Virus genome (UHGV): UHGV-0559702
Reading direction: 5' to 3' (one strand)
DNA from: a virus
Length of the DNA: 50,417 nt
Positions 1 to 50,417 of this stretch are shown here, piece after piece. The notes under the pieces were generated by a model that saw nothing but the letters and a program-made list of their open reading frames with translations, had not been told where the DNA came from and ran no database searches. The number at the start of each line of letters is the position of its first letter. The first letter of the stretch is position 1. Both the position numbers and the translations under genes were made by a program.

Positions 1-528
1 CGCAGCGTATCCTAGATTCTGAGGGTTTGCCCCGCCCAAAGCGAGATGTGCCCGTCGAATTTTGATACCTTCCTTCTTTTTTGAAAAGACATCTTGATTA
101 TGCCTTGTAACGGCTCCTAACAGCAAAACGGAAAGTCCAATGGAGGGGAGGGGAGACAAAGAGACATACCCAGAGGGTACGTCTTTAGGGATGAGCAGTT
201 GACGAATCCGTCTGTCGACAGACTCTGTTTTTCTGGCAAATCCTGTTTTACGGATTTTCTTCAATGCCGCCTCTGTATCTGCTTTCTCTCCTTCCTCCCC
301 CTCTTCGAGTGTCTTGTATAGAGCACTTACCTTTCCCACATCCTTGGCCCCGTTTGCCGTATCCAGCGGCATAGAAATCCCTGCCGCAAGACATGTCCTC
401 GTGGACAGGTACGGAAGGGAGAGCGCGGCACCCGACGACAAGCGAATACCGACGCTGGAATTCGAGTTCACCAGCTTTGAACTGAAATCGATAAGATCGT
501 CGATGTCTATCTTAGTCTTCCTCTTCAT
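1..528 (-). CDS. Hypothetical protein, 3'-truncated by the window start (N-terminal 176 aa). In frame with 49554..50417 if the contig is circular.
   Basis: ATG at 528..526 with a GGAGG RBS 7 nt upstream. The open frame runs with no stop to position 1, which falls exactly on a codon boundary. Its start overlaps the stop of the upstream gene by 17 nt. Confidence 0.45.
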   Translation of the reverse strand, partial: MKRKTKIDIDDLIDFSSKLVNSNSSVGIRLSSGAALSLPYLSTRTCLAAGISMPLDTANGAKDVGKVSALYKTLEEGEEGEKADTEAALKKIRKTGFARKTESVDRRIRQLLIPKDVPSGYVSLSPLPSIGLSVLLLGAVTRHNQDVFSKKKEGIKIRRAHLALGGANPQNLGYAA

Positions 529-1012
529 CGTCTGCCTCCGTTGCCGCTTCCAGCGTTATGAACTCGGGAAGAACCGCAATGCTGCCGCATTCGTCATCCA
601 TCTCCACAGCTTTAAATCCAAGCTTACGGGCAAAGGCGATCCGCATGGCCTGAGCCTCCCAACTTGCGTCATCGTCGTCCATGTTGAGGAGGTTTACCCA
701 GTCTTCATCTTGATAACCAATTTTCTCTTCAACCACGGCATACCAGCAGAGATCAAAATACTTTTCGTCTATACCGCGCTCTGCCATAACTTCACGTAGA
801 GCCGTTCCAGCAGCGCCATCTTCAAGATACGGGAGATCCTCGTTCAAGAAGATGTCCTTGATGTCTATTTCGCACTGGTAGACGTAATTTCCGTATTCCT
901 TTGCATGTCCGTAAGTACGGGCAAAGAACACCGCGCCGAAGTTATACCCTAACCCTGTTCCTGAGTTAGAGATAGCCAGATGTTCAATCATGCTTCCGTG
1001 GTATAGCTTCAT
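512..1012 (-). CDS. PARP/Tpt1-like (H-Y-E clade) ADP-ribosyltransferase-fold protein, 166 aa, acidic C-terminal tail
   Basis: AAAGGAG RBS before the ATG at 1012. The N-terminus reads MKLYHGS and is followed by GYNFGAVFFA. These resemble the HG[ST] and aromatic-GxG-[IV]-[YF]-F-A NAD-binding motifs of PARP and Tpt1/KptA ART folds. The C-terminus is EAATEADDEEED. The family call comes from motifs only. Confidence 0.5.
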   Translation of the reverse strand: MKLYHGSMIEHLAISNSGTGLGYNFGAVFFARTYGHAKEYGNYVYQCEIDIKDIFLNEDLPYLEDGAAGTALREVMAERGIDEKYFDLCWYAVVEEKIGYQDEDWVNLLNMDDDDASWEAQAMRIAFARKLGFKAVEMDDECGSIAVLPEFITLEAATEADDEEED

Positions 1013-1056
1013 GGTGGCTTCTCCTTTACCCTTTCGTTGAAAATACAATAGCACCA

Positions 1057-1089
1057 TTTTTTGAAAAAATAAACAATTTTTTCAAAAAA
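1057..1089 (-). promoter_or_regulatory. Perfect 13-bp inverted repeat (TTTTTTGAAAAAA-N7-TTTTTTCAAAAAA) in the promoter region of the ART-fold gene; operator candidate
   Basis: Seen directly. AT-rich intergenic region between the terminator at 1141-1172 and the RBS at about 1020. Confidence 0.4.
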
Positions 1090-1140
1090 AGTTTTATCTT
1101 TTTTAACTCGTCAGTAACAGAAGGGAGAGGCAGAAAAACA

Positions 1141-1172
1141 AAAAGGGGCGGCTCTTAAAGCCACCCCTTTTC
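1141..1172 (-). terminator. Rho-independent terminator after the DUF1640-like gene
   Basis: GGGGTGGC/GCCGCCCC stem (one G-U pair) followed by a T-run on the minus strand. Confidence 0.5.
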
Positions 1173-1261
1173 TACGATATTCTTTCTTTATTAGAATCCG
1201 AGCCAGCCGAAGCCCTTGGCCATAACGGCGACAAGGGCAAACCCTATGGCGATTTGCCATT

Positions 1262-1507
1262 TCAAAAGATCATACCATACTTGACCTTCAACACTTCAGC
1301 ACGAATTTTTTCGATCTCCGCTTGCACTTTCAGGTCCAATTCCCGAATTTCTTTTTGCAACCGCAGTTCCGTTTCGCGCAGATCTCCCTTGGTGGCACTG
1401 GCGTTCCTTTGACTCTCGTCAAAGCGTTCCAGTACTTCCACGATGGCTTTTGCGGCTTCCTCGCCGACGGCCTTTTCAAGCTTTTTCCCATCATCGAACA
1501 GCAGCAT
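1262..1507 (-). CDS. DUF1640-like coiled-coil protein (81 aa)
   Basis: GGAGGG RBS before the ATG at 1507. The MLLFDDGKKLEKAVGEEAAKAIVEVLERFD... pattern and heptad-rich C-terminus are typical of DUF1640. Confidence 0.55.
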   Translation of the reverse strand: MLLFDDGKKLEKAVGEEAAKAIVEVLERFDESQRNASATKGDLRETELRLQKEIRELDLKVQAEIEKIRAEVLKVKYGMIF

Positions 1508-1562
1508 GGGGGAATCCCTCCGTTGGTGAAGTCTTATATGATTCATGCAGGCTTGCCAAGGA

Positions 1563-2483
1563 TTACCCTAGCATCAACCTGTTTGCCGTCTTCGCGGCAC
1601 GGATGGCAAGACGCATATCATCAAGCGCGGATTCGAGGTTTTGCCGGGCGGTGTAGGTTGGGGCTGTCATGAGCTGGATAAGCGCGTCAACGGGCGTCTT
1701 CCCGGATGGCGATACATGCCGGAGCAGTTCGGGATACGTTCCTTGCGTCACTCGGCGGAAGTCTCGTTCCAGTCCATAAGCGCGGTCGCGGATCAGGACT
1801 GCAAGTTCCATCCAATCCTGTTCGAGCCGTTCAAGCTCCCTCACGCGGTCGCGGTATAGTGACGATGCGACGGGAAGCGCAGGGTACGGAATCGCGGATT
1901 CCGCCGTGGGTATGGCATTGATGGCGCGGACGCGGACGGAAAGCAGGAACTCGCGGGCCTCGGGCATAAGCCTGGCCGGGAGCTGACTGTATTCCGCGAT
2001 GCGGAAGTGGCGGTTGTGCTTCGCCCATATCTCGGCGCGGGCCTTGCCCTGCACGGCTGCGGGGTATGTCGAGAGCTTGGCGTCTACGATGAGCTTGAGC
2101 TCGGCACGTTCCGCCGCACTGATCAGCTCGTCGTTGAGCGTCACGGGTTCGGCAACGGGCACCCTGTCGCCGTACTGTTCAATCACATCCAGCACCCAAC
2201 GGCGGAACGCCTTGGCAATAGGAGTACGCGCTAGCATCGCAACCAAATGGCAGCCCCGAAGGGAAAAGATGCGATTCATAGCGGGTACATCCGTGGTACT
2301 CAAATTGAGAACCACGCTCATATTATTGGAGAATTCATCCTTATGTCGGGCATAGAGCACACCAACCTTGCGGTCGTCGGAATAGCCAAGTGCTTTAGCC
2401 AATTCAGAAGAACGAATCCAGAGACTGTTTTGGTGAGTGACAGGCGTGAAGATAAATTCGTTGAAGATTAGGGCCATTTCCAT
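1563..2483 (-). CDS. BRO-N domain phage antirepressor
   Basis: AGGAG RBS before the ATG at 2483. N-terminal FNEFIFTPVTHQNSLWIRSSELAKALGY Bro-N signature, with a KilA-C/ANT-like C-terminus. Confidence 0.8.
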   Translation of the reverse strand: MEMALIFNEFIFTPVTHQNSLWIRSSELAKALGYSDDRKVGVLYARHKDEFSNNMSVVLNLSTTDVPAMNRIFSLRGCHLVAMLARTPIAKAFRRWVLDVIEQYGDRVPVAEPVTLNDELISAAERAELKLIVDAKLSTYPAAVQGKARAEIWAKHNRHFRIAEYSQLPARLMPEAREFLLSVRVRAINAIPTAESAIPYPALPVASSLYRDRVRELERLEQDWMELAVLIRDRAYGLERDFRRVTQGTYPELLRHVSPSGKTPVDALIQLMTAPTYTARQNLESALDDMRLAIRAAKTANRLMLG

Positions 2484-2834
2484 AATGCAACTCCTACGTT
2501 GTCTGAATTGCACTCTCTGAAATAGAAAGCGCCGGGTGTTCAGAACGGCGTAGGAACCGCTGGCGGCCTTTAGCTTTCGCTTGGACATATCCGCCACACC
2601 CGGCAAACATTGGATGCAATAATAGCCCAAAAGACAGCCAAGAAAAACTCTTGACTTTGGAAAAAGGGCATAAAAAAGCGCCATGCTATCGGGTGGCGTT
2701 TGTCCGCCTACGGGGTTCTGAAGCCCGTGCACAAAAGACAGCACAAAACTCGGAAAATGTAAAGAGAAAAGCAGTGGCATTGCCCGCATCTGGATGTTCT
2801 TCATCATTGGCGGGCAACGCCACGTTGGAAAGTT

Positions 2835-3905
2835 TTACTTGTTATCGTATTTCAAGGCCGTAGCCCGGATTCGATCCGCAAAGGGGATAATATCTTCCAG
2901 TTTTTCGATGTCTTCCTTTGCGTCTTTATTCTCCCCATCAAACAGTCCGACCCTCCACTGTTTTCCGTTGAAATACAGGCGGCACAGAGGCTTGAGCCTG
3001 TTGTCGTCAAGAAGGATGGAGCAGTAGCTGATGCTGTCCCGCATGGCTACGCGGGCCGGATCAACGGTGCCCACCAGAAGCGATTTGACAAGGTAATACG
3101 CCTCTTTTTCTTCCTCGGTGGTGACTATACGCGAATCCAGCTCTTTTCCTTGTGGGGTATCTTCGGACTCTATCTCTACAATTTCCGGTTTCTGCTGCGT
3201 CATGGCATTTTTCAATCGGTCGTTGATGCGGTCATTGATGAACTGGTCAAGCGCAGCGGTAAGGATTGGAGTGAAGCGATCCAGAACATTTTGCGTGATA
3301 CGTCCATCATACGTCTGGCCGATGAAAAAGCGTGCGAAATCTTCATGCGGCTTTTCCATTTGTTCGGACATGAGGCGTTTGAACTCTCGGTTGTACTTGA
3401 GTTCGTTTGCCGCGCTCATGCAGGCATCCCGATCAAACTTGCCTTTTGCCAGTTTGCGCAGTTCCGGGAGTAGCATTTCGTCCATATCGTCAAGGACGAA
3501 CTCCATATATGGCTTGCTGTCCATTTTGTTGGCTGTTTCAAGATCAGAATAGAACCGGTAACGGTTGCCGTCCGTCAGGATGGCAATGGGGGCTTCCGTT
3601 CCGTGGAAGTAAAGCTGTAGCTGGTTGCAGTGCTTCATGTCGAGAGACGTTCCCAAAGCCTTGCATTCCAGAAGAAGGATAGGCTTGCCGTCAACAAGAA
3701 TCGCATAGTCCACGCGGGCGTCTTTATACTCGCCAATAGGGGCTGAAAATTCGGGCACGACTTCCGCAGGATTGAAAACATCGTAACCAAGGGCCGCGAT
3801 GAAGGGCATCACCAAGGCGTTTTTCGTGGCCTCTTCGGTCTTGAGGCTATCTCCCAGATTCTTTACCTTTTTCGACAATTCAGCAATTCTTTCCGAAAAA
3901 TCCAT
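2835..3905 (-). CDS. Stand-alone HsdR_N-domain (type I restriction R-subunit N-terminal, Mrr/PD-(D/E)xK-like) nuclease-domain protein, 356 aa
   Basis: TEEATKNALVMPFIAALGYDVF...VDYAIL...LLLECK matches the HsdR N-terminal nuclease motif. AT-rich relative to the backbone. GGGAGAGAGG RBS. Confidence 0.75.
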   Translation of the reverse strand: MDFSERIAELSKKVKNLGDSLKTEEATKNALVMPFIAALGYDVFNPAEVVPEFSAPIGEYKDARVDYAILVDGKPILLLECKALGTSLDMKHCNQLQLYFHGTEAPIAILTDGNRYRFYSDLETANKMDSKPYMEFVLDDMDEMLLPELRKLAKGKFDRDACMSAANELKYNREFKRLMSEQMEKPHEDFARFFIGQTYDGRITQNVLDRFTPILTAALDQFINDRINDRLKNAMTQQKPEIVEIESEDTPQGKELDSRIVTTEEEKEAYYLVKSLLVGTVDPARVAMRDSISYCSILLDDNRLKPLCRLYFNGKQWRVGLFDGENKDAKEDIEKLEDIIPFADRIRATALKYDNK

Positions 3906-3940
3906 GGTCCTCTCTCCCTGTTCGGATTCAAGTTAATATA

Positions 3941-4540
3941 TTAAGATTTATATATTTTCTTATAGGTTTTCCAAGAATACAGTCCGGAAAGGATAGTGAG
4001 GATTCCCCATAACAAGGCCCCATTCGTATTGGGCGGCGTTTGGAGGGCACAACTCAGCCACAATACGGCTAGCACTACTGTTATCAGCACTCCAATGATA
4101 AGGGCAATTTTTTTAGGGGGCGTCTGAGAACGTTCATGATGTATAAGCGGGTTTGGTTCTCCACGCTCTTGGGCCAATTGGTCATCAAAAAGGTGTGCGC
4201 GGATAACCTCCATCATGGGGCTATTCACCTTTGCCAATGCCTTATTTCCATTTTTGAACTCAATAATGACGGTAGACTCAGTCGTCTTGCCTCCAGCTAC
4301 CGCACCCGCAACCGCTCCGATGCCTCCAAGCAAGACGCCGCCGACAAGTGCGCCTCCCAAAGTTCCGCCGAGCTTTTTGACCGATTCTTCATTGGCTACT
4401 TCGCAAGAGGCAATACTGGAAAGAAAAAGTTCCTTTGCTCCAAACATTTTTGAAGAGCAACGCAACTTGTTTTTATTCTTAATGTAAATATATTCTTCTT
4501 TCCCGTAGTCCCCTGCCAGAAACTTGATGTAGGTAGCCAT
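3941..4540 (-). CDS. Glycine-zipper membrane protein (199 aa) with two C-terminal TM helices
   Basis: GGTLGGALVGGVLLGGIGAVAGAVAGG glycine-zipper. C-terminal hydrophobic helices IALIIGVLITVVLAVLWL and LLWGILTILSGLY. AAGGGGG RBS. A TATAAT element lies upstream. Confidence 0.65.
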   Translation of the reverse strand: MATYIKFLAGDYGKEEYIYIKNKNKLRCSSKMFGAKELFLSSIASCEVANEESVKKLGGTLGGALVGGVLLGGIGAVAGAVAGGKTTESTVIIEFKNGNKALAKVNSPMMEVIRAHLFDDQLAQERGEPNPLIHHERSQTPPKKIALIIGVLITVVLAVLWLSCALQTPPNTNGALLWGILTILSGLYSWKTYKKIYKS

Positions 4541-4643
4541 ACATCATCCCCCTTATTATAGATGAGGCTATCATGGCATAGGCCGTTCCAAAAATCCACC
4601 GCCGCCGCCCTCCGCCCCGAAAGGGGCTTTTCTTTTGCCTGTA

Positions 4644-4661
4644 CGAACCTTGTTCACGGTG
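4644..4661 (+). promoter_or_regulatory. Conserved late-operon motif copy 1 (cGAACCTTGTTCACGGTG), about 55 bp upstream of the BRO gene
   Basis: Four near-identical copies at 4644, 5505, 38847 and 43486. Each lies 50-75 bp upstream of a plus-strand operon start. Confidence 0.55.
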
Positions 4662-4714
4662 TGCCCCCACGCCGCCATGCTGCATCATCTCCAAAACACT
4701 ATGGAGGTGCAGCG

Positions 4715-5503
4715 ATGGAAAATTCCCCCTTGGCTCTTTTCGAGCATGAAAAGTTCGGTTTCCTTCGCGTTGTTGAGCGCAAGGTGCAACCATGGTTCGT
4801 GGCGAAAGACGTGTGCGATATTCTTGAAATGGGCAACCCTCGTTCAAGCCTTGCACTTCTGGATGAGGATGAAAAGGGCGTCCATAGTATGGACACCCCC
4901 GGTGGAAAGCAGGAAATGACAATTATTTCCGAACCGGGCCTGTATTCCCTCATCCTGCGTTCCCGCAAGCCCGAAGCCAAGGCGTTCAAGCGGTGGGTGA
5001 CACATGAGGTCATCCCCTCCATTCGTAAGGTGGGCGGTTACCTGATAGCCAAGCCGGACGATACGCCCGAAGCCATCCTTGCCCGCGCCGTGCTGGTCGC
5101 GCAGGACACCATCAGGCGCATCGAAGCCGAGCGCGACGAGGCTATCCGCACCAAGGCCGAAATCGGTTCACGCCGCGAGGCCACCGCGATGGCAACCGCC
5201 TCCGCAGCCGTCCGCAAGGCTGCGGCTCTTGAGAACGAACTTGGGCGGGGCAGGGACTACAAGTCCGTGAAGGGCATCCCGTGGTTCCTTGACGTCTTCG
5301 CAGATACGCCAGCCGCGTACTCCGTCGCGGGACGCAAGCTTTCCGATATGTCCCGCCGTATGGATTACGAAATCCGGGAAATCGAGGACAGCCGTTTCGG
5401 GAGCGTGAAGGCGTACCACGTCGACGTGATCGAAGCCTTCCGGCTGGCCCTGAAAAACGACCTGAACATGCTGGGCAAGTACCGCCTTCGCCGTGCTGCA
5501 TAG
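4715..5503 (+). CDS. BRO-N domain phage antirepressor (second copy)
   Basis: GGAGG RBS. FEHEKFGFLRVVERKVQPWFVAKDVCDILE...KAFKRWVTHEVIPSIRKVGGY Bro-N signature. Confidence 0.8.
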   Translation: MENSPLALFEHEKFGFLRVVERKVQPWFVAKDVCDILEMGNPRSSLALLDEDEKGVHSMDTPGGKQEMTIISEPGLYSLILRSRKPEAKAFKRWVTHEVIPSIRKVGGYLIAKPDDTPEAILARAVLVAQDTIRRIEAERDEAIRTKAEIGSRREATAMATASAAVRKAAALENELGRGRDYKSVKGIPWFLDVFADTPAAYSVAGRKLSDMSRRMDYEIREIEDSRFGSVKAYHVDVIEAFRLALKNDLNMLGKYRLRRAA

Positions 5504-5504
5504 C

Positions 5505-5522
5505 CGAACTTTGTTCACGGTG
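5505..5522 (+). promoter_or_regulatory. Conserved late-operon motif copy 2 (cGAACTTTGTTCACGGTG)
   Basis: About 55 bp upstream of the head-tail operon start at 5578. Confidence 0.55.
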
Positions 5523-5577
5523 ATTTCGTCCCGGCTCTTTTGCCATGATGACCAAAACAACGGAGGGATACAGAGAT

Positions 5578-5991
5578 ATGGCCAGACCCAAAAAGAATAC
5601 TGCCCCGGAAACAACGCAGGCGACGAAGACAGATATCGTGATGGTTGCACTGAACCGGACGACCGGGATCACGTTCCCCATGCCCGACGGACGCAAGGTG
5701 CTCATCGAAGGCAACGCCGCCAGCCTGCGCGGAAAAGAAAAGGGCGTGCTGCCCGTGGGCGCGTTTGGGCTGACGCGGGTGAACGCCGACGATTGGGCAT
5801 ACATTGAAAAGACCTATGGTCCGCACATGGAAATCTTCAAGTCAGGGCTCATCTTTGCGCAGGCGCGCAAGGCCGACGCCGTGGACGAGGCCTACGAAAG
5901 GGCGGAACTGCGCAACGGGCTGGAGCCCGTGGATGTGGAGAACGACCCCAAGGCGCAGACCGAACCGCTCCAGAGCAAGGCGGGGTTCTAA
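5578..5991 (+). CDS. Hypothetical virion/head-tail protein (137 aa)
   Basis: GGAGGG RBS before the ATG at 5578. First gene of the head-tail connector operon. Confidence 0.55.
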   Translation: MARPKKNTAPETTQATKTDIVMVALNRTTGITFPMPDGRKVLIEGNAASLRGKEKGVLPVGAFGLTRVNADDWAYIEKTYGPHMEIFKSGLIFAQARKADAVDEAYERAELRNGLEPVDVENDPKAQTEPLQSKAGF

Positions 5992-5994
5992 ACC

Positions 5995-6426
5995 GTGGCT
6001 GTTGTTGTCTTTGACCCGCAGGAGTTCCGGGAGGCCTATCCGCGCTTCGTCGATACGAAGACCGGGCAGCCCCTCCTGACCGATGCACAGCTTCGGCAGG
6101 CATTCGACGTCGCCTGTCTGCTCTTGGACAACACAAACTCATCCCCGGTTCCTTATGATCCGGCCCACGGCGTCATGATCCGCAAGACGCTTCTGTATCT
6201 CCTCGTTTGCCATCTGGCGACGCTGGCCTTGTGGCCGATGGGGCAGGCCGGGCCAGTGGCCTCGGCGACGGAAGGAACTGTCAGCATCAGCTTCTCCGTG
6301 CCCCAGAACACCGGGAAAGCCTTTTACGCGCAGACGCCGTGCGGACAGACGTTTTGGCAGGCCATCCAGCCCTATGCCGTGGGCGGTCGCTACTATGCCG
6401 CCCGGTATTGGCATCCGTGGGGGTAA
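5995..6426 (+). CDS. DUF4054-like head-tail adaptor protein
   Basis: GTG start. The N-terminus (FDPQEFREAYPRFVDT...DAQL) is typical of DUF4054 proteins found next to sheath genes. Confidence 0.55.
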   Translation: MAVVVFDPQEFREAYPRFVDTKTGQPLLTDAQLRQAFDVACLLLDNTNSSPVPYDPAHGVMIRKTLLYLLVCHLATLALWPMGQAGPVASATEGTVSISFSVPQNTGKAFYAQTPCGQTFWQAIQPYAVGGRYYAARYWHPWG

Positions 6427-6989
6427 TGGTGTCCGGAGAACTCGAAAAGCTGCTCAAGCGGTACATTACCCCCGATATCGTCGTGAAGGCCGGGGTGCTC
6501 GAAAATGCGACGCGGGGCGAAGGTGGTACTCCCGTCGCGGAGTATGCGGCGTACAACGAATACGGCGCAACAATCGAAATCCCTGAGCGGACGCAAACCT
6601 TGTACTTCAAGCGGAAGCGTGACGGCAGCGTCGGGAATCGGTTCGTGAAGAAGGGCAAAAGCGATTTTGCGCAGGATGCGACGGTCAAAGCCCACACCGT
6701 CACCATCCCCTCCCGGCCTTTCCTGCGCTCAACGCTCGATGCCAAGGCGGATGCATGGTGCGATAACCTCGCGGAAGCGTTGGAAGCCGGACGGACGCCG
6801 AAAGAGGCGATGCGGCTTGTGGGACGCCGCATGGCAGACGACATTCAGGCGACGATTAAGAGCAATATGCCCCCGGACAACGCCGAATCCACCAAGCGCC
6901 GCAAAAACGCCAAGGGCGCGGGAAAGGGGACGCTCATCGATTCCGGAAGCCTGCTCAAGTCCATCGATTACGAGGTAGTCAAAAGATGA
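6426..6989 (+). CDS. Virion morphogenesis / tail-completion-like protein
   Basis: TAATG overlap with the upstream gene, and a position typical of Mu gpG-like morphogenesis proteins. The call is weak. Confidence 0.5.
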   Translation: MVSGELEKLLKRYITPDIVVKAGVLENATRGEGGTPVAEYAAYNEYGATIEIPERTQTLYFKRKRDGSVGNRFVKKGKSDFAQDATVKAHTVTIPSRPFLRSTLDAKADAWCDNLAEALEAGRTPKEAMRLVGRRMADDIQATIKSNMPPDNAESTKRRKNAKGAGKGTLIDSGSLLKSIDYEVVKR

Positions 6990-7417
6990 ATCTCCATGAA
7001 CTTGTGCGTCCGCTTATCAGCATCGTGAACCCTTTCCAGTCGGTCGTGATTCTCGTCTCCACAGGCTTCACCATAACTGCGCAGTATGAGCAGGTCCCGG
7101 CATGGGCCCCCGCCGTGGAAGTCATGGCGCAGCCGCAGCCTGTCGCCGACAAAACGCTGCAATTCCTCGTGCAGCAGCGCCAGAACACGATCTGGCACGA
7201 CTTTTATCTTTCAGGGGACTGGTCGGCCCTTGATCGTCCGGCGGAGCAGGGCGGCGATCTTCTCTACTGGGATGGCGCCGAGTGGCAGGTAGATCAAGTT
7301 CTGGAGCGCTGGAATCCCACGGCAGGCTGGACGAAAATCCGGTGCGTGAAGCTCCGGGAAACCGCGCCGCCGGAAGTCGGGGCCACGGAACCGCCCAAAG
7401 GGGGAGACGATGAGTGA
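6986..7417 (+). CDS. Hypothetical head-tail joining protein
   Basis: ATGA overlap indicates translational coupling; position within the connector module. Confidence 0.5.
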   Translation: MNLHELVRPLISIVNPFQSVVILVSTGFTITAQYEQVPAWAPAVEVMAQPQPVADKTLQFLVQQRQNTIWHDFYLSGDWSALDRPAEQGGDLLYWDGAEWQVDQVLERWNPTAGWTKIRCVKLRETAPPEVGATEPPKGGDDE

Positions 7418-7895
7418 CGGCATCCTCGTGCAGGCCCTCGGCGATTTTTGTAAGCGTTACCTCGGCGATTCCGCCGTTGTTGTACGCGGCTACGTCAACC
7501 GCGTGAGCAAGCCGAAGACGAAAAGCTACGTGCTCGTCACCCCGATGACCATGACGCGCCTCTCGACGAACCTGCACCAGACCGAGTGCGGCGGGGAGGC
7601 CATCGTGCAGCCGCAGCGCCGCCGTGTCCAGCTTGACGTCTACGGCCCGACCGCCGCCGACCGTGCCCAGACGCTCGCAACGCTCCTACGCGACGGCGTC
7701 GGGTGCCGCTTCCTCCGGACCTACGGGATCGCCCCCCTGTACGTCGAAGACCCGCAGGATATGACGCAGGCGGAAGGTGACGAGCAGTACAATCCCCGCT
7801 TCATGCTCAACGTATTAGTTCAGGCAAACCGCGTTGAACACGTTGAGATGGATACTTTTACCGACGCGGAACTTTCCGTACATCCGCTGGCATAG
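7410..7895 (+). CDS. Hypothetical tail-completion/neck protein
   Basis: ATGA-coupled; immediately upstream of the sheath gene. Confidence 0.5.
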   Translation: MSDGILVQALGDFCKRYLGDSAVVVRGYVNRVSKPKTKSYVLVTPMTMTRLSTNLHQTECGGEAIVQPQRRRVQLDVYGPTAADRAQTLATLLRDGVGCRFLRTYGIAPLYVEDPQDMTQAEGDEQYNPRFMLNVLVQANRVEHVEMDTFTDAELSVHPLA

Positions 7896-7910
7896 CAAAA
7901 GGAGGGCGCA

Positions 7911-9416
7911 ATGAGCGTCAATGCCGACAAACTGGTTCAAATCATCCCCCGCATTATCGAGGGCGGCACGCCGGGCCTGACCTTCGCCGGGCTCCTGCTT
8001 TCGCAGTCCGAGCTTTTGCCCGCAGGCAGAGTCGTGCAGTTCGCCAGCGCGCAGGCCGTGGCCAATTATTTCGGCTCGCTTTCGGAAGAGGCAAGCATGG
8101 CTTCCATGTACTTCTCCGGCTACGTGAACACGACGAGCCTCCCGGACAAGATTTTCTTTGCCCGGTACAACGGCGAGGCCGTGGGCGCATGGCTGCGCGG
8201 CGCGAAGTATACGGGCAATCTCGCCGTGTTGCAGGCCGTCACCAACGGTGCGATGGTCATTTCCATCGACAACACGTCGCACACGCTTTCCTCCGTGGAC
8301 TTGTCCGCTGCAACCAGCTTCTCGCAGGTTGCGGAGGCGATCCAGACAGCGCTCACGACGGCGGGCGCTACCGGGGCGAAGGTGACGTACTCCAGCCAAG
8401 CCGGGGCGTTCCAGATCGACAGCCCGACGACCGGGGCAAGTTCCGCCGTGGCCTTTCCGACGCCGCCGGAAGCCGGGACCGACCTCGGCGCACTGCTTCT
8501 GCTCACCGAACAGTCCGGTGCCGTCCAGTCCGTAGGCATGGCTGGCCAGACGCTCCCCGACTGTATGACCAACGTGCTCCTGTATGCCCGCGATTGGGTG
8601 ACGTTCTCCACGGTATGGGAGCCCGAGCTTGACGACAAGATTGCGCTCGCCCAGTGGTGTGCCGGATATGACACCCGTTTCGCCTATGTGTTGTGGGATA
8701 CCGACAACGCTGCGCAGGTCGCGGGTTCCACGGCCTCGGCGGGGTATCAGATCGCCAAGGTGCTCGAACTCGACGGTACGGTTCCCGTGTTCAACACACC
8801 TGAGCTCGCAGCGTGGGTCATGGGCACGGCGGCCTCCATCAACTTTGAAGAGACGAACGGACGGCTCACATTCGCCTTCAAGCAAGGCGAAGGGCTTGCC
8901 GTAACCTGCGACAACGACGAGAACTATGATGCGCTGATCGCCAATGGCTACAACTGCTATGCGGACTTCGCCACGGCCTCCAGCCAGTTCAAGTTTTTCC
9001 AGAATGGGCAGGTTTCCGGCAAATGGGGCTGGCTCGACACCTACCTTGACGCCATCGCCATCAAAGACGGCCTCCAGCTTAACCTCCTTGATCTGTTCAA
9101 GGCCGTAACGTGCATCCCCTACAACGAGAGCGGCTACGGCATGATCCGCACGGCATGTCTCGACACCATCACGCGGTTTCTCGACTTCGGGGCTATCCGC
9201 ACGGGCGTGACCCTCTCGAACACCCAAAAGGTGCAGCTCCTCGCGGAAATCGGGCTGGACGTTTCCCAGACGCTTGAAACGCAGGGCTGGTATATGCAGG
9301 TCAAGGACCCCGGCGCGACCGTACGCGGACAACGCCAGTCCCCCGAATGCAAATTTTACTACATGGACGGCGGCAGCGTGCAGCAAATCGTCATGCCCGC
9401 CACGGCCATTCAGTGA
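7911..9416 (+). CDS. Tail sheath protein (DUF3383-like)
   Basis: 501 aa, and directly upstream of a DUF3277-like tube gene. The architecture is typical of Bcep781-/PBSX-like contractile tails. Confidence 0.75.
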   Translation: MSVNADKLVQIIPRIIEGGTPGLTFAGLLLSQSELLPAGRVVQFASAQAVANYFGSLSEEASMASMYFSGYVNTTSLPDKIFFARYNGEAVGAWLRGAKYTGNLAVLQAVTNGAMVISIDNTSHTLSSVDLSAATSFSQVAEAIQTALTTAGATGAKVTYSSQAGAFQIDSPTTGASSAVAFPTPPEAGTDLGALLLLTEQSGAVQSVGMAGQTLPDCMTNVLLYARDWVTFSTVWEPELDDKIALAQWCAGYDTRFAYVLWDTDNAAQVAGSTASAGYQIAKVLELDGTVPVFNTPELAAWVMGTAASINFEETNGRLTFAFKQGEGLAVTCDNDENYDALIANGYNCYADFATASSQFKFFQNGQVSGKWGWLDTYLDAIAIKDGLQLNLLDLFKAVTCIPYNESGYGMIRTACLDTITRFLDFGAIRTGVTLSNTQKVQLLAEIGLDVSQTLETQGWYMQVKDPGATVRGQRQSPECKFYYMDGGSVQQIVMPATAIQ

Positions 9417-9427
9417 TGAGGTAAAAC

Positions 9428-9877
9428 ATGGCTGACAACTTCGGCAACATGACGATTACAGCGGCAAATTGCACGCTTTTCCTGACGGTTCCCGGGCTCT
9501 ACGACAGTCCCGTGCAGATCGAGGGGTTCAGCACCGACGCGATGGTCAGCGTCGCCACGAATACCCCAGTCGTCGCGGAAAAGGGCGTTGACGGGCATAC
9601 CTCTTTTGGTTGGGTCCCGACCAACAAAGAAGTTACGATTACCCTCGCTGCGGACTCGCCCAGCCGCCAGATCATGGAAGATTGGGCCACGTATCAGGAA
9701 ACCGCCCGGGAAGTGATGCTCTGCAATGCCGAGTTCGCCATGCCGAGCATCAACCGGAAGATCACCGGGAAACGGGGCGGCCTCACCTCCGTACAGTCCA
9801 GCCCCAACGCCGCTCAGACCTTGCAGGCGAGCGCCTTCGTCATCACCTTTGACCAGTGGACCGCGAGTCCGCTTTAA
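9428..9877 (+). CDS. Tail tube protein (DUF3277-like)
   Basis: 149 aa, and follows the sheath gene. Confidence 0.7.
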   Translation: MADNFGNMTITAANCTLFLTVPGLYDSPVQIEGFSTDAMVSVATNTPVVAEKGVDGHTSFGWVPTNKEVTITLAADSPSRQIMEDWATYQETAREVMLCNAEFAMPSINRKITGKRGGLTSVQSSPNAAQTLQASAFVITFDQWTASPL

Positions 9878-9892
9878 ACCGTGGAGGCCGTC

Positions 9893-10390
9893 ATGCTCAA
9901 CGAAAAGCTCATTGCCATCGACAAGGGCCGCGACGCCGGGAAGACCTTCAAGGTCAAGGAAATGCCCGTCACCAAGCTGGAAAAATGGGCCGCCCGTGCG
10001 CTGCTCGCCGTCTTCGGTTCCGAGATGCCCGCCGACATCCGGACGCTTTCAGCGTCTTCGAACACCGCCGCGCTGCTTTCCGCCGGGCTCCGGGGGCTCT
10101 CAGGACTCCGGTGGGAACAGGCCGAACCGCTCTATGACGAGCTTCTCGGGCAAATCTACCGCGTCCCGAACCCCGGCAAGCCCGATGACGTCATCAGGCT
10201 TACCCCGCAAAACCTCGACGCCCATGTCGAGGACGTGGGCACGATCTATCGTTTGCGTTGGGAGGCCATCGCCGTCTGTCTGGATTTTTTGCATGGCGGC
10301 GAGGGCTTGACCTCCCGCCTGTCGCAGATCTTCAACCCCTCGGGCTCCGGGACTACGCAAACCTCCCCGGATGCGTCGGCATCCCGGTAA
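9893..10390 (+). CDS. Tail assembly chaperone
   Basis: GGAGG RBS before the ATG at 9893. Small acidic protein between the tube and tape-measure genes. Confidence 0.55.
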   Translation: MLNEKLIAIDKGRDAGKTFKVKEMPVTKLEKWAARALLAVFGSEMPADIRTLSASSNTAALLSAGLRGLSGLRWEQAEPLYDELLGQIYRVPNPGKPDDVIRLTPQNLDAHVEDVGTIYRLRWEAIAVCLDFLHGGEGLTSRLSQIFNPSGSGTTQTSPDASASR

Positions 10391-10521
10391 GCCGGAACCT
10401 CGCGACGCTGCACGAGATGCAGACCGTGTACGGCCTGTCCGATGCCTACGAGCTGATGGAAATCATCGCCGTGGACGGACATAATCAACGCCTCTGGAGC
10501 AAATTCCATGAACGCAGGTGA
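10258..10521 (+). CDS. Possible -1-frame extension of the tail assembly chaperone (G/GT-like); reaches the tape-measure start
   Basis: ORF in the -1 frame overlapping the 3' end of the chaperone gene and the TMP start. I found no canonical XXXYYYZ slippery heptamer. Confidence 0.3.
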   Translation: MGGHRRLSGFFAWRRGLDLPPVADLQPLGLRDYANLPGCVGIPVSRNLATLHEMQTVYGLSDAYELMEIIAVDGHNQRLWSKFHERR

Positions 10522-12316
10522 ACTCGTCGTCAGCCTCTTGCTGAAAGCAGGGGATTTTAAAGCGCAGGTGCAGGCCGCACAGGAGCGGCTGGACGGCGTG
10601 CAGGCCGCAGCCGTTGACGCGGGGCGCGCGACATATGACGCAGGCGTCAAGGGGGCCCAAGGTCTTGGCCAGTCTGCCGATGTCGCCTCTTCGTTGCAAG
10701 CCGCCTTCGAGGAAGCCGTGCAAAAAGGCCGCGAAATCAGCGAGGTGACGAAAGAGTATCAGCGGATGCGCGAGGAGCTTATCCGCACCGGAGCGGCAAA
10801 AGAACGTCTTGAGGCCCTTGATGATGCAGCGAAAAAACTGGGCGTTTCGCTGGAAGACGCGGCGGACAAAGGCGCGTTTGGCTTTGAACGGCTCAAGAGC
10901 GTGGCAGCGCAGGCCCTCGCCGTCATCGGCGGCGTCTCCATCCTGAAAAGCTCCATAGCGCAGTATTACGAGCAGGCTCAGGCTATCGAGAAGACTTCGG
11001 ACGCGCTCGGCATGAGCATTGAAGACTGGCAGGCATGGCAACGGACGGCAGCCGCCGCCGGGGTTGACGCCGAGGAACTTTCGACTCGGTTTATGGATCT
11101 GGGCGACTGGATGCAGGATCTCATTTTGCACGACTCCGGGCCGCTTAAGGACGCGACCAAAGACCTGGGGGTGAGCTTCACGGATGCGAAAGGGAAGGCC
11201 GTTTCCTTTGAAGAAGGGCTTCTTCGGCTTTCCGACGCCACGTCAAAAATCGACCGCCAGAAGGCGACCTCGATCCTCACGCAGATCGGCTTCGACGAAA
11301 AAACCATCCCGCTCATCCTCAAGGGCCGCAAAGGGATTGAGGAGCTTCTGAAAGTCCAGAAGGCTCAAGCCATCTACAGCAAGCAGGACATCGAAAACGC
11401 GAAGAAGCAACGGGAGGCGCAGCAGCGGCTCAATGACGCATGGGAGGCCATCTCAGCCCTTTTCGCCAGCACCGTCTCCCCTGCGATCACGTTTTTGACG
11501 AACCTGCTCGGCGATCTCCTCGGGTGGGTGAAAGAAAACAAGCAGTTCGTGATCGTCTTCTTTACGGCGTTAGCCGGGGTCATTACGACGCTCATGCTCC
11601 CGGCGTTGAGCGCGATGGCGACGGCGGCATGGGCTGCGATTGCGCCGTTTACGCCGTTGATTGCGGGCATCGGCGCGATCGCGCTGGTTGTCGACGATCT
11701 CATTACCTACATCAAAGGCGGAGAATCTGCACTTTCCGGGCTCTGGACGATGTTCGGAACTGGCGATGAAATCGGGGCTCGTTTCAAGGCTATTTGGGAA
11801 GGCATCAAAAGTATCCTCGGGGGCGTCTGGGATGCCCTTTCGGGGGTCGCCAAGCTCTTCAACTCCGTTCTTACACTGGACGGAAAAGGCGTTATCGAAG
11901 CCCTCAAAACGATCTGGGGAGGCATCTCCAAAATCAATGATGTGCTTGTCGAAATGCTGAACTGGGTAGCCCAGAAGCTCTACAATTTGCTTCCCGACTG
12001 GATCAAGGATTGGCTCGGCGGCGATGAGTCTTCGCGCCCGGAAGAAACGAAGGCCGAAGCCAAGCCCGGCGGCGTCGCCGATTCGATGCGGGTTGGTGAT
12101 GTCCGCCCGTCTATTCTGCCGCCGCAGGTGCGCGCCGGGGATGCGCGTCCGGGAAACGTGAGCAACGTCAACAATTCTCGTCAGATGACGTCAACCACCA
12201 ATGTGGGTGAGGTCAAGGTCTACACGCAGGCTACGGATGCGGAGGGGATGGCCGAAGGAGTGGTTCCGGCACTTCGTAATCAGACCGCGCAGGCAGACAG
12301 CGCATTCGGGTACTGA
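10508..12316 (+). CDS. Tail tape measure protein
   Basis: 602 aa, Ala/Gln-rich coiled-coil N-terminus, central hydrophobic segment, and its position after the chaperones. Confidence 0.85.
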   Translation: MNAGELVVSLLLKAGDFKAQVQAAQERLDGVQAAAVDAGRATYDAGVKGAQGLGQSADVASSLQAAFEEAVQKGREISEVTKEYQRMREELIRTGAAKERLEALDDAAKKLGVSLEDAADKGAFGFERLKSVAAQALAVIGGVSILKSSIAQYYEQAQAIEKTSDALGMSIEDWQAWQRTAAAAGVDAEELSTRFMDLGDWMQDLILHDSGPLKDATKDLGVSFTDAKGKAVSFEEGLLRLSDATSKIDRQKATSILTQIGFDEKTIPLILKGRKGIEELLKVQKAQAIYSKQDIENAKKQREAQQRLNDAWEAISALFASTVSPAITFLTNLLGDLLGWVKENKQFVIVFFTALAGVITTLMLPALSAMATAAWAAIAPFTPLIAGIGAIALVVDDLITYIKGGESALSGLWTMFGTGDEIGARFKAIWEGIKSILGGVWDALSGVAKLFNSVLTLDGKGVIEALKTIWGGISKINDVLVEMLNWVAQKLYNLLPDWIKDWLGGDESSRPEETKAEAKPGGVADSMRVGDVRPSILPPQVRAGDARPGNVSNVNNSRQMTSTTNVGEVKVYTQATDAEGMAEGVVPALRNQTAQADSAFGY

Positions 12317-12317
12317 C

Positions 12318-12875
12318 ATGGCATTCGGCGCGCTCCCGCCGGGACAGCCCGGCAACTGGTCGATTTTCGATAAAGACGGCGCCAAGGCCCTCGACTTCGA
12401 CACGTTCTTTTCCTGCTCGATCAAGGCCGAGAACAAAATCAGCTCCAATCCCGTCGAGAAAGGGAGTTTCGCGGATTACAACAAGGTCGCTTCTCCCACG
12501 GCGGTGTCGGTCGTGATGGGCCGCACGGGGAAGAGCGACGAGCTTGCGGCTTTTCTGGAGGCGCTGGACAAGCTGGCGGAAAGCACCGACCTCGTGAGCA
12601 TCGTCACCCCGGAAAAAACGTTTCTCGACTACAACCTTGTCTCCTACGACTACGACCGCAAGGCCGAAAACGGTGTGGACAGGCTGCTTGTGGGGATCAT
12701 GCTGCAAGAGATCCGGCAGGTCGAGCCGCAGTACAGCAACGAAACCATAAAGCCGATCAGCAAGGCGCAGGCCAAAAATCCGACTGATGCCAGTACGACG
12801 GATGCAGGGAAACAGCAGGGGCAGACGACGCAAAAAAGCACACTGAAAAAGCTGGGCGAGGGGATTTTCGGATGA
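12318..12875 (+). CDS. Tail/baseplate protein (hypothetical)
   Basis: Starts 2 nt after the TMP stop. Operon position only. Confidence 0.5.
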   Translation: MAFGALPPGQPGNWSIFDKDGAKALDFDTFFSCSIKAENKISSNPVEKGSFADYNKVASPTAVSVVMGRTGKSDELAAFLEALDKLAESTDLVSIVTPEKTFLDYNLVSYDYDRKAENGVDRLLVGIMLQEIRQVEPQYSNETIKPISKAQAKNPTDASTTDAGKQQGQTTQKSTLKKLGEGIFG

Positions 12876-13174
12876 TGACCGTACCGCTCCGGCATGAGCC
12901 GAACCAGAGCCTCCAGATTGTGCTTGGGGAACAGAACTGCACCCTCCGGTTTATCTCCCGAGGCGTGAACCTGTACTGCGACCTTGCCATTGACCAGACG
13001 GTCATCTGGTCTGGGTTCATCTGCCGTAACCTCGTCGGCTTGAAGCTGTACGACTATCTCGCCTTCCGGGGGCAGCTCTACTTTGTCGATATGCAAAAGG
13101 AAGAGGATCCGCACTGGTCGGGCCTCGGCGACCGATTCCAGCTCGTTTATGTCGAAGAAGGGGAAACGCTGTGA
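12872..13174 (+). CDS. Small tail protein (hypothetical)
   Basis: ATGATG coupled start. Confidence 0.5.
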   Translation: MMTVPLRHEPNQSLQIVLGEQNCTLRFISRGVNLYCDLAIDQTVIWSGFICRNLVGLKLYDYLAFRGQLYFVDMQKEEDPHWSGLGDRFQLVYVEEGETL

Positions 13175-14073
13175 ACACGAGCTTCACCAAAAAGCTGCTT
13201 GAAGCGCACATCACGCTCGCCGAGGGCGGCTTCAACACGGCTACCGGGCAAGGTGCGAATACCAAGATCATCCGGCTCGGAATGGATGTGGACATACAGA
13301 AGCCCGGCGGGAAAGAGAAGAACAAGGCCAAAGTCCGTATCTTCAACCTGCCCCTTGCCGATATGGAGACGCTGACGACGCTGGCGTTCAAGCCGTTGCA
13401 GGCGTCGAAAAACCGCATTGCCGTGTACGCGGGCGATGAAGAGCACGGGATGTCTCTTGCGTTCTCCGGCGATATCGTGAGCGCCGTTCCGAACTTCAAT
13501 TCCGCCCCTGATCCCTCTTTCGATATTGAGTGCATCACGGGATACGTCGCCAGCATCACGCCCGTGCCGCCGTTGACGGCGCAGGGTGCGCAGGACGTTG
13601 CCACGCTCATGCAGGGGCTCGCGAAGCAAATGGGGCTCGCTTTCGTCAACAGGGGCGTGTCCGTTTCCCTTCGCAATGTCGCCCTCGTCGGGGGTCCGAT
13701 GGAGCAGGCGCAGCAGCTTGCCCACGATGCCCGCATCGATCTTATCGTGGACGATGGCGAGATGGTCATCTCCCCTCTTGCGACGCTTCGCAGCGATGAC
13801 GGCGGCTCGACTCCCGTCTGGTCCGCGAAAAGTGGCATGATTGGCTATCCGAGCTTCGACAACGAAGGCGTGACGGTGAAAGGCATCTACGAGTCGAAGC
13901 TCCAGCTTGGCGGCCCGGTGCGCATTGAGAGCATCGTCCCCCGAGCTTCCGGCCTCTGGCAGATCGTGAGCCTGAGCCACAAATTGCAGGCCGGCTACCC
14001 CGGCGCAACGCAGTGGGTAAGCCAGATCAAGGCAAGCTATCCCGGCGCGAAGCCGAAGAAGGACAAGAAATAA
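13171..14073 (+). CDS. Baseplate hub-like protein (gpD/XkdQ-like)
   Basis: GTGA overlap with the upstream gene. 300 aa, preceding the spike gene. Confidence 0.5.
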   Translation: MNTSFTKKLLEAHITLAEGGFNTATGQGANTKIIRLGMDVDIQKPGGKEKNKAKVRIFNLPLADMETLTTLAFKPLQASKNRIAVYAGDEEHGMSLAFSGDIVSAVPNFNSAPDPSFDIECITGYVASITPVPPLTAQGAQDVATLMQGLAKQMGLAFVNRGVSVSLRNVALVGGPMEQAQQLAHDARIDLIVDDGEMVISPLATLRSDDGGSTPVWSAKSGMIGYPSFDNEGVTVKGIYESKLQLGGPVRIESIVPRASGLWQIVSLSHKLQAGYPGATQWVSQIKASYPGAKPKKDKK

Positions 14074-14795
14074 TGCAGGGACAACGCGGCCTCTCGACAA
14101 ATTCCAGCGAGTACAACGCGCAGGACTTCATGATCAGCCAGATGCTCGGGCGCATCGCAACGGCGGAACCCGTGCGCGTGGTCGCCGTATCCGGTCCGGG
14201 TGTCTCTCCGGTAGGCTTCGTCGACGTGCAACCCCTCGTCAACTTGGTGACGGGCGAACAGAAGGCGCAGGAGCAGAGCGTGCTCTTCAAGCTCCCGTAC
14301 TTGCGTATCCAGGGCGGGAAAAACGCTCTCGTCATCGACCCGCAGCCGGGCGACATCGGCCTCGCCGTCTACGCCATGCGTGACACGGAATCGCTCAAAG
14401 AGAGCCGGGGAGTGGATGGGACCGTCAATCCGGGGTCAGCCCGCGCCATGAACAAAGGCGACGGCTTCTATCTCGGAGGCTTCTTAAACGCCGCGCCGGA
14501 ACGCTATGTGCTGGTCAACGACGAGGGCGTCACCATCGAAGGAGTGGCCAAACTGACGATGCACGGGGAAACTTCCGTCCTGACGGCGGAAAATGGCCTC
14601 ACCATCAACGCCGACGTGCGCATCAACGGATCCTTGACGTGGACGGGCACGGCGCAGGGTGATGGCGGCCCGGCCCGGTTCTCCGGCGGACTCACGAACG
14701 CGGGAGGGACGGTTGAGAGCAACGGTAAGGTCTTGGAAAACCATGTTCATACCGGGGTCGAGCCCGGTTCCGGCATATCCGGACAACCACAGTAA
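14073..14795 (+). CDS. Baseplate spike protein (gpV / Mu gp45-like)
   Basis: TAATG overlap. The C-terminal HVHTGVEPGSGISGQPQ motif is typical of gpV spikes. Confidence 0.65.
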   Translation: MQGQRGLSTNSSEYNAQDFMISQMLGRIATAEPVRVVAVSGPGVSPVGFVDVQPLVNLVTGEQKAQEQSVLFKLPYLRIQGGKNALVIDPQPGDIGLAVYAMRDTESLKESRGVDGTVNPGSARAMNKGDGFYLGGFLNAAPERYVLVNDEGVTIEGVAKLTMHGETSVLTAENGLTINADVRINGSLTWTGTAQGDGGPARFSGGLTNAGGTVESNGKVLENHVHTGVEPGSGISGQPQ

Positions 14796-14806
14796 TGGAG
14801 GGTGTT

Positions 14807-15586
14807 ATGCCTGATTTTCAGTACCAGCCCCCGACAGGGCCGCTTTCCGGCAGCGAATTCGAGCGACAAACCACACGGTTCTTTCAGCAAGTGCAGGGAG
14901 CCGCAGACGCAGCACAGTCTACCGCAATAGCTGCACAGATCACTGCAAACGAGGCGATCGAGCGAGCTCAAGCCTCAAACCTTGTCGACGGAAAGACCAC
15001 GCAGGCCGACGCGGGCGGCGTGATCACCGCGAAGGACGTGGCGATTGGTGGGGATCTCGGGGATCTGGCGAGCGCGCGGGGGCAGATCGGGGCAGCACGA
15101 GAACTTGGGAATAATGTAGACTACAATACAGTTACCGAAGCAGGATTTTACTTAATAAACGCAACAGGCGGCGTGAATGGCCCAATCGTTGGAAGTGCTG
15201 CCTTCCTGCAAGTTTTTTACAGTAAAAAAGACGCATTCACAAAGAATTTGTATCAGATAGTATATGCCTATTCATCAGCAAGAGAACGTATGTTCCTCAG
15301 GCAGTATCGCATAGCGAGTAATGATTGGTCTTCTTGGTCAGAAATTGTGTCGTCTTCATGCATCGGCGACGGCATCACCGTCAACAACGGCATCATCTCC
15401 GTCCCCGAGTACGAAGGCGCGACGGCATCGACCGCCGGGACAAGCGGCCTTGTACCGCCCGCAGCCGCCGGGCAAGCCACCTACGTGCTCTGTGGCGATG
15501 GAGAGTGGCGAGACATAGCGACGCTTGTCGCCGCTGCGCAGGCTCGGCTTGCCGAATCTGTAAAAGCGGAAGAAGGGGCTTTATGA
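14807..15586 (+). CDS. Tail fibre-like structural protein with a horizontally acquired AT-rich C-terminal domain
   Basis: GGAGGG RBS. Gly-rich region. The segment 15100-15330 is markedly AT-rich and encodes a W..W-containing fibre-tip-like region. Confidence 0.5.
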   Translation: MPDFQYQPPTGPLSGSEFERQTTRFFQQVQGAADAAQSTAIAAQITANEAIERAQASNLVDGKTTQADAGGVITAKDVAIGGDLGDLASARGQIGAARELGNNVDYNTVTEAGFYLINATGGVNGPIVGSAAFLQVFYSKKDAFTKNLYQIVYAYSSARERMFLRQYRIASNDWSSWSEIVSSSCIGDGITVNNGIISVPEYEGATASTAGTSGLVPPAAAGQATYVLCGDGEWRDIATLVAAAQARLAESVKAEEGAL

Positions 15587-16017
15587 ATTTCCGAGCGGTT
15601 CTGAATATCCGCGCGCTGTCTAATATTCGTGATGAAGTTCAAGCAACTGCCGAAGTGGTAGATTCGGGGCTCCTATCATTACGTCTTGATAGACAGTGGG
15701 ATTTGACGCTCTCCGTAGGGGGCAATCTTGCTTCGGCAGGGGGGACTATGCGCATCGTGCAGAATGTCGCATCGTATGTACGCACATTCCAAGGAGAACC
15801 GTACTACGCGCAGCAAGACGGAATCCCGTACTTCATGCGCGAGCTTGGTTCCCTCCCTCCCGCCGAGCTCGTGCGGGCGCGCTCGAATGCCCGTGCGCTT
15901 GAAGTCCCCGGCGTAGCGCAGGCTGATACGCAGCTTTCTCGGCTTGAAAAACGCATCTTGAGCGGGACGATCCGCATCACCACGGAAACGGGGGAAACCG
16001 CAGATGTCGCAGTCTAG
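15583..16017 (+). CDS. Baseplate protein (gpW/gp25-like)
   Basis: ATGA overlap. 144 aa, immediately upstream of the baseplate J gene. Confidence 0.5.
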   Translation: MNFRAVLNIRALSNIRDEVQATAEVVDSGLLSLRLDRQWDLTLSVGGNLASAGGTMRIVQNVASYVRTFQGEPYYAQQDGIPYFMRELGSLPPAELVRARSNARALEVPGVAQADTQLSRLEKRILSGTIRITTETGETADVAV

Positions 16018-17260
16018 CATCGATTTTACCGAAAACGGCCCGGTCGTCCCCGATACCGCGACCGTCCGGGACGCTGTCGAAACGAATTGGCAGGCGGCAT
16101 TCGACAATCGGCTGAACCCGGATCCGGCCACGCCGCAGGGACAGCTCATCACATCCGAAACGGCCATCGTGCAGGACAAGAACAGCCAGCTTTTGTTCCT
16201 CGCGAATATGTTCAACCCCGAGACTGCGGAGGGTATCTATCAAGACGCGCTCGCCAAGATTTACTTTCTGACCAGGCAGCCCGCACGCTCCACGGTCGTC
16301 CCCTGTACCTGTACGGGGCTTCCCGGCACCGTCATCCCCGGCATCGGCAGCGAAGCCCCGGCGCTTGCAAAAGATGCGGACGGGAACATTTTGGTTTGTC
16401 AGACGGGAGGGACGATCCCCCAATCCGGCAGTATTATCCTTGATTTTGCCTGTCAGGTTCCGGGGCCGATTGAAATCCGGCAGGGAACCGTGACTACGAT
16501 TGTACGTACCATCCCCGGGTGGGATACGATCACAAACGCCGATGGGATCACCGGACAAAACGTCGAGAGCCGGGCCGCGTTCGAGTCCCGGCGCTACGCC
16601 AGCGTCGCGAAGAACGCCCGGAGCGTCGCCGCCGCCGTCTATGCCAACGTCGGCGATCTGGATGGCGTGCTTGATGTCTGTGTGCGCGAGAACAAAACCA
16701 GCGCGCCGCTTGAAGTGCAGGGCGTTACGCTCAAGCCGCACTCAATCTATGTGGCGGTCGTCGGCAGCGCGACGGATAGTGATATTGCTGAGGCCATTTA
16801 CGCCCGTTGTTCAGCCGGATGTGATTACAACGGCAACACCAGCGTCACTGTGACCGATCCGGTAACCGGAGCGGTCGAGACGGTACTCTTTGAGCGCCCG
16901 GAATCGCTCCCGGTGGGCATTCAGGTGACTATCCGCAAAAATGCCTCAATGCCGAGCAACGTCGAAGAACTCATCAAAACCGCCGTTGTCGCCGAATTCT
17001 ACGGAGAAACCGCCGACGCCTGCGGAAATACGGGTCAGCGCGTTCATATCGGGGATACCGTGTATGCAAGCCGCTTTTATTCAGCCGTGCTCGGAACGGG
17101 TGTCACCGACTTGGTGAGTATCGAAATCGCGGCGCCCGTCGGCGAAGGCTCCCCACCAACATGGGGCGACTACATCACCATCAATATAGATGAAGCCCCC
17201 ACGCTCGTCTCCGATAACGTCACTGTAACTATCATCGAAACGAGGTCGGGCCGTGGATAA
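16004..17260 (+). CDS. Baseplate J-like protein
   Basis: 418 aa. Its size and position between the W-like and I-like genes fit baseplate J. Confidence 0.7.
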   Translation: MSQSSIDFTENGPVVPDTATVRDAVETNWQAAFDNRLNPDPATPQGQLITSETAIVQDKNSQLLFLANMFNPETAEGIYQDALAKIYFLTRQPARSTVVPCTCTGLPGTVIPGIGSEAPALAKDADGNILVCQTGGTIPQSGSIILDFACQVPGPIEIRQGTVTTIVRTIPGWDTITNADGITGQNVESRAAFESRRYASVAKNARSVAAAVYANVGDLDGVLDVCVRENKTSAPLEVQGVTLKPHSIYVAVVGSATDSDIAEAIYARCSAGCDYNGNTSVTVTDPVTGAVETVLFERPESLPVGIQVTIRKNASMPSNVEELIKTAVVAEFYGETADACGNTGQRVHIGDTVYASRFYSAVLGTGVTDLVSIEIAAPVGEGSPPTWGDYITINIDEAPTLVSDNVTVTIIETRSGRG

Positions 17261-17918
17261 CTGGCGCGAAACGATACTTTCGCAGTACGACAACTCTGAA
17301 CGGCTGCTGGCGCTCATCGAATCGATGAATGCCGTCATTGAGCCCACGGCGGATATTGCGGCGTTCTATGAGTCCGTCTTTGACCCAGAAACGGCATTCG
17401 GATGGGGGCTTGACGTGTGGGGACGCATCGTCGCCATTCCGCGTACGCTTGAAGTAGAGGCGACGGACATCAAGCCGTTCGGTTTCTCCGGTTCAAACCT
17501 CAGCAACTTTGGGCACGGTCCTTTTGCATATGAGAGCAAATCGAACACGTTCATACTTCAAGATAACGCATATCATCTTTTGATCTGGATGAAAGCAGCT
17601 TCGAACATCACCGACGGCAGCCTCCTAGATTTGAACAAGATCGTTCATTGGCTTTTCTCGGATCGCGGTCATATTGCCGTCGTGCATGTCGGAACGATGA
17701 AAATACGCTACGTTATCGGCTTCAAGCTCCAGCCATACGAGCGTGCGCTTCTCCTGCGCGATGATGTTCCCCCAAAGCCTGCGGGCGTCGGCTATGACGT
17801 CTATCAAGTCATCCCGAAACATACCTTCGGTTTCGCCGGATCCGGCGGTCAGAATTTCAACAACGGCGTTTTTCAGCCGTATGGAGGCCCTGTAGATGCC
17901 TATTCCTTCGACTCCTAG
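17253..17918 (+). CDS. Tail protein I-like (DUF2313/YmfQ-like)
   Basis: GTG start overlapping the stop of the J gene. Sits between J and the fibre gene. Confidence 0.5.
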   Translation: MDNWRETILSQYDNSERLLALIESMNAVIEPTADIAAFYESVFDPETAFGWGLDVWGRIVAIPRTLEVEATDIKPFGFSGSNLSNFGHGPFAYESKSNTFILQDNAYHLLIWMKAASNITDGSLLDLNKIVHWLFSDRGHIAVVHVGTMKIRYVIGFKLQPYERALLLRDDVPPKPAGVGYDVYQVIPKHTFGFAGSGGQNFNNGVFQPYGGPVDAYSFDS

Positions 17919-19179
17919 CATCATGCCCAACGTCTTGGGATATGCAGCGGATACCGTGCAGATCCCTGAGACGACCCCAACAGGTCAAGGTATTCCTTCT
18001 TTCCGGGATCTCTTTCCGTTCATCACGCAGGTCGACCCGGACGCGGGCGGCGTCATGGTTGAAAGAGCGTGGATGAACGCGCTTTTCAACTTGCTTGGTC
18101 AACACGCCTTTTTCCAACAATCCGGATGCGTCTACCCGTGGCAAGCTACGCTGAACTATATCGCGGGCTCTCATGTCAAAGGAAGTGATGATGTCGAGTA
18201 CATCGCGTTGCAACCTTCTGGGCCAGATGTATCGGGAACTGGAGCAAAAGACCCTGCACAGCAAGCAAACCGCGCGTACTGGGTTTCGCTTGCATCTTTT
18301 GTCTCCGGCGATTTTGTTCCAGATTCGCGGCGGGTCATCGCCGGAACGGGGCTCACTGGCGGCGGGCCGCTCTCCGCTGACGTGACTCTCGCGGCGAAGC
18401 TGACCAACAGCGTGAGCTCGACAGATTCGACGACGGCTGCATCGGCAACTGCTGTCAAGACTGCATACGATGCCGCACAGTCCAAATTGCCCCTGTCCGG
18501 CGGGGCAGTGACTGGAAGTCTTTCGATCAAGAATATGCTTGATCTCATTGGGACTGCGCCAGCTACGGAACAAGAGCTTGGGCTGTACAATCTCGATAAA
18601 AATGGCAATGTCATGGGAGGCCATGATTTTGTACATAGTACGGGGAACTTTAAAGTTTCTCAGATGTATGCTCGAAACAGCAGCGGGTTGATCTCTTCGC
18701 TTGGCGTTTACGTCTCAGAAGACGGAACGCGGTATACGTTGTCGTCACACGACTTAGTTTTGACGAGCGATGTCCGGATTAGTCGGTTATTTGCTGATAA
18801 TGTTAGACTGATAGTCTTTTCCGGAAATGTCTCCAATGCGGGCTATGCTATGCGTTACTCTCCGGACACCGGAGAACTCTATCTTGACGGTAAGGCTGTT
18901 CACGGAAAAGCCGATACTGCTGGGAACGCTGATACTGCAAACTATGCAAACAGCGCAGGATCAGCTCAGATAGCCGCTCCAGCCGTGCAATGGGTCGTCA
19001 ATCTCTCAGGTCCGCAAATCACCGTGCCGCCCGGTGGTACATATAATGTCGTGTGTATCTGCTTCAACGACTCTGGCGGCAAAGGCGCTGTCAAGCACTA
19101 TCCGGATACAGCCGGGGGCACAGTAATCCCGAACGCACCCACAGACTACATGGTCGCCGGGCTTTGTGCCCGCGTATAA
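17896..19179 (+). CDS. Tail fibre protein
   Basis: SSTDSTTAASATAVKTAYDAAQSKLPLSGGAVTGSL phage-fibre repeat motif. AT-rich central/C-terminal block from about 18530 to 19000. Confidence 0.8.
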   Translation: MPIPSTPSIMPNVLGYAADTVQIPETTPTGQGIPSFRDLFPFITQVDPDAGGVMVERAWMNALFNLLGQHAFFQQSGCVYPWQATLNYIAGSHVKGSDDVEYIALQPSGPDVSGTGAKDPAQQANRAYWVSLASFVSGDFVPDSRRVIAGTGLTGGGPLSADVTLAAKLTNSVSSTDSTTAASATAVKTAYDAAQSKLPLSGGAVTGSLSIKNMLDLIGTAPATEQELGLYNLDKNGNVMGGHDFVHSTGNFKVSQMYARNSSGLISSLGVYVSEDGTRYTLSSHDLVLTSDVRISRLFADNVRLIVFSGNVSNAGYAMRYSPDTGELYLDGKAVHGKADTAGNADTANYANSAGSAQIAAPAVQWVVNLSGPQITVPPGGTYNVVCICFNDSGGKGAVKHYPDTAGGTVIPNAPTDYMVAGLCARV

Positions 19180-19192
19180 AAAGAGGGGTAAC

Positions 19193-19594
19193 ATGATTGA
19201 TTTTTCGCATATTATCCACCGAACCATTGACGATTCATATGTCATCACGAAAAACGGAAAGCCATACCACGTCTATCCCTATGCCGCCGAGTTCGCGGAG
19301 GAATGGGACGCCGTGTTCGCCTACGCCGAGGCGCATCCCGAATGCGTGACTGAGGAACAGCCGTATACGCCGCCCGTACCGACAACCGAAGAACTCGCGG
19401 TTCGCGTACGCGCCGAGCGTGACAGGCGCATTACCGCAACCGATTACCTTGTCATGCCGGACTATCCGATCTCACAAGAAAAGCTTGAAGAGATCAAGGT
19501 GTACCGCCAAGCGTTGCGTGATCTGCCCGAACAACTGGGCTTTCCGTGGAACGGGCCGGATGATCCGGCCTGCCCGTGGCCTGTGGAACCATAG
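19193..19594 (+). CDS. Tail fibre assembly chaperone (Tfa/gpU-like)
   Basis: AGAGGGG RBS. ...RAERDRRITATDYLVMPDYP...YRQALRDLPEQ matches Caudo_TAP-type chaperones. Confidence 0.75.
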   Translation: MIDFSHIIHRTIDDSYVITKNGKPYHVYPYAAEFAEEWDAVFAYAEAHPECVTEEQPYTPPVPTTEELAVRVRAERDRRITATDYLVMPDYPISQEKLEEIKVYRQALRDLPEQLGFPWNGPDDPACPWPVEP

Positions 19595-19648
19595 CCGTTG
19601 CAAAAATCATAGGCATGGCTAGACTCTTTAGAAAAAAGGAGGAAGGCC

Positions 19649-19879
19649 ATGCCACTACCCATGCCCGAAGAAGAGGAAAACTTGCGTTGCCCACACGGTG
19701 AGCGCGTTCAAGCCCTGATGCTGTGTTCTCTGGATTGTGCCGTGTCGGGGGCACATCCCGACAGAAAGGCAAAAGCCGATGGTCGGTTCATCATCACGCC
19801 GTGGTGGTGCCTGAACAAATGCCGGTGGCTGCCTGAGCACCGGGATGAGATCCGATTCGTGGCGAAAAAGCCGGATTGA
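19649..19879 (+). CDS. Small Cys-rich hypothetical protein (76 aa)
   Basis: Strong AAGGAGG RBS. Followed by a large-loop hairpin. Confidence 0.55.
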   Translation: MPLPMPEEEENLRCPHGERVQALMLCSLDCAVSGAHPDRKAKADGRFIITPWWCLNKCRWLPEHRDEIRFVAKKPD

Positions 19880-19947
19880 AGACACAAAAAATCCCCCTCC
19901 CATGTTCTGCCCCTGATGAGGCATATTATGAGAGGGGGATTTTCTAT

Positions 19948-19966
19948 ACGTGATTCTATGCGTGAT
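19948..19966 (+). promoter_or_regulatory. Pair of direct repeats (ACGTGATT / GCGTGATT, 12-bp spacing); candidate integrase arm-type sites (P arm)
   Basis: The same CGTGAT(T/G) pair at 12-bp spacing recurs at 20180-20198, on the other side of the tRNA-derived core. Confidence 0.4.
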
Positions 19967-20071
19967 TTACTTTGTGTAGATGTTTGGTGTATACCAGTTT
20001 GTACCGTAATATCCTTTGTTTTTAGCTAAATGCGTATGTATAGATACCCATGCACAAGATTGGAAATCGTG

Positions 20072-20116
20072 TGTACTCAAAAGGTACCGGGAGTTCGAAT
20101 CTCCCCCTCTCCGCCA
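20072..20116 (+). other. tRNA 3'-end fragment (variable arm, T-arm, acceptor 3' strand, discriminator and CCA); att core
   Basis: GGGAG-TTCGAAT-CTCCC T-arm and CCTCTCC-G-CCA acceptor end. There is no matching 5' half upstream, so only the 3' part of a type-II (Ser-like) tRNA is present. Confidence 0.65.
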
Positions 20117-20126
20117 TAAATTTCAA

Positions 20127-20157
20127 GGGCTTGTTGAAATCCAACAAGCCCTTTTTT
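20127..20157 (+). terminator. Rho-independent terminator immediately after the tRNA fragment
   Basis: GGGCTTGTTGG-aaat-CCAACAAGCCC stem followed by TTTTTT. Confidence 0.65.
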
Positions 20158-20163
20158 CGTGCC

Positions 20164-21192
20164 TCAATCGCCTTCATGCGTGATTCCATGCGTGATGTCC
20201 TCAAAAATGCCTGCGGCCTCCCTGTCGACGCCAAGGTCATGCAGATAGATTTCTGTGGTGCGGATGTTCATGTGTCCAAGCACCTTTTGCGCCCGGCGCG
20301 GGTCTTTAAGATGGGTAGCCATGAAGTGGCGCAGGCTGTGGGCCGCAAAGAACGGTATGCCCGCCTTCTCGCAAAGGCGTTTCATAAGGTACTTGATGCG
20401 CGGCGTGGTGCGCGGATAGGGAAGACCCGTTCCGGGGGCTTCAAAAACGAACCGCTCATTTTCGCGTAAGGCATAGAGACGGAACAGCACGCTATATAAT
20501 GTAGGGCTCATGGCAATCGTGCGTGATTCCCGGTTCCCGCCCCGGCGTTTGCTTGTCCACAGCCGGACGGTCCTGTTTTCCAGATCGACATCTTCCCACG
20601 CCATTTCGCGGATTTCGGAAATGCGCCCCGCCGTATGGAGAAGGCAGAGCAGGAAATCCCGCTCGAACCCTGTAGCGCAGGACATGAGCTTGGCAACGTC
20701 ACCTTTCGGTGGAATATATTTCACGGCCTGCACTGTGGCGAAAGGCTCAGTCTGGCGCGCAATATTGACCGGAACGTACCCCTCTCGTGCGGCCCATGAG
20801 TAAAGCGCTGATAACTCGATACGGTACTTGTTCGCGGATTTTGCGCTCACGGCTTCCTTGGCTGCTTCAAGAAAGGCTTCCAGATCGTTTTTTGTGATAG
20901 TTGAGAATTCGGTTTTAGGTCCGATGAACTTATTTAGCTTTCGAAGAACGCTTTTCTTATAGATGAGTGTGTTCTTCTTGCATCTTCCTTCGCGTTTTTG
21001 AAGATAGAGAGCCGAAACCTCATACAAGGCCAAGCGTTTGGGCATAGTTGCGGATTTCTTGACGATTGATTCCCATTCGAGCGCCTTCATCTTGCTCAAG
21101 AATCCGCCCCGGTACGCGATTCTTTGCCCTCCTTCGAACACTTCCGCCGCGTATCGCATACCATTCTTCGTCTTGTATTTCCTGATGGACAT
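20164..21192 (-). CDS. int: Tyrosine-type phage integrase
   Basis: 342 aa. C-terminal catalytic motifs (...HSLRHFMATHL...GHMNIRTTEIYLH). AAAGAGG RBS. Adjacent to the tRNA-derived att core. Confidence 0.9.
   Translation of the reverse strand: MSIRKYKTKNGMRYAAEVFEGGQRIAYRGGFLSKMKALEWESIVKKSATMPKRLALYEVSALYLQKREGRCKKNTLIYKKSVLRKLNKFIGPKTEFSTITKNDLEAFLEAAKEAVSAKSANKYRIELSALYSWAAREGYVPVNIARQTEPFATVQAVKYIPPKGDVAKLMSCATGFERDFLLCLLHTAGRISEIREMAWEDVDLENRTVRLWTSKRRGGNRESRTIAMSPTLYSVLFRLYALRENERFVFEAPGTGLPYPRTTPRIKYLMKRLCEKAGIPFFAAHSLRHFMATHLKDPRRAQKVLGHMNIRTTEIYLHDLGVDREAAGIFEDITHGITHEGD
20180..20198 (+). promoter_or_regulatory. Second pair of CGTGAT(T/G) direct repeats (P' arm-type site candidates), inside the int 3' end
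   Basis: Same repeat, spacing and orientation as 19948-19966. Confidence 0.4.
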
Positions 21193-21355
21193 GAGAAACC
21201 TCTTTGAGTGTATCGCTATCCCAAAGGAAGCGGACGGAGCGGAGCGTTTTTCCGCGTCCTACAGGGATATGGGGGTATATTTTCCAAATTCTACGGAATG
21301 TTTCCCGACTGATGCCGAGCCGTTCGCTCATCTCGTCGGCGGTGAGTGTTTCCAT
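21020..21355 (-). CDS. Xis/AlpA-like HTH DNA-binding protein; the 3' extent is uncertain (overlaps int by 172 nt)
   Basis: GGGAGG RBS. LTADEMSERLGISRETFRRIW HTH typical of AlpA/excisionase-family proteins. The reading frame has no stop until well inside int. Confidence 0.5.
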   Translation of the reverse strand: METLTADEMSERLGISRETFRRIWKIYPHIPVGRGKTLRSVRFLWDSDTLKEVSHVHQEIQDEEWYAIRGGSVRRRAKNRVPGRILEQDEGARMGINRQEIRNYAQTLGLV

Positions 21356-21365
21356 CTTGTCCTCC

Positions 21366-21860
21366 CTACGCAGCCCGCTCGTACACCCGCGTCCCAATCT
21401 CAGCTATCTGCGGGTCGACCTTTTCGAGCGCATTACACAGCGTGGTCAGCGTCTTGAGCAGGTTGTGCCAGTGAAGGCCTCGGAAGTAGACAGGGCAGGT
21501 GTTCCGGCAGTCCTCAAGGAAGGTCAGCCCGGCCCACATCCCGGCGCCCCATTGCGTCCAGCGGGAAGCGTCGGAGGAAGCGGCCTGAACATCCCCGACG
21601 TGCCCGGCAAGGATATGGAACCGGGCATCCAGATCTCGCTTCGCGCCTGCGGAGAGCTTGCGCTTCTGCGTGTCGTCCGCACATCGGTCGATCCAGCGGT
21701 TGACCTTCTCGACTTGTCTGCCAAGGTCGCCAAGCAGGGCCAGCATTTCCGGCTTGAGGAAAGAAATCGCCACGGTGATCATGGACAGGGCCAGAACACA
21801 GCGGGTGTGCTGGATGGCCTCGTGCGGGTACGGGATTATGGGAGTGGTGGGTCTTCGCAT
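21366..21860 (-). CDS. Hypothetical protein
   Basis: 164-aa ORF with a GGAGAA RBS, in the early leftward operon. Confidence 0.5.
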   Translation of the reverse strand: MRRPTTPIIPYPHEAIQHTRCVLALSMITVAISFLKPEMLALLGDLGRQVEKVNRWIDRCADDTQKRKLSAGAKRDLDARFHILAGHVGDVQAASSDASRWTQWGAGMWAGLTFLEDCRNTCPVYFRGLHWHNLLKTLTTLCNALEKVDPQIAEIGTRVYERAA

Positions 21861-21871
21861 GATTGGTTCTC

Positions 21872-22051
21872 CTACAACAAGGTTCCTTGCGTCCGGACAC
21901 CGCCAAAGATGACGGCGAGTTCGTCGTCGACCTTCTTTTCAAGTCCCTTGGCGCGGGACAGGTCGGCCTTGTCCCGCGTGTCGAAGTAGCGTTTCTGGGC
22001 AGCCCGCATGTCGCGGACGAGGATAGCGAAACGGGAAATCTTCTCAGGCAT
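21872..22051 (-). CDS. Small hypothetical protein (59 aa; below the ORF-track length cutoff)
   Basis: GGAGGACTCC-ATG start. Product MPEKISRFAILVRDMRAAQKRYFDTRDKADLSRAKGLEKKV... Confidence 0.45.
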   Translation of the reverse strand: MPEKISRFAILVRDMRAAQKRYFDTRDKADLSRAKGLEKKVDDELAVIFGGVRTQGTLL

Positions 22052-22089
22052 GGAGTCCTCCAGAAAAAGGAAAAGCCCCTGTTCGGGGC

Positions 22090-22290
22090 TTAGCTATTCG
22101 GTTCGTGCTTGGCTTTGGCGTTCCAAGCGTCTATGGCTTCCTTGAGTGTATCGAAAAGCAGAGTTTTTGCAGGACATCCAACTCTATTACAAGAGACGCG
22201 CCACACTTCGGCCATGCCGACAAACGTTTCTATCAATACGCACTCTGTGTATGCGGAATGCCCGCAGAGAGGGCACGGTTTCAAGGCCAT
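22090..22290 (-). CDS. lar: Lar-family restriction alleviation protein
   Basis: N-terminal MALKPCPLCGH zinc-ribbon typical of the Lar family. GAAGGAA RBS. Confidence 0.7.
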   Translation of the reverse strand: MALKPCPLCGHSAYTECVLIETFVGMAEVWRVSCNRVGCPAKTLLFDTLKEAIDAWNAKAKHEPNS

Positions 22291-22292
22291 GG

Positions 22293-22679
22293 CTATTCCT
22301 TCGGTTCGACAGGTTCGGGGATGGGGCCTGCCCATTGTCCATGCAAGATGGACATCCAGTTACCAACACCTCCAATCACGGCATATAATTCGTTCATTTT
22401 ACGAGAGTCATGCTTGATCCATGCGATGCGTATGCCATATTCATCCTTGAACCAGTACCATCCCGGCACCTTCGGCGGCTCGTCCGTCCACTCCAGTGTT
22501 CGGGGGAAGGCGTTCCACCAGTCATAGCACTCATCGGGAAAAACAAACCACTTTCCGCCCATTCTGAATGGACATCCTGATTCGCCTTTACATATCACAC
22601 GGAACTTTCCATTGTGGCATTCAACGTGTGCTCTTGCTTGACACAGTGGGCACGGTAGCAACGTCAGTTCTTCGGGCAT
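22293..22679 (-). CDS. Lar-like zinc-ribbon N-terminus fused to a Trp-rich C-terminal domain
   Basis: LLPCPLCQARAH...C..C at the N-terminus, and WYWFKDEYGIRIAWIKHD at the C-terminus. GGAGGAA RBS. Confidence 0.6.
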   Translation of the reverse strand: MPEELTLLPCPLCQARAHVECHNGKFRVICKGESGCPFRMGGKWFVFPDECYDWWNAFPRTLEWTDEPPKVPGWYWFKDEYGIRIAWIKHDSRKMNELYAVIGGVGNWMSILHGQWAGPIPEPVEPKE

Positions 22680-22900
22680 GGTTCCTCCAACTTTACACGT
22701 GGAATTAAAATATCTGCGCTGATTCCCAGAAGTTCACGGAGTATTGCGATTTCTCTCTTGGACGGGCATCTCTTGCCTGTTAGCAGATCAGAAGCGGTTC
22801 CCCGACTTTTCAGATACTTTGCCAGTTCAGACTGAGAAACGCCGAGATGTACCATCGCAGTTCTGATGAGTCTTGCTGTGAACAAGGCGTCCTCGTTCAT
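22664..22900 (-). CDS. XRE-family HTH regulator (78 aa)
   Basis: GGAGGAAGG RBS. LGVSQSELAKYLKSRGTASDLLTGKR...LLGISADIL HTH. Coupled immediately downstream of the methyltransferase. Confidence 0.6.
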   Translation of the reverse strand: MNEDALFTARLIRTAMVHLGVSQSELAKYLKSRGTASDLLTGKRCPSKREIAILRELLGISADILIPRVKLEEPCPKN

Positions 22901-23403
22901 TTTCCTTCCTCCACGGCCTTGAGCGCTGCGTCCTTGTAAAAAGTCATCCAGTGTGTGTCTCGGCGTTTCGTTGTCGTATGTCCAAAAACTGGGCGTCTTG
23001 AAAAGCAGGAAAGCACCTCGCGCAAGCTGATTTGTGTTTCGTTCCATTTGAAAATCAAAGTTCCGCCCGGTTTCAAAACTCTCCAGCACTCGTCAAATCC
23101 CTTCGATAAGTCTTCGCTCCACGTTAGCCTATTAAGGCTTCCATATTTTTTCTTTATCCAAGACGTTTCTCCCGCTTGCAAGAGGTGTGGAGGATCGAAG
23201 CAAATAAGAAAAAAGGATTCGTCAGGAAAGGGTAACTTGCGAAAATCGCATACCGTATCTGGATTCACTTCAAAAAACCTTCCGTCACAAAGTATATGCT
23301 TTTCTCGTCTGCGGTCACAAAATGCAGCACGACGATCATTTTTATTGAACCAAAGCATTTTTCCACCGCAACAGGGATCAAGAATTTGTGGCGTTGAGTT
23401 CAT
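22897..23403 (-). CDS. Small orphan DNA methyltransferase (168 aa)
   Basis: DPCCGG AdoMet-binding motif followed by an FDPPH (D/N/S-PP-aromatic-like) catalytic motif. GGAGGG RBS. Confidence 0.6.
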   Translation of the reverse strand: MNSTPQILDPCCGGKMLWFNKNDRRAAFCDRRREKHILCDGRFFEVNPDTVCDFRKLPFPDESFFLICFDPPHLLQAGETSWIKKKYGSLNRLTWSEDLSKGFDECWRVLKPGGTLIFKWNETQISLREVLSCFSRRPVFGHTTTKRRDTHWMTFYKDAALKAVEEGK

Positions 23404-23694
23404 TTAGCCCTCCACGGCCTTGCGGGCAGATTCGCGCATACACTCCATGCACGAACTATCTTGGCATTTAGACATATCTACATTGCGGGGGCACATTCCA
23501 AGCAAATCAACAGCGTTAGTGTATCCGTGTGCCAGCCAATCAGCTTCTCGCTCCAGCCTTTCTTTCTCCGCCTCGACTTCTTCCAGTGCATCAAGTAGCC
23601 GGATGGTGAAGTCCGCATGGGCCGCATCAAAGCATGTGTATGGTGATGCCAATCTTTCGCGCCATTGGTCGCGCTCCGTTTTTGTTGGGTTCAT
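23404..23694 (-). CDS. Hypothetical protein (96 aa), coiled-coil with a Cys-rich C-terminus
   Basis: GGAGAAAG RBS before the internal ATG. Confidence 0.5.
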   Translation of the reverse strand: MNPTKTERDQWRERLASPYTCFDAAHADFTIRLLDALEEVEAEKERLEREADWLAHGYTNAVDLLGMCPRNVDMSKCQDSSCMECMRESARKAVEG

Positions 23695-23716
23695 TTTCTT
23701 TCTCCGATGATTTTTT

Positions 23717-24265
23717 CTATTTCCCCAAGGGCACGGTAAGCACACTTATCTCTTTTGGTTCCACAAACTCAGGCTTTCCACCTTTATCATCGGCCCACTT
23801 TGCCCCGCAGAAATCGCATATCTCCCAGAGAAGTCCTCCTCGATGCGTTTCCTCATGTCTGCAAATTTGATTGTCCGCGAAAGAAACAAGACGATTCAGT
23901 ACAGAATAGAGTTGAACTATTTGACCTCTCGCCTCATCACGCTCTCGCAGGAGTTTGATCTGTATCTCGTCGCAGTCGTCAACGTGACCAGACCCTCCGC
24001 AGAAAGGGCAATTCAGGCGGTCAAACATTTCCTCCATTTGTTCTTCACTGGAAACATGACCGGGCAACGGTGACGGGATTTCCCCGCCCCACGCTGCTTT
24101 AGCCACCTCTGACATGATGACGGAGTGTTTACGTGCTAGTTCCAGTTCTTGGCACAGCCTGAAAATGGTGGTCGCTGACCCCATTCCGTCGAGTTCCTTG
24201 GAGTCTCCGAGCATGTCGCCAATGGCGGCGGCCCGGATGCGGGCGAGTTCTTCGGTGGTGATCAT
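23717..24265 (-). CDS. Hypothetical zinc-ribbon protein
   Basis: CPFCGGSGH motif; GGAG RBS. Confidence 0.5.
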   Translation of the reverse strand: MITTEELARIRAAAIGDMLGDSKELDGMGSATTIFRLCQELELARKHSVIMSEVAKAAWGGEIPSPLPGHVSSEEQMEEMFDRLNCPFCGGSGHVDDCDEIQIKLLRERDEARGQIVQLYSVLNRLVSFADNQICRHEETHRGGLLWEICDFCGAKWADDKGGKPEFVEPKEISVLTVPLGK

Positions 24266-24585
24266 TCTTTTGGCTCCGTCAGGGTAAAAATCAACTGCAT
24301 CACGTCGCCCTCAGGCATTTTCTCTCCTTTGCGTGCTCTCTGTGCATTCTGAGCTTCAATAAGACTCACGGCAATCCTGAGCATCTCCACCAGCCTCGGC
24401 ACGGCGTTGCACGCGGCGACGATGTAGGCAAGATTGTTCTGTGAGTTGTGGGTTTGCTGCGTATCGCAAACAGAATCACCGTAATTGTCATATACCGTTG
24501 AGTTCTTTTGACTTACATCCCACGGCCCCGGCGTCGCCGCCTTCCTAAGCCGCTCCAGTTCGTCAAGCCACTCCTGCGCTGTCAT
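24262..24585 (-). CDS. Ead/Ea22-like protein
   Basis: MTAQEWLDELERLRKAATPGPWDV matches the N-terminal signature of Ead/Ea22-like phage proteins. GGGGGAA RBS. Confidence 0.55.
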   Translation of the reverse strand: MTAQEWLDELERLRKAATPGPWDVSQKNSTVYDNYGDSVCDTQQTHNSQNNLAYIVAACNAVPRLVEMLRIAVSLIEAQNAQRARKGEKMPEGDVMQLIFTLTEPKE

Positions 24586-24844
24586 TGGTTCGTTCCCCCG
24601 GTATATTTGTTTCAAAGTCGTTGCATATCCCGCGTGCAGCCACACAGAAATTGTGCAGGTTGCAAAAGTAGGTTGTTTGGTATGTGTAGCTGGAGTAGCG
24701 CCCCACGTGCTTGCAAAACCTGCACTCATCCTTTTGACGCGGCCTGTAGCCACATGCATTCTGTCTATCCCGCACAAGTTCCCGTTCGAGCTTGTGGGCT
24801 TCTGTGAGGGAGTTGACCACGATTACGATCTGGGGCTCAGGCAT
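24563..24844 (-). CDS. Small Cys-rich hypothetical protein
   Basis: AGGAGGAGAGAGG RBS before the ATG at 24844. Confidence 0.45.
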   Translation of the reverse strand: MPEPQIVIVVNSLTEAHKLERELVRDRQNACGYRPRQKDECRFCKHVGRYSSYTYQTTYFCNLHNFCVAARGICNDFETNIPGERTNDSAGVA

Positions 24845-25053
24845 CCTCTCTCCTCCTGCGCGTTGTTCAACACTTCTTCCCAAGCTTGAGGCGTAACGCC
24901 TGAGCACCACACCTCTTTCATAGGGCAATTTTCTGTTTCTTCGCCATGTAGCGGGCATCGAGTATAAACCGATGCACTGATTTTGCACATATACGCCCGT
25001 GCAATGGCCTCTTTCGAGCACTTCATGATTTCATCAAGAGTGATTTCGTTCAT
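24823..25053 (-). CDS. Small Cys-rich hypothetical protein
   Basis: GAGGAG RBS before the ATG at 25053. Confidence 0.45.
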   Translation of the reverse strand: MNEITLDEIMKCSKEAIARAYMCKISASVYTRCPLHGEETENCPMKEVWCSGVTPQAWEEVLNNAQEERGCLSPRS

Positions 25054-25417
25054 TGTCCATCTCCTCTTCAACGTACAAGCGGGCGTGCTTCAACCCGCAG
25101 CGGGTAGCCTGAGTGCCAAATCGGTTATAGTTACCATCACAATTGTCAGGGCAGTCACCAGCATAACCGTAAGGGCAATTATAGTCGTATTGGAGACAGG
25201 GTTGCGCTCCGTTTGCAGCGACCACCGCCACCCTCGCCTCGAACTCGGCGGCGTCGCGGTAGTCTGGCGGGATCACCATCGCCAAATCACGAATGGGGTA
25301 TCCAGCCTTCCGGCAATCATCACGAAGTTGAAGGCTACATGTCTGCCTGCGCTTCTTGCACCGGAAGCACACGTCTTTCCGAAATTCCAGCCACTTCCTT
25401 TCCTTATCCGTCAGCAT
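25034..25417 (-). CDS. Cys-rich hypothetical protein (127 aa)
   Basis: Multiple C..C pairs; in the early operon. Confidence 0.5.
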   Translation of the reverse strand: MLTDKERKWLEFRKDVCFRCKKRRQTCSLQLRDDCRKAGYPIRDLAMVIPPDYRDAAEFEARVAVVAANGAQPCLQYDYNCPYGYAGDCPDNCDGNYNRFGTQATRCGLKHARLYVEEEMDNERNHS

Positions 25418-25577
25418 ATTTCACCCCGCGCGTTGTTCAGGCAGTCGCGCCCCTGCCTTAAATCATGTGGTCCGACGCCTTAACGGGCTTCATTGGCATC
25501 ACCCCCTTCCGGGGCCAATTGCCCATATCATCCACACGAAAAAGGCGCCCCACACCCACGTGAGCCGCCTTTCCCAT

Positions 25578-25901
25578 TTATTCCTCGTACAGGATTTCAA
25601 GCCCATACGCTTTTGCAGCCGCGTGCTCGATCGTGCATCCACGGGCCCGTTCCCAACCTTTGCAGAAGAATGCGGCATGGCACAGACTCATGTTTTCGAG
25701 AGACTTCGCCAAAAAACACAGAGGAATTTGGACGACGCCTCGTTCTTTCATGGATTCTTGCGAATACCATTCATCCGTGAACAGGGTATTCACGATTTCA
25801 TAGCCTTTGGCTTCAAGCACAGAGATAGCTCGTTCGCGTGCTTCCCTGATTTCCTCTTCCGTTTTTCCAGCCATAGGCTGAGACAACATTGCTTTTTCCA
25901 T
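25578..25901 (-). CDS. DUF4406-like (nucleoside 2-deoxyribosyltransferase-like) protein
   Basis: The N-terminus (...LSQPMAGKTEEE) aligns with the GPMTG motif. C-terminal C..AFFCKGWERARGCTIEHAAAKAYGLEI aligns with the DUF4406 signature ...LPGWENSRGARIEHELA. Confidence 0.55.
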   Translation of the reverse strand: MEKAMLSQPMAGKTEEEIREARERAISVLEAKGYEIVNTLFTDEWYSQESMKERGVVQIPLCFLAKSLENMSLCHAAFFCKGWERARGCTIEHAAAKAYGLEILYEE

Positions 25902-26201
25902 GAAGTTTCCTTTCCGCGTGATTCGTATGCGCGGCCCACGGTTTGGGGTATGAAAAGCCCCGCCGGGGGAGGGCGGGGCGTGGGGTGCTATGCTTTCTCA
26001 GCAATCCTCAGCTTGCTTGCCGGGGCCGTCCATTTCCCTTCGTAGCCGTACACGGTGACGTACATAGCCTTGCGGCCTTTCCCGAAATCACGGAGATACG
26101 GGGCGCAGGATGCCGTAACGGTGACGGTTTGGCGTTCGCCGCCTACCTTGCTCGGTAGAGAAAACGGCGTCCCGGAATTATCGATGCCAAATCAGGACAT
26201 T

Positions 26202-26537
26202 TTAGTCTGATCTCGGGGAGGGTGTCGGTGTCGGGCATGGTGTATTCTCCATACAATTTGGGCAATTGTACTCTGTGACCGGGACGTTCACGGTATAGCT
26301 GAAAACTCCAAATTTCAGGGAGAGCCTCACTTTGTGCTTACCATCAGAAACGTAATGGAATTGTGCTGCCTTTAGGCTCTCGGCAAAGGCTATCATGCCG
26401 CCTACGCTTGCGCCCATGAACAGCAAGCAATTTGCGATGATGCAAAGAGCCAGTCCAATTATGCTGAAATCAAAAAAAACTCCGATGAAAACACCGAATG
26501 AACCTACAAGAAGACAAAACACAAAAAAATTTCCCAT
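26202..26537 (-). CDS. Membrane protein (2 TM) with a Cys/Pro-rich C-terminus
   Basis: AGGAGAT RBS immediately after an upstream terminator; hydrophobic N-terminal 60 aa. Confidence 0.55.
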   Translation of the reverse strand: MGNFFVFCLLVGSFGVFIGVFFDFSIIGLALCIIANCLLFMGASVGGMIAFAESLKAAQFHYVSDGKHKVRLSLKFGVFSYTVNVPVTEYNCPNCMENTPCPTPTPSPRSD

Positions 26538-26545
26538 TATATCTC

Positions 26546-26574
26546 CTAAAAAAGGCCCGGTGGTGAGCCGGGCC
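26546..26574 (-). terminator. Rho-independent terminator after the Gp157-like gene
   Basis: GGCCCGG/CCGGGCC stem followed by TTTTTT on the minus strand. It is immediately followed by the RBS of the next gene. Confidence 0.5.
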
Positions 26575-26581
26575 GGGGTGG

Positions 26582-27085
26582 TTATCGTACTTGCAAGCTG
26601 TATGTCTTCACCAGAGCGCAGCCGGGGATGGTCAATCCGCCTTTGAGGGCTTCTTTGATTGTGGGCTTGTCCGGCTCCACTGTCGTCTTTGTGCGGCGGT
26701 ACAGTTCGGGAAGTTCTTCCATTTGCGCCGTTACCGCTACAGCCTCAGTTTCCCGAACGCTGATTGTGTAGGCGTTGCCGGATACTTTCTTGAGTCCGTT
26801 TTCCCTGAGTGCGATGGTATAGTGTTCCTTGAGCCATGCAAGGCGTGATTCCGCTGTCCTCGCCTTGGCTGCAAGGCGTCTGGCCTCTTCCTTGCAAGCT
26901 TCGGCAAGTGTCGACTGAATTTTCAAGAACTGCCCGAACCCATCCACCTTGTCGGCTTCAAGTTTAGCGAGTTCATCTATGTAGGCGTCCATAGCCTCGC
27001 GTTGTTCCGGAGTCAGTTCTTCATCGGGAATAGAAAGCATTCCGGCGATTTCTTGCTGGATTTCGTTGAAGGTAGGCATGTTCAC
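26582..27085 (-). CDS. Siphovirus Gp157-family protein
   Basis: MPTFNEIQQE...LTPEQREAMDAYIDEL... pattern and size match the Gp157 family. Confidence 0.65.
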   Translation of the reverse strand: MNMPTFNEIQQEIAGMLSIPDEELTPEQREAMDAYIDELAKLEADKVDGFGQFLKIQSTLAEACKEEARRLAAKARTAESRLAWLKEHYTIALRENGLKKVSGNAYTISVRETEAVAVTAQMEELPELYRRTKTTVEPDKPTIKEALKGGLTIPGCALVKTYSLQVR

Positions 27086-27088
27086 CTC

Positions 27089-27484
27089 TTAGAAGGGCAC
27101 ATTGTCCATGCCGTAAGATTCAGAAGGTAAGGATGAACTGGGCTTTCCTCCGTCCTTTTTGTCGAGGAACTGGACGCGCTGCGCCTTGATTTCCGTGGAG
27201 TAGCGTTTCTGCCCCTGCTGATCCTGCCATTCCCGCGTAGATAATGAACCTTCCACGAATACAAGACTTCCCTTGCTCAAGTACTGGTTGCAATGTTCAG
27301 CGGCCTTTTGGAACACAACGACGCTATGCCATTCGGCCTTTTGAATCCGATTCCCTTCCCGATCCGTGTAGCTTTCGTCAGTAGCGACATTGATACGACA
27401 AATTGCTGCGCCGTTTTGGGAATATTTGAGTTCTGGATCGCGCCCAAGGCGTCCGATGATTTCTACACGGTTGAGACTAGCCAT
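27089..27484 (-). CDS. ssb: Single-stranded DNA-binding protein
   Basis: OB-fold N-terminus (LNRVEIIGRLGRDPELKY...) and an acidic C-terminal tail ending MDNVPF. GGAGGG RBS. Confidence 0.85.
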   Translation of the reverse strand: MASLNRVEIIGRLGRDPELKYSQNGAAICRINVATDESYTDREGNRIQKAEWHSVVVFQKAAEHCNQYLSKGSLVFVEGSLSTREWQDQQGQKRYSTEIKAQRVQFLDKKDGGKPSSSLPSESYGMDNVPF

Positions 27485-28145
27485 TTTGCCCTCCATTGAT
27501 GGCGTTCAAAAACTCGGAAACATCGGCCTTTGTCAGTTCGCGGGAGCTTGAAAGGGGCCGTCCAAAAAATTGCGAAAGTTCTGCAAGGTAAGCCTCTCGG
27601 CTGTCTCCATGCCGTTTTGTCAGATAAGACATAAGGGCCTTTGATTGCTCCAGCGTCATCGGGCTGGCGTTTTCTGCCTTCGCCTTTGCCCGTTGCTGTG
27701 CTGCTCCATTTTTGGGGGCGAGATGATCCGTTTCGGCGTCAGGGTCGGGCATCTCCTCAGTGGGGATACAAAAAGTCTGAAACATGGCGTACTTCATGGC
27801 AATGGACTGTGCTTTGGGCAACGCCTTATCCCCACTGTCCATCGCTTCGCCTACGGTCACACAATGAACGCTTGAGCCGTCCTCGGCGTAAAACGTAAAG
27901 CGAACCTTCGCGGTCACATAAGCCATGACCGTGCCTTTGGCGTTCGCCCGCTCCTCGCGTGTCGTTTCCAGCACCTCCGGCACACAGAACACGCCATGCA
28001 GTGACATGACCGGGTGCAAGGCGTTGTAGACATCATCAATTCCTCGGAACTTGAAAGATGCAAACCCACTGGTTTGCCTGTCCTTTCCGATGGAGCCGCA
28101 ATCTCGCATAACCGCGATAATCGCGCCGTAAATCTTCGCTTCCAT
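27477..28145 (-). CDS. erf: ERF-family single-strand annealing recombinase
   Basis: IYGAIIAVMRDCGSIGKD...FKFRGIDDVYNALHPVMSLHG matches the ERF signature. Confidence 0.8.
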   Translation of the reverse strand: MEAKIYGAIIAVMRDCGSIGKDRQTSGFASFKFRGIDDVYNALHPVMSLHGVFCVPEVLETTREERANAKGTVMAYVTAKVRFTFYAEDGSSVHCVTVGEAMDSGDKALPKAQSIAMKYAMFQTFCIPTEEMPDPDAETDHLAPKNGAAQQRAKAKAENASPMTLEQSKALMSYLTKRHGDSREAYLAELSQFFGRPLSSSRELTKADVSEFLNAINGGQNG

Positions 28146-28277
28146 ATTTCATCCTTTCACCGCCCATCGGCGGGAACTAAAAAGGCCCCTTGTCGGGGCC
28201 ATGGTATTCGGGTTCATCGGGAATCGTGCGGTCTACGCTTTCCCTCTCCGCGTCGTACATATCGGCTTCTGGCCTCA

Positions 28278-28433
28278 TCACATCCCCCTCGCCCATTCGC
28301 ATGAGCCTATGAAGATCGCCACAACCATGAGGACCACGCCCAACGCCCACGGAGGGGGTGCCAAACGCCCGCGCTGAGGTGGCATTGGGAACCGCTTCTT
28401 GCCGGGAGGGGTTACGTACACTTCCTTGATCAT
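28278..28433 (-). CDS. Small membrane peptide (51 aa; below track cutoff)
   Basis: GGAGG RBS. ATGA overlap with the upstream gene. One TM segment (ALGVVLMVVAIFIGS). Confidence 0.4.
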   Translation of the reverse strand: MIKEVYVTPPGKKRFPMPPQRGRLAPPPWALGVVLMVVAIFIGSCEWARGM

Positions 28434-28675
28434 GCCGCCGCCTCCAGCCGTTCAAGAACGGCGTCGATTCCGCCATCCTCGTCGATGAACTGGCAGTTGG
28501 TGATGGGCCGCGTGGGGACGAGTTCCCCATCATCCCATTCCGCCGCCCGGAGGCTCCAGCCCTCCCGTGTCGCCTTGAGGAACGACATCACGGCTGCGGG
28601 TGAATTGAAAAAGTGTCTGACCGTTCCGCCGTAGAGCGAATTCCCGGTTTCGATGCAGAAGAATGTTTGAGCCAT
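28430..28675 (-). CDS. Hypothetical protein (81 aa)
   Basis: AGGAGAAAG RBS. Preceded by the hairpin/box element. Confidence 0.5.
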   Translation of the reverse strand: MAQTFFCIETGNSLYGGTVRHFFNSPAAVMSFLKATREGWSLRAAEWDDGELVPTRPITNCQFIDEDGGIDAVLERLEAAA

Positions 28676-28705
28676 AATCTTTCTCCTATTGAAGTCTGGA
28701 TCGGC

Positions 28706-28743
28706 GTCCCAATCCCGATGAAAAAGCCCCGATTTCTCGGGGC
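28706..28743 (-). repeat. Intergenic hairpin + GGGATTGGGAC box element, copy 1
   Basis: Sense orientation reads GCCCCGAGAAATCGGGGC-TTTTT...GGGATTGGGAC, then the RBS. Confidence 0.5.
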
Positions 28744-28753
28744 TTCTACGGGG

Positions 28754-29035
28754 CTAGGCGGGAATGATTTCTTTGATGCAGCAAGCGGGTATGCCTCTAC
28801 AATCGATGTCAGCTTCTTCCTTATTAAAACATCCAATGGTCACTACCCAGCCACCTTTTTCAAACCCCAATACAACACCTCGAACACCTTCCGTGTCCAC
28901 CACCTCATCACCACGTTTCAATGAAGTGATTTTGTGAATCCAAGAAAGGCACTCTTCTTCTGATTCAAACTTTGTGGTTTCCGATTTTTTTGTAATTTTT
29001 TGCAACATTGATTCCAGAAATTCTTTTTCATTCAT
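28754..29035 (-). CDS. Hypothetical protein (93 aa), AT-rich
   Basis: AAGGAG RBS before the ATG at 29035. Confidence 0.5.
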   Translation of the reverse strand: MNEKEFLESMLQKITKKSETTKFESEEECLSWIHKITSLKRGDEVVDTEGVRGVVLGFEKGGWVVTIGCFNKEEADIDCRGIPACCIKEIIPA

Positions 29036-29054
29036 TTTCAGTACTCCTTTTTTC

Positions 29055-29089
29055 GGGTTGATTTGTCCCAATCCCGTTTCCTGCCCCGG
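29055..29089 (-). repeat. Intergenic hairpin + GGGATTGGGAC box element, copy 2
   Basis: GCCCCGGATTCCGGGGC hairpin, then GGGATTGGGAC upstream of the RBS. Confidence 0.5.
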
Positions 29090-29145
29090 AATCCGGGGCA
29101 AGTGCGGGTCTAGGCGGGGCGTAAATTGGCTTCTTCTACAGGCAT

Positions 29146-29388
29146 TCAAGGGCAGTCGCTGTCTATGTAGTACCTGCGCCCTGAGCAGTAGAGCCATTCA
29201 TTTTCATGTCTTTGCATGATCCGCGTCACGGTATGATGCGGGAATGCAACGCCATAGTCATTGACGAACGTCACTCTGTCGCCCACGGAGAAGGCGAGGG
29301 GCCGCCCGTTCTCCGGGGCATAGGGGCGCTGTTCGTCGTGCGCCCTGACAAGTTCCGCCATAGCCTCGTGATGTCCGATACATTCCAT
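29146..29388 (-). CDS. Hypothetical protein (80 aa)
   Basis: GGAGGGAAAT RBS before the ATG at 29388. Confidence 0.5.
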   Translation of the reverse strand: MECIGHHEAMAELVRAHDEQRPYAPENGRPLAFSVGDRVTFVNDYGVAFPHHTVTRIMQRHENEWLYCSGRRYYIDSDCP

Positions 29389-29406
29389 ATTTCCCTCCAT
29401 ATTTGC

Positions 29407-29444
29407 GTTCCCAGTCTCATTCAACCCCCGGATTCCGGCCGGGG
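29407..29444 (-). repeat. Intergenic hairpin + box element, copy 3 (variant box GAGACTGGGAAC)
   Basis: CCCCGGCCGGAATCCGGGGG hairpin followed by the box upstream of the start codon. Confidence 0.45.
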
Positions 29445-29594
29445 TTTTGTGAATCTAGGTTATTCAATTCACTTGTCTTTCTCTAATCGGCCTTGCCTTT
29501 TCCGGCCGATGCTCGGGCTTGCCGCTGGTGTCCAGCTTCGGGCCGTCTTCGCGCTGATTGTCAAAGAACTGTGCGGGGCTTCCCGCGAAATTCG

Positions 29595-29813
29595 TCACCC
29601 GGCGTAGCGGGCTTCCGCTTCGGAGAGCCAGCCGCTGAACCAGCCGTCTAGCAATCCCTTGCGCTGGTAGTCGCTGGCGTTAACCACTTCCCCGCCGAAC
29701 TCTTCCGCGAACTCGCAAGCCTCTGTGAAGCTGTCGAACTCATCAACACAATCCAGTTCCGAGTTATTCGGGTTCTGGCTGATTACGACGTAGGCGGAGT
29801 TCGTGGTGGTCAT
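29595..29813 (-). CDS. Hypothetical protein (72 aa), first gene of the leftward early operon
   Basis: AAAGGAG RBS. Confidence 0.5.
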   Translation of the reverse strand: MTTTNSAYVVISQNPNNSELDCVDEFDSFTEACEFAEEFGGEVVNASDYQRKGLLDGWFSGWLSEAEARYAG

Positions 29814-29866
29814 GGCTGTTCTCCTTTCGGGCGGGGTTTGTTCCCCGTCTCGTTGAAAACAGAATC

Positions 29867-29913
29867 GCATAAACCTTATGCACTGTCAATAGAGAAATGA
29901 AAAAAGTTTATGC
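29867..29913. promoter_or_regulatory. Operator-like inverted repeat GCATAAAC...GTTTATGC (early leftward promoter region)
   Basis: The same 8-bp half-sites recur at 30313-30351, upstream of the gene at 29973..30257. Confidence 0.45.
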
Positions 29914-29927
29914 AAAAAAAAGAGCAC

Positions 29928-29950
29928 AAAAAAAGGGCCGTTTGGCCCTT
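29928..29950 (-). terminator. Rho-independent terminator after the small regulator gene
   Basis: GGGCC-gttt-GGCCC with a flanking T-run on the minus strand. Confidence 0.5.
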
Positions 29951-29972
29951 GCTTGTTAGTTTGACGTTCCGG

Positions 29973-30257
29973 CTACTTGGGTAAAGCTTTAAGCGCAGAC
30001 TTGATTATGTCAGTCCACGATAGCCCCATGGCTTCACACAGATTCACCAGTTCCCCGATTTTGATTACCTGTGGCTTGCGTCTTTCAGGATCTCCCTGTC
30101 CGACAAAAAGTGATTGAACCTTACCTCTTGGGGCTTTCAGATATCCAAAAGCGACAGTCCCCAGTGCCTCATCTGTCATCCTAAGTTCTTCCTGCCTTGC
30201 CACAAGGGAAGCCCTGATTGCGGCGTCCAACGCCTCAATGTCCTGCTTGTTGAGCAT
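29973..30257 (-). CDS. Small putative DNA-binding regulator (94 aa), monocistronic
   Basis: AAGGAG RBS. The gene has its own promoter (with operators) and terminator. Possible HTH at KIGELVNLCEAMGLSWTDII. Confidence 0.5.
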   Translation of the reverse strand: MLNKQDIEALDAAIRASLVARQEELRMTDEALGTVAFGYLKAPRGKVQSLFVGQGDPERRKPQVIKIGELVNLCEAMGLSWTDIIKSALKALPK

Positions 30258-30286
30258 GTTCTCCACTCCTTTTTCCTCCCTTTGTA

Positions 30287-30351
30287 GCATAAATTTTATA
30301 CAAAAGGGGTTAGCATAAACTTTTTACATTGACAATGTGAAATGTTTATGC
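30287..30351. promoter_or_regulatory. Operator-like repeats (AGCATAAA, GCATAAAC, ACATTGACAATGT palindrome, GTTTATGC) in the promoter of the 29973..30257 gene
   Basis: Shares half-sites with the 29867-29913 region. A TTGACA -35-like hexamer sits within the palindrome. Confidence 0.45.
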
Positions 30352-30856
30352 AAAAGTTTGCTCAACAACAGGGCATCACAGCCCACCCCCAGCGGCCTCT
30401 CCCCTCCGGTGTAGTGGGGAGCGCAACGCCACCGGCGGAACGGAGGCATTGTCTCATCGTGCAGGGCGGAAACCGGACGCACGTTAAATGGAGCCGGGGA
30501 CATGAAAGGAGCCGTGGGAACTCGGGGAAGAGTGACCAGCCTTTCGGAAAGCCTCCTTCCTCCCATTGGCGTGGGGGGAAAGGGGGGCTTTTCAGAAACC
30601 GGAGAATCTGAGGAAGAGTGAAGATACAGGGAAAGCCCGAATGCCTTTCTGCCTTTCCTCTTCGGCATATGCCTTTCCCCTCTTCGCTACCGAGAACTAG
30701 GGTTCAGGGCCGGAACCGCCCTCTTGCCGGAATGGGGGGACGGGAAAGATGAAAAAGGGGCACGGAATCTCAAAAGCCGTTTTCAATTCTTTTTGAGATG
30801 CTGCGAAGTGTGAAAAGGCGTTGATGCTCACGAAAAGGCGTTTGGTGAGATGCAAT

Positions 30857-31033
30857 TCAGATATGAGAACGAATCATCCGGCTGAACACAAGAGACAAAG
30901 CCCAAGTCGCAACCATCGCAACCCTGTCAACACGTTCCCATTCAGCTGGGTTCAATTGCAACAGGATGAACGCCCAAAGCAGGTATGAGCACAACCCGGT
31001 GAAAGCAACGGATATAGCAAACTCTTTGTCCAT
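30857..31033 (-). CDS. Small membrane protein (58 aa, 2 TM)
   Basis: GGAGTG RBS; two hydrophobic helices. Confidence 0.35.
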   Translation of the reverse strand: MDKEFAISVAFTGLCSYLLWAFILLQLNPAEWERVDRVAMVATWALSLVFSRMIRSHI

Positions 31034-31678
31034 AGTCACTCCGAAACAGGACATTTTACCCAACTGTTGAGGAATCCTTAACAGTTCGCTCATTGACAAT
31101 CAGCGCGAAGACCCTCAACACCGCACGCGGCCCCTACCGGCTTTCGCCGACAGCCCCGGAGCGTGACGAGGCGAGCACACAGGCGTCGGCCCCGGTGTGA
31201 ATGCGATGCCTGAAACCCTGCTTCCTTTCCTCCCACGGTATACGCGGGAGGTCGGAAACAAGATTTGATAATTCAGTTTCACGGCCCGATCCTCATGTCG
31301 TAACCGTGGGCCCTGTTGGTCGGCTCGGCCCCCGTCGCTTCGGTGCGCTTTGCGCTTCGGCCTTCTTTTCAGCCGTTTTTCCGTCCCGCCGTCCTTACGC
31401 GGCCTGTCTCCACCTCGCCAGCCTGTTGCCCTTCTTTCTCGCGTCCTACTGGGGAGCCTTAGCACTGGGGGTCGGCATCGTTCGGTTGCTCCATACTGAG
31501 CGGCTGGCTTCCTCCGCCCGGGGTTTCGGCTACTTTCCGGCTGGTGTGCCGGGCGTGTTCGCCTTCCCCGCGCGTCGTGAAGACAGTATGCCAAATGGAA
31601 TACTTTTGGTCAAGAAAATTTATTCCATTTTGAATATGAGAGGGCAAAAAAATACCCCCTAAAAAGGGGGCTACTAAG

Positions 31679-32014
<336 letters not shown>

Positions 32015-32179
32015 GGAAGCACTCCATTTGATAAGGTTGATTATTGATCAGGTGATACTCCTTATATGTCTTGCATTGCTATTAGAAGAGATGTTATACT
32101 GTATTCATAGTATATGATAATAACGAATGAACAAACAACCAATAAAAAAGCCCCTCACGAGAAGGGGCTGGGAGGAAAC

Positions 32180-32356
32180 ATGACAAATGAAGTCGAACAG
32201 GCTGAGAATCTGGCAAAAGCTATTTGCATACTTTGTGCAGGGAAAAAGCTCTCTCTTGCCCTCTATGCTTTGGACATTTCCAAGTCATGGTTGAATGAAG
32301 AGGCAGCTATCCCCGATGTTTTTCAGGAAAACGCATCGGCTCATGACCAAGCATGA
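32180..32356 (+). CDS. Small hypothetical protein (58 aa)
   Basis: GGGAGGAAAC RBS. AT-rich immunity region. Confidence 0.35.
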   Translation: MTNEVEQAENLAKAICILCAGKKLSLALYALDISKSWLNEEAAIPDVFQENASAHDQA

Positions 32357-32543
32357 TGTGTTGGAGCAAATGCCCAAAAACCATATACGCTCTATCCGCT
32401 GAAGCTTTGGCTGCATCTTGTGAGGTTATAGTTCCACCAATAGGTCCAAATTCGCAATGAGACATGGCCGCTTCCGTAAGTTTAGCGGCAAGATCGATTT
32501 TTTCCCTGTCAGAAAGTGTAGATAACATTTCAACAATGTTCAT
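32307..32543 (-). CDS. Hypothetical protein (78 aa) downstream of the repressor gene
   Basis: AAGGAG RBS. Overlaps the 3' end of the repressor gene. Confidence 0.45.
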   Translation of the reverse strand: MNIVEMLSTLSDREKIDLAAKLTEAAMSHCEFGPIGGTITSQDAAKASADRAYMVFGHLLQHIMLGHEPMRFPEKHRG

Positions 32544-32949
32544 GCTTTTTCTCCTTCCCCGCTCCGGCGGGGTTTTCTTTTGCTTCAAGACGTTCTCTGT
32601 ATTCTTCCATCATTTCTTTATACGCCCGCAATCTGCCTTCAAGGATAAACTTTTCTTCGGCCTTTTTTTCGAGCTCTTGCCGTAGCCTTCTGATCTCTTC
32701 CGTCTTCTCTGCAAGGTCTTGAGAAAAATCGGCGTCTACATCTTCAGGAAAAACAACGCGGGCACCAAGCATCTCTAGAACAGTCGCAAGTTTTGCTAGC
32801 GTTCCTTCTTCTCCTCTGTCTCCTTTAACCCATCTATATACTGACATTTTCCCCATTCCAGCGTCAGTAGATAGCTTGTACAGACTCCCATATCTTAACG
32901 CTCCGCGTTCCAGACCTGCCAAAATGTGTTCATATAGTGTCTCTTTCAT
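32530..32949 (-). CDS. cI-like HTH repressor (139 aa)
   Basis: Divergent from the cro-like gene across an operator-containing intergenic region. N-terminal HTH (LYKLSTDAGMGKMSVYRWVKG) and coiled-coil C-terminus. The start is 9 nt from operator O1 (short leader or leaderless). Confidence 0.6.
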   Translation of the reverse strand: MKETLYEHILAGLERGALRYGSLYKLSTDAGMGKMSVYRWVKGDRGEEGTLAKLATVLEMLGARVVFPEDVDADFSQDLAEKTEEIRRLRQELEKKAEEKFILEGRLRAYKEMMEEYRERLEAKENPAGAGKEKKHEHC

Positions 32950-32957
32950 AAAAAACC

Positions 32958-33028
32958 ATACCATATGGAATAGCTAAAAATTATTCCATACAGAATTGAT
33001 CTTGCCAGACTTGTATTCCGTATGGTAT
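32958..33028. promoter_or_regulatory. Three operator sites: O1 ATACCATATGGAAT (32958-32971), O2 ATTCCATACAGAAT (32983-32996), O3 ATTCCGTATGGTAT (33015-33028)
   Basis: 14-bp palindromic or half-palindromic sites about 25 bp apart, between divergent HTH genes. O3 is the reverse complement of O1 with one mismatch. Confidence 0.65.
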
Positions 33029-33038
33029 CCTTCGAAAT

Positions 33039-33284
33039 ATGAAAACACCCATTGTTCAAGAAATAGAAAGTTTTTTTGCTCGGTATCCTAATTGTCCTGC
33101 TAGCAAGTTAGCGCGAGTGGCTGGTGTGAGTCAGCCAGTAGTAAGCCGTGCACTAACGGGAGGGCGCCGCGATATGATGTCTGAAAGTGCCGACAAGCTC
33201 CGCGCCGCCATGCGTCGCCTTGAGTGCGAACTTAGGCCCACAGCCACGGCTGAAACTCCCAACGAACACGAATCCCGTGGATGA
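33039..33284 (+). CDS. Cro-like HTH regulator (81 aa)
   Basis: ASKLARVAGVSQPVVSRAL HTH. First gene of the rightward operon. Confidence 0.65.
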   Translation: MKTPIVQEIESFFARYPNCPASKLARVAGVSQPVVSRALTGGRRDMMSESADKLRAAMRRLECELRPTATAETPNEHESRG

Positions 33285-33555
33285 GTGGGGGCTTGCCCGT
33301 CTCATCGGGTACAGCGGCGGGGGCGCAGCCTTTTGGCTTTTCACGCGCCGCCGTGAGTCCCGCAATGCAACGCCTGACCACAGCTTCGGGCGTCGGGTAC
33401 TCCGCGATGCGGTACGCCCGCCAGCGTATCCGGGGATCCCTATGGATCAGGATGCGGACACGCCAGACGGCACGGTGGCGAGTGATGAGCAGGTGAACGA
33501 AAGATTCCATGCCCCCATTAGAGCATGGGTATACACCAGGGAAAATGATCGATGA
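33277..33555 (+). CDS. Hypothetical protein (GTG start); the alternative frame 33281..33496 is also open
   Basis: Its end overlaps the next gene with ATGA. Chosen over the Arg-rich alternative frame on composition. Weak. Confidence 0.3.
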   Translation: MDEWGLARLIGYSGGGAAFWLFTRRRESRNATPDHSFGRRVLRDAVRPPAYPGIPMDQDADTPDGTVASDEQVNERFHAPIRAWVYTRENDR

Positions 33556-33995
33556 ATACCCAAGATTATAACACGTTGACGGGAGTTATCGAGGCCATGA
33601 TCGATGAAGGCGAAAAGCCGATCAAGGCCATCGCCGCCGAGATCGGCAAGCCGTATCCGACTCTCAAGCGTGAGCTGAACCCGGCTGACGACGGCGCGAA
33701 GCTCGGAGCGGACGTACTGCTCGGCATTATGGCCTCCTGTGGATCCATCGCTCCGCTTGAATGGCTTGCGGAAAGGCTCGGTTATGTCGTGAAGCCCAAG
33801 GAATGGGCAGAGCCAGACAAGCCGACTTGGGAAGGAGAATCCGTGGACGATACCATATGCTGCGGGAAGATGGTCATGCTCATGCAGGAAAAAGCGCATC
33901 CGTCCATCGTCTCCAAGGCTGCGGAAGAATGGAAGGACGAGATAGACCAGACGAACACTCGGTATAGGCGAGATTACAACCAAGCGAGGCAGTAA
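33552..33995 (+). CDS. Putative CII-like/HTH regulatory protein
   Basis: IKAIAAEIGKPYPTLKRELNP HTH followed by LGADVLLGIMASCGSIAPLEWL. Its position after cro is reminiscent of lambda CII. Weak. Confidence 0.45.
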   Translation: MNTQDYNTLTGVIEAMIDEGEKPIKAIAAEIGKPYPTLKRELNPADDGAKLGADVLLGIMASCGSIAPLEWLAERLGYVVKPKEWAEPDKPTWEGESVDDTICCGKMVMLMQEKAHPSIVSKAAEEWKDEIDQTNTRYRRDYNQARQ

Positions 33996-33996
33996 A

Positions 33997-34395
33997 ATGC
34001 CTATCCTGATTTGCCAACAGTGCGGTCGGATGTTTGAAGTGAAACGGTACTTTGCCGAAACCGCAAAGTACTGCTCAAAAGAGTGCAAGGATAAGGCCGC
34101 ACAGACGCGAGGGCCTCAAAAGTGCAAGTGCTGCGGAAAAGAATTTTCAGCGAAAGGGAATGCAGCTTTTTGCGACAAGGCTTGTGGGTATGCTTTCAGA
34201 GCCGGGGTGAGCCGCGAAGAATGGCTTGAAGCTCATCCACAGAGCAATCAGTCAACACTTTTCAAGCGTAAGTGCCATGACTGCGGGAAGCCCACAAACA
34301 ATTACAGGTGTTCAGCTTGTTGGGAAAAGCTCCGCAGCGAATCTGAAACGGGTGGTATCCCGGAATACCAGGTTATGGGGCAGGCATGGGTGTAG
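33997..34395 (+). CDS. Multi-CxxC zinc-finger protein
   Basis: Five CxxC pairs (CQQCGR, CKCCGK, CDKACG, CHDCGK, CSAC). Confidence 0.55.
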   Translation: MPILICQQCGRMFEVKRYFAETAKYCSKECKDKAAQTRGPQKCKCCGKEFSAKGNAAFCDKACGYAFRAGVSREEWLEAHPQSNQSTLFKRKCHDCGKPTNNYRCSACWEKLRSESETGGIPEYQVMGQAWV

Positions 34396-34586
34396 GCCCG
34401 TGCCGCTTGGGTCGGCTTCACCGTGATGGGCGGCGAATCCTGTGTTTTGCGGACTGGTCGAAAGAGTACGGAGTCCCGGCGTGGACGTCCCGAAACGGGT
34501 TCGTCAAAGACGTGAACTTCTGCCGCCTGTACTGCGAGAAGAGGCCGGACATTGTTGAAGTAGAACTTGAAGGTTTCAAGGCATAG
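34386..34586 (+). CDS. Hypothetical protein (66 aa)
   Basis: Overlaps the upstream stop. Confidence 0.4.
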   Translation: MGVGPCRLGRLHRDGRRILCFADWSKEYGVPAWTSRNGFVKDVNFCRLYCEKRPDIVEVELEGFKA

Positions 34587-34652
34587 GCAAAAGAAAAGGC
34601 CCAATGCGGGAACACCGGGCCAAATCAAAACAACTAAACTGACGGAGTAATT

Positions 34653-34814
34653 ATGATGGAATCGCAGAGTAAAGTCAATCCGATAATTATTGAATCGCTC
34701 AAGAAGGTCGAACGCCTATTCCGAATCAAGGCGCGTATTGTCGATGCTATCAATGCAAAGATTCAAGTCGAGCGCGATAAGATAGCGAGCCTCGAAAAGG
34801 TGGAGAAGGCATGA
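34653..34814 (+). CDS. Small coiled-coil protein (53 aa; below track cutoff)
   Basis: GGAG RBS. The frame is complete by count (54 codons). ATGA overlap with the replication gene. Confidence 0.45.
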   Translation: MMESQSKVNPIIIESLKKVERLFRIKARIVDAINAKIQVERDKIASLEKVEKA

Positions 34815-35725
34815 ACAATGACATCCGCCTTTCCGTGGAGTTTTTCGATCACCCGAAGACGGTCAAGCTCCAGAGACGTCTTGGTGTTGGTGCTGTTATC
34901 TGCCTGCAACGGCTTTGGATTTGGACGGCTCAAAATCGTTCAAACGGCGTGTTGAGCGGAATAGACTGCGAGGATGTGGAAATTGCCGCGAAGTGGGATG
35001 GGGAACCCGGAGAATTTTGCCAGACGCTCGTGGATCTGCGGTTTATAGACGAAACTGATGGAGTTTATGCGTTGCATGATTGGTGTGAGCATCAAGAATA
35101 TGCCAGCAAAGAAGAAGAACGAAAGGATCGTGCGCGCAGGGCTGCCGATGCTCGTTGGGGCAATAAGAATGCCTCCGGTATGCCAAAAAATGAAACTAGC
35201 AATGCTAATGATTCAAGTGAGCTATGCTTACACTATGCTAATAGCATACTGGACGCATCGTTAAGCAATGCCCCAAACCAAACCAAACCAAGCCTAGAAG
35301 AAGATACTACCCCTGACGGGGTAGTTGGCGACGCCGAAGACGCCGACGCCTCCCTGTCCGGCGAAAAGCGGCAGGCCCATGCCTCGCCAGCCTGCCCCTA
35401 TGACGCCATTGTCGGCCTGTATCACGAGGCTTTCCCGGAGCATCCCCGAGTTGCAATCGTGAACGCAAAGCGCAAGGGGGCAATGAAGGCAAGATGGACA
35501 GAGGCCGGAGAGAGGCTGCGAATGCTGAACAGGGACACCTCCGCCGCCGAAAGGCTGGATTACTTTCGGCGGCTGTTTGCAAGGGCTTCCCGGTCTGATT
35601 TTCTCACTGGCAAAAAGGCTTTTCGAGATGGGACAGTGTACCGGGTGGATTTCGACAAGCTCATGTCCCCAAGCGGGTTTATGGGCGTGATTGAAGGCAA
35701 GTACGACAATCGGGAGGTGGCTTGA
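34811..35725 (+). CDS. Replication initiation / replisome organiser protein (lambda O-like) with an AT-rich low-complexity linker
   Basis: Immediately upstream of the dnaB-like gene. N-terminal DNA-binding-like domain, low-GC linker at 35160-35290, conserved C-terminal domain. Confidence 0.55.
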   Translation: MNNDIRLSVEFFDHPKTVKLQRRLGVGAVICLQRLWIWTAQNRSNGVLSGIDCEDVEIAAKWDGEPGEFCQTLVDLRFIDETDGVYALHDWCEHQEYASKEEERKDRARRAADARWGNKNASGMPKNETSNANDSSELCLHYANSILDASLSNAPNQTKPSLEEDTTPDGVVGDAEDADASLSGEKRQAHASPACPYDAIVGLYHEAFPEHPRVAIVNAKRKGAMKARWTEAGERLRMLNRDTSAAERLDYFRRLFARASRSDFLTGKKAFRDGTVYRVDFDKLMSPSGFMGVIEGKYDNREVA

Positions 35726-35726
35726 A

Positions 35727-37136
35727 ATGGCAGTTCAGACGCTTGAACGCGGCATCATGGCCCGCAGGCAGAATGCTCCCGCGCCAAAGCCCGTCATGGC
35801 CTCGGAAGCCCGTGCACAGCTTGAGTCCAGCGTCATTGCCGCGACTCTCTCGGGCATGAACCGGGATGCCCATTTGCTTGGGGATGTACTCGATATTTGC
35901 CCCGCAGGTTGTTTTGTGACGCCGGAAGCTGCGCCGCTTGCCGTGGCTCTCGATTTGCTCCGTCAGTCCGGTCAACGTCCCAATCTCACCGCGTTGGCAA
36001 CGCAGATGCAATCGCGTTGGGCGAAAGATCCTGAACTTTGGCCCGCCCCGGATATGGCGCGCATGGCTGAACTTTCTACGTCCGCGTGGGGTCTGAAAGG
36101 CCATGCCGAGAGTTTGGCCCGAAAGCTTGCCGATGAACATCGCCGGGCGGAACTCCATGCCGGACTGCTCGAAATTGCTGCGGAAGCATCGGTTTACGGC
36201 GTGGACTCCGAATACATCGCTGACCGTGCCCGAAAGATTGTTGAATCTTCGGGAGGGATTCAGGAAGCCGTAACTATGTCGAACCTCATGGGCCGCATTC
36301 GGGCGAAGCTCGATAATCCGCAATCGCTGCGCAAGGTTCAGACTCCGTGGAAAAGCTTGAACAGCGTTTTGCGTGGGGGATTCATGCCGGGGGAATTGAT
36401 CGTTCTTGCCGCTCGTCCAGGCCTTGGAAAGACGGCCTTAGCCGCAAATGTGGCGTTGGGTGCCGCATGGCGCGGAATGGGTGTGCTCTTTGTCTCATGC
36501 GAGATGAGCGACGAAAGCCTTGGGCATCGCCTCATCTCCCGTGTAGGGCGTATCGATGGGCGGTTTTTCCGTGAGGGGATGGGCGTCACGCCGCAGATCC
36601 GTGGAGCTATTGACACCGCCATAGGGCAACTTGAAGCCCTCCCCCTGTCCATCGTTGAAAAGTCCACGGTTCCGATGTGCCCTCGTGAAGTCCGCAGGCT
36701 GGCACGAGGCATCAAGGATTTAGGGCTCATCGTAGTGGACTATCTCCAGCTTTTGCATCCCGACGAGAAGAGCACCAGCAGGGAGCGTGAAATTGCAGAA
36801 ATGTCCAGAGCCTTCAAACAAATGGCTATGGATCTGCAAGTCCCTGTGCTCCTGCTTTCCCAGCTCAATCGTTCAAGCGAAGAGGGCAAGCGAGAGCCCC
36901 GGGTTTCCGATCTCAGAGAGTCTGGAGCGATTGAGCAGGACGCGGACATCATCATTTTGCTGCACACTCGTGACTTGGATCGTGCGAATGCCAGACCAGA
37001 CGTGAAATGCATAGTCGGGAAATCCCGCAGCACGGGAACAGGTGCATCGTTCTTGCGTTTCGAAAAAGCTTTTTCTGATTTTACCGAGGGTGAAGCATGG
37101 GCCGGACGTCCTGCGGTACAGGAAAACGATTTGTGA
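35727..37136 (+). CDS. dnaB: Replicative DNA helicase, DnaB family
   Basis: Walker A ARPGLGKT, VVDYLQLL, and the RecA-like C-terminus of DnaB. GGGAGG RBS. Confidence 0.9.
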   Translation: MAVQTLERGIMARRQNAPAPKPVMASEARAQLESSVIAATLSGMNRDAHLLGDVLDICPAGCFVTPEAAPLAVALDLLRQSGQRPNLTALATQMQSRWAKDPELWPAPDMARMAELSTSAWGLKGHAESLARKLADEHRRAELHAGLLEIAAEASVYGVDSEYIADRARKIVESSGGIQEAVTMSNLMGRIRAKLDNPQSLRKVQTPWKSLNSVLRGGFMPGELIVLAARPGLGKTALAANVALGAAWRGMGVLFVSCEMSDESLGHRLISRVGRIDGRFFREGMGVTPQIRGAIDTAIGQLEALPLSIVEKSTVPMCPREVRRLARGIKDLGLIVVDYLQLLHPDEKSTSREREIAEMSRAFKQMAMDLQVPVLLLSQLNRSSEEGKREPRVSDLRESGAIEQDADIIILLHTRDLDRANARPDVKCIVGKSRSTGTGASFLRFEKAFSDFTEGEAWAGRPAVQENDL

Positions 37137-37207
37137 TGTGCCCACGGTACTGTGAAATCTTCGGCCCCGGAGCGTGTGCAGGGGTGTTTGACGAAAAGGA
37201 GTGTGTG

Positions 37208-37627
37208 ATGAGCACATACAGGGAAGAATCGTTGCCGGAAACACTGCAAGACATGTCCGACCGTTTCGGAAAGCCCTTTGTCCGGCACATGATTGAACGC
37301 TTCGGGGGTATAACTCTTATTATTCCCGCCAAAAGCCGGAAGACGCGGCTAGCTCGGGAATTGTGCGCCTTCTTGGGGCAGGATGCCCTTTCCGGCTTTC
37401 TGCACACCTATGGCGGTACGAGAATCTATATCCCCACTTTGCGCCGGGCGAAGATCCGCGCACGGGACATGAACATCAACGCCGAGCGGGACGAGTTGGC
37501 TCGCAAGGGGCTGAGTGAAAGAGCGCTTGTCGCCAGGCTCGCCACGCTGCACGGGCTTTCCGAACGGCAGGTGTGGCGCATTTTAAAACAGCCGAGAACC
37601 TCGGACAACAGGGAGGCGGCGTCATGA
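37208..37627 (+). CDS. mor: Mor-family transcriptional activator
   Basis: FGGITLIIPAKSRK...YGGTRIYIPT...LARKGLSERALVARLATLHGLSERQVWRILK matches the Mor/C family signature. AAGGAG RBS. Confidence 0.8.
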   Translation: MSTYREESLPETLQDMSDRFGKPFVRHMIERFGGITLIIPAKSRKTRLARELCAFLGQDALSGFLHTYGGTRIYIPTLRRAKIRARDMNINAERDELARKGLSERALVARLATLHGLSERQVWRILKQPRTSDNREAAS

Positions 37628-38052
37628 CGGTCTTACGCTTCACCTTGTCCTGCACGCCCACGGCACAGGCCCGAGTCCGGCACACCGTCCGTTGTGGGCA
37701 CAGCGTGGCTTACAAGTCTGCCGGGCAGAAGAGCGCGGAAGCCGTGCTTGACGATTTGCTTTCTGCGCGCGCCCCGGAAAAGCCTCTAGACGGGCCTCTC
37801 GTGCTCGAATTCATCGCGGGGATGCCGATACCTGCATCGACCACGAAAAAACAACGAGAGGCCATGTTGCGCGGTGAAATCGCCCATACGAAGAAGCCGG
37901 ACCTCGACAACATGGCAAAGCAGCTCAAAGACGCCATGACGCGCGCGGGGTTCTGGGGCGACGACAGGCAGGTGGTGTCCCTGCGTTGCTCGAAATGCTA
38001 CGCCGCTGTCCCGCACTGGGAGGTGGCTGTGTACGCACAGGAGGAAGCGTAA
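37624..38052 (+). CDS. rusA: RusA-family Holliday junction resolvase
   Basis: ATGA-coupled. VLRFTL...HTKKPDLDNMAKQLKDAMTRAGFWGDDRQV matches the RusA signature. Confidence 0.8.
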   Translation: MTVLRFTLSCTPTAQARVRHTVRCGHSVAYKSAGQKSAEAVLDDLLSARAPEKPLDGPLVLEFIAGMPIPASTTKKQREAMLRGEIAHTKKPDLDNMAKQLKDAMTRAGFWGDDRQVVSLRCSKCYAAVPHWEVAVYAQEEA

Positions 38053-38234
38053 TGAATGAACGGAAATTGCTGCTCGGCTGGAAGCGCATTACGGAGTACA
38101 CCGGAATTAGCCGCCTGCTCATGATCCGCTACGCCTACCCCGTCCACGATTGCGATAGGGCAACTCATCTCGGGTACGGCGTATGCGCTTATACCGACGA
38201 GCTTGACGCGCACAGGGAGGCTATCAGTGCATAA
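38052..38234 (+). CDS. Small putative DNA-binding protein (60 aa)
   Basis: TAATG-coupled. HTH-like segment (KRITEYTGISRLLMIRYAYPVHD). Confidence 0.45.
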   Translation: MNERKLLLGWKRITEYTGISRLLMIRYAYPVHDCDRATHLGYGVCAYTDELDAHREAISA

Positions 38235-38487
38235 CATCGACATTACGATACTTGGTGAAAAGGCTCTTGTGGCGCTCATGCAGCGGCTGTCGGAAGCACG
38301 TGGGAAGCACCCTGTTTTTGCGGAGGGCAAATACCACGCGCTTGGCGTTATCGGGGGGGAGTACCGTGAGCTTGTACACGCCGTTGAGCACGAAACTCCG
38401 GAGCGTATCCGCGACGAAGCCCTCGATGTAGCTGTGACCGCACTGCGGCTATGGCTTGGGGAACACAAGGTTGGTGCTCATGAGTGA
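38227..38487 (+). CDS. Hypothetical all-alpha protein (possibly MazG-like NTP-pyrophosphatase fold)
   Basis: GGGAGG RBS before the GTG start. E..E..E..D spacing is reminiscent of MazG/HisE. Weak. Confidence 0.45.
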   Translation: MHNIDITILGEKALVALMQRLSEARGKHPVFAEGKYHALGVIGGEYRELVHAVEHETPERIRDEALDVAVTALRLWLGEHKVGAHE

Positions 38488-38848
38488 CGTGTGGGTGAGC
38501 CAGTTCGAACTGTCAGAGGCCATCGGTGACGTGGGGGCGGTCATCCTCTGCGCACAGTGCGGTGGACGTTCATACTTTATCCCCCGGAAGCCCACAGGTT
38601 TTCTTCTGGAGCTGCTTGGTCGGCAGCGTATGGCGGCCCTCTGCACCGAATTTGGGGGGATGCAGATCGTCGTGCCCAACCTGCGCCGTGGTGAACCGTT
38701 CAAAGGACGTATCCTGTCCCGTCTGGAAGCAGGGGAGAAGCCGGACGCCATCGCCGAAGCCCTTGGCGTGACCACCAGGTACGTCCGTCGGCTCAAAAAG
38801 CAGCTTTGCGGGAACCCGGAACCACAGCAGCAATATCGGCTGTTGTAG
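38480..38848 (+). CDS. Second Mor/C-family activator paralog
   Basis: FGGMQIVVPNL...RILSRLEAGEKPDAIAEALGVTTRYVRRLKKQ matches the family signature. Located directly upstream of motif copy 3 and the lysis genes. Confidence 0.6.
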   Translation: MSDVWVSQFELSEAIGDVGAVILCAQCGGRSYFIPRKPTGFLLELLGRQRMAALCTEFGGMQIVVPNLRRGEPFKGRILSRLEAGEKPDAIAEALGVTTRYVRRLKKQLCGNPEPQQQYRLL

Positions 38849-38864
38849 AATCTTGTTCACGGTG
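38847..38864 (+). promoter_or_regulatory. Conserved late-operon motif copy 3 (aGAATCTTGTTCACGGTG)
   Basis: About 50 bp upstream of the lysis operon start at 38914. Confidence 0.55.
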
Positions 38865-38913
38865 TCCTCCCCCTATTCTCTTGTGCGAGAGTGGACGCAG
38901 GAGGATATTTTTT

Positions 38914-39300
38914 ATGGCTGTTCTTCCCTTGCGTCACTTCTCCCCGGTCGAATTCCGCTGCAAGTGCGGGTGCGGCGCGGGCATGGAGAAGATGGACGCC
39001 GACCTGCTCCAGATGCTCGACGAGGCCCGTGATCTGGCGGGCATCCCGTTCCCCCTTTCTTCCGCCTACCGCTGCCCCAAACACAACAGGGCGGTCGGCG
39101 GTGTGCCCACCTCAGCGCACACTCGCGGCTACGCCGTGGATATCCGCTGCGTGGATTCCCATTCCCGTTTCGCCATGCTGCAAGCCCTGCTTGAGGCCGG
39201 GTTCCGGCGCATCGAGCTGGCTCCGACATGGATTCATGTGGACAACGACCCCGACAAGCCGCGTGACGTGGCCTTTTACCAGCATGGAGGCAAGTACTGA
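38914..39300 (+). CDS. Peptidase M15 (zinc D-Ala-D-Ala carboxypeptidase-type) endolysin
   Basis: AGGAGG RBS. SAHTRGYAVDI...HVD His/Asp zinc-binding motifs of the M15 family. Confidence 0.8.
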   Translation: MAVLPLRHFSPVEFRCKCGCGAGMEKMDADLLQMLDEARDLAGIPFPLSSAYRCPKHNRAVGGVPTSAHTRGYAVDIRCVDSHSRFAMLQALLEAGFRRIELAPTWIHVDNDPDKPRDVAFYQHGGKY

Positions 39301-39590
39301 TGGAAGCGACCGTGATTGATTTCATCCTTTCGACCTTGATGAGCCTTTCCGCGCAGTATCCCGATGCGGCGTGGCTCGTGACCGCCCTGAGCGTGGTCAT
39401 GACCGTGTGCGGCCTGTGCGCCGTGGCCACCGTATGGATGCCCGTCCCCAAGGAACAGACCGGGCTTTATGCCGTCTTCTACCGCTGGGCCCATGCCCTT
39501 GCCGCACACTTCGGGCAGAACAAGGGCGCTGTGGCTGACGGCAAGTCCGAAACCGTGAAGGCCGAAGTCAAGGCCGTGACGGGGAAGTGA
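39300..39590 (+). CDS. Holin candidate (96 aa, TM segments)
   Basis: TGATG-coupled to the endolysin. Hydrophobic helices (ILSTLMSLSAQ..., WLVTALSVVMTVCGLCAVATVW). Confidence 0.5.
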   Translation: MEATVIDFILSTLMSLSAQYPDAAWLVTALSVVMTVCGLCAVATVWMPVPKEQTGLYAVFYRWAHALAAHFGQNKGAVADGKSETVKAEVKAVTGK

Positions 39591-39910
39591 TGTGCGGGCC
39601 GTCCTTGAGTTCCTTTCATCGCTCGCCGGGCTCCTCAAGCTGTGGCTGCGTCAACGGTACGGCGAACGCCGCGAGGCTGATCGCGCTGCTGTGCGTGATG
39701 ACGCTGGCGGCGAGTGGGTGCAGCACAGTGGCGGCGCCGACCGCCGTGACAAGCCCGGCGCCGCTGACGCCGGGGGCCGTCGTGACGGGTGAGTGGTCCT
39801 ACACCTACCGGGGCGAGACGTTCACCGAGCCCGGCGAGTGGGTGCATCTGCCCGCTGGGGAGGCCGGGAACTTGCTCCTGTGGATCAAGGGCGTTGAGGC
39901 TGGAAGCTGA
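39590..39910 (+). CDS. Lipoprotein (o-spanin-like?) with lipobox LAASGC; an embedded alternative-frame ORF lies at 39592..39792
   Basis: Hydrophobic h-region LIALLCVMTLAASG followed by Cys. The n-region is unusually long. Confidence 0.4.
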   Translation: MCGPSLSSFHRSPGSSSCGCVNGTANAARLIALLCVMTLAASGCSTVAAPTAVTSPAPLTPGAVVTGEWSYTYRGETFTEPGEWVHLPAGEAGNLLLWIKGVEAGS

Positions 39911-40182
39911 TGGAGCATACACTGGACCATGAATCCCGGCTTTCCCGCATTGAGGCATTGCTCGAAGCGCTCAACCAGCGGCTTGACGACGCGATACTCA
40001 CGCAACTCCGCGATCATGGAAAACGCATTCGGGATCTTGAGGATCATATCTCGGTTATGGCCGAGACGTGCGCGCGGGAACGCGGGGAGCGGCAGGGCAG
40101 CAGGACAACGGCCATCGCCATCATAACCGCCCTCTCGGGAGTTGGCGGTTGCATCGGTGCCATTGTGGGCCGGATGTTTTGA
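39910..40182 (+). CDS. Coiled-coil protein with a C-terminal TM anchor
   Basis: TGATG-coupled. Heptad-rich N-terminus. C-terminal TTAIAIITALSGVGGCIGAIVG. Confidence 0.5.
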   Translation: MEHTLDHESRLSRIEALLEALNQRLDDAILTQLRDHGKRIRDLEDHISVMAETCARERGERQGSRTTAIAIITALSGVGGCIGAIVGRMF

Positions 40183-40199
40183 GAATGCCCTGTGCATGA

Positions 40200-40661
40200 A
40201 TGGACACCTATGCGCTCCAGCGTCAGCTTCTTCAGGCAGAACTTCCTCCAACGGAAAAGCTTGTAGGTATGGTGCTCGCCATACACATGGACAAGCGGAC
40301 CGGAAAAATCCGCGTGCGGCAGGAAACCGTCGCGCAGGAGTGTGGCGTGTCTGCGCGAACAGTGCGCAGGGCCATTGCTGCGCTCGTATCCTCCGGAGTG
40401 TTCGTCTCCGTGGCAACCGGACGCTCCTCGGTTTTGGTTGCTGGTTCTGGAAAGAGTACTGGAAGAGTGGACCGGCCACCGGTGTCCTATCAGACCGGTC
40501 ACGGGTGTCCGCAATTGAAGCGGAAAAGGGCCCCTTGGGAGTATGATTTGGCGCACAGTACGAGGCCCGAGGAAGAGGAGAAACGAGGGCATGAAAGTTT
40601 TTTGAGAGAACAGGAAGAACGCAGGCCAAACGGGGGGTGCGACGATGGCGGCACGATTTGA
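40200..40661 (+). CDS. HTH-domain protein (153 aa)
   Basis: ETVAQECGVSARTVRRAIAAL winged-HTH-like segment. Confidence 0.5.
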   Translation: MDTYALQRQLLQAELPPTEKLVGMVLAIHMDKRTGKIRVRQETVAQECGVSARTVRRAIAALVSSGVFVSVATGRSSVLVAGSGKSTGRVDRPPVSYQTGHGCPQLKRKRAPWEYDLAHSTRPEEEEKRGHESFLREQEERRPNGGCDDGGTI

Positions 40662-41184
40662 TTGGGAATCCATCCGGGCCGAGTACGAAGTGGGGGCGAG
40701 CCAGTCCGATCTGTCCAAGCGGTACGGTGTGAGCCGGACGGCCATCCAAAAGCGCATCCGGGCCGAAGGATGGGTGCAGGATATTTCCGGCACCGTGAAC
40801 CGCATGGCAGAGGCCAAGGTTGCGGGCGTAGTTGCAGGCTGCAACCCTCAAAAAAAGGCCGAAGCCTTGGACCGCGCCGCCGAAGCCAAGGCCGCCGTCA
40901 TCACCCGCCACCAACGGGAATGGGATCGGCATCAGGCTCTTATTGATGAGGCTTTGTCCGAGGGCAGCTTCGACAAGGCCAAGCTCGCCAAGATCACCGC
41001 CGAGACGATCAAGATCCGGCAGGAGGGAGAGCGCAAGGCGTGGGGCATCGTGGACAAAGCTGCGTTGGATCATACTTCATCCGATGGTTCGCTGTCTCAG
41101 CGTCCGGTGGATCTCTCGCATCTCTCTCCGGACGAGTTGCTTCGCCTGACAAAGGAAGCCTTCAAAACGCCGGATCATGAGTAG
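40645..41184 (+). CDS. Terminase small subunit
   Basis: HTH (GASQSDLSKRYGVSRTAIQKRI). Immediately upstream of, and overlapping, the large terminase gene. Confidence 0.6.
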   Translation: MAARFDWESIRAEYEVGASQSDLSKRYGVSRTAIQKRIRAEGWVQDISGTVNRMAEAKVAGVVAGCNPQKKAEALDRAAEAKAAVITRHQREWDRHQALIDEALSEGSFDKAKLAKITAETIKIRQEGERKAWGIVDKAALDHTSSDGSLSQRPVDLSHLSPDELLRLTKEAFKTPDHE

Positions 41185-42640
41185 TCCCGCCATCCTTTCC
41201 GATATCCGGAAGGCACTGGCCCGGAGCTGTCTCGCGGCCTTCGTGCGCTACACCATGCCCGGCTACCGCATGGGATGGGTGCATGAGGAAATCTGTTCCG
41301 AGCTAGACGCCTTCCTTGCCGATGTCGTAGCCGGGCGTTCCCCGCGCCTCATGCTGACCATGCCCCCGCGCCACGGGAAAAGCGAGCTCGCCTCGCGCCG
41401 CTTCCCGGCTTACGCCTTGGGCCGCTATCCCGATCTATCCGTCATTTCCACGAGCTACGCCGCCGACCTGTCCTCGCGCATGAACCGCGACGTCCAGCGC
41501 GTCATCGACAGTCCGGAATACCGGGAACTCTTTCCCGGAACGGCGCTGTACGGCAAGAACATCCGCACCGTGGGGAACGGCTCCTACCTACGCAACTCGG
41601 ATATATTCGAGGTAGTGGGGCACGCTGGATGCTACCGTTCCGCTGGCGTGGGCGGCGGCATCACGGGCATGGGCGGGCATATCGTCATCGTCGACGACCC
41701 ATTCAAAGACCGGGCATCCGCCGATTCCCCGACCATCCGCCAGAACGTCTGGGACTGGTACACGTCCACGCTGTACACGCGCCTCGCGCCCGGCGGGGGG
41801 GTTCTCATTATCAATACGCGCTGGCACATGGCCGACCTTTCCGGGCGGCTGCTTGAGGCCGCCGCACGGGGGGAGGGCGACCACTGGCGTGTGGTGGACT
41901 TCCCTGCCATCGCCACGGCGGACGAGCCACATCGTAAGGCCGGGGAAGCCCTGCACCCGGAACGTTACCCGCTGAGCCAGCTCCTTGCCATTAAGAAAGC
42001 CCTCGGCACACGCGACTGGGAGGCCCTGTACCAGCAGCGGCCTACGCCAGACGGCGGCGCCATTTTCAAATCCGAGTGGTTGCGCTTCTGGCTCCCCAAA
42101 GATCTGCCAGAGCAGTTCGACCAGCTCCTTATCTCGTGGGATATGACGTTCAAGGACGGCGACGATACCGACTTTGTTGTGGGGCAGGTGTGGGGCCGCA
42201 AGGGGGCCGACCGCTACCTCCTCGATCAGGTCCGGCGGCGCATGGGATTTACGGATACGGTCGCCGCGTTCCGGGCGCTCGCCGCTAAATGGCCCGGCGC
42301 AGCCCGTAAGCTGGTGGAGGATAAGGCCAACGGCCCGGCGGTTATCGACGCGCTGAAACATGCTGTGCCTGGTATCATCCCCGTGGAGCCGGACGGCAGC
42401 AAGACGGCCCGGGCCCATGCCGTGACCACGTTCTTCGAGGCCGGGAACGTCCTGCTCCCGCACCCTGAGCATTGCCCGTGGGCGCGGGAGTACGTCGCGG
42501 AACTGACACAGTTCCCCGGTGCGCCCCACGACGACCAAGTGGACGCCACAACACAGGCGCTGCGTGATTTCGATACCAAGCGGCCTATGTGCATCAACCA
42601 CGCCATCCTCAATCATCCACGTATGGGAAGGAGAATATAA
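41177..42640 (+). CDS. Terminase large subunit
   Basis: 487 aa. ATPase motifs (MPPRHGKSE; HIVIVDDPF) and a C-terminal nuclease-like region. Confidence 0.85.
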   Translation: MSSPAILSDIRKALARSCLAAFVRYTMPGYRMGWVHEEICSELDAFLADVVAGRSPRLMLTMPPRHGKSELASRRFPAYALGRYPDLSVISTSYAADLSSRMNRDVQRVIDSPEYRELFPGTALYGKNIRTVGNGSYLRNSDIFEVVGHAGCYRSAGVGGGITGMGGHIVIVDDPFKDRASADSPTIRQNVWDWYTSTLYTRLAPGGGVLIINTRWHMADLSGRLLEAAARGEGDHWRVVDFPAIATADEPHRKAGEALHPERYPLSQLLAIKKALGTRDWEALYQQRPTPDGGAIFKSEWLRFWLPKDLPEQFDQLLISWDMTFKDGDDTDFVVGQVWGRKGADRYLLDQVRRRMGFTDTVAAFRALAAKWPGAARKLVEDKANGPAVIDALKHAVPGIIPVEPDGSKTARAHAVTTFFEAGNVLLPHPEHCPWAREYVAELTQFPGAPHDDQVDATTQALRDFDTKRPMCINHAILNHPRMGRRI

Positions 42641-42654
42641 ATGAATGTAAATAG

Positions 42655-43401
42655 TTAGAGTCCTGCTTCTTGACATCTTTCCTTCACAAAAGGGTTCTCG
42701 TTACCTTGTAGTCTTTCAATACGTCTGGCCCGCGTGCATTCCCACGCATCAACCGGATACATCTTGTCCCATGCGTCCATGAGCTGCGTCTGCTGGCGGC
42801 TCATGCGGTAGCGCGGGGCATAGGCGTCGGCCATATACTTGTAGGTCCGGGCAATCTGTCCCCTCGCTCTGATAGGCGGCTCGGCCCTGCGGTCGGCGAT
42901 CTTCATCCCGCAGCTTCCGAAGTCCGGCTCCTCGCCCGGCAACATCTGAAAGTTGTAGTTCTGGCGTAGGGCATTCACCGCGCCGATGGCCGGATACAGG
43001 TTGTACATGTCCGCCTGCATGTACCGATAGTCTTTATTGACCTTCTCGGCACACTTGCGGCCTTTGAACGCCTTTCCCCTGTTGTCCACGCACTGCGCGT
43101 CGCCCTCGCGCCACTCCGCGAACGCCTGCCCGAAGTTCTCGGCGGGGACCACGTGTTCCCATTCCACCTTCCCGGCCCGCTTCTCGTGCTTCGCGGCAGT
43201 AAAACCCTCCGGGAGGGTGACGTTCTTCTTCTCGTCGAACGCCGCCCCGCAGTAGAGCGTGATCCGGTGGTCATGATAGATTTGTCGCTCCAACGTTTTT
43301 TTGGCCTTGCTGAACGAATCGTTCCATTCGTTGCCCGCGGCCTGCGCCTCGGACGTCATAACTAGCGCGGCCAGCAAAAACACCATGATGCTTTTGTACA
43401 T
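42655..43401 (-). CDS. Endonuclease I (EndA/Dns-type) periplasmic DNase with signal peptide; moron
   Basis: Signal peptide MYKSIMVFLLAALVMTSEAQA. YCGAAFDEKK...KVEWEHVVPAENFG... matches the Endonuclease_1 family. Opposite strand to the flanking head genes, with its own AT-rich promoter. Confidence 0.75.
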   Translation of the reverse strand: MYKSIMVFLLAALVMTSEAQAAGNEWNDSFSKAKKTLERQIYHDHRITLYCGAAFDEKKNVTLPEGFTAAKHEKRAGKVEWEHVVPAENFGQAFAEWREGDAQCVDNRGKAFKGRKCAEKVNKDYRYMQADMYNLYPAIGAVNALRQNYNFQMLPGEEPDFGSCGMKIADRRAEPPIRARGQIARTYKYMADAYAPRYRMSRQQTQLMDAWDKMYPVDAWECTRARRIERLQGNENPFVKERCQEAGL

Positions 43402-43485
43402 GCGGATACCTCCCTAAAGGTATCCATGTATATATAGATTAATCTATATTGATACAATATGAAAGGTGTCCGACATCCATGCACC

Positions 43486-43503
43486 CGAACCTTGTTCACG
43501 GTG
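43486..43503 (+). promoter_or_regulatory. Conserved late-operon motif copy 4 (cGAACCTTGTTCACGGTG)
   Basis: 34 bp upstream of the portal start codon. Confidence 0.55.
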
Positions 43504-43536
43504 TGTTTTCTTCTTCGCTCATAGCATGATGCCCCC

Positions 43537-45084
43537 ATGAGCAAGAAGCGCACTTTTCGACACGCCACCTCCATACCTCCGCAAGTGCAACCGTCGCGCC
43601 GTCTGAATCTCTCCCCGGACGTGCGCGGCGGCCTTGCTCAGTCTTTGCCGCCTACGCCCGACGACATCAGTCGGCTGTACGGTCCTGCGAAGACGCTCGG
43701 CGCGCCCAAAGAGGTGCAGCTTGCGATGGATACGCGGCTTGCGGATTCCGGCGTCTATTCCCTGCTCCAGCACTCGCTTGAGCTTGGGGTCGGGATTGCG
43801 CCGCAATTCATGGGCTACGGCGTCCTCCAGAATCTTGCCCAGAACGGATTGATTCGTGCCTGCGTCGAGACGGTATCCGACGACATGACTCGAGCATGGA
43901 TTGAGTTCAAGCGCGAAGGGGAGGGCGGCGCCGAGTCATTGCTCACCGACCTTGCGCAGGCGTGTAAGAGGTTCGCACTGCAACGCCTTTTCCATGATGC
44001 GACCGAGCTTGTGGGGTACGAGGGCGGGGCCTTCCTTTTCATCGACACCGGAGCAGTCGGGGAAGAGCTGGAACGCCCGCTGAACGTCAGCCCGTATTCC
44101 GCCGAACTCAGGCCCGGCGGCGTGCTGCGCTTCGTCGTCATCGACCCCGTGAACGTCTTCCCCGGAGACTATAACAGCCTTTCGCCGCTTGAGCCGGACT
44201 ACTTCCGCCCGCGCTGGTGGTGGGTGCTCGGACAGCGGGTACACGCCTCGCGCCTCATCCGATTGGTTGCGAACGAATGCCCGGTGCTGCTGCGGCCCGC
44301 CTACAATTTTCTAGGCATCCCGCAGGCCCAGATCCTCTGGGATTACGTCCTGCATTTTCAGGAATGCCGCGCCGCCGAAGCCCGGCTACTGACCAAGTTT
44401 TCGCTGACCGTCTTCAAGACGAAGATGGAAGACATCCTGTACTCAGCCGGGGGCACCGCTCAGATCGATACCCGCATCCGGTACATGATTCAGACCATGA
44501 CCAATGACGGCGTGCTTGCCGTCGACAAAGAATCGGAAGACGTGGTCAAGCTGGAAACCCCGCTTTCAGGCGTGACCGACATCGTGCGCCAGTCCCTTGA
44601 AATCCTCGCCGCCCTGAACCGAACCCCGGCGGTCAAGCTGCTCGGCATCAGCCCGTCAGGGTTCAATGCCACGGGCGAATCGGACATCCGCAACTATTAC
44701 GACCATGTCAGGAGCCAGCAGGAGAAAGTCCTGCGCGACGGCATCAAGAAGGCGCTCGACTGTATCCAGCTCTACCTGCGCGGAACCATCGACCCTTCCG
44801 TGACTTTCGACTTCGCGCCCCTCGGCGAAGAGGATAGGGCGGCCCTTGCGACGCTCCAGAAGACCAAGGCCGACACCATCGCCGTCTACATGGATCGGGA
44901 CATCATCTCTCAGGAAGAAGCCCGGCAATCCCTTGCCTGTGACCCGGACAGCGGCTTCTCCAACATAGCCCCGCCGGAAGTGCCGCAGGGCAACGGAATG
45001 CCCGACGCTCTGCCGGAAGCCGGGGAAGGGGGCTTGATGCCCGACATCGACGACGTGGACAAGGCAGGGGCCGTCTATGGCTAA
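43537..45084 (+). CDS. Portal protein (Mu gp29/DUF935-like)
   Basis: 515 aa, and its position directly after terminase and before the Mu-F-like gene. Confidence 0.75.
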   Translation: MSKKRTFRHATSIPPQVQPSRRLNLSPDVRGGLAQSLPPTPDDISRLYGPAKTLGAPKEVQLAMDTRLADSGVYSLLQHSLELGVGIAPQFMGYGVLQNLAQNGLIRACVETVSDDMTRAWIEFKREGEGGAESLLTDLAQACKRFALQRLFHDATELVGYEGGAFLFIDTGAVGEELERPLNVSPYSAELRPGGVLRFVVIDPVNVFPGDYNSLSPLEPDYFRPRWWWVLGQRVHASRLIRLVANECPVLLRPAYNFLGIPQAQILWDYVLHFQECRAAEARLLTKFSLTVFKTKMEDILYSAGGTAQIDTRIRYMIQTMTNDGVLAVDKESEDVVKLETPLSGVTDIVRQSLEILAALNRTPAVKLLGISPSGFNATGESDIRNYYDHVRSQQEKVLRDGIKKALDCIQLYLRGTIDPSVTFDFAPLGEEDRAALATLQKTKADTIAVYMDRDIISQEEARQSLACDPDSGFSNIAPPEVPQGNGMPDALPEAGEGGLMPDIDDVDKAGAVYG

Positions 45085-45859
45085 GGTCATCCGCGCCATC
45101 AAGCCCAACGCGGGCATCCGGGCGAAATACCGGAAGCGGCTGGTGTCGCTTCTCGACGAGATGCAGCGTTCCGTCGTGTGGTGGCTGCGCGCCGAGTACA
45201 GGAAGCAGGAAACCCGCATAGCACAGGATGCGTCCCCGGCGAGTGACCTACAAGACCGCCTCAAGAGCCTGTTCCGGTACTGGACGAAGCGGTGGAGGGA
45301 AAGCGCGGAGAGTTTTGCACGGGAGTTCGTGGGCAGTACGAGGCGGCGCACGGAAGCCGGGATGCGGCAGGCGTTAAAAGACGCGGGCTTCACGGTGAGG
45401 ATGGATAGGAGCAGGGCCATGAGCGACGTGGCGCGGGCCCTCTTCGAGGAAAATGTCAATCTCATCAAATCCATTCCGCAGCACTATTTCACGGAAGTAA
45501 CGGGGCTAGTACAGCGTTCCGCCAGCATGGGCCGGGACGTGGAGTTCCTCGCCGACGAACTGCACAAGCGGTACGAGATCACCCGGCGCCGGGCAGAATT
45601 CATTGCCCGCGACCAGTCCAATAAGGTGACCGAGTCCCTTAAGCGGGTACAGGACAAGGAACTCGGCATCACCGAAGGCATCTGGGTACATGTGCCGGGA
45701 AAGAAAACGAGCCGCCATACCCACCAGCTCATGAATGGGAAAAAGTTCGTCATCACGGAAGGTCTTTACGACTCTGACGTGAAGCGCAAAGTGCTTTGCG
45801 GTGAGCTTCCGGGGTGCCAATGCACGTACCGGGCCGTTATTCCTGAATTTGGAGACTAG
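45077..45859 (+). CDS. Mu F-like head morphogenesis protein
   Basis: 260 aa. Overlaps the portal stop. Position and size fit SPP1 gp7/Mu F-like minor head proteins. Confidence 0.65.
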   Translation: MAKVIRAIKPNAGIRAKYRKRLVSLLDEMQRSVVWWLRAEYRKQETRIAQDASPASDLQDRLKSLFRYWTKRWRESAESFAREFVGSTRRRTEAGMRQALKDAGFTVRMDRSRAMSDVARALFEENVNLIKSIPQHYFTEVTGLVQRSASMGRDVEFLADELHKRYEITRRRAEFIARDQSNKVTESLKRVQDKELGITEGIWVHVPGKKTSRHTHQLMNGKKFVITEGLYDSDVKRKVLCGELPGCQCTYRAVIPEFGD

Positions 45860-47593
<1,734 letters not shown>

Positions 47594-47603
47594 GAGGCAC
47601 ACC

Positions 47604-48242
47604 ATGCCTTTGCAGTCCCAAGTCAATCTTTCCGTCGCTCCCGGCGTTGCGGGCGATAAAGCGACGCCCGACCAGAGCATCTACACCCCGCTCAACCCTC
47701 TGGCGGCGGTGGCCCTCCCTGTGGGGCGCTTCGTCTTCCCTGTCGTGGATTCCGGCGTGATCGACAACACGCGGGCCACCAACGTCGCGGGCACCGCCAC
47801 AGCCGTGCTCGGCTTCGTGGAGCGCGTCATCAACTACGTGAACTATGAACTGCTTTCTGACGGCACCCTGACTGTCCCGGCAGGCTCGAACCTCACCGTG
47901 GCTGTGAAGGGCGACTATTGGGCCGTTTCCACGACCAAGGCCACGGTGGGGCAGGCCGTCCTTGCCTCCACCGCTGACGGTTCAATCAGCACCGGGACCC
48001 CCGACGCCACGCACCTCGATACGGGGTGGGTCGTCAAGACGCCCGGCGAAATCGGGGAACCGATCATCATCAGCAATTGGGGACAGGCCGCAGCGTCGGG
48101 ATCCGGCGGCGACACCTCGAACCTGATGCAGAAAGATTTCAGCAACGCCACCGGAGCGCTCGGCGTGGCCAACGGCGGAACTGGCGCAACCACTGCGGAA
48201 CAGGCCCGCACCAACCTCGGCGCAGCCGCCGCCGGAGCGTAG
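47604..48242 (+). CDS. Virion structural protein (possible head decoration) with a fibre-like C-terminal motif
   Basis: AGGAGG RBS. The C-terminus reads GALGVANGGTGATTAEQARTNLGA. Confidence 0.5.
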   Translation: MPLQSQVNLSVAPGVAGDKATPDQSIYTPLNPLAAVALPVGRFVFPVVDSGVIDNTRATNVAGTATAVLGFVERVINYVNYELLSDGTLTVPAGSNLTVAVKGDYWAVSTTKATVGQAVLASTADGSISTGTPDATHLDTGWVVKTPGEIGEPIIISNWGQAAASGSGGDTSNLMQKDFSNATGALGVANGGTGATTAEQARTNLGAAAAGA

Positions 48243-48252
48243 GAGGTACTAC

Positions 48253-49266
48253 ATGAATCCGACTTTTGAACAGGCCAAGCGCTACGGCTTTATCTTCCCG
48301 GGCGCCCGCATGTGGGCAACTCCGGAGAACCGCGCCCGCATTGCGCAGGACGCCGCGCTCATCACTACTCCGAACACGACCGTCCCCGCCGAGCTTCTGG
48401 CGTATATCGACCCGATGGTCATCGAAATCCTGACCGCGCCCCGGCGCGCCCGTGAAATCTTCGGTGAAGAGAAGAAGGGCGATTGGACGACCCCGTACAT
48501 GAAGTGGCGCGTGGACGAAATGACCGGAAAGACCGAGCCGTATTCCGACTATGCCAACGGCACGACTTCGGGCGTGAACTCCGAATGGCAAACCCGCGTG
48601 CAGTACGTCTTCCAGACGTCCATCACCTACGGCGACTTTGAAGTGGACATGTCGAGCACGGCAAAAGTCAACCTCGCTGCCTCCAAGCAGCGTGCGGCCG
48701 CCAACGTCATCGACATCGACCAGAACCGTTTCTACCTGCTCGGAGTCGCCGGGAAGGAAATCTACGGCATCCTTAACGATCCGAACCTCCCTGCTGCGAT
48801 CACCGCAGGGGCCACGGGCACGGGCGGCTCCACGAAATGGGCCGACAAGACCACGGTGCAGATCTACAATGACGTCCTCGCCCTGTTCGCGCAGCTTTCC
48901 GAGCAGTCCAGCGGCCTCATTGACAAAGACACGCCCCTCAAGCTCTGCCTCTCCCCCGAACTGGCCGTTCGCCTCGGCGCGGCTACCGATTTCAACGTGT
49001 CCGTGCTGGATATGTTGAAGCGGTACTTCACCCGCATTGACATCGTGACCGTCCCCGAGCTGCACAGCATGACCGCCGGGGAAACCATGTTCCTCATCGC
49101 CCCCGAAGTGAACGGGCAGCGATCCGGCACGCTGGCCTTCGGAGAAAAGATGCGTGCCGGACGCGTCGTGCCCGACCTGTCCAGCTTCCGTCAGAAGTTC
49201 GTCGGCACCACCTACGGCGGTATCGTGCTCATGCCCTTTGCCTTTGCGCAAATGACTGGAGCCTAG
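48253..49266 (+). CDS. Major capsid protein (DUF2184/XkdG-like)
   Basis: AGGAGG RBS. 337 aa. Follows the DUF2213-like protease. Confidence 0.7.
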   Translation: MNPTFEQAKRYGFIFPGARMWATPENRARIAQDAALITTPNTTVPAELLAYIDPMVIEILTAPRRAREIFGEEKKGDWTTPYMKWRVDEMTGKTEPYSDYANGTTSGVNSEWQTRVQYVFQTSITYGDFEVDMSSTAKVNLAASKQRAAANVIDIDQNRFYLLGVAGKEIYGILNDPNLPAAITAGATGTGGSTKWADKTTVQIYNDVLALFAQLSEQSSGLIDKDTPLKLCLSPELAVRLGAATDFNVSVLDMLKRYFTRIDIVTVPELHSMTAGETMFLIAPEVNGQRSGTLAFGEKMRAGRVVPDLSSFRQKFVGTTYGGIVLMPFAFAQMTGA

Positions 49267-49287
49267 TCCCATCCTTCCCTCCATGCG

Positions 49288-49326
49288 AAAGCCCCAACCG
49301 CCTGTTTAACGGTTGGGGCTTTCTTT
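49288..49326. terminator. Bidirectional rho-independent terminator (perfect 13-bp stem)
   Basis: AAAGCCCCAACCG-cctgtttaa-CGGTTGGGGCTTT followed by TCTTT. Lies between the convergent capsid and RHH genes. Confidence 0.7.
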
Positions 49327-49339
49327 ACGTAGTCAGGCG

Positions 49340-49561
49340 TCATTTTCCAAGCTGCTGTATATTTGCGTCCAGCCACATCTCGACTGCTTCCCGTACTACC
49401 TGTGAGCGTAGGATACCCCTATCCGTACATACATCGTTCAGCCGTTCCCAGACATGATCCGGCATAGATACAGTCTTTACTGTTGCACGATTTTCAACCT
49501 TTTTTTTACGTCCAGATCCTTTACGGCGTCCACCCTGCTTTTTTTCTTGTGCATCATTCAT
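49340..49561 (-). CDS. Ribbon-helix-helix (CopG/Arc-like) DNA-binding protein
   Basis: ATVKTVSMPDHVWERLNDVCTDRGILRSQVVREAV RHH pattern. Overlaps the upstream ORF by 8 nt. Confidence 0.55.
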   Translation of the reverse strand: MNDAQEKKQGGRRKGSGRKKKVENRATVKTVSMPDHVWERLNDVCTDRGILRSQVVREAVEMWLDANIQQLGK

Positions 49562-50417
49562 TTGTTGAATCTCCCCTCATCAAAAAGCTATCTTCTTCCC
49601 ACTGGCTGCGCCAGAAATAGCCTTTCACCCTCTTTTCAGTAGAGACGTATTCTGTAATGCCGATCAGCGGCTCGGCAAAGGCATGAAGATGTCCGTCCCG
49701 TGCCCCTCCGCGAACTTGAAAGTCTGTGATTGCTGAAAAACCGATATTCGTTGCGGACAGCCATTTTCCGCTGTACGTTCCTATCGCGGTTACAAGCTGT
49801 TCAATGGGGTTTCCAGGGCTCATAACGTCGCGCCGATCCAAAACAACTTTCCCGGCGGGAATGCACTCTAGAAGCGTAGAGAGGTCATCATGCAAAGCCG
49901 GGGCGTCGTATGAAGTGATCAGCCCACCGGAGAACTTTCCGAAGTTCAAGAAAAGATCCACGGCGTTCGGTACGGAATGCAGGGCTTCCGACAGTTCAAA
50001 GATAAGGCTTACCCGTATATGCCCCGTTGCACCGGGCTGCAAAGAGAGATGTGTGGAGCCTTTTGCGTAGTCGCTCCCGTTACGGGATTTTTCAAAAGTA
50101 AAAGCCGCTCCTAATCTTTGGCTAGGCTCGAAAATAGCGGTTTCATGCTCCCCAAGGGGTTCGATGCTATGCACAACAAGGCATACTCCGGTAACTTTGG
50201 GACCATGCATCTCGCGCTCCAGTGCATGTCCCATCCCCCATGCTGCAAAGAGGGGCGCGCCGTTGAGCATAGTATAATTCGTCAAGATGTTTGCCGTTTG
50301 TACAAAGAGATTGGAAAGGATCAGGTAAGTTCCCTTTCCTGACGCCTGACGGCTGGCATTTCCGCGCACGGATTTGGGTGTAGAAAGAAAAACAGGATAT
50401 TGTATCGCCTTTTTGGA
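49554..50417 (-). CDS. Hypothetical protein, 5'-truncated by the window end (at least 288 aa). Continuous in frame with 1..528 if the contig is circular.
   Basis: The open frame runs without a stop to the last base of the window. The window end is a codon boundary. Confidence 0.5.
   Translation of the reverse strand, partial: SKKAIQYPVFLSTPKSVRGNASRQASGKGTYLILSNLFVQTANILTNYTMLNGAPLFAAWGMGHALEREMHGPKVTGVCLVVHSIEPLGEHETAIFEPSQRLGAAFTFEKSRNGSDYAKGSTHLSLQPGATGHIRVSLIFELSEALHSVPNAVDLFLNFGKFSGGLITSYDAPALHDDLSTLLECIPAGKVVLDRRDVMSPGNPIEQLVTAIGTYSGKWLSATNIGFSAITDFQVRGGARDGHLHAFAEPLIGITEYVSTEKRVKGYFWRSQWEEDSFLMRGDSTNE

Follow-up and report, generated by a model that had tools for sequence, protein, structure and literature searches.

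The window, the whole stretch of 50,417 nucleotides analysed here, is a ~50-kb phage of Bilophila wadsworthia, a pathobiont that is common in the human gut. Its two contig ends meet within an operon on the minus strand, whose order is a promoter with an operator-like inverted repeat, an acrIF11 homologue, a gene that joins parts of cas8f and cas5f (hereafter the fusion gene) and a small RHH gene. That these three genes form one operon had been proposed in the initial annotation and holds. The features are as follows:

1140 to 1172, minus strand: intrinsic-terminator-like hairpin with a 15-pair stem followed by a T run, ending the upstream gene 1546..1262
1057 to 1089, no strand: perfect inverted repeat with 14-nt arms at 1057-1070 and 1076-1089 and a 5-nt spacer, TTTTTTGAAAAAAT / ATTTTTTCAAAAAA, 100% complementary
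512 to 1012, minus strand: gene of the acrIF11-family ADP-ribosyltransferase, 166 aa, assigned by matches to NCBIfam NF052490 and PDB 8DWQ/6KYF
1 to 528, minus strand: 5' part of the fusion gene, codons 1-176 of 463, assigned by Cas8f profile, alignment and tblastn
49554 to 50417, minus strand: 3' part of the fusion gene, codons 177-463, assigned by Cas5f profile, Pfam Cas_Csy2 and tblastn
49340 to 49561, minus strand: 73-aa RHH-like gene in the aca position (last in the operon), with weak RHH matches and matches to PHROG repressors
49288 to 49322, no strand: hairpin with a 13-bp stem, AAAGCCCCAACCG-9 nt-CGGTTGGGGCTTT, between the convergent RHH and major capsid genes

The fusion open reading frame runs off position 1 and resumes in frame from 50417 to 49554, for a total of 463 aa. 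The join is real, because at least 16 independent metagenomic or viral contigs carry the same gene unbroken, 98% identical and with the same neighbours. The earlier proposal that an RHH gene closes the module across the contig ends was correct as to the join and the position of the gene; the RHH matches themselves fall below threshold. The fusion gene starts at 528 and overlaps the stop of the ADP-ribosyltransferase (ART) gene by 17 nt, as first described, and its own stop is overlapped by the 73-aa gene by 8 nt. The hairpin at 1140-1172 terminates the upstream gene and therefore marks the start of the operon. The hairpin at 49288-49322 is likely to be its end; a strict terminator scan missed it because its loop is 9 nt.

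The ART gene, on the minus strand as in the feature list, has its ATG at 1012 and its stop at 514-512. Its product reads MKLYHGS...GYNFGAVFFA... and ends in EAATEADDEEED, with an acidic tail past residue 146, in agreement with the original description. A 181-aa version given by the ORF lister was rejected, since an AGGAG lies 8-9 nt 5' of this ATG and MKLYHGS is the start in each of 18 homologues, both of which fit 166 aa. The protein passes the NCBIfam equivalog model for AcrIF11 (NF052490.1, AcrIF11_anti) with 107.5 bits, where the cut-off is 50 (E 1.1e-30), residues 1-146 covering profile positions 1-140 of 142. Both solved AcrIF11 structures are also matched, PDB 8DWQ (AcrIF11Pae2) with an E value of 3.8e-6 (9.3e-9 by profile) and PDB 6KYF (AcrIF11Pae1) with one of 7e-4 (9.5e-6 by profile), and Pfam PF26151 (AcrIF11_ADP_ribosyl) is precomputed on proteins 97-98% identical to it. 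The residues named as catalytic are D115 in Pae1 and D146/E147 in Pae2 (PMC12421852). D140/E141 of the phage protein (codons 590-595, in MDDECG) align with these, and H5 (codon 998-1000, in LYHGS) aligns with the His of ELFHGS in AcrIF11. H5, D140 and E141 do not vary among 19 homologues, nor do the WEAQ and DECGS motifs. By tblastn the only matches are in Moraxella Mcat phages, at 31% identity. These results identify the 166-aa protein, at the level of sequence, as an AcrIF11-family ADP-ribosyltransferase. A diphtheria-toxin-like ART fold with an NAD pocket is predicted for it by homology to the solved structures; the AlphaFold2 model, made from shallow alignments, has a mean pLDDT of 55 (below 50 in the N-terminal 49 residues), and Foldseek with this low-confidence model found no significant match in the PDB.

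The initial annotation had placed this protein near PARP and Tpt1 and had likened the gene pair to DarT-DarG. The motifs it pointed to, [LF][YF]HGS and F-G, are indeed conserved N-terminal motifs of the ART family, but the family is AcrIF11 and not PARP/Tpt1. In a Pfam profile search the single match is to ART-PolyVal, with 18 bits where 31.2 is the cut-off, and PADLOC finds neither DarT/DarG nor any other defence model, so an identity with PARP, Tpt1 or DarT was discarded in favour of AcrIF11. The phage protein shares with AcrIF11 the N-terminal xxHGS and the C-terminal W-E-x-Q...M-x-D-E-x-G with the catalytic Asp/Glu, it is likewise phage-encoded, and the type I-F Cas8f of its host carries the target Asn loop. 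It differs in that the solved homologues are about 30% identical to it; it also has an extra acidic C-terminal tail of ~20 residues, an origin in a Desulfovibrionaceae (Bilophila) gut phage rather than in Pseudomonas or Moraxella, and translational coupling to a Cas8f-Cas5f gene. By its matches, then, the ART gene is an ordinary member of an already described anti-CRISPR family. The novel defence or toxin system first envisaged therefore disappears, and what is undescribed at the locus is the fusion alone.

The partner had been left as an unknown ORF. PADLOC recognizes both of its halves, Cas8f in residues 10-193 (E 2.2e-20) and Cas5f in residues 208-453 (E 3.5e-21, profile positions 1-249 of 254), and Pfam Cas_Csy2 matches the Cas5f part. 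In tblastn the fusion matches the Cas8f of locus L010 at 3.8e-23 and its Cas5f at 6.4e-55 (50330..49560). It is 42% identical to B. wadsworthia Cas5f over host residues 2-273 of 277, and its alignment with bona fide Cas8f has 41 invariant columns. The TIGR02565 score is 38 bits, below the equivalog cut-off of 154, and Foldseek with a low-confidence model of the fusion (pLDDT 47) retrieves Cas5f chains (E 6e-9). The nearest relatives are the separate Cas8f and Cas5f of canonical I-F operons, at 35-45% identity. The PAM loop, GGANPQN, occupies residues 165-171 (encoded at 16-36); the Cas8f profile aligns GGaNpQN to GGTK247PQN250, which makes N171 the equivalent of N250 in PA14 Cas8f. About 34 residues past this Asn the Cas8f alignment ends and passes directly into the start of Cas5f. 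The Cas8f-like part stops at residue ~205, which corresponds to ~255 of 420 in the host Cas8f (junction between residues 205 and 206, at about 50331-50333), and in an exhaustive search the Cas8f matches are confined to residues 8-197. The first ~40 residues of Cas8f and its C-terminal helical bundle of ~165 residues are thus missing. R390/N393/L395, the residues on which Cas2/3 docks, belong to the bundle, as does the R-loop channel helix (bioRxiv 10.1101/453720). Judged by these alignments, the 463-aa protein is the N-terminal domain of Cas8f fused to a complete Cas5f. Only one 50%-identity cluster shows this architecture in the exhaustive search, and the short fusion appears to be an undescribed protein, a candidate new variant within the class of viral cas genes acting as anti-CRISPRs.

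The fusion resembles an in-frame deletion spanning two adjacent genes, as would be expected if a captured cas8f-cas5f fragment were decaying without function. Decay is contradicted by a dN/dS of 0.09-0.26 in both halves, which indicates purifying selection. Moreover, the gene is full length and intact in relatives of 60% to 98% identity, it occurs on hundreds of contigs, and the motifs found both in it and in genuine Cas8f and Cas5f do not vary. A functionless remnant is hardly credible on this evidence.

Cas8f followed by Cas5f in one chain is also found in the type I-F3 fusions of Tn7-like CAST elements (for example Tn6677; PDB 6PIG, 9VTQ, 30GA). However, their direct sequence and fold matches to the phage fusion are weak, and they are 511-695 aa long (PDB entries and PADLOC models), as against 463 aa without the bundle. 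They also stand in operons with cas7f, cas6f, tniQ and tnsABC, whereas the neighbours of the phage fusion are ART, RHH and capsid genes. Unlike the I-F3 proteins, the phage fusion is closest to the separate Cas8f and Cas5f of canonical I-F1. A CAST-type fusion was accordingly rejected, the phage protein being short and an orphan and the PADLOC Cas85f models matching only its last ~70 residues.

The fusion is the sole cas gene in the window. A tblastn search with the full I-F gene set found no cas7f, cas6f, cas1 or cas2-3 there, and PADLOC found no other cas gene among the remaining called genes, the calling being crude in the early region, at about 22-34 kb, with small genes unannotated. The window has no tandem CRISPR array, no I-F repeat of the P. 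aeruginosa consensus and, at up to 8 mismatches, none of the Desulfovibrionaceae consensus, solitary repeats included. Without array, I-F repeat or further cas gene in the window, a complete phage-borne CRISPR-Cas system was dismissed. Transposition or other effector genes are likewise absent near the fusion.

The host, in turn, has a canonical type I-F locus, and its spacers target the phage. Of the 21 unique B. wadsworthia spacers sampled, four match it at 29-31 of 32 bases, and all four matches have a CC PAM:

8223 to 8254, minus strand: protospacer, 31/32 to B. wadsworthia type I-F spacer L102_+_13851, 5'-CC PAM
27087 to 27118, plus strand: protospacer, 31/32 to B. wadsworthia type I-F spacer L099_-_15605, 5'-CC PAM
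31286 to 31317, minus strand: protospacer, 29/32 to B. wadsworthia type I-F spacer L102_+_13551, 5'-CC PAM
33255 to 33286, minus strand: protospacer, 30/32 to B. wadsworthia type I-F spacer L102_+_13611, 5'-CC PAM

Another Bilophila species supplies a fifth spacer, which matches the phage at 27/32, again with a CC PAM. When metagenomes were scanned for arrays with the tape-measure spacer, the only array found was that of locus L013. Half of the window, compared with the INPHARED phages by megablast, gave no match. The host Cas8f has the Asn loop targeted by AcrIF11, in the form GGSNPQN.

The targeting of the phage by the type I-F system of its own host bears directly on the earlier view of the module as defence or toxin-antitoxin. 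Under that view, the ART would be a toxin that together with its partner and an RHH regulator makes up a new DarT-DarG-like system, and several features could be cited for it: membership of the ART family, the 17-nt overlap read as translational coupling, the presence of a small RHH gene among the three, and a HicB-like antitoxin gene that lies close by in some relatives. However, the ART passes the AcrIF11 equivalog, and characterised AcrIF11 is CRISPR-specific (PMC12421852); the partner is Cas8f-Cas5f and contains no macrodomain or ARH; and PADLOC, as described, gives no defence model. Among the relatives the gene order varies and one lacks the ART, which argues that ART and fusion are not an obligate toxin-partner pair. 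Since the element is a phage attacked by the type I-F system of its host, the module is better seen as counter-defence, and a toxin-antitoxin or anti-phage system is very improbable.

We consider it likely that the operon acts against type I-F CRISPR by combining an AcrIF11 with a dominant-negative subunit derived from Cas proteins and with an RHH repressor resembling Aca. If the ART works as the characterised AcrIF11 proteins do, it would use NAD+ to ADP-ribosylate the PAM-reading Asn of the host Cas8f (N250 in P. aeruginosa). This Asn lies in a conserved GG-x-x-PQN loop that B. wadsworthia Cas8f also has, and its modification would be expected to block DNA binding by the Csy complex. The fusion, for its part, probably sabotages the host CRISPR complex. 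The crRNA 5' handle and the Cas7f backbone may be sites for which it competes with the heterodimer of host Cas8f and Cas5f, and Csy complexes containing it should be unable to dock Cas2/3, the missing bundle being where the docking helix and part of the R-loop channel lie. The two proteins would then divide the task, the ART disarming pre-existing Csy complexes and the fusion spoiling those assembled later. The assumed assembly of the fusion with host Cas7f and crRNA would have to occur despite an identity of only 35-42% to the host proteins. Also, its role may exceed simple poisoning, because a pure decoy needs neither a PAM loop nor the Asn modified by AcrIF11.

Dominant-negative action of this kind would have a precedent in type I-B. 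AcrIB3, a homologue of Cas5, and AcrIB4, a homologue of the C-terminal domain of Cas8b, both Listeria viral proteins, assemble into defective Cascade, and reports of orphan cas loci in viruses number 358, some of them adjoining known acr genes (Katz et al.). The phage fusion is similarly a virus-encoded Cas homologue of about 35-42% identity to host Cas proteins, has no array or cas operon and stands beside a known acr gene, and assembly into a defective Cascade would be its expected mode. It fits the features of the viral cas-derived class, being an orphan that adjoins acrIF11 and forms its own diverged clade; its orphan loci include IMG/VR contigs. However, the system is I-F rather than I-B and two subunits are in one polypeptide; and while AcrIB4 is the C-terminus of Cas8b, the phage fusion is the part without the bundle that recruits Cas2/3. 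The fusion is therefore a testable candidate for a type I-F anti-CRISPR made from cas genes, and, if it acts as proposed, the use of viral cas genes as inhibitors would reach type I-F from I-B, and a means of turning I-F Cascade into a nuclease-free DNA binder could follow. AcrIF3 also concerns the Cas8f step of Cas2/3 recruitment, but it is bundle-like alone and sequesters Cas2/3, whereas the phage fusion is all but the bundle; the two mechanisms would be complementary.

In the relatives, the fusion gene is always in a shuffling accessory cassette that adjoins AcrIF11, RHH, GNAT or HicB genes, and the cassette behaves like an acr island. The loci compared are from closely related phages, so the repeated adjacency of ART and fusion does not amount to many independent observations. 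In one clade (L007-L009 and L096), a solitary I-F repeat precedes the fusion gene by about 100 bp; most relatives do not have it. The locus may be regarded as a record of active conflict between CRISPR and anti-CRISPR in B. wadsworthia, with spacers of the host matching the phage and, in related phages, the enzyme stacked with a putative Cas decoy and, in some, with the solitary repeat.

Two further roles were considered for the fusion. It might serve the phage as a working Cascade subunit, forming with host Cas7f/Cas6f and a crRNA-like RNA, from host or phage, a nuclease-free DNA-binding complex that could silence genes or exclude competing elements, while AcrIF11 disables the host Cas8f only. 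Keeping the GGANPQN loop and many invariant Cas8f and Cas5f residues under purifying selection would suit such a role, as would the repeat upstream of the gene in that clade. Loss of the bundle by itself removes Cas2/3 recruitment and leaves the PAM-reading loop, though the bundle also stabilises the R-loop. However, the window has no spacer, array or solitary repeat, effector and transposition genes are not found nearby, and the cassette resembles an acr island. In addition, the ART would probably inactivate the fusion too, because the fusion retains the very Asn that AcrIF11 modifies. We regard a working subunit as unlikely.

In the Csy structure, the crRNA 5' handle is held by Cas5f and the N-terminal domain of Cas8f. 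These are the parts that the fusion comprises, and a free Cas8f-Cas5f unit might act as an RNA sponge that withholds crRNA 5' handles, or the RNA of the solitary repeat, from Cascade assembly. AcrVIA2, a Cas3 homologue that affects crRNA, provides a precedent, and the solitary repeat adjoins the fusion gene in the clade mentioned above; its absence from the window and from most relatives speaks against a general role of this kind. Computationally, a sponge is indistinguishable from a dominant-negative subunit, and we assign it a low probability.

Within the anti-CRISPR reading, AcrIF11 and the fusion might also be a functional pair, a two-component anti-CRISPR of enzyme and decoy. The ART could ADP-ribosylate N171 of the fusion and so create a permanently PAM-blind subunit, or the fusion could carry the ART into assembling Csy complexes. 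The retention in the fusion of the very Asn loop that AcrIF11 modifies would be explained by such pairing, but we hold the pairing to be unlikely. If true, it would be the first anti-CRISPR made by covalent fusion of two Cascade subunits without the nuclease-recruitment domain.

The last component of the proposed anti-CRISPR operon is its regulator. The 73-aa protein scores 15.4 bits with Pfam RHH_1 (cut-off 20.5) and 14.5 with RHH_3 (cut-off 21.6), both sub-threshold, and matches PHROG families of transcriptional repressors. The inverted repeat had been noted at the promoter as a perfect one of 13 bp; perfection and position stand, but the arms are 14 nt. It overlaps the promoter-like site of the operon and occurs nowhere else in the window (100 shuffles gave an expectation of 0). 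Twelve related loci have the identical repeat at the operon promoter, with either the ART or a GNAT gene in first place. We take it as a candidate operator for the RHH protein, which most likely represses the operon through it in the manner of Aca proteins. Aca14, an RHH protein, regulates acr operons through AT-rich inverted repeats, and one of the operons under its control contains AcrIF6 together with a Cas5f homologue (PMC13551039). The phage locus resembles this arrangement in having a small RHH-like protein last in an acr operon and an AT-rich inverted repeat over the promoter; it differs in that the RHH matches of the 73-aa protein are below the Pfam thresholds, and the likeness to Aca14 is one of arrangement. 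The RHH gene follows the fusion gene in nearly all relatives, and in a divergent clade its place is taken by a different protein, of 56 aa and the RHH_5 family.

The operon comprises three genes on the minus strand, the second of which spans the joined ends of the window:

512..1012 (-), ART gene, ATG at 1012, stop at 514-512; 166 aa, MKLYHGS N-terminus, acidic C-terminal tail
1..528 and 49554..50417 (-), fusion gene, start at 528, running off position 1 and continuing in frame from 50417 to its end at 49554; 463 aa
49340..49561 (-), RHH gene, 73 aa, overlapped by the fusion stop by 8 nt; ribbon-helix-helix (RHH) matches below threshold
1057-1070 / 1076-1089, perfect 14-bp inverted repeat overlapping a promoter-like site upstream of the ART gene
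1140-1172, terminator-like hairpin upstream of the ART gene

The ATG at 1012 is preceded by a Shine-Dalgarno sequence and MKLYHGS is the N-terminus in 18 of 18 ART homologues; a 181-aa version from an ORF lister was rejected on both grounds. The ART and fusion genes overlap by 17 nt, from the start at 528 to the stop at 514-512. The circular join is genuine, since the 463-aa gene is found uninterrupted, at 98% identity and with the same neighbors, in many independent contigs of about 50 kb from gut metagenomes and IMG/VR. The inverted repeat occurs once in the window, where none is expected by chance, and its sequence is identical in 12 related loci. The ORF starts, the overlaps, the join and the promoter repeat thus confirm in all details the arrangement described in the initial annotation, the repeat being 14 bp and the RHH matches sub-threshold.

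Judged by its sequence, the 166-aa protein very likely belongs to the AcrIF11 family. Its score is 107.5 bits (E 1.1e-30, residues 1-146) against the NCBIfam equivalog "AcrIF11 family anti-CRISPR ADP-ribosyltransferase", whose cut-off is 50 bits. It also matches 8DWQ, which is AcrIF11Pae2 (PMC12421852), at E 3.8e-6 by sequence and 9.3e-9 with the family profile, and 6KYF at 7e-4 and 9.5e-6, respectively. A Pfam search gave a weak ART-PolyVal match alone; PF26151 (AcrIF11_ADP_ribosyl) is precomputed on copies 97-98% identical to ART. The catalytically important residues are D146/E147 in Pae2 and D115 in Pae1 (PMC12421852), with which D140/E141 of ART (MDDECG) align. H5 aligns with the His of the N-terminal ELFHGS motif, and H5, D140 and E141 are invariant across the family alignment. 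The AlphaFold2 model was poor (pLDDT 55) and a fold search with it gave no match. The superfamily and its motifs had been recognized correctly at the outset, but the reading as a PARP/Tpt1/DarT-like toxin gives way to that of AcrIF11: ART is a previously undescribed protein within an already described anti-CRISPR family.

Nor is the partner an unknown ORF. PADLOC assigns residues 10-193 to Cas8f (E 2.2e-20) and 207-457 to Cas5f (E 3.5e-21), Pfam identifies Cas_Csy2, and a low-confidence model (pLDDT 47) has Cas5f chains of I-F Cascades as its top structural matches. With ART in the AcrIF11 family and the partner a Cas8f-Cas5f protein, the proposal of an undescribed defence or toxin system is not sustained. 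The fusion begins about 40 residues into Cas8f and keeps the strongly conserved motifs of its N-terminal domain; the Cas8f part stops at about residue 205, directly followed by the first residues of Cas5f. Identity to the Bilophila wadsworthia proteins is 35% for Cas8f (residues 41-255 of 420) and 42% for Cas5f (residues 2-273 of 277). Cas8f's C-terminal helical bundle is absent. In Cas8f, this bundle rotates upon R-loop formation and holds the Cas2/3 docking residues R390, N393 and L395, together with a portion of the channel that binds the R-loop (bioRxiv 10.1101/453720). When 1.84 billion cluster representatives were searched exhaustively with HMMER, residues 1-463 were covered, among the matches listed, by one representative alone, that of the fusion's own cluster, limiting the architecture to a single 50%-identity cluster; the remaining matches listed covered 206-457 (Cas5f, 240-345 aa) or 8-197 (Cas8f, 330-530 aa). 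These relatives come from canonical type I-F operons (cas2-3, cas8f, cas5f, cas7f, cas6f, cas1 and arrays) of Bilophila, Desulfovibrio, Lawsonia, Mailhella and others. Among relatives spanning 98% to 60% identity, dN/dS is 0.09-0.26 in both halves, indicating purifying selection and hence that the fusion is functional.

The fusion is an orphan cas gene. The window has no tandem array, no I-F repeat was found in it with two consensus sequences, and no further cas genes were found by PADLOC among the remaining called genes or by tblastn with the complete I-F gene set. A canonical I-F locus is present in B. wadsworthia, with the host Cas5f on 816 contigs, and the nearest database copy of the fusion is annotated as B. 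wadsworthia (326 contigs). Among 21 unique spacers from six B. wadsworthia I-F loci, four match the window at 29-31 of 32 positions, each protospacer with the type I-F 5'-CC PAM immediately upstream:

8223-8254, protospacer
27087-27118, protospacer
31286-31317, protospacer
33255-33286, protospacer

The phage family is therefore attacked by the very system against which AcrIF11 and a Cas8f/Cas5f mimic would act, and it is likely that the operon is directed against I-F CRISPR. Within the tape-measure gene, 11063-11094 (-) is matched at 27/32 positions, with a CC PAM, by a spacer that comes from another Bilophila species (L013, also L098), indicating that related phages are targeted across Bilophila species. 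A fifth B. wadsworthia spacer, from an array upstream of cas2-3, matches 34583-34614 (-) at 27/32, with GG rather than CC at the 5' flank; the match may be due to chance, the site may be an escape variant, or the orientation assumed for the array may be wrong. Two B. wadsworthia contigs (L100 5500-8745, L104 2500-5744) carry a truncated cas2-3 of 447 aa with Mu-like phage genes (Gam, GemA, HU-like) immediately before it, which suggests a Mu-like prophage inserted in the I-F nuclease gene.

By analogy with published AcrIF11, which modifies N250 of Csy1/Cas8f (PMC12421852), ART would ADP-ribosylate the PAM-reading Asn of host Cas8f and so block DNA binding. The fusion would act as a ready-made covalent Cas8f:Cas5f "tail", competing for binding to the 5' handle of the crRNA and to the Cas7f backbone, and Csy complexes containing it would be unable to recruit Cas2/3. 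We lean slightly toward this specific dominant-negative mechanism. It would parallel that of AcrIB3 and AcrIB4, which are homologous to Cas5 and to the Cas8b C-terminal domain, respectively, and both of which assemble into defective type I-B Cascade (Katz et al.); AcrIF3, which mimics the bundle alone, is the complementary case. The invariant GGANPQN loop (fusion residues 165-171) is aligned by the Cas8f profile to P. aeruginosa GGTK247-P-Q-N250, so the fusion retains both the PAM-reading loop and the Asn modified by AcrIF11. A plain decoy would need neither, which leaves room for a specific relation between the ART and fusion products, or for the fusion forming a nuclease-free complex that binds DNA in the service of the phage. 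The RHH protein is probably an Aca, which would repress the operon via the promoter inverted repeat, as has been demonstrated for Aca14; the regulon of that RHH regulator takes in an operon with genes for AcrIF6 and a homologue of Cas5f (PMC13551039). Orphan viral cas genes adjoining acr genes have been described at 358 loci in IMG/VR (Katz et al.), and the present locus, being in IMG/VR, may be among them. A literature search found no short Cas8f(N-terminal domain)-Cas5f fusion without the helical bundle, nor one paired with AcrIF11, yielding only canonical Cas8f-Cas5f heterodimers, I-F3 fusions and a P. multocida Cas5f homologue. The operon is a ready candidate for experiment.

The order ART-fusion-RHH is shared by the window and 16 further loci. 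Most relatives carry an insertion of a 118-aa GNAT acetyltransferase gene and a 56-aa ORF, placed after the same promoter with its inverted repeat and before the ART gene; neither is present in the window (between 1012 and 1057). Perhaps the GNAT gene is one more enzymatic anti-defence gene; among known anti-CRISPRs, AcrVA5 is an acetyltransferase. In a divergent clade (59% identity) the order is a HicB-like gene, a solitary I-F repeat, the fusion, a 56-aa RHH_5 protein and ART. The features in these related phage loci are:

L001 4947-5494, GNAT and 56-aa ORF insertion; also in L002-L006, L086 and L087
L007 5877-5904, solitary type I-F repeat
L008 3134-3161, solitary type I-F repeat
L009 5707-5734, solitary type I-F repeat
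L096 ~4889 (-), solitary type I-F repeat

The solitary repeat, CTTATCCGCCGCGTAGGTGGTTTAGAAG, is situated some 100 bp upstream of the fusion gene, matches the Desulfovibrionaceae consensus at 26/28 positions and preserves the stem via a G-U pair; the window is without one. It looks like an RNA anti-CRISPR, a Racr-type solitary repeat unit. One related locus lacks ART altogether. Rearrangement of small cassettes in this way typifies anti-defence islands and argues against an obligate toxin-partner pair, the coupling that had been proposed from the gene overlap. In one relative (L008 5538-6200), a 220-aa HTH protein stands in place of ART; at its C-terminus it shares 61% identity with the 73-aa RHH protein, suggesting that regulators of the cassette undergo domain shuffling.

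The window, of about 50.4 kb, is the genome of a phage. In identical loci, the operon is flanked on one side by major capsid, cement, Mu-F-like and portal proteins and on the other by Bro-N and additional accessory genes. By-eye reading of the translations, partly checked, indicated sheath, tape measure, baseplate, terminase, integrase, DnaB-like helicase and SSB. The variable accessory region beside the operon (2835-4540, -) encodes two proteins, one of 356 aa that is HsdR_N-like (PD-(D/E)xK-type) and a glycine-zipper membrane protein of 199 aa; both are also in L002-L005, and L001 has other small genes instead. The region lies between Bro-N proteins in the 1563-2483 region and at 4562-5503. 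The early-gene region contains a perfect (CT)24.5 dinucleotide repeat (31893-31941), which could be a phase-variation tract prone to slippage. A gene (42655-43401, -) situated between those for the terminase and the portal, and on the opposite strand to them, encodes a 248-aa protein that appears to have a signal peptide and resembles by eye the product of the Endonuclease_1 gene beside the host cas locus in the B. wadsworthia contig L099.

Follow-up and report, generated by a model that had tools for sequence, protein, structure and literature searches.

Here we report that two adjacent genes in a variable cargo island of a 50,417-nt stretch of viral DNA (UHGV virus genome UHGV-0559702; hereafter, the window), encoding a 199-aa inner-membrane protein and a 356-aa stand-alone nuclease, are separable from each other, and that the cassette they form is dispensable. 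With slightly better than even confidence, we read them as functionally separable pieces of cargo, the nuclease serving as an immunity gene of the lysogen and the membrane protein as an independent envelope factor. The nuclease gene is probably expressed in the lysogen, where it would confer restriction-like immunity without a methylase, while the membrane protein is most likely an envelope-acting factor of the superinfection-exclusion kind and not a nuclease subunit.

In the mode of action that we propose, the nuclease would be made in the lysogen and would cut incoming foreign DNA, its presumed substrate, in a restriction-like manner. The C-terminal domain of the enzyme would protect self DNA by limiting cleavage to a feature missing from the host's own DNA, be it a modification or a structure, and the nuclease would thus be type IV-like in action. 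If a methylase-free, ATP-independent immunity nuclease of this kind is indeed at work, how the host chromosome escapes it becomes a testable question, for which homologues in E. coli prophages would be a tractable model.

Gene layout and the cargo island

The gene for the membrane protein, a member of the PH_gly_zipper family, occupies positions 3941..4540 on the minus strand and is followed on the same strand by the gene for the stand-alone HsdR_N-family PD-(D/E)xK nuclease (phrog_4225) at 2835..3905; both open reading frames had been called in the first-pass annotation with exactly these boundaries. The spacer between them (3906..3940, minus strand) is 35 nt long and carries a Shine-Dalgarno-like GGGAGAGAGG just 5' of the nuclease ATG. 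A scan found no terminator-like site in this spacer, which makes co-transcription of both genes likely. The presumed promoter region of the leftward cargo genes is the divergent intergenic region at 4541..4714, between the membrane-protein gene and a rightward BRO-N gene, where a TATAAT box adjoins the ribosome-binding site and a GCCCCGAAAGGGGC hairpin lies at 4614-4627. A search of the locus for consensus promoters and terminators returned nothing convincing, with no consensus -35/-10 pair and numbers no better than those for shuffled sequence, so that the operon originally proposed is plausible at most.

As initially described, BRO-N genes stand on both sides of the pair, an assignment borne out by both Pfam and PHROG. 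The rightward, anti-repressor-like gene (4715..5503, plus strand; Pfam Bro-N E 1.5e-24; PHROG anti-repressor families) shares the strand of the tail module and probably starts at M52 of a 313-aa open reading frame spanning 4562..5503; its homologues are called at 262-267 aa. The second BRO-N gene (1563..2492, minus strand; Pfam Bro-N E 4.4e-8; phrog_2127 E 2.6e-36) lies downstream of the nuclease gene across a gap of ~340 nt, and its probable start at MEMALIF... gives a product of 309 aa, as in the gene call for locus L005.

The variable cargo island lies between the head and tail modules, and its transcription runs counter to that of the structural genes. At 48.2%, the GC content of the gene pair is below that of the window (56.2%) and of the structural modules (59-61%). 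The pair had been called AT-rich and clearly foreign; the compositional difference stands, but the wording was too strong, given that the whole ~5.6-kb island is at ~50%. Since the window also encodes an integrase, an ERF recombinase and a DnaB helicase, and the contigs related to it include a Bilophila wadsworthia scaffold, the evidence supports the view that a temperate, E217-like tailed phage of this species carries both genes as accessory cargo, in keeping with the initial assignment to temperate-phage cargo.

A large family of stand-alone HsdR_N nucleases

Searches against Pfam with the 356-aa protein returned HSDR_N families only (HSDR_N, 50.4 bits, cutoff 25.1; HSDR_N_2, 33.1 bits, cutoff 25), and the match to phrog_4225 ("endonuclease"; E 3.8e-114) is full-length, with residues 1-354 aligned to positions 2-355 of the 357 in the profile. 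The AF2 model (pLDDT 90) has a restriction-endonuclease-like fold, in agreement with solved HsdR-type nuclease domains, followed by a helical bundle and a small alpha/beta domain. The nuclease core (3456..3905, minus strand; codons 1-150) consists of an N-terminal helix and the PD-(D/E)xK core, with catalytic residues E52, D66, E80 and K82 and a Q95..Y99 motif; all of these residues, including Q95 and Y99, are invariant across 47 homologues. The helical domain that follows (3195..3431, minus strand; codons 159-237) is a bundle resembling the helical connector found after the nuclease in type IIG/IIL enzymes, and leads through a disordered linker (aa 239-257) into the C-terminal domain (2838..3131, minus strand; codons 259-356). 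The latter has an alpha-beta5-alpha arrangement with invariant E266, D290, R309, F312 and N313, corresponds to no Pfam model, and may be the substrate-recognition (DNA-binding) module. When searched in isolation against Pfam at E<=10, the C-terminal and middle domains gave no match; neither the full nuclease nor a profile of the C-terminal domain retrieved a meaningful sequence match from the PDB, and the NCBIfam search gave no match for the nuclease.

The enzyme had been described as lacking a helicase or methylase partner, and this holds. Pfam and the structural model place no SF2 helicase or translocase motor domain after the nuclease core of the 356-aa protein. No fused methyltransferase was detected by Pfam, and the PADLOC profile REase_MTase_IIG matches the nuclease part only (14.9 bits, residues 26-145). 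Among the ten largest non-structural open reading frames of the phage none matched a methyltransferase, and hsdM and hsdS are absent from the locus, where the neighbours of the nuclease are the PH_gly_zipper and BRO-N genes. The idea that the nuclease docks onto M2S complexes of host type I systems was set aside, as nothing pointed to it.

Stand-alone proteins that join an HsdR_N nuclease to this conserved but unannotated C-terminal domain form a very large family, comprising more than 6200 homologous clusters at 90% identity, almost all of 350-380 aa; the C-terminal domain alone accounts for 1806 clusters at 50% identity. Its members are autonomous single proteins distributed across phyla, with no ATPase, methyltransferase or conserved partner gene, and our literature search found no functional study of any of them. 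Temperate phages of Firmicutes, Actinobacteria, Fusobacteria, Bacteroidetes and Proteobacteria have repeatedly placed the nuclease directly behind the repressor. On viral contigs, the same-strand gene upstream is often of CI-type repressor kind: 22 of 66 distinct upstream neighbours match Peptidase_S24, a further 20 match HTH_3 and three match Peptidase_M78. Annotated examples with the nuclease directly behind the repressor include Enterococcus EG-TP1, Fusobacterium FNU_1P and Corynebacterium Juicebox, along with Klebsiella KpF5, Streptococcus Javan316 and an E. coli Rac-like prophage. Downstream neighbours are heterogeneous (Abi_2, CAP12/Pycsar TIR and DUF3800, and HicAB in a Porphyromonas phage), and solitary chromosomal copies occur among housekeeping genes (P0015 and P0045). 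A position behind CI-type repressors and beside Abi_2, TIR or HicAB genes is what would be expected of an immunity or defence gene expressed in the lysogen, and this context supports such a role for the family.

The immediate surroundings in the window also bring counter-defence into consideration. The same island encodes an AcrIF11-family ADP-ribosyltransferase (107 bits, cutoff 50) and a 463-aa protein with a Cas_Csy2 match, in a gene string that ends with a 73-aa open reading frame. It can now be annotated as an island of a gut Bilophila phage in which the nuclease, and perhaps the membrane protein, represent likely defence, and AcrIF11 and the Csy2-like protein counter-defence; next to such neighbours, a part in anti-defence is as fitting as one in defence. 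Either the nuclease alone or both proteins might then destroy or disable a component of host immunity, akin to the anti-CRISPR genes of the island, a reading to which Porphyromonas phages with a nuclease homologue four genes upstream of an annotated "acr candidate" add further weight. We nevertheless hold it to be highly unlikely, because most phages carry the nuclease in a repressor operon with defence-type neighbours and not in early anti-defence operons, and because solitary copies on bacterial chromosomes are hard to explain in this way; moreover, we know of no anti-defence protein that uses an HsdR_N nuclease.

The mobility of the gene bears on another alternative, in which the nuclease is a housekeeping or selfish DNA-processing enzyme of the phage (acting in recombination, host DNA degradation or homing) with no part in immunity, and the membrane protein is unrelated and inconsequential. 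At locus L025, homology to the window starts 17 nt before the nuclease ATG and stops 10 nt before the stop codon, and this confinement to the open reading frame indicates that the nuclease gene moves on its own. Together with insertions inside tail and baseplate modules, such a pattern resembles that of mobile nuclease genes, and PD-(D/E)xK nucleases commonly serve recombination and repair. However, neither flanking target duplications nor an intron or intein context were seen, the phage already has an ERF recombinase, and the nuclease gene is dispensable and patchily distributed among near-identical phages. Its placement behind repressors and a three-domain architecture conserved across phyla suggest cargo that benefits the host and not a function in replication, and we give a DNA-processing role very little chance of being correct.

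The membrane protein and its relation to the nuclease

The 199-aa protein belongs to Pfam PF27000 (PH_gly_zipper), phrog_20920 and phrog_888, the PF27000 assignment coming from precomputed matches on its homologues (those of 81% identity and above as well as more distant ones). The glycine zipper (residues 57-85) and two C-terminal transmembrane helices (aa 143-165 and 172-197) noticed in the first-pass annotation were both recovered, with an N-terminal PH-like fold in addition. The latter is a beta-sandwich formed by aa 1-48 and 88-125 and broken by a helical hairpin (aa 51-85) that contains the zipper; a linker then leads to the transmembrane helices. Fold searches returned PH domains, the confidence of the model being moderate (pLDDT 66), and the positive-inside rule predicts that both ends of the protein are cytoplasmic. 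Within its family, the protein encoded in the window is distinguished by the added C-terminal transmembrane hairpin, whereas sister phages carry other tails and the 117-aa core-only forms have none; three forms of the tail exist within the Bilophila phage group itself. A tblastn search with the membrane protein against 50,697 GenBank phages gave no match, PADLOC likewise gave none, and NCBIfam returned sub-threshold noise only.

From the adjacency of the two genes, a two-gene cassette had been proposed in which a membrane effector and a nuclease form one system. The adjacency is real, but the pair is not a conserved unit: 74 of 80 viral nuclease loci have no PH_gly_zipper gene within 4 kb (one of the 74, L019, has no upstream sequence). 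No such gene was found near the nuclease in L025-L098 or in L001-L004. The closest non-identical nuclease homologues (81, 77, 77, 76, 75 and 65% identity) are all without a membrane partner, and every locus with a nuclease of 76% identity or less falls among those without a PH_gly_zipper neighbour, L013 excepted; among the homologues checked at 81% identity or less, L013 is the only one with a membrane partner. Conversely, in at least eight other lineages PH_gly_zipper genes occur without the nuclease, as at L016 (after an S24 repressor), L121-L124 and L130-L133, and 117-aa core-only PH_gly_zipper proteins are encoded with no nuclease nearby in four other phyla or classes.

The clearest separation is seen at L107, where the membrane gene is intact and the nuclease gene has been deleted (window positions 3851..2900). 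Loci L011 and L012 were considered as further instances of a membrane gene without a nuclease and rejected, as protein alignment and blastn place their deletion at window positions 4186..1773, which leaves the PH_gly_zipper N-domain joined to the C-terminal end of the BRO protein; this deletion demonstrates that the cassette is dispensable and is not proof of gene independence. A toxin-antitoxin interpretation of the pair was likewise discarded, because each gene is found intact without the other.

Co-occurrence of the two genes is limited to the Bilophila phage group (about 30 loci) and to L013. With the exception of the latter, the loci bearing the pair represent one closely related phage group and count as one evolutionary event. 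L013, in another E217-like phage, has a diverged version of the pair (membrane protein 57% and nuclease 40% identical) at a different site, in the baseplate/Dit region, and its nuclease belongs to another subclade, with P0045 as its best match at 47% identity. This co-occurrence exceeds a naive chance model, and some functional coupling may therefore exist in Bilophila phages. It is also the one datum that still favours the proposed two-gene system; otherwise, co-conservation of the pair, whose absence had been named as grounds for refuting that system, is largely lacking.

Consequently, two readings in which the proteins act together have to be weighed. In one, they constitute a single abortive-infection or exclusion system, the membrane protein sensing or gating and recruiting or activating the nuclease, for instance at the site of DNA entry, or else the nuclease sensing and the membrane protein killing. 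Besides the second pair at L013, the common strand and the terminator-free 35-nt spacer speak for it, as does the retention of the pair in about 30 loci of the Bilophila group despite the three forms of the membrane protein tail. In other Desulfovibrionaceae phages, moreover, the nuclease is immediately followed by a secreted tRNA_anti-like protein, so that a theme of an envelope protein plus a nuclease recurs. We still consider a single system of this kind unlikely, since each family is far commoner without the other than with it, L107 retains the membrane gene after loss of the nuclease gene, solitary chromosomal nucleases and nuclease-free 117-aa core-only PH_gly_zipper proteins are known, and the pair loci bar L013 amount to a single evolutionary event. 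In the other, which we rate as quite unlikely, the two proteins of Bilophila phages make up a restriction device coupled to the membrane, in which the nuclease would be held in place or licensed by the membrane protein where DNA enters the cell; two diverged lineages, this group and L013, would have acquired or retained the pairing, and the secreted OB-fold proteins after the nuclease in sister phages would be alternative envelope partners. The two genes neither co-occur consistently nor depend on each other, and thus do not form an obligate two-gene system; the reading that we prefer remains that of an immunity nuclease beside an independent envelope factor.

Likeness to known defence and exclusion systems

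Among the closest likenesses is the nuclease arm of type I HsdR and type IIG/IIL enzymes (EcoR124I HsdR, BpuSI and DrdV/MmeI-like). The window nuclease differs from these enzymes in having neither an SF2 translocase, nor a fused methyltransferase or TRD, nor hsdM/hsdS neighbours, and in carrying a domain of ~95 aa instead. It can also be compared with type IV (modification-dependent) restriction enzymes of the kind carried by prophages, as exemplified by McrA of e14. Common to both are a nuclease and a recognition domain (putative in our case) in a single polypeptide, the lack of a cognate methylase, and the status of prophage cargo, whereas both the nuclease fold family and the reader domain differ from those of McrA. 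The only hint of modification dependence comes from some relatives of the nuclease in which a SeqA_C-like domain, with borderline scores of 20-25 bits, follows the C-terminal domain; these fusions also speak for DNA as the substrate.

With respect to genomic position, lambda rexAB, which encodes one cytoplasmic and one membrane protein, is comparable, as are the superinfection-exclusion genes Ltp and Sie2009 of the slot between repressor and integrase. The nuclease family shares this slot and strand, directly behind a CI-type repressor; it has no sequence or fold relationship to these systems, and the two genes in the window are not co-conserved and lie in a head-tail cargo island, away from the repressor.

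A scan of both proteins and four neighbours against PADLOC-DB v2.0.0 matched no system, leaving only two marginal matches to RM nuclease regions (E ~1e-3, 15 bits), in line with the initial remark that no named system fits. By name alone, the nuclease can be likened to FS_HsdR_like of DefenseFinder, a single-gene system from PICI satellites that is said to block phages, reportedly in work by Fillol-Salom et al. from 2022; as here, a stand-alone protein with an HsdR-type domain resides on a mobile element, but the E. coli relatives of the window nuclease that we examined lie in prophages and not in PICIs. These E. coli prophage relatives, one of which is WP_235399347, bear the PGAP name "type I restriction endonuclease".

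The nuclease and the membrane protein

Both proteins of the pair are further members of families already known, and the new two-gene system for abortive infection or superinfection exclusion proposed in the first-pass annotation is not supported. Two minus-strand ORFs are present as annotated, encoding a 199-aa membrane protein (3941..4540) and a 356-aa nuclease (2835..3905), with a 35-nt spacer that carries the ribosome-binding site GGGAGAGAGG. Since promoter and terminator consensus scans gave results no better than in shuffled sequence, organization of the pair as an operon is no more than plausible.

The HsdR_N nuclease domain initially recognized from sequence was confirmed, as the 356-aa protein passes the thresholds of both Pfam HSDR_N and HSDR_N_2, and it matches phrog_4225 along its full length (E 3.8e-114); it belongs, by sequence, to both the HSDR_N domain family and phrog_4225. 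Residues E52, D66, E80, K82, Q95, and Y99 are invariant in 47 homologues (47-81% identity), so the active site is intact. Four parts can be told apart in the AF2 model (pLDDT 90), namely the nuclease domain (residues 1-150), a helical bundle (159-237), a disordered linker (239-257), and a C-terminal alpha-beta5-alpha domain (264-355). The latter has no Pfam model and no sequence relative in the PDB; its profile matched 1806 representatives of 50%-identity clusters, the best matches being mostly full-length proteins of the same architecture, or fragments. A SeqA_C-like domain (20-25 bits, borderline) follows the C-terminal domain in a few relatives, and a TerD domain (E 1e-71) follows a C-terminal domain of this type in one 524-aa protein; such additions are seen in P0153, P0200, P0281, and P0240, and gene fragments may account for some of the short proteins.

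The nuclease also stands alone, as first described: the protein contains neither helicase nor methyltransferase, and the ten largest non-structural ORFs of the phage gave no DNA methyltransferase match. Type I HsdR has a motor and M/S partners and type IIG enzymes have an MTase, whereas the nuclease in the window has none of these, and both assignments were therefore ruled out. A PADLOC v2 scan of the two proteins matched no system, in agreement with the original remark that no named system fits. DefenseFinder lists a single-gene system, “FS_HsdR_like”, from PICIs.

The membrane protein belongs, judging by its homologues, to PF27000 (PH_gly_zipper), a precomputed Pfam match found both at 98% identity and in more distant proteins; phrog_20920 covers residues 5-117. 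Its AF2 model (pLDDT 66) runs from beta strands through a glycine-rich helical hairpin (51-80), further strands, and a helix to two TM helices (143-165 and 172-197), in line with the glycine zipper and two C-terminal TM helices originally noted. The conserved core comprises the N-terminal 118 residues, and the tail is modular. Forms of 199, 187, and 330 aa occur in near-identical phages in which the adjoining nuclease is 94-99% identical, and P0137 and P0138 carry the same TM hairpin on an unrelated N-terminus (PF14020). Such tail swapping (3941..4120 (-), with P0128, P0129, P0137, and P0138) points to diversification of the membrane or extracytoplasmic portion through recombination. Core-only PH_gly_zipper proteins (117-120 aa) are encoded by two viral contigs (L121 and L123) and by Marinobacter, Chthonomonadaceae, and Bacteroidetes MAGs, and an Asticcacaulis MAG has a core match as well. 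In the Marinobacter and Bacteroidetes MAGs (L130 3531-3983 and L133 3323-3931), a membrane-protein gene lies directly before the 117-aa core-only gene, and the core proteins there may receive their TM part in trans.

Co-occurrence of the two genes

Co-conservation, the test that the first-pass annotation itself had set for a two-gene system, mostly fails. Among 80 viral loci retrieved with nuclease homologues, PH_gly_zipper occurs near the nuclease only where the latter is at least 98% identical, that is, within one phage group. The membrane partner is absent from all of the closest non-identical nuclease homologues checked (65-81% identity): P0003 (81%, L142), P0010 (77%, L138-L141), P0017 (77%, L143), a homologue in L025 (76%), and the chromosomal P0015 (75%) and P0045 (65%). 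Homology of L025 to the window at the DNA level is confined to the nuclease ORF (window 3922..2845), so this ORF moves alone. PH_gly_zipper is likewise found without nuclease (L016, L121-L124, and L130-L133), in L016 directly 3' of an S24 repressor gene. Losses also occur naturally: the membrane gene is intact in L107 and the part of the nuclease gene at window positions 3851..2900 is gone, and L011 and L012 lost window positions 4186..1773.

That membrane protein and nuclease nonetheless work as one system is unlikely in our view. In its favor, the genes are adjacent, and L013, another E217-like phage, carries a diverged second pair at a different site, in the baseplate/Dit region, where a nuclease gene (40% identity to that of the window; best match P0045, 47%) comes after a PH_gly_zipper gene (57% identity). 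This pairing is above simple chance expectation, which keeps coupling alive at low probability.

Sister E217-like phages and prophage ends encode a signal-peptide protein (172-233 aa) starting 0-3 nt after a 76-81%-identical nuclease gene (L143 5098-5799, L025 5098-5796, L142 5098-5625, and L138 5098-5616), with a Pfam tRNA_anti-like match in L143; these proteins may be an alternative envelope-located neighbor of the nuclease.

Repressor linkage and proposed role

The significance lies in pointing to a very widespread, repressor-linked nuclease family rather than in the locus itself. The 66 distinct upstream neighbors in viral contigs include Peptidase_S24 (22/66), HTH_3 (20/66), and Peptidase_M78 (3/66), nearly all 66 being on the same strand and ending less than ~100 nt before the nuclease start. 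Fusobacterium FNU_1P has the order repressor CI, nuclease, integrase, and the repressor-nuclease layout recurs in Corynebacterium Juicebox, Enterococcus EG-TP1, Klebsiella KpF5, Streptococcus Javan316, and an E. coli Rac-like prophage. A myovirus-type prophage of E. coli has the nuclease gene inside its baseplate module, and in Porphyromonas phages the gene adjoins HicAB. Downstream neighbors are heterogeneous (Abi_2, CAP12/Pycsar TIR, DUF3800, and SNase among them). The position just behind the repressor classically holds prophage-expressed genes, lambda rexAB and the Sie and Ltp genes among them, and it is mainly this placement that leads us to infer a lysogen-expressed immunity role.

On balance, and with moderate confidence, we favor a type IV-like immunity nuclease made by the lysogen, together with an envelope-acting, exclusion-type membrane protein; the structural and distributional parts of this reading are much firmer than the functional ones. 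With its intact PD-(D/E)xK site and stand-alone three-domain architecture, the nuclease has no methylase and is tolerated as a solitary chromosomal gene. Produced in the lysogen, it would be brought to DNA by its C-terminal domain, with cleavage presumably restricted to a feature not present in the DNA of the host, for instance a modification or structure, much as in type IV enzymes; relatives with SeqA_C-like fusions offer a hint that the state of methylation can be of importance. Both ends of the membrane protein are predicted to be cytoplasmic (positive-inside rule, KK and KTYKK flanks), the glycine zipper would keep the PH-like domain at the inner leaflet, and the variable tail would fit an envelope-acting exclusion factor. 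A housekeeping or selfish nuclease seems improbable to us.

The phage and its cargo island

The window encodes a tyrosine integrase (20164..21192), an ERF recombinase, a DnaB helicase, and E217-type tail and capsid genes. A 463-aa ORF becomes continuous when the two ends of the window are joined, which makes the sequence a complete temperate phage genome, either circular or circularly permuted. A near-identical cassette occurs in a scaffold of Bilophila wadsworthia ATCC 49260. The pair lies in a cargo island (49300..50417 plus 1..4540, ~50% GC overall) that has the major capsid gene on one side and the first tail genes on the other, is transcribed in the direction opposite to both, and differs in gene content among sister phages. 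The lower GC content reported for the insertion is real (48.2% for the pair vs 56.2% for the whole window and 59-61% for head and tail modules); “AT-rich” and “clearly foreign” were overstatements. BRO-N genes do lie on either side of the pair (4715..5503 (+) and 1563..2492 (-)).

A 181-aa ORF (512..1057 (-)), on the same strand as the pair and ~1.8 kb downstream, matches the NCBIfam model NF052490 (E 1.4e-30, 107 bits, cutoff 50), which represents the anti-CRISPR ADP-ribosyltransferase of the AcrIF11 family. The 463-aa ORF (49554..50417 joined to 1..528 (-)) extends over the end of the AcrIF11 gene and matches Pfam Cas_Csy2 over residues 208-375 (E 1.5e-10, 41 bits), so that with its product the phage may carry a mimic of a subunit of type I-F Cascade. 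Given AcrIF11 and the Csy2-like protein in the same island, a counter-defence role of the pair was considered, and we regard it as improbable too. Last in this gene string is a 73-aa ORF (49340..49561 (-)) with no match in Pfam, which might encode an Aca-type regulator.

A strong terminator-like hairpin (1140..1172 (-), a 15-bp stem and then a T run) separates the AcrIF11 gene from a 94-aa coiled-coil ORF (1262..1546 (-)) whose homologues have a weak CCDC90-like match, pointing to two or more transcription units within the island. The gap that separates the nuclease gene from the BRO-N gene downstream contains an 84-nt element (2522..2605 (-)) with a three-way-junction fold (MFE -35.8 kcal/mol, z -3.2); its end-to-end alignment with Rfam sRNA-Xcc1 (RF02221) scores 29.4 bits, below the gathering score of 53, and the match may be due to chance or reflect a distant relative. 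Finally, a perfect GCCCC-GAAA-GGGGC hairpin (4614..4627) lies between the divergent membrane-protein and rightward BRO-N genes, and since a terminator is unexpected at that position, it might be an operator or RNA element.

Follow-up and report, generated by a model that had tools for sequence, protein, structure and literature searches.

An open reading frame on the minus strand of the viral genome UHGV-0559702 encodes a genuine nuclease of the Endonuclease I (EndA/Vvn/Dns) family. The gene, referred to here as endA, occupies positions 42655-43401 of the window, i.e., of the whole 50,417-nt stretch of DNA that was analysed. Its product is predicted to be a Sec-exported, sequence-nonspecific beta-beta-alpha-metal DNA endonuclease. 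The best explanation of the gene is an accessory moron cassette in a temperate phage, the exported nuclease of which would destroy incoming or extracellular DNA (probability of roughly 0.6). The features of the locus are as follows.

41177..42640, plus strand: large terminase gene terL (Terminase_6N/6C), flanking endA and convergent with it
42625..43484: inserted cassette of about 860 bp, delimited by alignment to the empty-site relatives L029 and L008
42655..43401, minus strand: gene of the endA/dns type, coding for an Endonuclease I family precursor of 248 aa from an ATG start
43339..43401, minus strand: part coding for the signal peptide, MYK / SIMVFLLAALVM / TSEAQA, with predicted cleavage after AQA (AQA/A)
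43397..43430, minus strand: hairpin of 14 bp interrupted by a bulge of 2 nt (GC), covering the Shine-Dalgarno (SD) sequence GGAGG (43409-43413) and the AUG (43399-43401)
43432..43449: perfect 18-bp palindrome ATATAGATTAATCTATAT, a putative operator with the consensus TATATAGAT-NN-ATCTATATA
43452..43457, minus strand: TTGTAT, an instance of the conserved TTGYAY motif, which precedes the palindrome by 3-7 nt; candidate -35 element
43537..45084, plus strand: portal gene (Phage_portal_3, 3.7e-80), divergent from endA

The nuclease and its predicted export

Membership in the Endonuclease I family was proposed, with a Pfam search as its check, in a sequence-only reading of this DNA, and Pfam, PDB, the predicted fold and the catalytic residues all agree with it. 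The PF04231 (Endonuclease_1) profile matches with 102.9 bits (cutoff 25; E 3e-29) over profile positions 67-233 of 235, and the same family is the precomputed assignment of all 120 listed homologs. The five solved Endonuclease I sequences were all matched at 41-44% identity with E values from 1e-46 to 1e-50 (8.8e-50 for Vvn, 1OUO), and the protein also matches PHROG 6861 (2e-63). The NCBIfam model NF011716, which is the equivalog of E. coli EndA (deoxyribonuclease I), gives 197.7 bits, below its cutoff of 372; the protein is therefore a family member and not an ortholog-level equivalent of the enterobacterial EndA.

The AlphaFold2 model of the protein (pLDDT 73, pTM 0.73) has the fold expected of the family, a His-Me finger with a C-terminal alpha-helical domain. 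The confidence of this model is low around residues 77-84 and 140-146, which represent the active site. The best seven Foldseek matches were all Endonuclease I structures with a probability of 1.00 and TM(target) of 0.81-0.82, the next match having an E value of 0.28. The 28 homologs compared all share E82, H83, R115 and N143, and these residues align to E79, H80, R99 and N127 of Vvn, given an offset of 18 between the PDB chain index and the Vvn numbering. In Vvn, E79-H80 is reportedly the Glu-His pair, R99 is said to stabilise the phosphate and N127 to bind Mg. These roles agree with the H-to-A chain in 1OUP and with PMC5714182.

Vvn, VcEndA/Dns, VsEndA and E. coli EndA are chromosomal PF04231 enzymes, whereas endA is phage-borne. 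The fold (TM 0.81-0.82), the Glu-His pair, the Arg, the Asn and the signal peptide are common to them, and the identity of 41-44% spans the whole mature domain. Differences from Vvn include a 13-residue insertion around residues 101-113 and the number of Cys residues. The endA protein has six of these (51, 104, 117, 164, 222 and 243), all invariant in the 28 homologs, compared with eight in the aligned Vvn chain; the two without a counterpart are absent together. The substitution rates place endA under purifying selection, with dN/dS of 0.07-0.13, including about 0.1 within the phage lineage (the window versus L113 and L004).

A Sec-type signal peptide is predicted at the N-terminus of the endA product. 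By sequence rules it is composed of a basic n-region, a hydrophobic core of 11-12 residues (Kyte-Doolittle 3.1) and a c-region with A at -3 and -1 before the AQA/A site, and the clear signal peptide described earlier was thereby found again. Neither a lipobox nor a twin-arginine motif was found in the N-terminus by the same kind of rules. The product after cleavage would have 227 aa and a pI of 8.9.

The cassette, its relatives and the host

The earlier description of an antisense gene between the large terminase and the portal is accurate, as endA is read from the minus strand and both terL and the portal gene from the plus strand. The stop codons of endA and terL are 14 nt apart. A consensus scan of 42300-43700, including the interval between endA and terL, detected no terminator-like site. 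In comparison with L029 and L008, homology stops at ...CCACGTAT (42624) and restarts at CCGAACCTTG (43485). At the terL-portal junction, the insertion took the place of about 24 bp of the empty site and changed the last five or so codons of terL. A clean 61-bp junction is present in five relatives with 94-97% portal identity (L008, L017, L025, L026 and L029), and it is this precise presence/absence polymorphism that justifies the term moron used for the gene in the sequence-only reading.

Of the relatives whose portal identity is 91% or more, endA is found in 18, a remnant in 1, and nothing or other cargo in about 10. The gene does not occur in the more distant relatives (portal identity of 79% or less). 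Since it is missing from about a third of the near-identical phages and decayed in L007, endA is dispensable. Its GC3 of 0.77 is the same as that of the surrounding phage genes, so its composition is not foreign. The terL-portal junction is a hotspot for cargo, and elsewhere the site is occupied by antirepressor-like genes, a Panacea (Panacea/SocA) toxin-antitoxin pair or, in L030, IS605. The presence of IS605 in the same hotspot prompted the idea of IS200/IS605-type hairpin ends on the cassette. This idea was rejected, since the cassette ends showed no convincing hairpins and the spacer on the right-hand side differs among the copies.

Homologs of endA with 70-88% identity are carried by at least four other prophage types, which include a type with lambda-type portal/GpA terminase, a Mu-like type, a P22_AR_N island and a pRha/tape-measure island. 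Copies with 84-88% identity and the same regulatory cassette were also found in the chromosomal-looking contexts L109 and L184. When the terL-endA-portal region was compared at the nucleotide level with 50,697 deposited phage genomes, only distant terminase matches came up, and no close relative is described among them. From the same genomes, a protein search recovered an Endonuclease I homolog in just 5 genuine phage records.

The host is Bilophila wadsworthia. A temperate lifestyle of the phage is supported by the integrase in the window (20164-21192), by the occurrence of the exact endA protein on contigs of 86-175 kb as well, and by a 97%-identical endA copy in the genome of Bilophila wadsworthia ATCC 49260. 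The prophage with endA is widespread: the metagenome collection lists the exact protein in 218 blocks.

The control region upstream of endA

A conserved AT-rich region with the TTGYAY motif and the TATATA-containing palindrome precedes endA. The GC content over 43426-43470 is 22% versus 56% in the whole window, and a scan of the endA region for the sigma-70 promoter consensus gave 0 sites. The AT-richness described in the sequence-only reading thus stands, and no canonical sigma-70 promoter is detectable by consensus. The motif appears as TTGTAC, TTGCAC, TTGTAT or TTGCAT in L184, L114, L109, L098 and L181. Because TTGTAT fails the sigma-70 consensus scan, it is regarded as a -35 element only tentatively. 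Manual placing of -10 and -35 elements was ambiguous.

The perfect palindrome was confirmed at exactly the position at which it had been noted. A perfect palindrome of 18 bp or more anywhere in the 50-kb window is found in 23% of Markov-1 random windows, so that alone it is not significant window-wide; within the 135-bp intergenic region, such a palindrome arises in 0.03% of shuffles. The real support for the palindrome is comparative. Its half-sites are kept in L114, L109, L181 and L184 although synonymous sites are saturated (dS of 0.7-1.1), and related loci totalling 1.83 Mb contain 50 matches, 49 of them immediately upstream of endA. The TTGYAY motif, the palindrome and the hairpin are all retained in the window and in L184, L114, L109 and L181, and the sequence farther upstream cannot be aligned among these copies (dS 0.7-1.1). 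In L098 and L095 the palindrome is degenerate but the hairpin is kept. Dedicated regulation, which had been read from the palindrome before, is consistent with its retention together with the gene across divergent copies.

No further copies or half-sites of the palindrome were found in the window beyond chance, and it therefore does not represent a phage repressor operator family. Since it accompanies endA in the chromosomal and unrelated-phage copies, the regulator is presumably host-encoded. An IMG/VR scan with TATAGATNNATCTATA gave, among the matches listed, unrelated AT-rich contigs, and a full-text literature search for the palindrome sequence gave only irrelevant eukaryotic matches.

The inverted repeat noted around the SD (GGATACC at 43404-43410 and GGTATCC at 43419-43425) is present and proved larger than described. 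It is really 8 nt long (GGATACCT/AGGTATCC), and the start codon is hidden too: as RNA, the repeat grows into the 14-bp stem, in which the entire AUG and four of the five SD bases (GGAGG) are paired. The hairpin has an energy of -15.0 kcal/mol (z = -4.2), and none of 200 shuffles folded equally well. Energies of -10 to -20.5 kcal/mol are maintained in nine sequence variants, with compensatory changes that include a G-C pair turned into A-U in L095 and new sequence on both arms in L181. The Rfam search with the hairpin returned no family match. An RNA thermometer was considered and rejected, as folding in silico leaves the hairpin intact up to 70 C, with a predicted probability of an unpaired SD of 0.22-0.28 between 20 and 70 C.

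The palindrome and the hairpin are kept across divergent copies, the hairpin with compensatory changes, which supports the reading of both as functional control elements. With a hairpin of -15 kcal/mol, very low translation is predicted unless it is opened, and endA could be nearly silent.

Known systems and the possible role of endA

The closest precedent is Dns (CJE0256) of CJIE1, a Mu-like prophage of Campylobacter jejuni, which blocks natural transformation according to a review and a later paper (PMC12378983; PMC4372405). As described there, CJIE1 Dns is likewise a prophage accessory gene with a signal peptide that encodes an extracellular or periplasmic DNase. It belongs to another phage type, whereas endA is located antisense at the terL-portal junction, and a palindrome and an SD/AUG hairpin are seen in the endA copies. 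Genes of the Campylobacter phage CAM-P21 and of Helicobacter prophages, annotated as Endonuclease I or 'endonuclease I precursor', have 30-32% identity to endA by tblastn. The identity to these genes is thus only about 30%, and the host here is from Desulfovibrionaceae and not from Campylobacterota. IdeA/SxnA of the SXT-family ICEs of Vibrio cholerae is periplasmic, degrades incoming DNA and lowers transformation, as stated in PMC12378983; it is carried by an ICE and not by a phage, and is likened to endA by this description. In the same text, exported DNases on prophages and ICEs are said to inhibit natural transformation, the role for which the closest prophage-borne DNases have experimental documentation, and PMC4372405 describes such DNases as toxic under constitutive expression. 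According to PMC5714182, enzymes of the Endonuclease I family lower DNA uptake, and the reducing environment of the cytoplasm keeps them inactive. With its predicted export, endA falls among the exported nucleases on integrative mobile elements, as do CJIE1 Dns and IdeA/SxnA.

Classical morons of lambdoid and HK97-type phages resemble the endA cassette in being discrete insertions between structural-module genes, absent from close relatives, with an AT-rich 5' region and an orientation against the late operon. The endA cassette differs from them in having no detectable terminator and a GC3 that is not foreign. Nothing usable came from literature searches on natural competence in Desulfovibrio/Bilophila or on a part of periplasmic prophage nucleases in superinfection exclusion. 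Prophage accessory genes of this kind are known; endA adds one more example and introduces no new mechanism.

For the biological role of endA, its regulator and its expression in the lysogen, we infer the following scheme. The gene would be transcribed from its own promoter, independently of the late operon and antisense to it, and a host-encoded dimeric regulator would gate this promoter at the palindrome. The hairpin would throttle translation, keeping the amount of a potentially toxic nuclease low. The protein would be exported, gain disulfides in the periplasm and cut dsDNA there or outside the cell. The likeliest pay-off for the prophage would be the destruction of incoming or extracellular DNA, with less of the uptake and recombination able to replace the prophage; this is suggested by analogy with CJIE1 Dns and the Vibrio ICE nuclease IdeA, for which such an effect is documented. 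Degradation of extracellular DNA (eDNA) and nucleotide scavenging may be side benefits for the host.

Host benefits could also be the main function, as in the sequence-only reading, which had put forward degradation of eDNA or NETs, nutrition and competition. The gene would then be a case of lysogenic conversion in which eDNA is degraded in mucus, biofilm or neutrophil traps, or nucleotides and phosphate are scavenged, and the effect on uptake is incidental. This is a real possibility, though not a likely one. Dns and VcEndA of V. cholerae, from the same family, act on eDNA in biofilms, and Campylobacter prophage DNases remove biofilms (PMC3212620 and PMC4372405, respectively). The chromosomal-looking copies L109 and L184 have the same regulatory cassette, as a host physiological gene would have, and Bilophila is a gut pathobiont. 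The recurrence of endA on several unrelated prophage types, however, suits a benefit to the mobile element. Mechanistically, host benefit overlaps with the moron explanation and differs only in the beneficiary. An anti-phage defence of the lysogen, in which DNA that competing phages lose to the periplasm by aborted or misdirected injection would be destroyed by the nuclease, is quite improbable. The cassette is without a partner exclusion protein, PADLOC gives no defence-system match for the nuclease, and tailed phages normally pass their DNA across the periplasm in a protected conduit (PMC10883804). The idea is favoured by the predicted periplasmic location of the product and by the defence-type cargo, the Panacea/SocA pair, in the same hotspot of relatives. 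In the classical T4 literature, moreover, host endonuclease I degrades excluded superinfecting DNA, which offers a parallel for such a defence.

It is very improbable that the cassette merely hitch-hiked into a recombination hotspot as a silent passenger with translation blocked by the hairpin and no meaningful expression. The hairpin of -15 kcal/mol over the SD and AUG, the lack of a consensus promoter in the sigma-70 scan, the absence of endA from a third of the relatives and its decay in L007 would all fit this view. However, the phage lineage has a dN/dS of about 0.1 (the window versus L113 and L004), the catalytic residues are all invariant, and the hairpin and palindrome are conserved with compensatory changes, which argues for selection on regulated expression. 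A late-made nuclease that digests host DNA at lysis, lowering viscosity and freeing virions, is about equally improbable. The gene does lie inside the late cluster of packaging and head genes, but it is antisense to the late operon, its 5' control region is the same as in the chromosomal copies, its protein has a Sec signal, and related phages propagate without it.

The moron explanation, with a nuclease acting on incoming or extracellular DNA, remains the preferred one. A bolder version can be entertained only tentatively and as a whole. According to it, the arrangement TTGYAY-TATATAGAT-NN-ATCTATATA-hairpin-signal peptide-nuclease would be an autonomous, doubly gated module hopping between Desulfovibrionaceae chromosomes and unrelated prophages and protecting the mobile element. 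It would combine a transcriptional operator with a translational lock, and a specific signal might switch it on via the host regulator together with an RNA or protein acting in trans to melt the hairpin. The selected function would then be to prevent loss by transformation or to break down superinfecting DNA, and not to provide the bacterium with nutrients or weapons.

In the human gut, Bilophila wadsworthia is a common pathobiont that produces sulfide, and its phages are almost unstudied. The compact conserved regulatory cassette, with its operator-like palindrome and SD/AUG hairpin, is open to experimental dissection. The endA case carries the Campylobacter and Vibrio precedent of exported DNases on mobile elements into another phylum. 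DNase export driven by a prophage could alter the DNA uptake of the host, the stability of the prophage and the handling of eDNA in mucus, biofilms and neutrophil traps.

The endA gene, its product and the phage

As the sequence-only reading described it, the gene lies antisense between the large terminase and portal genes:
42655-43401 (-), endA, 248 codons, from the ATG at 43401 to the TAA stop at 42655 (direct reading and ORF listing)
41177-42640 (+), terL, the large terminase gene (Terminase_6N/6C)
43537-45084 (+), portal gene (Phage_portal_3)

Assignment of its product to the Endonuclease I family, also claimed there, is near-certain. The protein matches Pfam Endonuclease_1 (PF04231) with 102.9 bits (cutoff 25) and, over the entire mature domain, all five distinct Endonuclease I sequences of the PDB (Vvn of Vibrio vulnificus, V. 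cholerae and V. salmonicida EndA; E 9e-50 to 2e-46). Its AlphaFold2 model (pLDDT 73, pTM 0.73) superposes in Foldseek on Endonuclease I structures only (probability 1.00, TM 0.81-0.82; next match E 0.28). According to the HMMER alignment, E82-H83 correspond to Vvn E79-H80, R115 to R99 and N143 to N127; the 1OUP chain carries an H-to-A substitution at the position aligned with H83. All 28 aligned homologs share E82, H83, R115 and N143, and likewise the six cysteines; Vvn has eight, the missing two having been lost together. PHROG 6861, annotated as 'unknown function', is matched at 2e-63. The score against the NCBIfam E. coli EndA equivalog model (198 bits) is below its cutoff of 372; the protein belongs to the family but is not strictly an EndA ortholog. 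The N-terminus, with a lysine-containing n-region (MYK), a hydrophobic core of 11-12 residues and the cleavage motif AQA|A, agrees with the predicted signal peptide, and neither a lipobox nor a twin-arginine motif was found in it. Pairwise dN/dS between the window gene and eight other copies is 0.07-0.13, which indicates purifying selection.

The metagenome collection lists the exact protein in 218 blocks, the contigs reaching up to 175 kb. The host is Bilophila wadsworthia: its strain ATCC 49260 has a 97%-identical copy, and a second Bilophila species has one of 84%. The phage itself is temperate, judging from its gene content, which includes an ERF recombinase, a DnaB helicase and the following gene:
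20164-21192, tyrosine integrase

A 463-codon ORF runs across the window ends and equals in length the intact gene of the related locus L105; the 50,417 bp of the window thus form a closed circular phage genome. No close relative was found among deposited phage genomes.

Cargo at the terL-portal junction

The terL, endA and portal genes were mapped in 78 loci around portal homologs. Five relatives with portal identity of 94-97% (L008, L017, L025, L026, L029) have a terL-portal gap of just 61 bp. Alignment places the insert bounds at 42625-43484, with about 24 bp replaced and the final few terL codons rewritten. Among the relatives with portal identity of at least 91%, 18 carry endA, one (L007) a remnant and about ten nothing or other cargo; at 79% identity or less endA was never present in the mapped loci. 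This presence/absence pattern is that of a moron, as had been proposed, and the junction is a cargo hotspot. The remnant in L007 (4651-4923) comprises endA codons 15-105 only; it has lost the promoter, the hairpin and the 3' half and represents a decaying copy. The alternative cargo includes an ORF6N protein, a P22_AR_N antirepressor-like protein, SocA/Panacea with a 137-aa partner, and IS200/IS605 (tnpA+tnpB). The ORF6N-domain proteins give weak PADLOC PDC-S05 matches. Cargo at the junction, with or without endA, lies in the related loci at:
L004, 1818-4053
L013, 2739-4053
L016, 3589-4515
L023/L024, ~3122-4054
L030, 2924-4563

Less typical of a moron, endA has the same GC3 (0.77) as the phage genes beside it, and a consensus scan found no terminator around it. 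With no terminator there and 14 nt between its stop codon and that of terL (42640-42655), a transcript of endA should read on into terL in antisense, and late transcripts should likewise cross endA on the opposite strand, so that the two may interfere with each other.

Several close relatives have a terL intein (Hint_2 and Intein_splicing matches), with CFAAGTLV right after ...GAPHDDQ at a point corresponding to window ~42545; the window terL is without it. A nested 213-aa ORF resembles a homing endonuclease. The loci concerned are:
L027 and L035, 3707-4945
L030, 1601-2830
L049, 2845-4035

A second antisense cargo island directly follows the major capsid gene (48253-49266):
49554-50417 joined to 1-528 (-), 463-aa ORF across the window ends, Cas_Csy2 (42-44 bits, cutoff 25)
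512-1057, 1262-1546, 1563-2807 and 2835-3905 (-), further ORFs

The neighbour of the Cas_Csy2 ORF encodes a protein of 166-181 aa, which the precomputed table gives as AcrIF11_ADP_ribosyl and for which the Pfam search returned only a weak ART-PolyVal match; Bro-N and HSDR_N proteins come next. The island is possibly a type I-F anti-CRISPR module.

Control elements upstream of endA

The palindrome, inverted repeat and AT-rich region reported upstream of endA are all present, the G+C content of the upstream core (43426-43470) being 22% vs 56% in the window:
43432-43449, perfect 18-bp palindrome ATATAGATTAATCTATAT (direct reading)
43404-43410 and 43419-43425, inverted repeat GGATACC / GGTATCC

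The palindrome by itself is weak evidence against chance. Perfect palindromes of at least 18 bp occur in 23% of Markov-1 random 50-kb windows; when the 135-bp intergenic region is shuffled, the frequency is just 0.03%. The window holds no second copy. Its three further perfect palindromes, each of 14 bp (GTCTGTCGACAGAC at 210-223, CGCCGGATCCGGCG at 17834-17847 and GAAAAAGCTTTTTC at 37062-37075), match chance expectation, since a palindrome of this length or longer turns up in 99% of random windows.

The hairpin provides stronger evidence. RNA of the minus strand (43430-43397) folds into a stem of 14 bp that is interrupted by a GC bulge of 2 nt; its energy is -15.0 kcal/mol (z = -4.2), a value matched by none of 200 dinucleotide shuffles. 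The inverted repeat around the Shine-Dalgarno sequence is real, but the stem is larger than first described and pairs the whole AUG in addition to four of the five bases of GGAGG (43409-43413). Rfam has no family matching it. An RNA thermometer was considered and rejected, as in silico folding at 20 to 70 C leaves the Shine-Dalgarno sequence paired throughout.

Homologs of endA with 78-88% identity were found in quite different genomic settings:
L109, and L115 (Bilophila sp.), between MFS transporters in a chromosomal-looking locus
L184, among GGDEF, LysR and histidine-kinase genes
L180/L181, in a lambda-type phage next to its portal and GpA terminase genes, accompanied by HicAB and restriction genes
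L182/L183, 4001-4744, flanked by an HTH_3 protein and Mor in a Mu-like phage

The dS between the window gene and the divergent copies reaches 0.7-1.1, and sequence farther upstream is unalignable. The ~65 nt preceding the ATG are still recognisably alike in the window copy, L184, L114, L109 and L181, all having a TTGYAY motif, then TATATAGAT-NN-ATCTATATA, then the hairpin. The middle element is a perfect 20-mer in L114; its arms are perfect and its centre altered in L109 and L181, and L184 has a single arm mismatch. L098 and L095 keep the hairpin with a degenerate palindrome. The stem occluding the Shine-Dalgarno sequence and AUG occurs in all nine sequence variants (-10 to -20.5 kcal/mol). 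It shows a compensatory change in L095 (CAUGCGG/CCGCAUG to CAUACGG/CCGUAUG), both arms rewritten in L181 (GGACGUAC/GUACGUCC) and loss of the bulge through a 2-nt deletion in L091. Across 1.83 Mb of related DNA, 49 of 50 palindrome matches (at most two mismatches) lie directly upstream of endA. This conservation argues that both elements are selected cis-elements of endA. They are not phage-specific operators, and their reader must therefore be supplied by the host.

Both elements are absent from L096/L097 and L182, the copies with a different signal peptide, and from the ~70%-identical homologs, which overlap an upstream ORF at their start codon. The mature domain of L096/L097 (~4960-5708) and L182/L183 is 78-87% identical, and the signal peptide and 5' region are unrelated, a pattern indicative of module exchange at the signal-peptide/mature junction. 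The ~70%-identical homologs lie in Desulfovibrio prophage islands, where the stop of an upstream ORF of 213 or 94 aa overlaps the endA start (L107, 3360-4001; L108, 106-747; L110/L111, 3717-4001). This arrangement suggests translational coupling of endA to a partner protein that might inhibit the nuclease or assist its export; Pfam has no family for either ORF product.

Proposed role and precedents

Transcription of endA would start inside the AT-rich region, independent of the late operon and opposed to it. The palindrome, which lies between the TTGYAY motif and a TATATA stretch, would be bound by a dimeric regulator from the host that could exclude RNA polymerase there, while the hairpin would hold translation low. 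The precursor would be exported via Sec and oxidised in the periplasm; the nuclease would then cut double-stranded DNA, either in that compartment or extracellularly.

Within the Desulfovibrionaceae, endA has repeatedly been taken up by unrelated prophages, of at least five types, which argues for a benefit to the mobile element itself. The favoured reading is thus that the nuclease destroys incoming or extracellular DNA and would protect the prophage from replacement. Degradation and scavenging of extracellular DNA form an alternative that overlaps closely with this role. Breakdown of superinfecting DNA by the nuclease, a helper function in the lytic cycle and a silent passenger are each less likely. 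The literature fits the proposed mechanism: Endonuclease I family enzymes reduce transformation and show no activity in the reducing environment of the cytoplasm (PMC5714182); mobile-element DNases (CJIE1 Dns, the CJIE2/4 nucleases, and IdeA/SxnA of ICEs) break down incoming DNA and prevent natural transformation (PMC12378983); constitutive expression of such DNases is toxic, and biofilms are dissolved by them (PMC4372405).

Deposited phage genomes rarely contain Endonuclease I homologs: among 50,697 records five matches are genuine, namely four Helicobacter prophages and Campylobacter phage CAM-P21 (30-32% identity). A 2017 census listed no viral PF04231 members (PMC5714182). The Mu-like setting of L182, with HTH_3 and Mor, is reminiscent of Campylobacter CJIE1. 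Dns of the CJIE1 prophage is a direct precedent for endA as a prophage-borne DNase, and the kind of element is through it already known. New are the host lineage (Bilophila, Desulfovibrionaceae), the position in a hotspot between terL and portal, and the conserved cassette with its two layers of control.
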